Notes under the pieces: model-generated | Told to the model about the DNA's origin: nothing | Databases searched by the model: none | The model's input: the letters and a program-made list of their open reading frames with translations, nothing else | Position numbers and translations under genes: made by a program | Assembly: GCF_031769215.1 (NCBI RefSeq) | Contig: NW_026781977.1 | Location: 1,116,001 to 1,180,000 of the forward strand | Length of the DNA stretch: 64,000 nt | Reading direction: 5' to 3' | Origin: Ylistrum balloti | Lineage: Eukaryota | Part shown: one piece after another, positions 1 through 64,000 of the stretch | Layout of the letters: each line of letters begins with the position of its first letter | Numbering within the stretch: the first letter of the stretch is position 1

Positions 1-259
1 TTCTGCAATAGTGACAGTAGGTCAAATCTAGCCTCTTCAGTTTCCATCCCTGGAGTTAGGGGAAGACACTTATATGATTGAGAGTTAGATACACCAGTTC
101 TTGCAGAGGTGCATATTTTTTACATAATATATACAGTGAGACAGAATGGTTCTTTTCCTTCCTACACATTTAGAAACTCAACTTCTTTAAAGGTAGGTGT
201 AACATTGACATAAATGCAGATGTATCATAGAAAACTGATAAATGCCTTTTCTTTTGCAG

Positions 260-23805
<23,546 letters not shown>

Positions 23806-23816
23806 GATTAAATTGA

Positions 23817-23854
23817 GGGGGGAGGGGGAAAGGGCATTGAAGGGATAAACGGGG
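23817..23854 (+). other. G-quadruplex consensus motif at the start of the U2SURP 3' UTR
   Basis: G6-A-G5-AAA-G3-CATTGAA-G3-ATAAAC-G4, starting 12 nt after the stop. Confidence 0.55.
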
Positions 23855-25662
23855 AGATTGGCAAGCTCTCATTGTTAATCAAGAGCACTTAACTAATAAA
23901 GTTAGGAAGTTCTTTCATCATTTTCCTCAAGATATACCACAATAATTCATCATGATGATTCGAGCTGAAATATTTCATTATGTATACCATGTGTATTTGG
24001 ATGTAAAGTTTTGCAGCATGCTGTAGATAGAAAATATCAACAAATCTTATAACATTTAAAACAAACGGCGAACTTATTTCTCTATAACTAGACCCACAGC
24101 ACTCAGTTTATCACATCATAATATTTCTCAGAATTATTTCTTTACTATTCATTCTAGAAATCCAAGTTGAATTTGCAAATAAAGAACATTCTATGGTTCA
24201 GGGTTTCTAATTGGTATCACATTGTTAAACATGAGTCTATACCCGTTTTGTTTTCAGATGAACTAGATGATGAGACAATTTCTTTTTATGGTAATATTTT
24301 TGTTCCTTGATTGATTTCTTTCGTTACTTTTGTCATTGAAATATTTTTAGTTAAGTCCTGATAAAATGAAAATAAAATCCAAAAACATTGGATTAGCAGG
24401 TTATGTGTTTATGTGCTCTGTATTTATAAAGATTGGTTTTGGAACAACACAATCTCAATTCAGTTTGATAAGAAATATTTTATTTAAATCTGCCAGGTGA
24501 TGTTTGGTACAATGCTATGATCAATAGCACATATTTTCGAACACATTGGCAATTCTCAGAAAGATTCCTATGACAATATCTGGTACATTGTATAAAACAC
24601 TGATATTTAGGTAGGAAGGAGTCAATATGTAGGAAAAGGTACTTATTCAGGTTGAATAATCATATATTTTTGTGAGGTTCAAATTTCATAGTTTTCCAAA
24701 AACATCCATTTTGGTTGACACTTAATTTCCTTGATTAACCTTACAAAATCCAATTATATAAATCTTGATGGTTTCATGGACATAACATTTCTCAGATATA
24801 GAGTACCCACGAGTTAAACAAAAAAAATCCGTCGTGAAATTAATCATTTTACAGTACAGTGTATGTACTGAAATATCATTACCTTCAAAGTAGGTGAATC
24901 TACTCCTAGAATGTATTCCTAATTTGATGCTTCAGGAATCTTCCTACACTTTGGCTTAGTTTTAACTTATATAACTTGTTAAAATATCCATTCCAAGAAA
25001 TTGATAGCAATGAATAAATGAATGCGCAATTTTGATTTCTGCAGAATAATTTCACTTTGAAGAATAGGCAACTATATTGTATGGTACTGGAGAATTTGTC
25101 CCTATTGCCAAAACTGCTTATAATTCTCTGTCAGAGAACATCTTACCAACAAATCAAACATTCTCGATATTATGAATGTTGATTATAAGGTATCAGATAC
25201 CAGTGTTTTGATTTAGCTTTCAAAATAGATTTATCAATATACCAAACATACAAAAATGAAAACATTCTCCTGATCATGATCAATAATAATTTCTACTGTG
25301 TAATAGGTCAAACTGAATATCTCAAATCATTATTGTCACTTCTTTGTGTAGTAACACAAAGAACCTGAAAACTTTACACAGAAAATAAATCTGTATAGAT
25401 TTTTATCTGAAATATTTGTCTTGTTTTTTGTTGATTTACTGTTGAAAAGATGGCTGTATTTTACCAATCAGGTTTCGTGCCCATTATTAATGAAAGCAGT
25501 TTTTAAATAACCATTTGATAAAGCGAAGAAAATATTACTTTTGTTTGATATCATTTTTTGTCTGTTACAGACTTCCAAAACATTCATGATTTATTATGTT
25601 TGAAAGAATGTTTCACATATTTTTTAGTTACAACAATGAATCATGATTGTTTCAATTTGCCC

Positions 25663-26314
25663 TTAAAACAGGTCACATGGCAAACTTTTTATGTCCTTTT
25701 GAGTGTTAAGTCTCAGGCGTGCATCTATATTTCCTGCTTGATAAACACCAAACACTGGCCAAAGGTCCTGCTGATCGTCTACATCTGTAAAAGTGTATAT
25801 CCTTTTTGTAATGTCAAGGTCAAACACAGCGATGGTCCTAGCCACTCTGTTCATGTAGAATCCAAGTTTCAAATTTTTTTCTGTCCCAGAAGTAGAGTCA
25901 CTGAGAACTTTCCTGAACATGATGGAGCCACCATTACATTTGAAGAAGAGGACAACACCATCAGTACCAGAATTATGTGCATTAACCGACCAGGCCCCAC
26001 TTTGCCGACCGACATAGTGACCTTTACTGATTGCATTTTCTGTTGCAAAGGCTACCTCAAAAACCAGATTGGCTGCAGATAAGTCACTTTCTATTTGGTA
26101 GGAGATATCAGTCTCAAAGTAGACTATTTCTGTGCTTGTAAACACTGTGGAACCTCGTGCTCCCTCATACATTTGGGTTTGATAAGGTTCTGTTGGCAAG
26201 TTGTAGGATATGTCCAGTTGTAGGATATGTCCAGATGTCTATTGGACATGGTAAGTTTATCACTGGACAGATACCGTGTATACAGAGTACCTGGATCCAT
26301 GAAGAAGCGGGGAC
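25663..26314 (-). CDS. Coding exon 2, PRY/SPRY (B30.2) domain, frameshifted
   Basis: The provided ORF 26199-25663 covers the SPRY part; the PRY part lies upstream in another frame, across the 17-bp duplication. Confidence 0.8.
26201..26234. repeat. Perfect 17-bp tandem duplication TTGTAGGATATGTCCAG x2
   Basis: 26201-26217 and 26218-26234 are identical. Confidence 0.98.
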
Positions 26315-26411
26315 CTAGACAAAATAAAGTTATTGTTTTTAAATATAATAAAGATTAACATTTCCCTGGTAAATATATGTCTTGCACATCTGACCTGGCG
26401 AGGGCAACTGG

Positions 26412-27116
26412 TTTTTAGCTCACCTGGCCATGTCCGTCATCCGTCCGTCAGCGTCTGTCAACTTTTCATTTAAACAACTTCTTCTGAAATACCAAAAGGC
26501 GTAGAGTTATCATATTTGGCTGGAAGGTTCCTTTGATGAAGTCAAACAGAGTTTGCAAAAACAGAAATGACCTTGACCCATATTCAAGGTCACAGAGGTA
26601 AAATGTCTTAAAACCTTTAAACAACTTCTTCCAAAATACCAGAAGGCCTAGAATCATTATATTTGGCTGGAAGGTTCCTTTGATGAAGCCCAACAAAGTT
26701 TGCAAAAAAAAAAAAAAAAAAACTTAACCCATATTCAAGGTCACAGAGGTCAAATGTATTAAAAAATTTTTAGGGACTTTCAAAATACCGGAGGGCCTAG
26801 AATCATTATATTAGGGTAATATGTTCCTCTTATGGTGTCCTACAAAGTTTGCTTAAAGAAATGACCTTAACCAATCTTCAAGGTCACAGGAGTAAAATGT
26901 GTTAAAACGTTTAAACAATTTCTTCTGAAATATCGAAAAGCCTAGAATCATTATATTTGGCCAGTTTGTTCCTTTCATGAAGTCCAAGAAAGTAAAGAAA
27001 TGACCTTGACCCATGGTCAAGGTCACATGTGTCAAATGTGTTAAACGTGGAACATTTGCACAGACATAGTAATGTTGGTCATAAAGATCCAGGTGAGCGA
27101 TACCGGGCCTCTTGTT
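26412..27116 (+). mobile_element. Helentron/HINE-like element with sub-terminal inverted repeats and ~4 internal ~147-bp satellite-like units
   Basis: GCTCACCTGG (26418-26427) and CCAGGTGAGC (27089-27098), a (GTCC/GTCT)-like microsatellite after the 5' end, T-rich flanks, internal period ~147 bp. Confidence 0.8.
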
Positions 27117-27331
27117 TCTGGTAAAACGGAGACCTAGCCCTTCCATGAGTCCACTTGGAGGGATCAAACTTTACGACAGTTGATATTGAAACTGAACATT
27201 TTGTTATGTTGTTCCACATGGTTGTATCTTTAATAATGCACATATGAGTTACTTCAGGAAGTCAGGAATAAAGATTGTGCAAACTATGCTCTTAGTGTTC
27301 CCTAACTCACTGGGCCTGGGGAAGGTTCAAA

Positions 27332-28110
27332 TTTTTAGGTCATCTGACCCGAAGGGTCTTGATGACCTATAGTCATCCTGTTTTACCGGTTGTCCTGCTC
27401 TGTGACTCGTGTAAACGTTCCATTCAGATCACTTCTTCTCAACCAATAGGCCCAGGTGGTGATCTTTTTGCCTATGGCATAATGGAATGAAGGGCTACCA
27501 CAATTTTTGGAAATATGAATGTTCCTGACCCACTTTAAAGGTCACAGGGGTCAAATATTTTAAAATCTTTAAACAACTTCTCAATAAGAAGATGACCCAG
27601 GTTGCTGATATTATGTATAGCATGCTAGGAGGAAGTTTTTTTTCCAATATGAATTACCCTTGACCAATTTTCAATGTCACAGGGGATGAATGTGTAAAAA
27701 TCTTGAAACGACTTCTTTTCTAAAACAAAATGCCAAGAGTGCAGATATTTGGCCAGTAGCTTTTTGATTAAAAGGGCTACCAAGTATTTTCACATTACTG
27801 ACTTTGACCAATTTTAAGGTCCTAAAGGCTTCAGATGCTTATCTTGGGCATAGTGCATGCTTGGACGAAGAGTTACCAATTTTGTTCACGTGATAGACAT
27901 TTTCTCTTTTTAAAGATCACGGGGGTCGAATGTGTTAAAATCTTTTTCTCAGTAATGAAATGGTCCAGGCTGTTGATATTTGTACGTTAACATAAGTGGA
28001 TGAAGAGCTACCAAGTTCATTCAAATAATTGACCTCGACCTATATTCAAGGTCTCTTGGGTCAAATGAGTTGAGATCTTAAAATGTCTTTTTCAACGAGC
28101 AATAGGCTCG
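27332..28110 (+). mobile_element. Related Helentron/HINE-like element with ~145-bp degenerate internal repeats (end approximate)
   Basis: Begins tttttaggtcatctgacc; recurring aacaacttcttctc..gatatttggcc..caaggtcacaggggtcaaa units. Confidence 0.65.
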
Positions 28111-28610
28111 AAGTAATGACAGTTTTTTTTATTTATATTAAGAATATGATTTAAAGAATGCAGAAAATGTTTTTAATGAATCAACAATGTCTCCTTTGTA
28201 AGCTGTAGAGTAGTTGAGAAACTGTTCAGTCCCTATTTGGCCCATTGCATATATATAGTCAGATGTTAATAATTTATAGGGAAGTCTTCCTTAACCACCC
28301 CGGACAAAATTCGTTCATACTTAATTTTAGCCTTAGCAAGTCAGAATTCCTAGTAGTAAAATGAGGGTCATTACCTCCAAAGGGCACTGGTTTATGGGGC
28401 CAAAAAGTACATTTTATTTAACAATCTTTCTTTGTTGTTTTAGAAACGTCTGAGCTAAATAGTCTAAATATTTTAGTGGGCAAGCAATAAATGTTTTTAT
28501 TTTTCAAGGTTTTAGAGATTAATAAGACTAGTTGTTAAACTCTTGTCACCTAACTGTTAAATGTACGTGTGATACCCGTGTGTTTCTTGTTATGATAAAA
28601 GATTTGCCCG

Positions 28611-28860
28611 TTATTAGCTCACCTGGTACGAAAGACTTGTTAGCTTATGCCATAGCACACCATCCATCGTCTGTCTGGCGTCCGTCAACTTTTTACTACA
28701 AATCGCTACTCCTGTGGGAATAGATGGAAACTGCCAAAATTTGGCCTCAACTATTCTGTGGCGAAGGAGAATTATTTGGTATAAATATAAGGTTTCGGCC
28801 ACCTCCTGGGGCGAGAGGGACAGGGCCTACTAGTGGCAAATAGAGTTAATTCTTTAAAAA
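28611..28860 (+). mobile_element. Helentron/HINE-like 5' fragment
   Basis: ttattagctcacctgg start followed by a cgtctgtctggcgtccgtc microsatellite-like segment. Confidence 0.6.
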
Positions 28861-29848
28861 TTCTATTTCTGTAGTTGGAATAATTTCACTTACACTCGAG
28901 TCCGTTGATTACACATCTCGGCGAGGGGCAGCCATTCGTCATCACTATATAAAACATGTCAAAATGCACACATTAAAATGAAAATATGACTCGGCGGAAC
29001 TCGCATAGATCGATGGAAAACGCAACTAATTTCATGAGCGAAATTACGAGGAAGTAGGCTCTGCACACTTAAAGATAAGTTTATTTCAGGTTCATGACTT
29101 ATATGGAAGGCTCAAAAAAGAAAAAAAATTATACAAAATATTGAAATATTAAAAATATTACAGTCATTTTACATAGACCTCTTGCAAATGTACCTCATGT
29201 ATACAATTTGGAAATTATGTGATTGCAGTTCCAGTTCCGTTCCAGTTAGTAACAGTGATAACTCACAAAAATATTACAATAATGCGAACTTGTCACTGCC
29301 ATTGAAACGCAAATTAACAGTGCTTCGGCAACCTAAAATAAATTGAACGGTGCACAGATCTGATTTCTTTATGACTTGATGACAATGACATGAACTATTC
29401 TCTTTCTACTGATGATAAATGTATTTTTCATATCTACCATGTTTGTGTTCGGTACGAGACTGACGTCTGTGGTATTATACCATCCCTTGTTCCAACCCAC
29501 AGGGATCTTGTCAAAAACCTGACAAATCTCTGAAGTTAATTGTGAGGTCGTATTTCTGATTGACAATATAAAATAAATATTTTACCATTTTTCTGCTTTT
29601 CCATATTGTATTTAGGAGGAGAAAGCTCATAATATTTCTAAATATAAATTGCAATGTAAAGATGAAGTCTCAAATAAGTCCGTATGTTTTGCTTTCCACA
29701 CACTTCAACTGTAACGTAAATGAACCGATAGTGACCCCTGACCTCATTAAACATAACCACGAAGAGTAATAAAGAAGATATGAAAACGTGAGTAAATGAA
29801 TGCACGGCCTAAGGAAGACTGTAAAGGTCTCAATTCATATATTATAAA

Positions 29849-30123
29849 CCTAGGAGGCGACTGAGGAAAATTTTAAGTAATCGAAACAAATGGCACAATC
29901 TAATTGAGGATATGCACTAGCCCTGCAATTAAGTAAATTTCGTAAATTCCATACATGTGATAATTTTAGAAGCAAAAGTTCAAATTTTTATCCGGAACTG
30001 TGCAAATACTCTAATGAAATAAAACATGACAGACAGGCTGGTAAACCCCGCGGACTAATAGTCCAGCAGTGGTGTCTATCAGGTGAAATCTCGAAGATTC
30101 TACAAAAGGCGAACAAGTGAATA
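29849..30123. mobile_element. Truncated homolog of the hammerhead-bearing unit at 37108-37521
   Basis: Shares CCTAGGAGGCGACT and ACAAGTGAATA anchors at near-identical spacing (264 vs 267 bp), plus intermediate similarity. Confidence 0.6.
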
Positions 30124-30275
30124 CCATCTGTTATTGCAACTATGGGGGAAAATTACTCAGTTCGTAAGATAAATTCTTCAGATGGTGATACTTATATCAC
30201 ACTTAATACATACAAATGGAGTTTTGCTAAAACAGTATACGCTGTCCCGTTCTCTCAATACCAGATATGTCTTAC

Positions 30276-30522
30276 CTGATGCGGGATTTTCTACATTCAT
30301 GGAGTCTAATTCTGAAAGGATCCGCCTGTTTTCCATCTCCAGGTGTTCCACTCTTGCTTCAAGAACTTTTATCGTGTCCAGTACTGCATGCCTCACTCGC
30401 TCTAACACGGCCTGCTCCAGGAAAACAGCATTCTTTTCTTTTCCAATTAGTTGAGAATGCCCAGTTGATTTCAAACAGATTAAAATCTGAATGATCAGAA
30501 CCAAACTATCGTTGTTTATCAT
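30276..30522 (-). CDS. Coding exon 1 of secreted coiled-coil/B30.2 gene (signal peptide + coiled coil)
   Basis: ATG at 30522 in aaaATG context; hydrophobic stretch followed by GHS-QL; gtaag donor at 30275; an upstream acceptor at 30601-30600 implies a further 5' UTR exon. Confidence 0.7.
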
Positions 30523-30767
30523 TTTTAAACTGTATGATGGGTCATGTACACCGCTGTTGTATCTACAAAACTTGATTGAGTGTCCTAAGTGGACACGTCC
30601 TGTGATACACAAAACACAACGAGTGACAGTATATTAAACTTAGCAGCTAAATTCAGCTATGATGAACAGGAAGTTTGTCGTTAGATAATCACGATTGCAT
30701 TATACTAATAATAAACTTTATTTATTTTACAACAATTGCGAAACAAGATTTTCCAACTTATATTTAT

Positions 30768-30882
30768 CCCCGTGAAAATCCACATGGTCGGCAGGTGACC
30801 CCATACCTTTTCACATCCCGGAAATCGAACCGCGGACGGTGAGGTGAAAGGCGAGTGCGTTACCACTGCGCCATCCGACCAC
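30768..30882 (-). mobile_element. tRNA-derived SINE fragment
   Basis: Minus strand has A box TGGCGCAGTGG, B box GGTTCGATTTCC, then a non-tRNA body (tgtgaaaaggtatggggtcacctgccgaccatgtgg); homologous to 55735-55872. Confidence 0.75.
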
Positions 30883-30949
30883 TATGATTATAAATACTAC
30901 AAAAGCTACACATCGTTGATAAGGATACTGTAAATGAAAACAACTTTAT

Positions 30950-31238
30950 TGGACACAAAATTCAATCAAAGGGCAATAACTCTATAAGTAAGAAGTTGCA
31001 GGCCCTGAATTTGGTATAATGCACTTTCTCTTAGTATGACCAGTGTATACACCAAGTTTCAAGTACTCCTAAATTATGCAAACTAGATTTATGTTCCTTG
31101 TACACTACACTTCTCCTTATCGAGATCTATGAAGTTTCATGTTGATATCTCTTATAGTTTTTGTGATATGCTCCGGTCAAAATTAGGACGGGTGGACAAC
31201 GCGGCGACTATATGCTCTCCCTTCGGGCAGCATAAAAA
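30950..31238 (-). mobile_element. Helitron/Helentron-like non-autonomous fragment (approximate)
   Basis: Minus strand begins tttttatgctgcccgaagggagagcatatagtcgcc, a terminus of the same style as the other elements here. Confidence 0.45.
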
Positions 31239-31342
31239 CTGATCCGAATCAAATCTGCATCTGACAGATCGGCATTCTTGATATGTCAATATAAGATATA
31301 CAGATCTCGACCTTTACACAAGCCAAAATGAAATAAATTAAT

Positions 31343-31610
31343 TTGACCTTCACCAATATCGGCGTGACATTCACTGAAATCGATATGACCTTCACTGAAG
31401 TCAATGTGATCTTAAGTGAAGGCAATGTGATCCTTCACCAAAATCGATGTGATTTTCACTTAAAGTTGACTTTCACCAAAGTTGACCTGACCTTCACTGA
31501 AATCAATATGACCTTCAATGAAGTCGATGTGACCTCTATAAAAGTTGGTGTCAACTTAACAACCAAAGTTTACGTGACGTTTACCAATGTCGATGTGACC
31601 TTTACATAAA
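31343..31610 (+). repeat. Degenerate 21-bp minisatellite (TGACCTTCACTGAAATCGATG-like), ~13 units
   Basis: Visible periodic tgacct/ttcac..aat..g pattern; gives the repetitive TFTE ORF. Confidence 0.85.
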
Positions 31611-31924
31611 TCACTGGAGGGCCAGAAGTAAATAGCATCTCCGACTAAGTGTAAGTCTAACTGCTTTTGCGCATTGGGTCAAAAACAAGGTCAAAAGACA
31701 CTAAAAAGGCACAGTCTCAGGTTCAAGGTCATCAGGTCAATGGCGAAGCTAAATAGAATGTTTCCATGACGGAAATTATTGCATAATAACGTTATGGTTC
31801 GATACTAAGAGTCGATTTTAGCACATGCAAGGTCAAATTAAAAAAAAGGTTGACTTTTATATAAATGATACGATATCACAGGGAATGATACACAATGTCA
31901 TTTTTATACAGTCCATGTTATAAA

Positions 31925-32100
31925 GTCCCCACAGTCAGTGTAATAATTATTACAATAGTGATAGTAGTAACAATACAGTCCCTGCCGTCAGTGTAATAAT
32001 TATTACAATATTACAATATTGATAACAGTTACAATACAGTCACCACAGTCAGTGTAATAATTATTACAATATTACAATATTGATAACAGTTACAATGCAT
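31925..32100 (+). repeat. Three ~60-bp degenerate tandem units (cacagtcagtgtaataattattacaata..)
   Basis: gtcagtgtaataattattacaata recurs at ~31936, ~31987 and ~32048. Confidence 0.8.
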
Positions 32101-32599
32101 TCCTTACTGTTAAATAATATTACATATACGGTAATAATAAACTACTAATAATGAGACAATTATGTAAGGCCTGTTACCTTGGAAACTAATAGGCCAAATT
32201 ATAGATTTCCGTTTTTCTAGACCAGATCTCTGAAACTGTTAAATTAATATAACTAGTCACAACTTTTTACAGCTGTCAATTATTCCATTTAAATACTTCT
32301 GTTTCCATGGAAGCAGAAAGGTCAAGTGGCAAATTTCAGTTGTATGGAGCATGATTCCAAAACCATTCAAGATAACTACTTAAAACTTTATATAACTATG
32401 AAGCTAGCATTCTGGATATGCCTTTGCTATTGAGGAATTCTAATTTTCCTATATTTTCCCCCCTCTCCTCTCCAGTTACCAATGAAACAGGCAAAACTGC
32501 AAAGATGGGGTTCCAGCTAATGTTAAATTTCCCATAGAAACCACCCACACCTGGAATTCTTTCAAACTTTGCATGTTTGTAGTACTTTAAATGCCAATA

Positions 32600-33170
32600 C
32601 AAAATATACACTTGAATTCCTCAAATACTTGAGTATCATACTGGATTCTGAGAGGATGAAAGCATGCCTCCCAGGTGACAAAGTGCAAGGGATTTGTGAC
32701 GTTATCAGTGACCTACAGGAGAAATTGGTTTGTACTAAAAAACAGTTGTTACAGTTGATAGGTCATCTCAACTTCACATCATGTATTATCAAACAACGAC
32801 CATCAATGGTCTCCTGGCTGCTTCATTTACATGTATCTACACCTGTCTAAGGTTTAAAAATAAATACAACGTTGTACACCCTATGATAGAATGCTGAACT
32901 GTTCTGAGATTTTGGTGGTCGTTTCTAAAACAATTGAACAACATGACTTTATTTTATAACTGGAATCTTATCTAAAACATCGCACTTGAGTTCTATATAT
33001 TGGTGCTTCATCCACTATCGTGTTTACAAAGTTGTAATCATATCCCGGGTATATGTGGATATGACTGGTGCAGATATAATGGCCATGTTTTTAAGATTTC
33101 TGCAGCTACTAGTGCAGGCCTCTATGGCATAGAGGTCAACTTTATATAAACCCACGGGAGCCCTGACAAT
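32600..33170 (+). mobile_element. Degenerate DIRS/Ngaro-type (tyrosine-recombinase retrotransposon) RT-thumb/RNase H remnant
   Basis: YLSIILDSERMKACLPGDK..CTKKQLLQLIGHLNF, then across stops and frameshifts ECxTVLRFWWSFLKQLN..LEFY/IGASSTIVF. This parallels the recalled DIRS motifs FLGIxLDS..MEARLPxDK..CTKRELLSLIGHLNF..WWLxFL..WNG..LYTDASSTIGF. Confidence 0.72.
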
Positions 33171-34961
33171 CATTGTCAGTACACCAGGACTCAGAAATAG
33201 AGCATCGTGTAAAGTCTAAGGAAAATGTGTTAGTTTCACAAATAGCTGTGTCTGATTTAACTGATAATTATGTAGGCCTTAGAAGTATACTCATATACAG
33301 AGATCTACAACATGAAAATCTGTCGTCCTTTGTGAACTCACAGGACCTTTCCTTTGAGTGGAGATGTGACAGGCAAATGGTTTTCTCTACCTTTATATAT
33401 TTTTACACCTGTAGTTTGAGTATTTACTGTATAACATTCTGAACCCTATATTTTGCTCAAATAAATCCACATTCTCTTTTATTTCTTACCGTTGATTATT
33501 GTTAGAGTTAGTATTTAGATATATAGTTACTCTTTAGTTAAGAGATGTAACTCCCATATCTATTTGTTTGAAAACAAATATATAAACTTTTAGATTAAAT
33601 ATTTCCAAAATATCTGTGTGTTCAGTGAATTGACTCTACGTCAAAACATGTGTTGGTGACAAGTTTTGTACCATCTATTTCATAAATTCTTATTGCTAAA
33701 ACGTTAGTCTTCTTTTATCAAATTTGTATTTGTTTATTGCTATACAGATTTTAAACATTTCCAAAACGTGGCTACTTTAATGCTAATGGTGCAAAAGTTT
33801 GATATTTGATGAAAGTATCTCCAGTTTACAAAAATATATGTGTATAATAAAGCTTGTTGGAAACAATACACATACTTGGTACATGTATTATTATAAAATG
33901 CTGATTACATCTAAAATGATGTTCTCTGAAACGTTCTAAAACACGCAAAGAAGTCATCATATTCTTTTTGCTGTATCATCCACCAAAAGCAAATGTTATT
34001 GAAGATTAAATATAGAACAGTTGAAGTGGTTTTGCATTAGGGCGGAAGAGACTGAAAAACATAACAAATTAATCCTCCAAATAGTTATAACTTATCTTTG
34101 TTGAAAGATTTTGAGGCTCACCTATTTAGATGCTGGTAGGAATGTAATACACAGCTTCCTTTTTATATGTGAATACTTCTAACACTGTTGAATTGGCCTA
34201 TTATCAGGTATGGTCATTTCCATATCAATTACAGCATTAAACAAGACTCAGTTATATTTGCTAATTATTACATGTATGTTATGTCATATGCATATAAAAT
34301 GTTGTTAGTTTCAAGTGAGTGTAGATTCTAAAGATCTTTTTTTAATTTTCTCTTTTAAGAATGTTTAACATCATTTCTGTAACTGTACACTACCTAACAT
34401 GTTCATAATGCTAGAAAATTATTTCCCCATATTTAATTTTTTCTGAAATTACCTGCGTGTACAGAGGATACATATAACCAATGTTTTGAAATGATTTTAA
34501 ATGGTGAACAAATGTCATTGGTATATGTCCCAAATGTAGTCAATAGGTGTCTTTGTTGCACTTAAAGATATACATGTATGTAGTATAAAAACAAACCACA
34601 GGCCCTATAAACCTTTTAAATTTCACAACAGAAAAAGGAATCACATGTTCAGATATTTTTTATTTTACTCTAAAAAACTGCAAAAATATATATGTATATG
34701 AAAAAACCCGAGAGTGTAGGTATTCTTCGTAACCCCATGGTTGACTGTTTCTGAAGTAAAATATCAAAACCATTCTGATAACTACCAGAAACTTTATACA
34801 TTTATCATCCTGTTCCTATAGAGGTGCCATTGCGATGTAGGAGTTCTCTTTATTTTTCTTGCTTTCTTGGAAACAATTATTAAAATCATATAGGCAAAAT
34901 AAATTACAAATTCCGTGGTTTCCGGAACATGGCAACAAAATTGCTAAAGAACAAGTCAACA

Positions 34962-36163
34962 TTTATAAGCTCACCTGGCCCGAAGGAGCATACAGGATAT
35001 CGGAAAATTTATGAGGTCATATTTTTAGAAACTTCAATACATCCATTTGATTTCCATCTTTTAAATGTTTGTCTATAACGTTACTGGGTTGTTTTTCGTA
35101 TCTTATAGTTTAAAATATCGAGGGTATTCTTTGTATTGTCATTTTTCGTGCTAACGTGTGTGTGCTTATCACTGTAACCTCATATCACTTACTATGTATA
35201 TGATATTTACACTTTCTTACTTATGGAATATATATGTATATTATTTTGCATTTTTATGCTCCTGGATCGAAAGGTCGGGGGCATATTGTTTTTGTGCTGT
35301 CTGTCTGTTTGTCTGTCTGTTTTTCTGTTGCCAACTTTAATCTTGCACGTAACTATTGCACGGTAAGAGGGATGGCTTTCATGTGTCCCTTTTTACAAGA
35401 CGTTTCTTGGGTACTAAAATTTTTTACCATATCACCTTGACCTTGACATTTGAAAGTAAACAAAATAATTACCAGAATGAATACAAATGTTTCACAAAGT
35501 GTACATGTAACATGTCTTACACGATTCGATTTTAATGTTCCACTTGTTGCAGTTTTTCATAAACACGTCTTTGTATTATTATTTTATCATTATTTATTTG
35601 TCATAAATAGAATTCCAATATCCAACTATTTACATCTGTTATGTTTTGTTAATGTATGTATATACATAAATATTATTAGAATTATATTAGAATTCATCNN
35701 NNNNNNNNNNNNNNNNNNNNNNNNNNNNNNNNNNNNNNNNNNNNNNNNNNNNNNNNNNNNNNNNNNNNNNNNNNNNNNNNNNNNNNNNNNNNNNNNNNNN
35801 NNNNNNNNNNNNNNNNNNNNNNNNNNNNNNNNNNNNNNNNNNNNNNNNNNNNNNNNNNNNNNNNNNNNNNNNNNNNNNNNNNNNNNNNNNNNNNNNNNNN
35901 NNNNNNNNNNNNNNNNNNNNNNNNNNNNNNNNNNNATCAAGTATGGAATGTAAGTGAAATACCTTGCTCAATGTCAGTATTTGCAGCCCATATCGCCTAC
36001 AGGATTTGAACATGATTGATACATTTAGGTGGTGCTACTGATGCTTCATTCTCTAGTAATTTTCTTCTTCCTCAGACTTAAATGGTTGACAATAAATGCT
36101 CAGTTGATTGACTGAATAGTTGAATTAGCCAGGTGAGCAAAGCAAATCCCTTGGGCCTCATGT
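34962..36163 (+). mobile_element. Helentron/HINE-like element spanning the gap, possibly with a nested second element at ~35251
   Basis: GCTCACCTGG (34969-34978) and CCAGGTGAGC (36129-36138), with a gggcctcatgtt end like the 27116 end; internal tttttatgctcc..(gtct)n start at ~35251. Confidence 0.55.
35699..35935. other. Assembly gap (N run)
   Basis: 237 N. Confidence 1.
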
Positions 36164-36660
36164 TTGGTCATCTGGCCCATCGAATCAGGATAGCTTTCAG
36201 CCATTGTATTTCATCAGCCGCTGGGTGCTGTACATGAACTTTCCAAATATCTTCTTCTCAATAATGATATTAGGCATGTAGCATGCTAGGATGAAAGAAT
36301 AACAAAATTGTTGAAAAGAATGACTGACTTCGACCCATTTTCAAGATCAGAAGCGTCAAATGTGTTAAAATCTCAGACCATTTCTTCTCCCTAACTACAC
36401 TGTCCAGAATGCTGATATTGGGCCTGTATCATGCTAAGATGAAGAGCTACCAATTTTTTTCAAATAACTTACCTTAACGCGCTTTAAGGTAAAAGGGGTT
36501 AAATTGTGTTAATTTTGCAAACAACTTCTTCTCAATAACTATAAAGCCCAGAGTGCTGATATTGGGCCTGTGGCGTACTGGGATGAAGGGTTTGTTCAAA
36601 TGAATGACCCTGACACACTTTCAATGTCATAGGTGTCAAACATGTTGAGAACTTAAAATT
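36162..36660 (+). mobile_element. Helentron/HINE-like element abutting the previous one, with ~135-145-bp internal repeats
   Basis: Begins tttggtcatctggccc; repeated tcttctcaataa..gtgctgatattgggcctgt..gatgaag units related to 27332-28110. Confidence 0.6.
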
Positions 36661-37107
36661 TCTTCTGTCAACAAGTAATAAATCCATAGCCATTATATAT
36701 TTGTTCATGTACTGGTATGTATCTGTTCTGCAAATGTTTGATCATCATATTAATTATTTACTACTATGAAACGTCATGACATTGATGTGCGAATTTCTAC
36801 AGGCTTTATAAAGAATTTCAGTCCACTGTGATAAATACATGATCCCTGTACTGTCTGTACAAAGTATACCACATTGGTAAGACATAGAATACGCGTTGAT
36901 ATTCATAAACGCGAACCTTTAAGAATGAACCTCTACTGCAACAGTAGAAACCATGATTTGACGACAGTCAATAGAAAGGAGAGTCGTATGATAAGTGTCG
37001 CGTATGGTCCTTTTCATTAATTGTAAGCTATTTGTCATTCAAATACCAGTATGTAAAATACTAAGTGCCAAGGACAGAGACACACATGCTTTTAAAGATT
37101 GTACAAT

Positions 37108-37521
37108 AGACACACAAGTGAATAGCACCTTTTAATAATTTAGATTAAGATAGAGTAGAGCCAAACAATGTGTTAAACTGCATCATACAGCTGTTTCGTC
37201 CTTCTAGGACTCGTCAGTGATGCTTAGAACCTAAATTTTGAAGCCTAGGAGGCGACTAAGAAAAATCCAAAGTGATCAAAAGGAAAGTCAAAATCAAGAC
37301 ATGGAGGTGCAGCAGCCCCAAAATTAGATAAAGTTTGTAATTTTCATAAATCAGATAATTTTAGAAAAGCGTCAAATTCATGTTTATTTTCCTTACCGTG
37401 CCAGTATTCGAGACTGAATTAAAACGTGGCAAGCAGGTTACGGCAAACCTCAAGGACTTAAAGTCTACCAGCGGTGTCTTCTACCACCTGCTATCTTGTA
37501 CGAAAGACACACAAGTGAATA
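37108..37521 (-). mobile_element. Retrozyme/Penelope-like non-autonomous unit, 397-bp period, carrying a hammerhead ribozyme
   Basis: 17-bp direct repeat AGACACACAAGTGAATA at 37108-37124 and 37505-37521 brackets the hammerhead. Confidence 0.65.
37180..37223 (-). ncRNA. Minimal type I hammerhead ribozyme
   Basis: Minus strand: GCATCA CTGACGA GTCC TAGAA GGAC GAAAC AGCT GTA TGATGC. It has a 6-bp stem I, the CUGANGA core, a 4-bp stem II, GAAA, a palindromic ACAGCUGU stem III and a GUA cleavage triplet. Confidence 0.88.
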
Positions 37522-40500
37522 ACTTTACTTTGTCTTGATAACATGTAGCAACTTAATAATATTTCACATGTTAATATATTATCGTTTGAATAAGAAAACA
37601 TATGTCGTAGAAATCTAAGCCATTTTTCATAGCCGAACTGGTACAAGATTTGAGGCTGATCATAGGTGACTTATGTTCAATCAAACAGCTCTAAGTGCAA
37701 GTGGAGGGGATAGGAAGAGGTTTGGTCGATAAACAAACACAAGGCTGAGTAGTTGGGTACTTTACATTTTCTCCGAGTGCAAAGATTATCTAATCTGATC
37801 CAAAAGGGGAGCGAAAGATTAATGTTTTCTATCCCCGCTGGCTTATGAATGTGACGTCATTCCAACGATGTCGGCATTAACCTTTTTACCTTTTTATGCA
37901 CCAACGTGTTGCTGCAGTAGAGTCTAATAGTCAAGGTGTTTGGAAGAAGGCCATCATTTGCTCATAGTGATCACTTGACTTCATGTTTCCAGCATTAAAA
38001 ATCATAAATGACATTTCATTTACATTTTCCTTTCGGTTATAATTGATGGAGCGGAAGTGACGTAACCATTCCATGAGAGTAAAGACCACATCAAGAACCG
38101 GTTTGAAAAATCATCGAGTGATCATATATCATGAAATCGCCCATTTTGTTTTAAAAGAATTATATATGCTTATCTGCAGTCTTTATCTTAGCGATATTGA
38201 ATTCAGATTTTAATTTTTACCCTGTTGTGAATCGTGTCTTCTTACCCTATCCACATAACATTTTTAACCTGTTATATTGGCGAAGAGTTACCTCGCCTGA
38301 CATATTTCAATTATATTTCGCCACATTTTGAAATAACTTAGCGTTTGCTTAATCAACCAAATAAAAATCCCTGTTTGTAAAATAAAAAATTATGTGAAAA
38401 CGAAGTTTGCCAAATTTGTTGTTAGGTATATAAATTTGATGTAAACATTTTTTATTGCACATAAATAGCAGTAGGAATGAGGACAAGTTTTACAACTTAC
38501 ATAAAGCCTTTCCCAAACACGTTAATACACACTAAAACCTAAACATACTACTTGTGAATTGCTATCACATCACTTCATGTACTTTGCATACTTCCGCTTT
38601 GTCATTTTTTATCTGGAATATCCGTTTCCACTTGTTCGCTTACACAGAAAAGGTGCAGATACACACATACAATTGCTTTTCCGTTATATATATTATATCG
38701 GAAATGCATAACTCTTTCCATCACTGTTTGATTTTAACTGCACAGTTATATTACCACGGGTATAGATACAGACACGAACTGAGTTCCCCGACATTTAGAT
38801 GAACAAAAGAAAGCAAACAGAAAAAAGTACAGTTTTCAGTTTATTTTGCAGACAAACAATAAAATAGGAATGTTGCTATTGACAACTAAAGCACCTACAT
38901 CTACAAGTATTTGTATTGTATTGCATAACGTCTGAATAGATATGTAGAAAACTTCCAAGCCGTAGTTTCGTATATTCGAATGAATTTGGCCATATACATC
39001 TAAACGGCTTCATCATGATCCACATAGTATAAAATGATACCAACAAATCATTAAACGCTCAATGAAAAAAACATGTATATTGTATCAATCAATTTATGTA
39101 CCCAGAAGGTGTTTTCTTTTGAGACATTTGATTTTTCAAAAATTCTTAAAGTTATTTTTAATTAAATACGATGCTCTATCGCGATAAGAAACATGAAACT
39201 TTAATTAACTTCTTATTGCTCAGTATTGGAAGGCGCCATTCTGAATGGTTTCTAGATAGTATAAAATTATTAAAGAGTCACCGTAGCATAAGTAAATCAG
39301 TATGAATGAACACAAAATGATGTATCAATGCACGATGTCTCTTTACGTTTGAATAAAAAAATATTTTCATCTGAATAAAAATATGAAGAAATCAGTTGAG
39401 CTGTAATTGTATATGTGAAGATAACGGTACACGTAAAAGAATCTAAATCCAAACATAGAACAGAAAGTTCAAAATAAGTTCTTAAGTCGAGGCATGACAA
39501 TTATCATGCATTGATAGAACTAAAGAACTATACAGTTGTCAATTGCATGGTATACGTTCTTGTCGATAATTGTGTCGGATTCACACGACACACTGCTAAT
39601 AAAATATGTACGAGTGATGTTTTAAATTTGTAAAATAAGATCTTCTGGTAGCGCCAGTTTGAAATTCATGATAGACAAATATCTGGGAAGTCATGACCAA
39701 AAATGTATTTTCATGCATGGCTTATCAAATTCATGGTTCGCTTTCTACTATGAGTATGATAAACATGTTCAACATACCTGCTGAAGCAGATTGTACTAAT
39801 GTGTTACGGTATGCACACACAAACACAGAGAAAAAATACCCTTCTAATTTCCCGTCATTAAAAGTGATATTGAGAAATTTGTAATTATATACAATGCGCA
39901 GGGCTTTTGTACTAAATATGATTAAGACCATATATACGAAGAGATTTCGTGTCAAGGCATTTACATTTAAAAGTGCTTATAGACACTTCTTCTCCAAAAA
40001 CCAGAAACTAACCACATCTCTCTACTTCCTAATTTGCAATTAATATAAGCTACTATTTATATATTGTATATATAATATAGATATATCAATCTTTAGATAT
40101 TATATGCAAATAACTATTGTACTAGTGGCTGTTGTCCTTGGTGTTACTAATAACCATGTTTTAAACTTCAGACAATATGTTCATATCAGAGTCGTATCAT
40201 TGGAAATTCTTTCATTTCGAAATTAAATTCGGTCCCGATTTTTGAACAATGAATTCTTTTCTGTAATGAGTTCTTATTTTTTGTCTTTTTTACTACAAAA
40301 ATAAATGAGAAAGAAATTTCTAAAATAATTTTTTATCTCATCTCATAATTTCATTCTGATTTTAAAATGAAAATCATTATTTCAGTAAAAGTTTTCCATG
40401 ACAAATCAGTATGTATATTTATATAGATAACAGGTGCTTCCCATGTTAAACTAAAGCAAGATACCCTTGGTACTGACTGATCTTATAACCATCCTCTCTT

Positions 40501-40608
40501 TACAGGAAGTACGGCTCAAATATAAACAAAAACCGAAATGCAGCCTCGTTTTCCAAAATTTCAACATGGTTAGAACTCAGTTCATTGGCTGCGTAGCATC
40601 GCGTGAAT

Positions 40609-40649
40609 CTAACATCCTTTTGGCCCATCCAATACCTTCTGGATAAATT
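40609..40649 (-). CDS. ELC last coding exon [13 protein letters not shown]
   Basis: tttacag acceptor, TAG at 40611-40609. Confidence 0.88.
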
Positions 40650-43421
40650 CTGTAAATGAAAAGAAAATATGTCAAAACAGTTTAAAGGTAACGCTATTTT
40701 CTCATGTTGTTCATCATGTGATTTCACCAACTAAAAATGACGTAGAATAGAAAAATTCACAGCCGCGGGCTTTATTTCAAAGAATGGTCATCACGTGCAT
40801 TACGTGGAACCTTACTGTTTGTCATTAGAGTTTTAATTTGTTATTTCCATCAACATATGTAAATCTTATTCATTATCAAATTTTAAATAAATACTCCCAT
40901 AACACCAAAGACCAAACTAGAAAACAGAAACAGAAAAAAATCTGAATGCTTTGGGCTACTAATGTGTCACATCTATTATAAAACAAACCACACTTGAAGG
41001 ATTGTATAATTATCAAGAACAACAAATTATAATCATATATTTTCATACGTACATACTGCTAAAAGAAAACGACTGATGAAGAGATTTGAAATCTAAAGGA
41101 TGTATATGTACAAATCTCCCTCAGTGTTTACTTGATATCACTAACCTTCATATTTGATATTGCCGTCCAAATCGGCTTGTATGTCTGTGAGTTCTAAAAT
41201 GTCATCCAATTCGCTATCTTCTAATCGGTCACCTGTCAAGTAAAATATAGATTGTTAGTTACACATATATCGAATGTAACGATCATCTAAATTATATTTC
41301 AACTAAAAGAATGCAAAGAATTGGATGCATTTTCAAATATTCAATATCTATATATAACAACAAGGGAAAAGTTATAAATACATATAATGCATAAACTATT
41401 TGAGCGCGATAACGGAACGAATTTGTTGTAGCAGAATTCAATTAATTCATCACACAAATAGTTCTAGTAGGAGAAAGTAAAGTTAACACAACAAAGAAAA
41501 TCATCATCTGTAGGTAAAAATTAGACGTAACAGAGAATAATTTCACTAAGTTTGAAAAGGAGGGATACCAATTTGGGCCATTCTGAGGTCATTCACTAAT
41601 AGGTTTGTTTTTTCCAAGAATCTGCAGAAGGTCAGCTGCATCAAGTATTCCAGTCAAAACATGAGATATTGAGTGAGATTTTTTTGTTAAATGTATTTTT
41701 ATAAACAAAATGATGTTTTGAATAGCATGACTGAAAAGCATGTTCTTGAAAGTAAAAATAAGAAAAAACGAAACCTTATCAGAAAATGGCCGCAGAATGG
41801 AGAAAATGCAACCCCTCTTTTAACACATCTAATACAATGTCTTATTCATACAGTGAAAAAAACATTCAACAAAGCCATTACTGCGGAAATAATCAAATAA
41901 TTAAAATAAAAAAAACTGTATTCAATATTTAACATCTTATCATGAGAATAAATGCAGCTTGCATAAAACTGAGATGGTTTTTCGTTCATGACAGAGGCCG
42001 CACAACTGTCTTTGATAAAGATACTAATTAAGAGGAGTCATTTGAATCGAGTTTTTGATCTTCATGTTTAGTAGCTGAAATGTTTAGATATAATGTTTCT
42101 TCTAAAAATACCAGGTAAACAAATATTTGCATTTCCATGACAATGCCTCTGTTCCAATATGGAAAGATACGTCCGTTTTGTGGACTTAGATACAGTGTCT
42201 GCTTAACGTCAAAATGGCTATTCCACATAATGGTGTACACTGTCAATAATGAATTAGTAATTCTAATTGAAATCAAGTTATAATCGGGCTTAAATGCATC
42301 ATGCGTAAGGCACATAAATATAAGCAAAAAACAGTTTTGGTCAAGGTTTTTATGGTCGTTATAACTGTCATAACAAAATAGTTCAATGATTCATTGCACC
42401 AACGTCTTTATGACGTTAGTGAAGATGTGCAGTACCTATTGCCGTTAGCACATGTCGCGCCTCTCCCAAAGATATGAAGCCCATGCCCTCTCTGTCGAAA
42501 GACTTGAAGGCCTCCATAAATTCAGCTTTCGTTCCTGTGTCTTTCTCTTTCACAATTTGTTTAACAATTGGCAAAAATTCTTCAAAAGAATACTGTTTCT
42601 CGCCTGTGGAAAGAAATCAAAATCATGAAAGCTTCCTTCCGTAGACACTATGCAGAAATCAAATAATATTTTACTTCAAGCCTCTGTACATTTTCATCAA
42701 AAAGTTTTCATTTTTGTTAAACAAATCTGAACCATCGCAAAATCTCTAAGAACAAAGACAACAAAGATAATAAAATATAAGCAAATGCAACGTTATCTGA
42801 TATAAAACGACCCGATCAGGAGCTGACTAACAGGAAAGAGATTATGATATGATAATACTCCATGTGATATACCGTTATAATACTACACTTTGGGGGCGGA
42901 GATCAGAAAATTATGGCCCGGATGTACAGAATGTACGAACAACTGTGCACTTATTTGGCCTTTCGCCTTGAATTCAGGGTCATCGTCATCATGATATGAT
43001 TGCAGTGCTTGCCTCGTGTTAAATTAATGCAGTCTTAAAGCCTAAGAAGCTAGATTTATCAGAAGACCCGCAACAAAAATGACAATGAATAGAAATGGGG
43101 TTACTATAACGATGTCTCCCTTTATTCGAGACATGAAGCTGATAAAGGGAATCAAAATACATAACCTTTACATGAAACCGAATATGAGAACATCTTTATC
43201 ACAAAAGAATTGAAGTCTGAAATACACTACCAAGGACTTAATCATGGAATGACTTTCAGATAAAGTGATTTTACCCATTTTTTTCGTGCCACCCGTCTTC
43301 CTGACTAGTGTGTCGGTGGGGTTGAGGCCACAGCAGCGAAGAAGATCTCCTACTTTAAAAGCGTCTATAAGCCCGTCTCGACCATCCCAGAAGTCGAAAA
43401 GGTCGAACACGTCCTTCATGT
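40609..43421 (-). CDS. Myosin essential light chain, molluscan type, 5'-partial (4 coding exons)
   Basis: Exons 43421-43275, 42603-42436, 41232-41146 and 40649-40609, all AG/GT and phase 1. Translation: [108 protein letters not shown]. This matches the recalled scallop ELC ([47 protein letters not shown]). Confidence 0.95.
41146..41232 (-). CDS. ELC exon [19 protein letters not shown]
   Basis: tgacag acceptor, gttagt donor. Confidence 0.93.
42436..42603 (-). CDS. ELC exon [19 protein letters not shown]
   Basis: ccacag acceptor, gtactg donor; absent from the ORF track. Confidence 0.95.
43275..43421 (-). CDS. ELC exon, EF-hand I (FDFWDGRDG)
   Basis: ttccag acceptor, gtaaaa donor. Confidence 0.95.
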
Positions 43422-43589
43422 CTGGAAAAAAGCAATTAATCTTAGTGAGAAATCAAACAAACAGGAGGATCAGGGTTGTTTACAGTAAAATAAAAACTTA
43501 TATAACAGAGGGAGTGACAATTATCAAATGATTAAAACAATATAGTAGAATTAAATGTAACAAAAATACATCATTCTTCCATTCAATTT

Positions 43590-44285
43590 TTCAATATTTC
43601 CTCAAAATTTCAGCTCAATGACGCCAGTTTTTCAAGATCATTTCGAACAAATTTGAGCTAAATCCCAGTGGTAGAACTTGGGAAGATATTTAGAATAGTT
43701 GTTGTTGCTGTTGAGGAAAACCATGATAGGGAAATATTGTTACAAAATTGCTGTTGTTGTTATCATGTCGAAGATTTGACGAGACCAATAGATAAAAACA
43801 CTTTGTCGGAGTCCTTTCAATAACATCACTTCAAACTTCTGGAGAAGTTTAAAATGTGTCATATAGCGGTCATAACGGCTTTCGGACCGAGCCGAAAAGT
43901 TAGAACACTCTGTCAGGACCACCTTAGAATATTCCTTGCAAGTTTCAGCTAAATTCCACTCATGGAATTTAAAAAATTTAAAAGAGGCGTTGTTAAAGAA
44001 AACTATGATTGCGCAATCATGTTACAAAATTGTCGCCATGACTGCTATAATGAACTATTCATGAGGACGAACACCATTTTGTCGGCTTTCTTAATTAGTA
44101 GCAGTGGAAAAGGAAACGTTTTGAATGTGTATTTGTTTCAGCACGACGACAATTGCGGCTGTTCTGAATTTCGGACCGACCAGGAAAACAAAAAACTCAG
44201 GAACATTCCTCGCAACTTTAAACTGAACCCCACCATTGGATCTTATGATAATATTTGAAAACGTTAACAGCGACGGACGAAACAG
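43590..44285. repeat. Degenerate ~280-bp tandem units, probably internal to a non-autonomous transposon
   Basis: gaaaac(c/t)atgat..gttacaaaattg at ~43716 and ~43998; ttcggaccga at ~43881 and ~44170. Confidence 0.55.
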
Positions 44286-45169
44286 ATCAGCCTTTCCAAA
44301 TGTCTTTTGACAAGAACGTTTTAAATCCTAATTTAGGTCACGATGTCTTAAAGAGACTGAACTGCAGCAACTAAAGATCCAAATAGGATATCTCAGAGAG
44401 AAAAACAGGTAAATGCCGTGCTGTAATCGAAGAAATGATGGGTAGAAATGAATTAAAGAACGTTTAAACGGCGGCCATGTACAGGTAAAATGAAAATAAA
44501 AACCACAGAAGATATTTCATTAACGGCACTCGTCGTGTTATTCTGACTTTACATGTAATGCCTTGCTCATAAAGTGAGAATCGGGGCAGGTGCAATTCAG
44601 GCCTGATAAATGTTTCAGCAATGGTGTGTGGAAAATGTATGGAATGTGTGACGGAATTAATCACCAGAACTATACAACAAACATGATATGTTTAATTCCA
44701 CAAGGGAAAGTTTACTACAATAAAGGTTTAGAGAATACATCAACCAAATACTTCGGGATCATTTATAGACTGAAGGTTTTCATTCGAAGGATAATTGTTT
44801 TGTATGGGAATGGTGAAATTCTACATGGAATGGAAATAGTTCCACAATTTTGCAGAAGCATGGCATTGTGAATATTCAATTAAAATTATACGACAGAGTA
44901 AGAAACACATTTTTATATTTTCTTATTTTTTCGAGCAATCGGTCACATCGGATTTAACATTAATAAATAATTTATATGGGATGTTTTATACAATTTAATC
45001 AACAAAATATCAAAAACTGTTTATTGCTTGTTTGTTTTTATGTGTTTTTCATTAATTTCAACTTGAATATTAGTGGATATAATGAAACATTCTGTAGAAT
45101 GTCAAATTTGTCAAGGAAAGCATTTAGAATCCCATCACAACGTAATACGGAGTTCATTTTAATCCGAAG

Positions 45170-45620
45170 GCATACATTGGCTTATCATAGTCTCCTAATT
45201 TCAAGTTATATCCCAGGGGATCAAATATATGTCTCAAGTTATATATAAAGGGATCATCCTAATCCCAGGGCACCTATTATAATCCCAGGGCATCAAATAT
45301 ATGTCTCAAGTTATATATGTAAAGGACTTATCATAATCCTAAGGCACTAGATACAAAGTTCTTATCCTAATGACAAGTTATAGACATTGGCCTTGTCCTA
45401 TTTTCAAGGGACCAAATACAGCGGGTTTATTTTAATCCCTATACCAAGTTAAACACAAAAGGCTTATTCTAATGCCAAGTGACATAAATAGTGCTTATTC
45501 CATTTGCAATGGACCAAATACAAATGAATTATCTTAACCTCACGTATACACAGGACTTATCCTAATTCAAAGTTATGTATTAAGGGCTTATCCTAAACCA
45601 AAGGCACATAGTTCCGTTAG
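45170..45620 (+). repeat. Old degenerate short-period repeat (ttatcctaatcccagggcac-like units)
   Basis: Recurring ttatcctaa/cccaggg/caagttat motifs; near-exact 55-bp duplication at ~45207 and ~45280. Confidence 0.6.
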
Positions 45621-48600
45621 ACATATCCTTAACCCAAGCTATCAAATACAAGATCGTCGTTATCAAAAGACATCATAATTATGAACGGAGCCATATCTTA
45701 TTTTGTTGTATTACATACACAGAGCTTTTCCTTGGCATCATGTATTATGAGACTTAACACAATTAGAATATGTGTAGTGTTTTGTTCACCTGGAATGGGG
45801 ATGTGTGGGTGTAGGTGTGGGTGTATTTTTGTTTGTTTGTTTGGTTTTTTAAAAACTATTCAATGAGAAACATAATTAAAAAAAGGGTTTTGCCAAAAAT
45901 GACAAAAAGTCGATCTATAAGAAACGTTAAAAGAAAAACGTTAAACAGGATGTTATACCAGGTATCAAAATATTACCTTCACACACAGTACTCCCCCTTT
46001 GTAGGAAGAATAGCACAAACCGAGAAAATTAATCTCCTGATCGTTTAAAACAGCCAGACTTTGTTAATGAGGCGATGACTGAAATACATTCTTAGATAAA
46101 TTTTGACGCACATCTCTAACGCTAAAGTTTTCATCACATGTCGGAAACTCTGAGATAGATTTTCTTCTATTGTCCATCTCCCTGGCCTCGTCGCCAACAT
46201 CCCCACCTCCAGCCCCTCACCTCCCCCCCTCCTCCTCCTCACCTTCCCTACCTCTCTAATCACAGCTATAAAGGTAATTAGGATACAGGTAGGGTAAGAA
46301 TCGGGCGTTTATACCCTATACACACCAGAATGGTTCTGCGCCGTTTTATTTTTTATGACTATATAGTCAAATATATATGTGTTTATAAACAGGATAATAA
46401 CTTTTTCAACAATTCGTTGTGCGTGTTGATTGAAAGTCCGCAGTTTTACAGATATGTTCAGACGTTAACTACTGGCTTATATTGGATAAGTAAGAGTTTA
46501 AGCAACAGCAAAGATGACAAATGTAAGAGAGAACTGACTAATTAGCTCGACAGCTATCAAATTACTGTGATATAGTGATGATGCGAAAGTTTGTAGTTTC
46601 AATTAACAATTATTTACAAACATTTGCAAGTTCATAAAATATTTTCAAAACAATTTTTAACTGAATAAATCATTACCTGAATACCTTCGACACATTTCCT
46701 TTAGATTTTCAATGATCATTGGGAAAACACGACACCAAAGACAGGATTTTATTGTCCCTGTTGTCAGTAAAGCCAAATCATAACTTAAAGATTATACAAA
46801 ACTTTACACAATTTCTATTGGCAAATGACGCGTCCGTTTCCGTATAAATGTCTAATTGTAATATTTTTGGATTTCAGAATAGGATTTACTGTTTTCACAC
46901 GACAGTTGTTCTACCTCAAGCTAAAGTCAACCTTTTTTATGATTACATATTCAAGATTCACATCAGAATCAACATCATTGTTATAGAGATGAAAAACGGT
47001 ACCAAACAAGAAATCAATACGAATCATATCACACTGCCAGGTACAAACTCTTAAATTCAAGCCAAACAAGAGACATTGAGAATTCACTATTGAAAGGAAG
47101 CGGATATTATTGAAAAAAGATCAATATTGGTGGAATTATAGCTTTAAGACCAATTATGTATATTTTATTTTTTTCCAGAAAAATAAAAATATAAACTTTC
47201 TAAGACGTCAAGGACATGACTGACCTTGAACATAGCATATTTATGAACAAAGTCGATCCGAAGAATGGAAAATTTCATTATAAATTAGGAGAACAGTTAA
47301 AACCATTGTAAAATCTACATCGGTATGGCGATTCACTTATTTGGGCAGTACATGGAAATCTGGCAATATCCCTCTCCACCCTGTCTATCTCTGTTTCATA
47401 TTTCTTTCATATCCTGTCGAACTACCTACAATAAAAGTTACCGTATCATTTATATTTCTTTCCGTATGTTATCAGGTCAAAATTTAACGAGATGCGAAAC
47501 GAAACGGATTGATAAAACTTATTAGAACTTGTTTTCGAAGAATTATTGTATATTGAGTATATATATGTGTTTTTTCGAAATGAAATAAAGTTGATATCAA
47601 TATATTAGTTTGTTTTTGCTATATTTCCACCAATAGGGCTGTGTAACAATAAACATTACGATACTCTCAAATGAAAAAGAGTTTTAATGCAATATATAGA
47701 GAAGAGAGCGTATATGAAAAGTCACTGTAGGATATTCATGCCTGCAGTGTAGAGGAAAGTCCAACGCAAAATAAAACTGAGATAGACGTTCTAGAAGGTA
47801 TGCAAAGACGATATCACAGGTTAGTCGGTGAGCACCACAGATATCTTATGTGGAGGCATTTATAGTGATGAAACGTCACTTCCGGTAAAGGAATCACTTT
47901 ACCTCCAGTTTGTTCGTAATTGATTAAGGGTTTGTAAGCCGAAAGTATATTAATTTTCCTCCAAACAACGTCATTAAAACGCTTAAAACATATTTATTTC
48001 TATATTGAATTTCATTCACAATTTTGAGAACAGATTTAAAGGAAATACATAATTTGAAAGTGTACGTTTTTTGTAGAATTTGGAAACTAGTTTTATCGTG
48101 ACAGTGGGGTTTAGGATAACAATGCTTTACATTTGTAAGTGTGAGTGTTCAGTAGATTATTCTATTTCCAAGATAAAAATTTCGGCGAAACGTCGGCGGT
48201 GATAACAACTGAAGAATTGGCAGCAAAAAAAAGTTCCGGCTTCTGGCAAAGTTCCAGACAGGATGGATCCTGATATTAGTGTGTACCATAAATTTCCTTC
48301 GGTCAGGTATTATAAAACAATTTCCACGTCAAAGTCATTTTGTTCAAAGGGACTAGAAACATGGGGCGTGCGATACTGAAGTTCTTTCAGAATAATCTTC
48401 TAATTACGATCATATTAAAGTACATTGGAGATGGTCAAGGAGACTTTGTTCTGTTGATGAATGCTTCGTTAAACACGTTCTGTGGGATTTAGATTTCTCA
48501 AACTGTGAACAAGATATATGGCGTTAAATGTGTTCGTCCAATTAAATCAGCATTAAGTGACTATTTATGTGTAAAAACTGAAGATTGAGTATATAGGGAT

Positions 48601-50639
48601 CTTCAAAGTCTAGTAAGCTTATCATGCTATATCCGGTGTACCGGCTGGAAATAAACAGGGTCAAAGGTCAATTATGACTCACCTGTATCTTTCTTTTATC
48701 TCCTTTTTATAATTATGATCAGAATTTAAAAGTTGACGAAAATAACAGGTAAAAAAGTAATTAATTACTTGTTTTTTGCTGATTTATCTGTTCTATAAGA
48801 TTGCTTTGTGGTAGTCTTCTAAACAAAACCAATATATAATCTAAACAAGCTGAGAGTCTATCAGAAACACCAACCCTTGTCTTAACAATATTTCTCTTCT
48901 CATCCATTCAAACATTGGTCAGTATCTCACGACTCTCTGTCTCATGTTTCTACAGAAGACGAAATATCTATGCGACCTAAAAATGATCGGAACGACAAAT
49001 CAAATTTATATTGCCAAATCTTACAACTGTCGACTCTAGCAATCTGCAGAACAAACATTTATAGACAAGAAACCGAAGTTAAACAGGGTTTGTAAGAAAG
49101 AATTAAAACAGCATGAAAATAAATAAATGTTGAAAAAGTGTTGTACCAGAAGCATGGGATCAATTTTGATCTCTGTAATTCCCCTGTACAAGATACAAAA
49201 CCCTCACCAACACTGATATAGCCTTTTGTTTACTAGTTATAATATGTTATTTATGTAACTAATAGGCTAGAACTGTAAGTATAAAGAGGAATGCTATGTA
49301 GTTAGGTTTATGGCAGTGATAAATTTTATTGACATATCAGAGATATTGTGGAGTACGATGAGATATATTTTTGGCGTGATGACGTGATGTATATATTTTA
49401 TTGGTTTCCCTCAGCGTTTTGGCAAAGTTGTGTTACCCTGTCGCCATATTAATGGCTGTTGGTAGGAGGTCTAGATGGAATCCATTCTATATCTCGGCTT
49501 TGGCCGTGATTTATCTATCCATTATATTCGTTGAACAATTCATAACGAGTAAGTATTTTATTTATTTATGGTTTTAGGAAGGTTTGTAGTAAATGTATTT
49601 GATCCTATACTGCCTAATTCCCAGACATTACTTTTCATCATCAATTCTAGTCCGCTGCATTGCCCGAACAAATATTTGCGTGTTATTAAAAGTTTTGAGT
49701 TACTGCACTCCAATGGAACTGAAAGCTTATTCTATTTTTAGCGTATTTTGAATTTGATTTAACTTAATTTGGCTTAAGGTCAAAGATAAATGTCTTAAAT
49801 AGGTTTTTAAAAACAAATCACCTCTCCCTATAACCAGCTTACAGCAAACCGCTCAGTAAACACGACTTCCAAGGGAGTTAACCCCAGCAAAGTTTGCTTT
49901 TTGTAATCTATGTACTCCTAAGTGGCCGTATCAGTCATAAGATGACCACAGTTGATTCGCCATTCAAATATCTTTTTTAAGTCATTATACTGAAATATAA
50001 TCTATATATGGTTGATATAAACATATTGTTTTTACCTTGAAACTTGACAAAGAGGATTGGGGACAAGTTAATTCTTAAAACTATTAGCCCTCTCCTCACA
50101 TAGATATCCATATATCGTGGCTATTTTTCATTCTTTTTTTTTACATATTCATATATTTTTCAATATTATAAAACAAATTGAATTAACAAATTATTAATAA
50201 GTGATCTACAGTTGTACCCCTGTACCCTAACATACTCGATAATGAAATGTACCTAGGTTTTCACACGAGCACTGGAAAATCAAGATAACATTGAGATGGA
50301 AACCAGACAGTAAGTGTCCCATCATTATTATTATGACAACCTTAACGGCCTGTCGACACATAAAAGGTCATTAAGGCCATCAACCGTTAAAACACACATC
50401 GATCTACGACAGAGTTTATTTTAATCTAAGGAAACTTTCTAAGTTAAGGAAGATTCATGAAACTGGAGCCTGTAACTAACGGTTTATGTCCAACATGTAC
50501 TTTCAAAATCTTAAAAATGAGATCGAGGTATCCTCACAGAGTTTATGTCTGTTAGGACGAGTTCTGGAAGATTTTAATTTCTAAGATTTATTAGCAGATG
50601 ATTTCCCGCTACCAATAGAGTGGAGATGTATAAAAGTTA

Positions 50640-50784
50640 NNNNNNNNNNNNNNNNNNNNNNNNNNNNNNNNNNNNNNNNNNNNNNNNNNNNNNNNNNNNN
50701 NNNNNNNNNNNNNNNNNNNNNNNNNNNNNNNNNNNNNNNNNNNNNNNNNNNNNNNNNNNNNNNNNNNNNNNNNNNNNNNNNNNN
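50640..50784. other. Assembly gap (N run)
   Basis: 145 N. Confidence 1.
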
Positions 50785-50810
50785 ACATCAGTGATAGTAC
50801 GCTCTACACT

Positions 50811-50860
50811 GATCATATGTCTGATGAAAGTGACCGTGTAGTCGTCGAAACGTCACAATC
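50811..50860 (+). ncRNA. Degenerate hammerhead-like motif (Penelope-type terminus)
   Basis: CTGATGA (50821) .. GAC cgtgta GTC .. GAAACGTC (50847-50854); stems I and II only partly paired. Confidence 0.35.
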
Positions 50861-53800
50861 TAATCTTCTACTGACTGTGTCATCAGGACTTCTATTCTAT
50901 TAACAAGTTGCTATAACACAGTCAGTGAAACGATGGATTTTGTTTCATCAATGAATCCGAGGAATCTGCCGCCATCTGTTGTGGTTGTGTCCGTGGGCAA
51001 GACAATTTATCAAATTGCCCTGGGTTGAAAGAGACGGTCCTCCTGTAGGTTGTTCGTGAGGTAGACACTTGCCTCTACAAGAAGACACTTCAAATATGGT
51101 AATGGCTAGAATGTAAACGAAATCTGACGTCGTACACAATAATATGTAACAACCGAAAATAAATTCTGCTTTCTGCCTACGCCTACAAATATGTCATAAA
51201 TGTACTTGACTTAGTTTTCTTCCTACATGTGAGATATACGTTAACATTTCTGCCATTAGCTACCTAAACTAATAACTCCTTTCCATATATACCAGCATTG
51301 ACTGTATTCCCCAAATACGGCCGAGAGTTGTCTCCCCGCCTTCAGGCATGTCTGCGATCTAGTACCTGTCTGAAGCAATGTTCTTTATCATTTCTTCCCT
51401 TTTGATGTTTGGTAAATCAATTACAGAATTACCTTCGGGTCTGGTCACGTCATCACCATCATACTTCCAATAAATGAAACACGGTCGAGGAGGTGGCCAT
51501 GTATTTTATTCTGGTTAGGTAAAATAGAGGTGAAATATTTTACGAATTCCTAAGAAAAGTACTACTTCTTTTGAAGTGACAAGACCAAATGGGTGATTGA
51601 CATATTTCAGATCTACTTAGGATACTCTTGAGTAGCGGCTAACAATATATTTAATAATGGTACCTGTTGAGGGGCACTTTGAGGGAATTTTTCACTTTTT
51701 TTTCTGTCGATATATTTCAATGGCATGAAGCACGTGTGCAAAGTTTCCATTTTCCATATTGTGACAGTAAGCTATTCTTTTTACCTGCATAGCAGCAAAT
51801 CCTATCTGAACAACAAAATATCATTATAATCTTCAAATAAATTTGATAACTCTTTCGCATCCCTCTGTGTGCCCCGAGGTGCGGAGCTTCCGTTTGACCC
51901 AGATGTACAAACTAAACTGAAACTGGCGATGGATGTGTGGAGCCGGAGACTGGTGATATTCCAGTGTAATCTGTGATTCTGGCTTATCTCGCGACTCCGG
52001 GAGTTTATACATTTGAGGCCCAAGACAGGAAAGCCTATTAATGTTTATCTTAAAGTATCATCAACGAGGCATTCCTAAGTCCGAAACGATCTGGAAGCAG
52101 GGTAACAGAACCGGAGCTAGTGAAACAAACTCACCCAGACAGACATCATTTGCCACCTGGAGTTAAAATACCGAAACCTATAGGAACATATACACCCTTG
52201 TCGATTTTAAAGAGTCTTAATGTAAATTGTAGTGACGTGTTAAGGTCTGATAAATGTTTCGTTTATAACAATGTTCAATATACTTAGAAAATAGCAATGG
52301 GATATCAAAAAGGATTAAAATAGATGTTTAGACATGACAGCTTATAGCGCTGATAAGTGAAATATGTTGTGGTGGTATTTTGAAAATTTGAAATGAATAA
52401 ACCAAGAAAAGTTTTCTTAACGCTGGTAAATTCATCAGATAAAAAAAATGAAAAACGACATATTTCTCGTAAAACTTGTTTGTAGAATTTATTCGTCAAA
52501 TCCTAAACATCATCCTCTATGTTAGATATAATTTCCAAGTTAATGAAAACGTAGCCGTCTCTGAGAGCTCAACAAAACACCCACAGACTTTTGGAATGAT
52601 AATATTCGTTGACTAACATGCATAGCATTTCAATAGTGTCCCGATTTTTCCACGTGTAATGAATTTTGCTAAGACGCAAGAGAAAAGCACCAGCAGAGAA
52701 TCAATGTCAGAAACTATCCGTAAACTAGTGTGTTAATGGAAGGATAGGTCAAACTCAATTAATGTGTTATACCATGCTGTTTTATCGTTTAGCGATTCAA
52801 GGCAACACGAAGGACAAGTTCTCCCACAAAATATTAACAGGGTTGTAGCCCTCCGGTCAATAATGTCGGTACCGAATGTTCAAGGAGGCCAATAAAACAG
52901 TTCGGATCTTGTCTTGTCTACCACTTTTGGAAATGTTTTTGGATTCTTAGACGAAATTCTACATAAAATGAACACTTTGACGAAATATTAATTTTATTTT
53001 CAACTAAATTATAACATTTATCCATTTTAAGTAAATATAGTACAGTTCATGCATCAAGACGATAAAAAAAACAACAACATTTTCATGTTACCTGAAACTT
53101 CAGCAACATCAACTGAGAAGAAGGATGAGGGGTTCCATATGTGGTTCCTTACTAATTATACATCAACTGCTCTTCAACTCGCCATGTGTGAACATTTCTC
53201 GGCACTGACACTCGGTGCTATTTACCTAGACCTCTAGGAGAAGTTTTTTTATTTGATTAAGACCTTAACAGCCCATTAACATGATGAGATTATACCGAAC
53301 TAAATGGTATACGTTAATTGTAAGCAAAATAAACAAGCACATCGGATTAAATAGTTTCACAATTCATTTGGCTTCTTTCACAATGAAGCTACACATCCTG
53401 GACGTGTAAGTAAGGTATAGAATAAAACAGACATTGTCATAGTATCAATGTTATTATTGAAATTTTGTGTTGATTTTGACTGAAATTGATGAGAGACAAT
53501 TTCTAACATTTTCTAGACTCTGGAAAGTTTGTGTTACAACAGCTTTACTCGTGTTGATTCCAATGAAAATATTCTATTTCTTTGTGCGGTATGAAGCTTG
53601 ACGTGTTTGATGTTTGATAGCATGCCCGTAAATCCGTTGTTGTTTACATTGTTCTCATTTTAAGAACGTGACATTACTTATCTGGATTGACGAAGATGTG
53701 CATGGAAGGTTATCAATGAAGCAGAAGACGTTTACTCTTCCGGAAAACATGGTCTTGTTCTCCTGGTCCTTTTATACGAGTTCATGTTCAATACAACACG

Positions 53801-55734
53801 TCGTTGAGGCGATACCCGGCAACGGGAGGAGTCGCGGGACAGAAAACATGTCAACCTCCTCACCAAATATAACACAGTATGATCCTCTATAATCTACTCT
53901 TATAGATAGTTTTCTCAAAATGGAAATGAAATATTGTTATTTTTCACAACATTGCCACCATTAATTGCGGAGAATATTTCTATAAATAAAAAATTTCATC
54001 TGAGTTTCCCAAGTCATTTTTTTTCATAATATTCTACGGAACGTGTCAAGTTTGCGTATGGGCCAAGTCCCTTTCCCATACCGATGATTCAATTTTATTT
54101 TGTTATTAAATTACGTTGAATTTATTACTACGGTATGCAGAATGGTGAGTCACATATATTTTACACTATACGTATATCTTATCTAGTATCTTACAGGAAG
54201 ATGTCGTTCTTTATTTCTGTACATATGTACATATATATAAATTACACGACGCGTTCATGAAAACTAGCCCCCTTCTACCTTAGTTCAAGGCAAACAGACT
54301 CTAAAGGGCGGAGGGCGTTCAGGAACAACAAAAAGTCTATTTCATTTTGGCAACTCTCAAAAGCGGGGGATGATGTACTTACTGACTACTGTCTGCTCCT
54401 GATGGAATGTTTCTTACTTAAAAGTCGCACTCTAAGAGAATAAGTGCAAAGAAGTCAGACATGTTCAAACAGAAAGCTTATCAATGCACTTAATTAATAA
54501 TATATCGACCTGTACATTGTACTTTCTTTCGGGGAATCTCCGGGAAAAAAAACCCGCATTCGTAAATTTCAGCTGTTTCAAATGTTTTTACTAAGTCTTT
54601 CTGACCGAAAAGCTGTGTTAATCGGTTCACGTAGGCGGAAAAGCCAGCGAAAAGTAAACCGCAAAACGGAGACCGGAGAGGTGCGATTCCGGTTTTCACT
54701 TGATGGGTTTGTTTAAGTGTTCCTGTGTAATTAAAAGCTTTCATGATTCAACTTTTAGTCAGACCTGACAAACAGAACTGGCAGATTGAGTGATGGATAA
54801 ACGAAAAATGAAACCGATATCGTAAAACGTGTATCCAGCCCCTATAATATCCTTATATGTATCACTGCAAGAAAACCAAAACCCCCGTTTCTTGTTAGCA
54901 ATAGTACAACGACAGAGGGAATTTGCCGCTACTTCTCTCTCTTGTTCTGTAGCAGAGAGAAACACACTTTTTCAAAAAATTTAATTGCTGATTTGTTCCA
55001 ATAAAATAGTTCTGGATAATTGGTTTAGCACGTGTACACGTGCAGTTAAGGGTAATTAAATGTGCACATGTTGTAGCGTTCAAGCCATAACATGTTTTTA
55101 AAAGTTAAAAAAAAGAAACGGCACCAATGAGACCTTTTTCCCATATGTTGCGCCAAGACCACGTCAATTTTTGAATGATATATTTTCTACTGCCAATTTG
55201 TGTGTTTGTTTAGGTGTTCCTAATTCTTTAATAATCACTTTGATTTATTCTTAATGCAGGGTTCCGTGCGATGTGTTTAGGTAAAGTTATACAGCGTTTA
55301 CAACACAATCACAAAACATGAACCATTGATAACTATGAAATATGAGCAGAAAAATAAAATAAAAAGAGGTAATTGAAATTAGAGCTAGTGTCTAGTTCAA
55401 TATTCTATCTAGTAAGACAAATCTGTTTTCCAAGGTTCAAGTCCTACAGAAAAACTCTCTGTTCGCTATACTTTCTTTCCGTGCAATTCTTAACACATAA
55501 AGCCGTAACTTTGACACTAGGACATCGTATAACCACTTGATTTTCGTCGTTTTTAAACCATTCTATTTCTGAATATCACAGTGATTGACTAATAACGATC
55601 AGAAACAGGTCCGATGAATTACAGACAAAATCAATTAATCGTTTTAAGATTCAACTTTATCTATTTTACAATAATTGCGAAGTTCTTACAGCTTTTTTTA
55701 ATCATTCTTGTAGGGTAGAATGAAAGCGCACAAG

Positions 55735-55872
55735 GGATCTTACTGTGAGAGGAAATAGATGTACAGGAAAACCCACGTGAATGGTCTGGAGACACCATAT
55801 TTATTCACGTCCGTTCCGGAAATCGAACCGCAAACAGCTCGGTGAAAGACGCTTCCACAGCGCCAACCGGCC
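55735..55872 (-). mobile_element. tRNA-derived SINE, second copy
   Basis: Minus strand: TGGCGCTGTGG A-box-like, GGTTCGATTTCC B box, body ..cacgtgggttttcctg; homologous to 30768-30882. Confidence 0.7.
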
Positions 55873-57409
55873 ATCCCATTCATTCTTTCGTAACATTCGT
55901 GACCTTTAACCTTACAGGTCGATTTCCTTACTGCTCTGTATGTATCTCCTTTTCAAAAGAATTCCAAATTAAGCAAATTTCATAAACAATAGTAACAGAA
56001 TTAAACATAGATTATCTAACCAAGATAACGTAACAAGTAAATCTACTGTTGTTAAAAAAAGCAGAAATAAACTCAAAACCAGTAGTATTCGATTCCAGTT
56101 GGTTTAATGTATTATCACTTTACGCTATTCCGGTTATACTAGCAGAAGCCTATAGAAGCTGGAGGAACGTTCAGGGTAACTATCTAATTTCAAATTAAGG
56201 TATGATGTTTTTTCGAATATTTCTGAGATGAGACAGAGTCTACAGGGATTTCCAGAACATTAAAAGCACGGCACACGAACGCTATATTAGTATACAAATG
56301 CTTGTGTAGTTTAAGATTCCGCGTAGCCCTCACACACTGCTCACTGTGTGACGGGAAACTGGCGGTTGCTGCTTGACGCGTGTCTGTAAAATCTTTCAAA
56401 ACGTCACAAAGTGTTTGCACACCTGTCCGTCTAAATCAGATTGGGTTTGACATGGTAATTAGATAAATGCAGTGTAACAACAAGAGGAAAAAACTGAAAG
56501 GCGTAATAAAACATTTCCGGAATCCTGATGTTCTATTTCCAAAGTACAATATAACTTTTAAAGGAATTCCAATTTCCAAACCAATTTCCAAACATTCTTT
56601 TATATAATTAACGCAGCATGTCATCATACCTACTACATATGTAATCTTCATTCTAAATCACGAAGCAAATACGAAGTCTTCGTTCCAAATACCCCTATGC
56701 AATCCTTGTTTCAAATATCCCAGTACACAATCCTCGTTCCCACGAATTCCTGTTCCGGAATACACAAATTAAATTCTCGTTCCCAAGCGCAATGAATTTT
56801 TTTTTTTTAAACAACGTTCGTCATATTACAAAACATCTTTTTAAAAACATTGCCCGGATGTTGGTAAACAGTACCAGGATTCTGAGACGTTATGATATGA
56901 TTGTCAGTGATGTGCTAGTTCCTTTAAATGGCGGCACAGTAACACGAACCAAGTCTTGCTGATCGAAGCAACGTGATAAAATGGGAAACATTTAGGAACT
57001 CATCATTCCTGTGCTTAATTCTCACTGTCTCCTTTCTAACATCACAGTTTTAAAGCATTACAATCATTTCATATATGCAGAGCTATGACGATGCTAATAG
57101 CACTACGCGCATGCGTTTATTTATGGCACAACAAATGTAAACAAGCCATTATTGTACCATATGGGAGAAACGGACTCCTTAAACCTGAAAATATCCCAAC
57201 AATACTTGTAATGTCGCTTATAATAATTGCAAAAATCACAGTTTATTTTTCAAAGTGAATATATGTCTAGAAAACCAAATATTTTAATCTTCATCCTATA
57301 TATTTCAATGGACGTTCGTTTAAAATGTTTGAGCCAGTGCTTGGTCATGTCATGGAATGAAACATTTTGGTAAACCATTCAATGAAGGGATACAGGCAAT
57401 TAAATGGTT

Positions 57410-57670
57410 CAAAACAATTTGAAAATTAACTTGATCGTTTAAAACTATTGAGAAACAATTAAACGGAATAGTCCCATTAACACATATTTTAATGGAACAG
57501 CCTTATTAATAAACATTTTAATGGGATATCCTCATTAAGACATTTTAATATTTGGAGTAATAGTCTCATTAACACATCTCTAAATGGAATACTCTCATTA
57601 GCAAATATTTTAATGGGAAAGCCTCATTAATAAACAATTTAATGGAATATCCTCATTAAGACATTTTAAT
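57410..57670 (+). repeat. Degenerate AT-rich ~30-bp repeat (cattaa..cattttaatgg..)
   Basis: Recurring cattttaatgg/tcctcattaa motifs. Confidence 0.7.
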
Positions 57671-57689
57671 GGGGTATCATCAACACAGA

Positions 57690-57813
57690 CACCTGTCTTA
57701 TGTCTGGAGAAGAGATGAGAAGACAGCTGGGCACTTTGTTTACATCAAGGGCCAGGTGTTTAAGTCTAAGATTATCCGATGAATTCTTACTCCTGTCTGT
57801 GCCTTAACAGCTG
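57690..57813. promoter_or_regulatory. E-box cluster, candidate muscle enhancer
   Basis: CACCTG 57690, CAGCTG 57724, TGTTTAC 57737, CAGGTG 57753, AACAGCTGTT 57806-57815. Confidence 0.3.
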
Positions 57814-58959
57814 TTGAGTCTGACAAAGCCCTGGGTCAGCGAGTATAGCTAGAGAGTTCCAGCGCCCTGAATATTACCTTCAAATTACGAGAGTTCCACT
57901 TTTCTACTATGTACTATGTAATGATTTCGAGATGTTTTAAAGTACGACTTCTACATTATATCACCTCCAATGGAAAAATTACTTCTCCGCGTGATGAAAA
58001 TTTCGTAAATACAACAAACAATCCTATCACTTTTTTCTCTATTTTTTTTCTTTTCTTTTTTTTTTTTTAGAATAACGAATGTATGTTGAAAGCTTTTTCA
58101 ATACTGATTTTTCCTCCTACCACATCACAAGACTTCGTCTCCTATTATACCTGTAGCCCAGTCCTTTGCCCAACTAGACGATGAGTGTTCCTTGTTTGGA
58201 ATATTTTCTTCACAGATCTCAATTTTCTGACTTTTGCTGTCTGCCTTTATATTACCTGAGCTGGTGTGGGGACGTAAAAATTGGAAACAAATATACAAAC
58301 AATGCCCTCATGGTAGGTTTACAATTGTTTATCATTGTGTAAATATATATAGTCTTAATATTGAAAAGTCTTTCCGTTTAATGTTGTCGACAATGAACCA
58401 TGTCTTCGGGTAAACAAAGATATCTATCAGTTTTAACTATTTAAAAAGAGTTCTGAAAAATTCAACGACAATCGTATCATTGGAGAAAATAAAATAGAAC
58501 AATTTGGAATAGAGAAGATTCTACAGAAATATGGTTATATACACCCAAATTCAAGATTACTGACTACATAAAAAATACTGTTAAAGTGATGAAATATCTA
58601 TTACTGACATTTTTGAAAACGGTTTCCATCACGTGACACTATGTGCACTATTAGTATGAACTTTAACCTTTAGCCATACCGCGTGTGGTCAGTATCCACA
58701 CAAAACAGCGAACGTGCCGTATCTCTATATGTCAATGTTTTCCCCTTCAAGTCTTCACATCAATCTTAAATAATGAGAAGTTATCTTAATAGTCCCTAGC
58801 TATCGTCGTTCCTCAGTGATATGTCTGTCTTTAATGAGAGCGCTACTAACAACAATGCTAAGGTAAGCCCGTCCATACAATTACGTTTTCAAAATAGTGC
58901 CAACATGACATGTCGACTGTACTACAACCGTCAACAACCAACCGTCAGGCCAGCCATCG

Positions 58960-60365
58960 GATCATCGAATCACCGAACGACCAACCGACTGACCGACCAA
59001 CCAAGCAAAAGCCTGATCAACCAGTCGACCAAGCAAGCTACCGATCGACCGAGCAAGCAAGCAACCAATCAAACAAGCAAGCGTCCGACCGACTAGTCGA
59101 CCAGTTAACCAAGGAAACGACCGATCGACCAAGCAAAAAAAATAAATCAAACAAGCAAACGACCAACCAGTCGACCAAGAAAGCAACCGACCGACTGATC
59201 GACCAAAAAAAGACGAACTACCCAGTCGACCAAGCAAGCGGCCGACCGACCGACCTGACAAGCAAGCGACCGACCGACCGACAGAGCAAGCAAGCAACCA
59301 ATCAAACAAGCAAGCATCCGACCGACTAGTCGACCAGTTAACCAAGGAAACTGGGACAGATCGACCAAGCAAAAATAAATAAAGCAAACAAGCAAACGAC
59401 CAACCAGTCGACCAAGAAAGCAACCGACCGACTGATCGACCAAAAAAAGACGAACTACCCAGTCGACCAAGCAAGCGGCCGACCGACCGACCTGACAAGC
59501 AAGCGACCGACCGACCGACCGACAGAGCAAGCAAGCAACCAATCAAACAAGCAAGCATCCGACCGACTAGTCGACCAGTTAACCAAGGAAACTGGGACAG
59601 ATCGACCAAGCAAAAATAAATAAAGCAAACAAGCAAACGACCAACCAGTCGACCAAGAAAGCAACCGACCGACTGATCGACCAAAAAAAGACGATCTACC
59701 CAGTCGACCAAGCAAGCGGCCGACCGACCGACCGACCTGACAAGCAAGCGACCGACCGACAGAGCAAGCAAGCAACCAATCAAACAAGCAAACGACCAAC
59801 CAGTCGACCAAGAAAGCAACCGACCGACCTGACAAGCAAACGACCAATAAGCCTACCAAATAAGCAACCGCAGACCAAGCAAGCAAGCAACCAATCAAAC
59901 AAGCAAGCAGCCGACAGATCGACCATGCAAACAACTGACTAACCACTAGATCAAGCAAGCAAGCAACCAATCAAACAAGCAAGCAGCCGACAGATCGACC
60001 ATGCAAACAACTAACCACTCGATCAAGCAAGCAAGCAACCAATCAAACAAGCAAGCAGCCGACAGATCGACCATGCAAACAACTGACTAACCACTCGATC
60101 AAGCAAGCAAGCAACCAATCAAACAAGCCAGCAGCCGACAGATCGACCATGCAAACAACTGACTAACCACTCGACCAAGCAACCAATCAAACAAGCAAGC
60201 AGCCGACAGATCGACCATGCAAACAACTGACTTACCACTCGACCAAGCAACCAATTAAACAAGCAAGCAGCCGACAGATCGACCATTCAAACAACTGACT
60301 AACCACTCGACCAAGCAAGCAAGCAAGCAACCGATCAAACAAGCAAGTGACTGACCGACTGACCG
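58960..60365. repeat. Complex tetranucleotide-based satellite with ~240-bp and 68-76-bp higher-order units
   Basis: Built from CGAC/CAAG/CAAC/CAAA 4-mers. The gaccaaccag anchor recurs at 59161, 59398 and 59639; the ccgacagatc anchor at 59911, 59987, 60059, 60135, 60203 and 60271. Confidence 0.95.
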
Positions 60366-63300
60366 ACCGAGAAAGTCCCCAGACAAAACAAGCGAACAAC
60401 CAATAAAGACCATCCCTTCTACAACCAATTCACTGACCAACAAGATGACCGCCGCTACAACATCTGTGGACAAGGATATCAGTTCGTTTACTGCGGATAC
60501 TTAACATCTTGGGGCTTTCATAACGTTTCTGCGCTTTGAAATTACAAGGGTGTGTCATAAGGTGGTTATACGTGAGGATATGTGAAGATGTGACGTGTTT
60601 CCTAACGATGTCTTTCTAAATACGATACAGAAATAGAAGATACCACAGGCTAGATTCCAGCTAGAGATTAAATTTGTACGTGGGTTCGAGGCTATGATTA
60701 TCTCGCAGGAAAGTGATTGACGTTGCGGAGGAATTGACCGTTTTACGCATATGATGACGCACTAACTTAAGGTATGCCTTGTATTCTAGAACGCTGAAAA
60801 TGAAGATATTGTAAAAACATAACTGATATCCATTCTTCCGAATCATACTGAAAAACAAAAGTAAACGAAGAGAATTTTTCAGGGGAATTTTTTGATTTAT
60901 AGCGAATATGTAACGGAACGAACGAGGCATGTTGCCAACAAAACGAAACGTTAACCTCACGGTATTTACTTTGTCAAAGGCAACCAATTGTATTTCTACA
61001 TCATATTTCTTAGTAATGTATAAAACAGTGTTACACATATATGTTAAGAGTTCCTTCAGACACACAGTATTGAATATAAATAGGATAACAAGACGCCCGC
61101 AGTTCGATTCCCGATCGGGTATCTTTTGACTGGTTTACCTGGATATCTGCACTACTCAAATCAGAGTGATAAATACGAGATGATATGATTATTTCATGAA
61201 CGTTTATAACTGAATTATACATTCAGAACAACTCAACAATCAATGGAACGTTAGAAATTTCGATAGTAAACTGTGCGTAACCTAATTATTGGGGAGGTTT
61301 AAAGGATCTAGCGTGAGGTGACAAAAATCTACAAATTGATTAATTAGAAACATTTCACATATTAATTTTCGACAAGCGTGCTGCGCGATCATTCATGACA
61401 CTATCGTTGTGGCGACGCTTCTGAGGTGTGTTTGTCCCGTGAATGGAGAACGTCATTTTGAGGCAGGGCTCCATTGTAGTAGATCCATTCCTCACTGAAC
61501 AACATACCGGAGGCCCATCGCATGCCGTCCAGAGCTATGGAGGGAAAGTGTCTTCCCCACAGACACAACCGCGTCAGAACAGACCGGTCTCTTTCTCAGT
61601 TTCCTGAGAAGCACACACCGCCATGGGTAGGGAGTTTCGAACTACGAGCAACACAACCCTTTTATATTTTGTAACAATTTGTTTAGCTCTCTGGCTTGTA
61701 AGGGATTCGTATGGTACGAGATAGTCACATTAATAAGAAGACAACTAAAATAACCGTGCATATATCAACGTATATTCTCTTTTTTCTAATACATCACCAT
61801 GACCGAAACGTCGCCATCTTTGGTAAGAAAATAAAATGCTACACGTAACTATAAATAACATACAATTACGTAAAATTCTTATTATGCATAGAACACAAAT
61901 ATCCAACTCTCGTTTTACTTCTCGTCCCAGACGAGAAAAAAAAGGTGTGCATTCTTAAGCTGTTTTTCCAGTCCTAGGTATTTCCGAAAATAGAATTATA
62001 TAGCACAAGACATTCTGATATTGTATAATGTAGTAATGATTTACGCCAATGTTTCATGGGATTGACGATTCCTCAGACTAGTGAAATAAAAATGGCGTCA
62101 TTAGTAAAGCTTCTAAGTAAACAAAAAAAACGGAGAAAAGGTTCCACCGAATAATTACCTTTGTATATCGGCTGAGCGAGGTAATGCACCTCCAAACCTA
62201 TAATGACATCATGCATTTTTGGATGATTTTTAGACCTCTTTTTTGGACACAAGCTCTACTAGAAACATGTCAGTCACTTAAATGATTACATAATATTCTA
62301 AAACAACAGGTTTCTACCGCAAAAATGAATACAGAACGGGTTCAGAGAGGGCTACTAAGCATTAACGTAAAAACTCCACCTCAGGTGGCCTGATCCAGTT
62401 CATAAACAAATCTATGCCAAACACGCGTTCCAACTCCAGGCAGATTTTAAAAGCGATTCGTCATCATTATCTTTGCCGTATGAAAATATTCGCATAGAAC
62501 CTATTGATGGAGCGATACATTTTGGAAAATTAAACTAAATTATTCATAGTGGCAGCTTATAGGAATCCACAGAGTATACCTTACTATGGAATTTTGCTTC
62601 ACTGTTATCTTACCCAAGTCGGATGTGTATTATCAGCGCATGAACTGCCATCGGCGTGAGAATATCTTGAGTAATGTAAACGATTGGAATTGTCTGCACA
62701 AATAACAAGATGAAAATTGAGATTGATGAAGATAAGAATTGAACATTATTGAATGTACCCTTATCGTACTGGCACTCATACCCCTATGAATGCCAACTGA
62801 GGGCAGTTCAGTTCTGAAATGTTATAACGGTTTTATGTTTACAAGTGTTGGCCAGCGTGTTCGAAGTGCTGTGATAGCATTTAGGTTCTTTAGTTTTTTA
62901 TTCAATAAATAACAATCACGTGACGAGATTAAGAAGTTGAAGAATAAAACGAAACTCCCTCATCCTCCCTCCTCCCCATCCAGCCTTCCCCCTGTCCTTA
63001 GGCAATTATAAACAGCTGGTGTATTTCCAGACTTTGAAGAATTTCCGAAAACCTTCCTGTTAGGTAAATCATGGATATATTGACGAACAATTATTATTTC
63101 CTATCACATATGTATCCTAAGAGTGATTCGTGCAGAAAACGAGAAAGAATAGTCTTGCTGCATGTCTTAAGACGCGACTAAAAAAGTGGGGCAGCTCTCA
63201 CAATCGGCCTGGTTTCCAGGACATCTCTTGTTAAAGGTACATTGAACACGAAAAGTCTACTGTATGCTATTGCATGTTCATATTTCCGGAACGGTCCCTT

Positions 63301-64000
63301 GCAGGATCTTTCAGTGTCCTCTACCAAGACCGAAATAAGTCTGTTTCTTCAATGAACACTTACGATCTTGATATCTTCCTTTTTTTCCTGTCTGCTATTT
63401 CTTTCAGTGTTTTTTTTCTACTCTTGGTGTCCCTCGTGACACTCCTCAAATGACACTGACTGCTACTTTAAACACAGTAAATGTTAATAATAATATAAGG
63501 ACAAAATGATTACCATATTGTACCTGTAAATATTTCCGCAAACATCCTACATTAATAGAGTGTTTTGTAGATAAACAGTACACATTATCAAAGTATCTAG
63601 CATTGTTACAATGATACTTGTCTTATCTGTTGGAGATACGTTCCCGTAGACGTGTTAGTATGATGGTATGAGTGACGTTTTATTTAGATTGTCTTCAGAA
63701 AGTAAGAAACTAAGTTGGCGTCACTTCTGGCACTTGTTGGAGATTACACATTAAAGATAGTTATCTCCCTTTGGTTATGTAATCTCTGGTCTACCATCCA
63801 CAAGAATAAATAGTACGAGATATGGGTGGAGTAAACTGAGTCGCCATTGTAGATGGCGCTGATATTTTGGCGGAGAGGTAAACTGTCAATATTTAGAGAG
63901 ATCACGCGGTGCGGATGTACATTGCTGCATGTTTTGTAATTCTTGTTTAACAAAACCTTTCGATACAGATCTGAAACTTTAGCCATTTTGCTTCGCCAAG

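Follow-up and report, generated by a model that had tools for sequence, protein, structure and literature searches.

Background

Many intracellular immune proteins, among them TRIM5alpha, TRIM21, pyrin and butyrophilins with their tails, use a B30.2 domain as the end that binds the target. To our knowledge, few B30.2 proteins are secreted, and those few have been linked with venoms or with effectors of parasites. Ohanin and other snake-venom vespryns have a signal peptide in front of an SPRY/B30.2 domain that acts outside the producing cell. The SPRYSEC effectors of nematodes likewise begin with a signal peptide, and their SPRY/B30.2 domain serves as a protein-binding platform outside the cell that produces it (PMC5071358). 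Bivalve C1q-domain, fibrinogen-related and collectin-type proteins, which have undergone lineage-specific duplications, combine a leader, an oligomerising helix and a globular head.

In this report, we analyze a gene that has this last layout with a B30.2 domain as its head. It lies in a 64-kb stretch of DNA from the scallop Ylistrum balloti, the whole of which is called the window below. We conclude, with a probability of about 0.78, that it is a three-exon gene of a scallop-restricted leader, zipper and B30.2 family, and that the copy in the window is broken by a 17-bp duplication, probably as a segregating null allele. Searches of the literature on the gene identifiers of the homologues and on secreted B30.2/SPRY proteins in bivalves found nothing relevant, and a conserved scallop family with a signal peptide and a zipper before a TRIM-derived B30.2 head is undescribed in the literature that was searched.

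Results and discussion

Gene structure

The locus is a real scallop gene on the minus strand, with three coding exons (Table 1). An earlier note, made from the sequence of the window alone, had joined two open-reading-frame fragments in phase 1 into a continuous protein of 293 aa. Both fragments exist on the minus strand; exon 1 does end in phase 1 at its donor (30276|30275), and the last exon follows a gtctag acceptor. A third coding exon of 51 nt was overlooked, however, and the 293 aa result only if this exon is skipped and one copy of the repeat described below is removed.

Exons were searched singly, with the natural, intact paralogue P0001 taking the place of the full-length protein. Exon 1 aligns without gaps, start Met included, to the seven scallop homologues that have an N-terminus, and is also supported by tblastn. 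The 51-nt exon was located by a pattern search of the intron, after which its splice sites were read. It is also present in P0001, P0002, P0004, P0005 and P0008, and the paralogue locus has it at the corresponding position; it is a cassette exon in some homologues, and most of them, as well as the annotated model of the paralogue, have it. Apart from the duplication, no stop or frameshift was found in the 310 codons, and all splice sites are canonical.

Table 1. Features of the locus, in window coordinates
Feature	Position	Strand	Details
Coding exon 1	30276..30522	-	ATG 30522-30520; 82 codons plus one base, phase 1; donor GTAAGA at 30275
Predicted signal peptide, residues 1-23	30454..30522	-	11-residue hydrophobic core, Gly at -3, Ser at -1, then conserved QLIG motif
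Amphipathic helix and five-heptad leucine-zipper-like coiled coil	30292..30453	-	Conserved; Asn at core 'a' position, from heptad table
Small coding exon	28894..28944	-	51 nt, phase 1 to 1; acceptor tatag, donor GTAAGT; three-Cys linker (CP..C......C pattern)
Last exon	25663..26314	-	Acceptor gtctag at 26314; stop TAA 25665-25663 in SPRY frame; encodes putative PRY/SPRY (B30.2) domain, split over two frames
Tandem duplication, unit GGACATATCCTACAACT	26199..26238	-	17 bp, 2.4 copies; frameshift in hypervariable PRY-SPRY loop
Open frame with SPRY core	25666..26238	-	191 codons; out of frame with upstream exons
Premature stop TAG	26124..26126	-	In splice-set frame; 162 codons with small exon, 145 without
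Poly(A) signal AATAAA	25590..25595	-	About 70 nt past stop codon

A divergent B30.2 head

The earlier note had proposed a complete PRY/SPRY-like domain, to be checked with HMMER. The window pieces match neither Pfam PRY (PF13765) nor SPRY (PF00622) even at E = 1. None of the eight scallop homologues reaches the gathering score, although four of them match SPRY below threshold (best E 0.0034), and a PDB sequence search with the window pieces also gave no match. These missing matches reflect divergence and not absence of the domain. AlphaFold2 (AF2) models have a pLDDT of 90 for the paralogue and 91.4 for the window's own 191-aa piece, and the predicted bent beta-sandwich superposes on solved PRY-SPRY domains. 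In Foldseek, all matches listed for the paralogue are solved PRY/SPRY (B30.2) domains, including those of TRIM65, TRIM25, MID1/2 and BTN3A1, with a probability of 1.00 and a TM-score to the target of 0.64-0.77 for isolated-domain entries. The 191-aa piece retrieves the same matches, and every one listed is again a solved B30.2 domain at a probability of 1.00.

Sequence homology to recognised members points the same way. The family profile matches the MID1 B30.2 domain at E = 0.0067, with the PRY motif and the C-terminal strands aligned. A profile search of 1.84 billion representatives gave 148 matches, the long ones carrying RING plus B-box, TIR or TSP1 modules; one match, P0011 (E 9e-51), scores 33.2 bits with Pfam SPRY against a cut-off of 26.3, inside the matched stretch. 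Judged by predicted fold and profile matches together, the head is a divergent PRY/SPRY (B30.2) domain; the proposed domain is thus present, but in the window copy it is split between two frames.

The predicted sandwich is that of the B30.2 domains of TRIM25, TRIM65, MID1/MID2, TRIM21, TRIM5alpha and the butyrophilins. As in TRIM proteins, a coiled coil lies directly upstream of the B30.2 domain, and variability peaks in the loop that corresponds to TRIM variable loop 1; bivalve TRIMs are also the nearest longer sequence relatives of the scallop family. Unlike TRIMs, the scallop protein has a predicted signal peptide, is presumably extracellular, and is too diverged for Pfam PRY/SPRY. SPRYSECs and vespryns lack a coiled coil and a Cys linker and come from lineages unrelated to scallops, and their origin is independent; neither group occurs among the named matches of the homologue and profile searches, in which no specific sequence relationship was seen. 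For C1q and fibrinogen domains, neither the window pieces nor the homologues have a Pfam match, and the Foldseek matches listed are B30.2 only.

A small family restricted to scallops

Eight scallop homologues (204-323 aa, seven of them full-length at 291-323 aa) are "uncharacterized" proteins of Ylistrum, Mizuhopecten, Pecten and Argopecten, named LOC132554842, LOC110465253, LOC117342151 and others, and none has a Pfam domain on record. They share a leader, a five-heptad zipper, a three-Cys linker and a beta-sandwich. All three window exons align to this colinear layout and share its three-exon structure, and the SPRY open frame is 55-63% identical to the scallop homologues. Ylistrum balloti has two close copies. 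The paralogue, at G000:C45, is intact and annotated, has the same three exons, and is identical in its last exon to Ylistrum balloti LOC132554842. The window copy pairs with it in the tree (support 90/97), and, like the humoral recognition proteins of bivalves named above, the family shows duplications specific to lineages.

The family, strictly defined, was found in no group other than scallops (Pectinidae), with 2-5 copies per annotated genome. The suggestion that bivalves have an oligomerising, secreted B30.2 recognition family therefore holds in part: a family with leader, coiled coil and B30.2 fold and without RING or B-box does exist, but it is small, confined to scallops, and frameshifted in the window copy. 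Its size, which the earlier note had wanted measured, is unlike the large expansions of C1q and FREP genes. C1q-domain and fibrinogen-related families run to tens to hundreds of genes, so the likeness to them is one of design only.

In bivalves, the same B30.2 subgroup is also joined to RING/B-box (TRIM), TIR, filamin and TSP1 modules. The TSP1-linked proteins, such as 'THBS2S' of Mytilus coruscus (P0028), match the family profile at E values of about 1e-23; they are found in mussels, and have extracellular TSP1 repeats in place of the leader and zipper.

A 17-bp tandem duplication breaks the window copy

Tandem Repeats Finder (TRF) reports a period of 17 and 2.4 copies at the duplication, which is also exactly where the frame changes in tblastn with the homologues and where a 17-column gap opens when the paralogue DNA is aligned to the window. 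The duplication falls between the PRY and SPRY parts, in the stretch where the family varies most. Because it shifts the frame, the SPRY core is out of the frame set by splicing: the frame that enters from the 26314 acceptor has a PRY-like start and then a shifted tail that ends at the premature TAG. The reading frame of the reference copy is thus interrupted, and its B30.2 head cannot be made as written. Its mRNA would instead encode a stub of 162 aa (or 145 aa) with leader, zipper and linker and without the SPRY core. Nonsense-mediated decay should spare this transcript, because its stop is in the last exon; this agrees with the apparently spliced contig bearing the duplication that is described below.

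Candidate splice sites that might rescue the frame were considered and rejected. An AG at 26240-26239 has the wrong phase. Another at 26191-26190 regains the SPRY frame only from exon 1 and runs into a TAA from the small exon; its pyrimidine tract is poor, and its use would remove the PRY strands. Rescue by alternative splicing is also opposed by the X6 contig, whose first piece ends at the 26314 acceptor.

Contigs from public runs and the status of the broken copy

Record 27 of X6 (389 nt) covers 26034-26312 with 0 gaps and therefore carries the duplication. The X6 bin depths are 6.12 x 53/174 for the small exon and 6.12 x 57/174 for exon 1. Together, record lengths and bin depths suggest that the X6 contig is a spliced transcript of exon 3, small exon and exon 1, as it appears to be. 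An origin from a retrocopy was rejected, as the genome holds no such copy. Among the runs holding locus sequence, none is on record as RNA. X6 possibly comes from the same individual as the assembly, and would then be no independent witness of the duplication.

Other individuals differ. The X3 contig over 25500-26478 leaves out exactly 17 letters, and those of X1 and X5 over the last exon would fit such a gap as well; arithmetic on the record lengths would place the missing letters at the duplication. Because these contigs are 17 letters shorter over the last exon, the duplication probably marks a null allele that segregates in the population, and not a fixed pseudogene. Coding differences between alleles at the locus number 7 nonsynonymous to 2 synonymous, a ratio that fits decay and diversifying selection equally.

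The alternative that the copy is a fixed, decaying pseudogene, one that arose from the C45 gene by lineage-specific duplication, lost its function in Ylistrum and gives transcripts that are mere noise, seems unlikely to us. It would account for the frameshift in the reference and for the 7:2 ratio, as well as for a branch somewhat longer than that of the paralogue (0.33 versus 0.24). Moreover, the searched protein collection has no protein for the window locus, though the annotated paralogue is present, so annotators may treat the locus as a pseudogene. Yet the lesion is single, both frames are open over their full length, and the start codon, all splice sites and the poly(A) signal are undamaged. 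Two residues of the alternative allele (Ile in the VFDI motif and Thr in the SATN motif) restore residues conserved in the family, and the 17-letter shortfall in other individuals points in the opposite direction.

The same shortfall in X1, X3 and X5, whose last-exon contigs are shorter than the window by amounts including 17 letters, could instead mean that the gene is intact in the animal and makes a secreted B30.2 protein of 310 or 293 aa normally, the duplication being either an artefact of assembly or consensus, or confined to one haplotype if the reference individual is heterozygous. The otherwise undamaged 310 codons and canonical splice sites would agree with this. We regard it as improbable, however, because the X6 contig carries the duplication and the assembly has no alternative haplotig of the locus. 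Furthermore, the 40-bp period-17 region has no repeated 31-mer, so k-mer assemblies would neither create nor collapse the duplication by accident.

Leader and secretion

The hydrophobic N-terminal leader that had been claimed is present, and in all members having an N-terminus it has the properties of a cleavable signal peptide. Manual hydropathy and a (-3,-1) check were used to assess it. Exon 1 has a best 10-residue Kyte-Doolittle score of 3.26 and lacks a 19-residue segment of transmembrane grade; its short n-region, a core within 7-15 residues, small residues at -3 and -1 and the lack of a later transmembrane segment are those of a signal peptide. Eight full-length relatives (seven close family members plus P0016) have the same pattern, while P0010 and P0014, also scanned, do not. 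Properties of the leader are conserved across the family and its sequence is not, with conservation beginning exactly after the predicted cleavage site. In the AF2 model of the paralogue, residues 5-20 form a low-confidence helix. On these sequence features, the encoded family protein is probably secreted.

The claimed lack of RING, B-box and transmembrane segments was borne out, and a second hydrophobic segment is also absent. Neither RING nor B-box was found in the 64-kb window, including 33 kb upstream, by regular expressions or by tblastn with 46 relatives of at least 450 aa, many of them TRIM-like; the homologue models begin with the leader, and no B-box Pfam match occurs in the eight homologues. 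It is therefore very unlikely that the protein is a signal-anchored one, part of a cytosolic protein, or an ordinary TRIM with upstream RING/B-box exons, despite the cytosolic TRIM and TIR proteins among its closest longer relatives, a pyrimidine-rich acceptor-like site in frame upstream of the ATG (30601-30602) and a TM-like segment in one distant relative (P0014), since all seven full-length homologue models share the start Met, a hydrophobic core of 10-12 residues, too short for a membrane span, and the small residues after it, and since four conserved Cys are present and the TSP1-linked relatives show use of this B30.2 subgroup outside the cell.

Zipper, linker and oligomerisation

A heptad-rich segment had also been predicted correctly, and consists of five heptads with a conserved core Asn. 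AF2 models residues 28-77 of the paralogue as a helix, with a block-mean pLDDT of about 86-96 over residues 31-70 and lower values towards both ends. As in TRIMs, this coiled coil precedes the C-terminal domain, but it is much shorter: a five-heptad zipper as against the long, antiparallel coiled coil of TRIMs. The core Asn hints that the zipper is probably a parallel dimer. A complex prediction for two copies of the mature paralogue (P0001 residues 24-313, one run) scored 0.02. The optional three-Cys linker and an invariant C-terminal Cys could form disulfides. Weak bZIP/CREB matches were seen for the zipper segment.

Possible biological role

As predicted, a family protein of about 290-325 aa would consist of a cleavable signal peptide, a strongly conserved amphipathic helix, the zipper, the optional linker and the divergent B30.2 sandwich. 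Since other proteins join heads of this bivalve subgroup to RING/B-box, TIR, filamin and TSP1 modules, those of the scallop family look like a TRIM-type binding end moved to the secretory pathway. The family may have a recognition role, presumably as a soluble oligomeric binder that grips its target through variable B30.2 loops.

A bolder proposal is that scallops turned a TRIM-type sensor end into a humoral receptor. This would be a B30.2 protein that is secreted as a disulfide-linked dimer and uses its hypervariable loop to bind microbes or other foreign targets; it would evolve by lineage-specific duplication, with null and intact alleles kept in populations. We hold this only tentatively, and consider it doubtful in its entirety. 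If true, it would be an extracellular counterpart of recognition in the style of TRIM5 and TRIM21, and a new class of soluble pattern-recognition protein in invertebrates. More generally, because the bivalve subgroup is associated with TIR, RING/B-box and TSP1, it is a candidate for a general sensor module in the immunity of bivalves. The family is invisible to Pfam, and is therefore missed by domain-based immune-gene censuses of bivalves.

Presence/absence and null-allele variation is typical of bivalve genomes, and in many bivalve immune genes null alleles persist in populations alongside intact ones. The broken window copy is ordinary in itself, and is useful mainly as a possible case of such variation.

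Gene structure and frameshift

The minus-strand gene comprises three exons (see table). The earlier note had described two exons joined in phase 1. The donor of exon 1, the acceptor of the last exon and the phase-1 join all stand, but a third exon of 51 nt had been missed. Most homologues carry approximately 17-20 additional residues, including three cysteines, between the leucine-zipper-like segment (zipper) and the start of the PRY region; the intron, searched by pattern, yielded the small exon as the corresponding piece. The same three exons recur, in unchanged order, in the annotated paralogue of this genome. Because a Mizuhopecten isoform (X2; P0003, 291 aa) skips the small exon, comparison of the sequences indicates that it may be a cassette exon. 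Exon 1 codes for a hydrophobic leader followed by a helical, heptad-rich stretch.

Features of the B30.2 gene in window coordinates
Feature	Position	Strand	Description	Basis
Exon 1	ATG at 30522; ends before donor at 30275	minus	82 codons + one base; GTAAGA donor	sequence reading
Small exon	28944-28894	minus	51 nt, phase 1 to phase 1; tatag acceptor, GTAAGT donor	pattern search of intron
Last exon	start 26314	minus	after gtctag acceptor	sequence reading
SPRY-like ORF	26238-25666; stop 25665-25663	minus	other frame than the spliced one	
17-bp tandem duplication	26199-26238		period 17, 2.4 copies, 95% matches	

The frame set by the phase-1 splice runs for 62 codons into the last exon, coding first for the PRY-like start and afterwards for unrelated residues, before it ends at a TAG (26126-26124). 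The SPRY-like ORF is out of this frame because of a clean 17-bp tandem duplication. In tblastn searches, the eight homologues described below switch from frame -3 to frame -2 precisely at the duplication, and the DNA alignment with the paralogue contains one 17-column gap, at the same site. As written, the gene codes for 162 aa, a length that falls to 145 aa when the small exon is skipped. The intact 293-aa ORF proposed previously is thus not present: its length equals (247 + 652 - 17)/3 - 1, and so presupposes that one repeat copy was silently dropped. The window copy is a frameshifted allele.

The duplication falls exactly in the loop that links the PRY strands to the SPRY core (residues 132-145 of P0001, the intact Ylistrum paralogue LOC132554842). 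This loop is the part of the family that varies most, in sequence as well as in length. Strands show clearly stronger conservation than loops (mean entropy 0.67 versus 1.13). By position, we take this loop to correspond to variable loop 1, the specificity determinant of TRIM5alpha.

Evidence from sequencing runs

Logan contigs of four public runs (X1, X3, X5 and X6) were placed on positions 25500-30700. Among the runs holding the exon, none is recorded as RNA; X6 is a 20-million-letter run whose DNA label is only a guess. Coverage by X6 lies on the exons, apart from the repeat-derived intron sequence (26370-27590) and two other intronic bins (27936-28109 at 4.1 and 28632-28805 at 0.9). One X6 contig, record 27 (389 nt), covers 26034-26312 with 0 gaps and therefore contains the duplication; its other 110 letters are unplaced. 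The X6 bin depths at the small exon (1.86) and at exon 1 (2.0) equal 6.12 x 53/174 and 6.12 x 57/174, and the letters sum accordingly (279 + 53 + 57 = 389). The two surplus letters at the small exon are accounted for by the GT with which the last exon, like the donor, starts. From its length and these depths, we read record 27 as a spliced transcript of exon 1, the small exon and the last exon that carries the frameshift. A retrocopy as the source of this contig was excluded by a search of the window's own genome. Because the stop lies in the last exon, nonsense-mediated decay is not expected.

The other three runs, X1, X3 and X5, come from two studies and are contig sets of genome size. In each of them, the last exon is spanned by contigs that fall short of the window's length: X3 leaves out exactly 17 letters and inserts none, X1 leaves out 17 and inserts 8, and X5 leaves out 35. 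The simplest reading of these letter counts, with the position deduced, is that the individuals concerned lack the duplication, which we consider likely. Among the sites listed, nine coding positions distinguish the contigs from the window (7 nonsynonymous, 2 synonymous); at two of the nine, it is the other allele that encodes the residue conserved in the family. The same three sets have 25 extra letters within 30071-30575, an interval that includes part of intron 1, exon 1 and 5' flank. Because exon 1 of the window aligns to homologues free of gaps, this difference is probably non-coding.

A small family in scallops

Searches were run exon by exon, with P0001 used in place of a full-length protein. 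A word-index protein search with the 191-aa SPRY frame of the window matched eight proteins, all from scallops (Ylistrum balloti, Mizuhopecten yessoensis, Pecten maximus, Argopecten irradians and one Logan assembly). These proteins are 204-323 aa long, 55-63% identical and uniformly named "uncharacterized", and they can be aligned across leader, zipper, linker and head. The protein of the window's own locus was not found in the searched collection, which fits a locus that is unannotated or called a pseudogene.

One close paralogue is present in the window's own genome (648.5 Mb, 1372 contigs). It lies on contig C45, and its last exon is identical to that of LOC132554842. The genome also contains six distant matches, which are B30.2-like exons with 25-33% identity. 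A maximum-likelihood tree groups the window copy with the C45 gene (support 90/97), and the Mizuhopecten and Argopecten copies each cluster in groups of their own; the family therefore grows by lineage-specific duplication. The proposal of a bivalve recognition-protein family holds in that a real family has the proposed layout, but judged by sequence and strictly defined, this family is small and confined to scallops. Our literature search found nothing on a scallop family combining leader, zipper and B30.2 domain.

Another Ylistrum protein from the profile search, P0016 (LOC132547717, 335 aa), has its own clear signal peptide and a helix before the domain. It suggests a possible second secreted subfamily.

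Identity of the head domain

Pfam gave no match for the window's pieces, no Pfam domain is recorded for any of the eight homologues, and the Pfam SPRY model matched four of the eight, all below threshold. However, three other lines of evidence (profile, relatives and fold) agree that the head is a true B30.2 domain, as the earlier note had supposed. First, the family profile matches the solved MID1 B30.2 domain (E = 0.0067), in an alignment that takes in the PRY motif and the final strands, and weakly matches BTN3A1. Second, an exhaustive profile search retrieved 148 proteins at E <= 0.001. The long matches are bivalve proteins in which RING and B-box domains (some with filamin), TIR domains or TSP1 repeats precede the matched C-terminal domain, and in one Mytilus protein, Pfam SPRY scores above its cut-off within the matched stretch. 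Third, an AlphaFold2 model of the intact paralogue (63-sequence alignment) has a mean pLDDT of 90, exceeding 95 across the head. Its listed Foldseek matches in the PDB are all PRY/SPRY (B30.2) domains at probability 1.00, including TRIM65, TRIM25, MID1/2, BTN3A1, TRIM7 and TRIM21, with TM to target of 0.64-0.77 for isolated-domain entries. The window's own 191-aa piece gives the same fold (pLDDT 91.4) and the same matches.

Among these relatives, the divergent B30.2 subgroup to which the head belongs is joined in bivalves to TIR domains and to thrombospondin type-1 repeats (P0069, P0070, P0028, P0034, P0040, P0044 and P0014). Most of the heads concerned are likewise missed by Pfam SPRY, and one Logan protein among them has its head behind a TM-like segment.

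Proposed secretion, oligomerization and role

Signal-peptide features were assessed by hand from hydropathy and the residues at -3 and -1. Exon 1 and seven close full-length members share a hydrophobic core of 10-12 residues (best 10-residue hydropathy 2.3-3.9), followed by Gly/Ala at -3 and Ser/Ala/Thr at -1, immediately preceding a conserved QLIG(E/K)EK motif. The leader is variable in sequence, with conservation setting in from the predicted cleavage site onward, and the start Met position is common to all homologue models. A 19-residue stretch reaches about 2.0 in only two members (P0004, 1.99; P0008, 2.09), inside the leader and including non-hydrophobic flanks; beyond the leader, the members scanned have no segment of membrane-span grade. 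Four cysteines are conserved, three in the linker and an invariant one near the C-terminus. Regular expressions and tblastn with 46 relatives of at least 450 aa revealed neither RING nor B-box sequences anywhere in the window, 33 kb of upstream sequence included. The leader and the lack of RING and B-box described earlier are thus borne out, and the family protein is probably secreted (probability roughly 0.8).

The heptad-rich segment was also correctly recognized. Column-wise hydrophobicity reveals five regular heptads (P0001 residues 40-75), the paralogue model has one long helix at residues 28-77, and five of seven members, like the window copy, have Asn at a core "a" position. A core Asn favors parallel dimers, as in the GCN4 zipper; the resemblance to such a coiled coil explains weak bZIP/CREB matches. 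Complex prediction with two copies scored 0.02. Tentatively, the heptad pattern hints that the family protein might dimerize.

Intact members would most likely be soluble binders, probably dimeric, that contact targets through the variable B30.2 loops. The TIR, TRIM and TSP1 architectures of relatives suggest a possible role in immune recognition. The literature found treats immune sensing by SPRY proteins in general terms (PMC8195603), and secreted SPRY proteins came up there only for nematodes (SPRYSEC; PMC5071358).

Repeats in the window

A 30-bp minisatellite (62 repeats, 92% matches) occupies 9022-10895. It is stop-free on both strands and therefore produces mirror ORFs of 561 and 545 aa. 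BORCS6 and spectrin-like Pfam matches to it lack a genuine matched segment and resemble low-complexity noise. Positions 26370-27590, in intron 2, contain a 147-bp tandem repeat (3.6 copies, 26469-26993) adjoined by very high-copy dispersed repeats; in whole-genome runs, summed contig depth there reaches ~186,000, versus ~16 in flanking unique sequence. Tandem repeats of 21 bp (5.7 copies) and 16 bp at 31344-31486, ~0.8 kb upstream of the start codon, lie inside an 88-aa stop-free frame on the plus strand.

What the first reader, a model, noticed from the sequence alone, without database searches (positions are those of the whole stretch)
37108..37521. Apparently intact self-cleaving hammerhead ribozyme inside a 397-bp terminally redundant unit (candidate bivalve retrozyme)
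Seen: the minus strand at 37223-37180 reads GCAUCA-CUGACGA-GUCC-UAGAA-GGAC-GAAAC-AGCU-GUA-UGAUGC. All catalytic core residues are present, stems I and II are fully paired, stem III is a self-complementary ACAGCUGU, and cleavage is predicted after GUA (37186/37185). An exact 17-bp direct repeat 397 bp apart brackets it. Known: minimal type I hammerheads with short palindromic stem III occur in Penelope-like elements and metazoan non-LTR retrozymes, where they can act as dimers and yield small circular RNAs; I recall mussels among the reported hosts. Inference: this is a monomer-length genomic copy of a non-coding ribozyme retroelement, possibly a family not yet catalogued in this species.
Basis: partly seen in the sequence, partly recalled or inferred. 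Interest (0 to 1): 0.82.

Follow-up and report, generated by a model that had tools for sequence, protein, structure and literature searches.

The report
Old hammerhead-ribozyme retroelement copy (retrozyme-like)
This is one old, probably dead copy of a 397-base non-coding mobile repeat that carries a small self-cutting RNA motif; such elements are already known in animals, and this genome holds thousands of copies.

Summary
Rfam finds one type I hammerhead at 37223-37180 (minus), 34.1 bits against a cut-off of 34. The direct repeat is real: 26 nt at 92%, 397 nt apart.

The unit belongs to a dispersed family in this 648-Mb genome, with over 5,800 first-look candidates. The hammerhead core has 3,238 exact matches, against 0 for the reversed control. 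Family anatomy is a 5' body, then 1 to more than 20 hammerheads in 45-nt tandem, then an ~80-nt tail.

Nearly all sampled copies end at the same 3' point but start at variable 5' points (290 to 643 nt). The window's "terminal redundancy" is a 423-nt copy of a 397-nt unit. This is the footprint of reverse transcription from a fixed start on a longer-than-unit RNA, circular or multimeric, as proposed for non-LTR retrozymes and Penelope-like elements.

The window copy is about 10% diverged and its hammerhead probably survived by chance. With one ribozyme it cannot release a circle by itself.

Not shown: RNA, cleavage, the reverse-transcriptase partner and the host taxon. Other notes of this scan had already reported hammerhead arrays and retrozyme-like loci elsewhere in this genome. 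Verdict: a new member of a known kind, of low to moderate interest.

The parts
37180..37223 (-). Type I hammerhead ribozyme motif: helix I 6 bp, helix II 4 bp with loop UAGAA, helix III 2 bp with palindromic loop AGCU. All 44 bases match the family majority.
   Evidence: Rfam RF00163, 34.1 bits, E 1e-4; sequence; 0 of 44 differences from the majority of 30 copies.
37185..37186 (-). Predicted self-cleavage site, after GUA (between 37186 and 37185).
   Evidence: Position counted on the sequence using standard hammerhead numbering. Cleavage itself is not tested.
37224..37495 (-). 5' body of the unit (unit positions 27-298), non-coding, about 10.7% diverged from the family majority.
   Evidence: Alignment of 30 copies; no ORF of 70 aa or more here; no tRNA or other Rfam family.
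37099..37179 (-). 3' tail of the unit (positions 343-423). It ends at the family's fixed 3' junction ...GTACAA followed by TCT(+0-5).
   Evidence: 26 of 30 copies end at ...CAA followed by TC(T), after which the flanks diverge; 40 further genomic matches to the tail stop at the same point.
37092..37098 (-). Ragged last bases of the insertion (TCTTTAA), which still match the unit's head-to-tail junction.
   Evidence: Comparison of 3' flanks with the junction seen in longer-than-unit copies.
37496..37521 (-). 5' terminal redundancy: a second copy of the last 26 nt of the unit, present because the insertion (423 nt) is longer than the unit (397 nt).
   Evidence: 26 nt, 92%; the same sequence is continuous across junctions in copies of 432-643 nt.
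29846..30077 (-). Older, diverged relative of the unit body (69% identity to unit positions 43-281), without a recognisable hammerhead.
   Evidence: blastn; only one Rfam hammerhead in the window.

Best explanation
The stretch 37092-37521 (minus strand) is one old insertion of a non-autonomous, non-coding, hammerhead-bearing retroelement family, of the non-LTR retrozyme or Penelope-dependent kind. A family member is a ~270-nt body, one or more 45-nt type I hammerheads, and an ~80-nt tail. Inferred life cycle: source loci with two or more ribozymes are transcribed. Neighbouring hammerheads pair through their palindromic helix III and cut. Unit-length RNA is ligated into a circle or stays multimeric. 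A reverse transcriptase supplied in trans, most likely from a Penelope-like element, starts DNA synthesis at a preferred site ~87-90 nt downstream of the cleavage site. It then copies a variable length, often more than one unit. The window copy is such a product: 423 nt, which is 1.07 units. This explains the 26-nt repeat at its two ends. It has only one ribozyme and is ~10% diverged, so it is a dead-end 'monomer derivative'. Its intact hammerhead is best explained by chance survival among thousands of copies. Shown here: the motif, the family, its anatomy and the end pattern. Inferred: transcription, cleavage, circularisation and the identity of the reverse transcriptase.
For: The hammerhead is confirmed. 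The family is large and dispersed over many contigs, with copies at 79-88% identity and 5,806 first-look candidates. There are 3,238 exact core matches against 0 in the control. One DNA run shows summed depth about 10^5 times that of the unique flanks at the hammerhead and 10^2-10^3 times over the body. The anatomy of body, tandem hammerheads and tail is seen in L030, L031, L033, L035 and L036. The 3' end is fixed while lengths run from 290 to 643 nt with no break at unit length, and flanks are unrelated between copies. Four sampled copies carry two hammerhead positions one unit apart (L008, L012, L016, L030), and C137 holds about 2.2 tandem units. Two adjacent array hammerheads fold with the 8-bp intermolecular-type helix III, z = -4.3. 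There is no ORF and GC is ~0.37. The genome encodes several lineages of RT + C-terminal GIY-YIG proteins. Published descriptions match: PMC7229834 (mussel repeats of 350-390 bp), PMC4209133 (dimeric helix III, longer-than-unit reverse transcription) and bioRxiv 10.64898/2026.07.22.740005 (monomer derivatives, consensus lengths of 51-972 bp).
Against: No RNA data could be obtained: only one DNA-type run holds the locus. Transcription, cleavage and circles are therefore untested. No reverse-transcriptase homology lies next to any of the 36 hammerhead loci. None of 17 sampled RT/GIY-YIG loci carries a hammerhead or the family's tail, so the partner is unidentified. No target-site duplications stand out (mean longest shared word 5.2 against 5.0 in the control). 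Covariation across copies is weak (6 pairs with double changes against 3.0 +/- 1.5; 28 of 500 shuffles reach it). RNAalifold finds almost no shared structure. The 30 copies were chosen for similarity to the full query, so the length distribution is biased towards long copies.
Confidence: 0.75

Rival explanations
1. The unit is a solo pseudo-LTR, or a 5'-truncated end, of an autonomous Penelope-like element rather than a separate non-autonomous family.
For: Penelope-like elements carry hammerheads in their terminal repeats, insert as partial tandems and often have a 30-40-bp extra 'tail' (PMC8557442, PMC4209133). Several copies here are about 26-38 nt longer than one unit. The genome holds many RT + GIY-YIG ORFs.
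Against: tblastn with three reverse-transcriptase proteins from this genome finds nothing in the 36 hammerhead loci or the window. Upstream flanks of copies are unrelated to each other. Sampled RT/GIY-YIG loci have no hammerhead (Rfam at E up to 1 on the five 10-kb loci; a motif and blast scan on 16 of the 17) and no similarity to the tail. The helix sizes (I 6 bp, II 4 bp, III 2 bp plus loop) are those of the 'canonical metazoan' motif, not the minimal Penelope variant defined in PMC4209133.
Confidence: 0.1
2. It is a SINE mobilised by a LINE, for example tRNA-derived, and the hammerhead is only a passenger.
For: It is short and non-coding, with a fixed 3' end and 5' truncations. The 5' body contains three small hairpins and a ...TTGCCA stretch that look faintly tRNA-like.
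Against: ARAGORN finds no tRNA in 18 copies. Rfam at E up to 1 finds only hammerheads plus one chance-level snoRNA hit elsewhere in locus L011. No poly(A) or simple-repeat tail exists at the 3' end. Copies longer than one unit are common, which ordinary SINEs do not produce.
Confidence: 0.06
3. It is satellite DNA spread purely at the DNA level by unequal exchange or segmental duplication, and the ribozyme is an inert relic.
For: The 45-nt hammerhead arrays clearly grow by tandem DNA expansion inside units. Most dispersed copies have decayed ribozymes: roughly 3 of 30 still look intact by eye (L001, L009, L011) and only L001 and L009 match the majority motif at every base.
Against: Copies lie singly on many different contigs with unrelated flanks. 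They share one precise 3' end while their 5' ends vary. DNA duplication does not predict this pattern.
Confidence: 0.05
4. It is a domesticated ribozyme: this intact hammerhead is kept by selection to process a host transcript.
For: 0 of 44 hammerhead bases differ from the majority, while the body differs at 10.7%. Conserved intronic hammerheads are known in amniotes (cited in PMC7229834).
Against: At 8.5-10% decay per site, about 1-2% of copies keep all 44 bases, so a family of thousands is expected to hold dozens of such copies. There is no second hammerhead in the window for a cis dimer. No exon was recognised nearby. No ortholog comparison was possible.
Confidence: 0.03

Closest known systems
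Metazoan non-LTR retrozymes (Cervera and de la Pena 2020, PMC7229834), especially the 350-390-bp repeats of the mussel Mytilus galloprovincialis
   Same: Type I hammerhead with 6-bp helix I, 4-bp helix II and a 2-bp helix III capped by a palindromic tetraloop. Unit of about 400 nt, low GC, no ORF and thousands of copies. Coexists with RT + GIY-YIG (Penelope-like) elements. Some loci hold head-to-tail units.
   Different: In this sample most copies are dispersed single insertions of 0.7-1.6 units rather than long tandem arrays of whole units. The ribozyme alone is amplified inside units into 45-nt arrays. Expression as circular RNA is not shown. Sequence relatedness to the mussel elements was not tested because no sequences were at hand.
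Penelope-like elements and their non-autonomous derivatives (PMC4209133, PMC8557442, bioRxiv 10.64898/2026.07.22.740005)
   Same: Fixed 3' end, 5' truncation, partial tandems that give terminal redundancy, a short extra extension in several copies, a hammerhead near the 3' end, and no clear target-site duplication.
   Different: No reverse-transcriptase or endonuclease ORF, and no detected similarity to the sampled coding elements of this genome. The hammerhead has the canonical metazoan helix sizes rather than the 'min-HHR' architecture (long helix II, no helix III).
Newt satellite 2, Schistosoma Sm-alpha and cave-cricket pDo500 hammerhead repeats (as cited in PMC7229834 and PMC4209133)
   Same: Short repeats of a few hundred bp with a type I hammerhead whose weak helix III requires dimer formation.
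   Different: Those are mainly long tandem satellites, or a SINE-like element in Schistosoma. Here the family is mostly dispersed, with internal ribozyme-only arrays.

Membership tests
Hammerhead ribozyme, type I (Rfam RF00163) | Conserved catalytic core CUGANGA ... GAAA ... and a non-G base before the cut | tested here: met
   CUGACGA, GAAA and GUA are all present and aligned to the model core.
Hammerhead ribozyme, type I (Rfam RF00163) | Score at or above the curated gathering threshold | tested here: met
   34.1 bits against 34, E 1e-4, so only just above the threshold.
Hammerhead ribozyme, type I (Rfam RF00163) | Three helices around the core, with helix I open | tested here: met
   Helix I is 6 bp, helix II 4 bp, helix III 2 bp plus the AGCU loop. 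The monomer's minimum-energy fold lacks helix III, whereas a natural tandem pair forms an 8-bp shared helix III.
Hammerhead ribozyme, type I (Rfam RF00163) | Self-cleavage activity | not testable with these tools
   Needs in vitro transcription. No RNA reads were available.
Metazoan non-LTR retrozyme | Short (150-450 bp) non-coding unit of low GC carrying a type I hammerhead | tested here: met
   397-nt period, GC 0.37, no ORF of 70 aa or more, hammerhead present.
Metazoan non-LTR retrozyme | Head-to-tail repeats, so that each unit is bounded by two ribozymes | tested here: not met
   This locus holds 1.07 units and one ribozyme. At family level the feature is partly met: L008, L012, L016 and L030 and C137 have two ribozyme positions a unit apart, but most sampled copies are monomers.
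Metazoan non-LTR retrozyme | Expressed as unit-length linear and circular RNA | not testable with these tools
   No RNA run holds the locus. The only run is DNA-type contigs.
Metazoan non-LTR retrozyme | Co-occurrence with Penelope-like elements in the same genome | tested here: met
   51 GIY-YIG matches were found. ORFs with RVT_1 plus a C-terminal GIY-YIG domain include L050 3470-5725.
Non-autonomous Penelope-like element or pseudo-LTR derivative | Fixed 3' end, 5' truncation and partial tandems or a 'tail' extension | tested here: met
   Whether the extension is specifically the 30-40-bp 'tail' is inconclusive, because lengths form a near-continuum with only mild clusters at 396-400 and 423-438 nt.
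Non-autonomous Penelope-like element or pseudo-LTR derivative | Sequence similarity of its ends to an autonomous element of the same genome | tested here: inconclusive
   None was found in 17 sampled RT/GIY-YIG loci.
tRNA-derived SINE | tRNA-related head | tested here: not met
   ARAGORN finds none in 18 copies. No tRNA hit at E up to 1 in 8 loci.

The most novel reading that the evidence does not exclude
The shared 3' junction, ~87-90 nt downstream of the ribozyme cut site, combined with copy lengths that run smoothly past one unit, may be the genomic footprint of a reverse transcriptase that starts at one specific internal site on a circular RNA and rolls around it. The family may also still have active source loci. 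If so, it would be a tractable model for how retrozymes are mobilised, a step that is still only hypothesised.
Probability: 0.15. Interest if true: 0.55.

Novelty: new member of a known kind. Interest (0 to 1): 0.25.

Why it matters
The locus is ordinary: a decayed copy of a known class of ribozyme-bearing mobile repeat. The family adds one more invertebrate genome where hammerheads make up a visible share of repeated DNA. Its end pattern offers a modest clue: the 3' ends are not at the ribozyme cut site, so the template for integration was not the simple cleaved linear monomer. For annotation, the family should be masked as a repeat and not scored as a functional ribozyme gene.

Tried and rejected
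1. tRNA-like head. The 5' body looked faintly cloverleaf-like by eye, but ARAGORN and Rfam at E up to 1 give nothing. Rejected.

2. Conserved rod-like or other shared RNA structure. RNAalifold on 28 copies gives -2.7 kcal/mol and no compensatory pairs. Counting pairs for three body hairpins plus the hammerhead helices gives only a borderline excess of double changes. Not claimed.

3. Target-site duplications. No excess over shuffled pairings.

4. Autonomous partner.
- The GIY-YIG search gave RT-endonuclease ORFs.
- They have no hammerhead and no tail similarity.
- No reverse-transcriptase homology lies beside hammerhead loci.

5. RNA evidence. Only one run holds the locus and it is DNA-type contigs. 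Laying it showed repeat depth and 45-nt 'goes back' joints from arrays elsewhere. It showed no empty-site allele and no contig spanning the insertion.

6. Host taxon. A low-complexity ORF gave no usable Atlas or Pfam signal, so 'bivalve' is unverified here.

7. Literature. A search for hammerheads in scallop, oyster or bivalve satellites found no paper joining the terms.

8. Whole-unit fold of the window copy. It is not more stable than shuffles (z = -0.97).

Full report
**Observation**

A scan of the whole window against Rfam gives a single hit, RF00163 Hammerhead_1, over exactly these 44 bases. It scores 34.1 bits against a gathering score of 34, with E 1e-4.
- Helix I has 6 pairs and helix II has 4 pairs with the loop UAGAA.
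- Helix III is 2 pairs closed by the palindromic loop AGCU.
- The base before the cut is the A of GUA, at 37186.

The direct repeat is 26 nt at 92% identity (37099-37124 and 37496-37521), 397 nt apart, and includes the exact 17-mer. The motif is not a chance match. The core pattern occurs 3,238 times in the genome, while the same pattern read backwards occurs 0 times.

**The family**

The window lies in a 648.5-Mb assembly of 1,372 contigs. The 414-nt stretch finds copies on many contigs at 79-88% identity, out of 5,806 first-look candidates. The 85-nt tail alone gives 1,943 candidates.

In the one public run that holds the locus (DNA-type contigs), summed depth is about 7 over the unique flanks. 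It is 10^3 to 10^4 over most of the unit and about 9x10^5 over the hammerhead bin. These figures are not copy numbers, but they show heavy repetition, above all of the ribozyme.

Of the first 100 listed core matches, 86 lie in clusters spaced by multiples of 45 nt and 14 are single. Five of the six array loci fetched, and L030, have the same layout: unit body up to the hammerhead, then an array of 45-nt hammerheads, then hammerhead plus tail. The arrays are therefore internal expansions of the ribozyme inside members of this family. One array locus (L034) shows no body or tail, so other contexts exist.

**Ends of the copies**

In 26 of 30 copies the homology ends at ...CAA followed by TC(T) plus 0-5 more bases (...GTACAA in most), after which the flanks are unrelated. 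The array loci and 40 further tail matches end at the same point.

Measured from this fixed 3' end, insertion lengths are 290, 345-388, 396-400, 407-438, 467-515 and 617-643 nt. There are only mild clusters near one unit and near one unit plus about 30 nt.

Copies longer than 397 nt read straight through the head-to-tail junction (...GTACAATCTTTAAGATAGC...). The window copy is 423 nt, so it starts 26 nt before the junction. That is the whole explanation of its terminal redundancy.

No target-site duplication stands out. The fixed 3' end lies 87-90 nt downstream of the predicted ribozyme cut. The integrated template therefore cannot have been a simple cleaved linear monomer. It was circular or multimeric, and synthesis began at a preferred site. 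This step is inference. It agrees with the model of longer-than-unit reverse transcription proposed for Penelope-like elements and retrozymes (PMC4209133, PMC7229834).

**State of this copy**

Against the majority of 30 copies, the window copy differs as follows:

| Region | Differences |
|---|---|
| Body | 29 of 271 sites (10.7%) |
| Tail | 7 of 81 sites (8.6%) |
| Hammerhead | 0 of 44 sites |

At 8.5-10% decay per site, 1-2% of copies would keep all 44 bases.

Among the 30 copies only L001 (the window) and L009 match the majority motif at every base, and most others have core or stem mutations. Across copies the hammerhead is somewhat less diverged (8.2%) than the body (13.8%; Wilcoxon p = 0.0003). 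Gaps, CpG sites and subfamily structure contribute to that difference. Covariation is weak.

The window holds no second hammerhead. This locus cannot be cut twice to release a unit-length RNA, and it has no partner in cis for dimer formation.

**How the ribozyme would work**

Folded alone, the 44-mer prefers a shape in which part of the core pairs with the helix III strand. Two adjacent units from a natural array fold with an 8-bp helix formed by the two ACAGCUGU segments (z = -4.3). This is the dimeric hammerhead described for newt, viroid and metazoan motifs (PMC4209133). Cleavage itself is untested.

**Who moves it**

[quoted passage not shown] However:
- None of the 17 sampled loci has a hammerhead or the family's tail.
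- None of the 36 hammerhead loci has reverse-transcriptase homology.

The partner is therefore unknown. More genomic DNA could not be fetched.

**Comparison with known systems**

By unit size, GC content, lack of coding capacity, ribozyme architecture and coexistence with Penelope-like elements, the family fits the metazoan non-LTR retrozymes (PMC7229834). A 2026 preprint (10.64898/2026.07.22.740005) describes 'monomer derivatives' that cannot transpose and retrozyme consensus lengths from 51 to 972 bp. It argues that such elements derive from Penelope pseudo-LTRs. The window copy is a monomer derivative in that sense.

The family differs from the textbook picture in two ways. It is mostly dispersed rather than in long arrays of whole units, and it amplifies the ribozyme alone.

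A tRNA-derived SINE is rejected. A solo pseudo-LTR of a coding element, pure DNA-level satellite spread, and a domesticated ribozyme remain minor rivals.

**Context within this scan**

Other notes on this genome had already reported 45-bp hammerhead arrays and retrozyme-like loci on other contigs. Two follow-ups concluded that the arrays grew by DNA expansion inside a small mobile element.
- My searches agree independently with that conclusion and with the neighbour-pairing geometry.
- Those notes call the host a scallop or bivalve. I could not verify the taxon.

**Verdict**

The locus is an old, inert copy of a new member of a known class.

Noticed in passing
L049 (G000:C422:243000-252999); further copies at C422:240415-261997 and C129:50248 and 67535: [quoted passage not shown] A 477-aa ORF with no Pfam match precedes it. 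It looks like a young Penelope-like element, yet no hammerhead is detectable in it at Rfam E up to 1.
   Followed up: partly
L030 1221-2288; L031 7543-8760; L033 7061-9819; L036 6607-8517: Members of the same family in which the single hammerhead is replaced by arrays of about 10 to more than 50 tandem 45-nt hammerheads, many of them decayed, between the normal body and tail.
   Followed up: partly
L034 6391-6792 (+) and 9209-9299 (-): Two hammerhead arrays in inverted orientation about 2.4 kb apart, without the body or tail of this family. They may belong to another hammerhead-bearing element.
   Followed up: no
window 29846-30077 (-): A 69%-identical relic of the unit body lies inside the region that another note of this scan reads as a PRY/SPRY gene. 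It points to an older wave of the same or a sister family.
   Followed up: no
window 35500-35999: A very AT-rich stretch (GC 0.14) lies 1.1 kb from the insertion. An ORF of 167 aa at 35450-35953 is probably a low-complexity artefact.
   Followed up: no
window 9005-10690 (-): A 561-aa ORF has weak, repetitive Pfam hits (BORCS6 C-terminal helix, spectrin-like repeats), and an overlapping 545-aa ORF lies on the other strand. It is probably a low-complexity coiled-coil or repeat region.
   Followed up: partly
L052 8952-9087 (+): A 136-nt fragment of the family (unit positions 240-374, 76% identity) lies 3.5 kb from a Penelope-type RT ORF on the opposite strand. It is probably a coincidence, but it is the only place where the two were seen within 10 kb.
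   Followed up: partly
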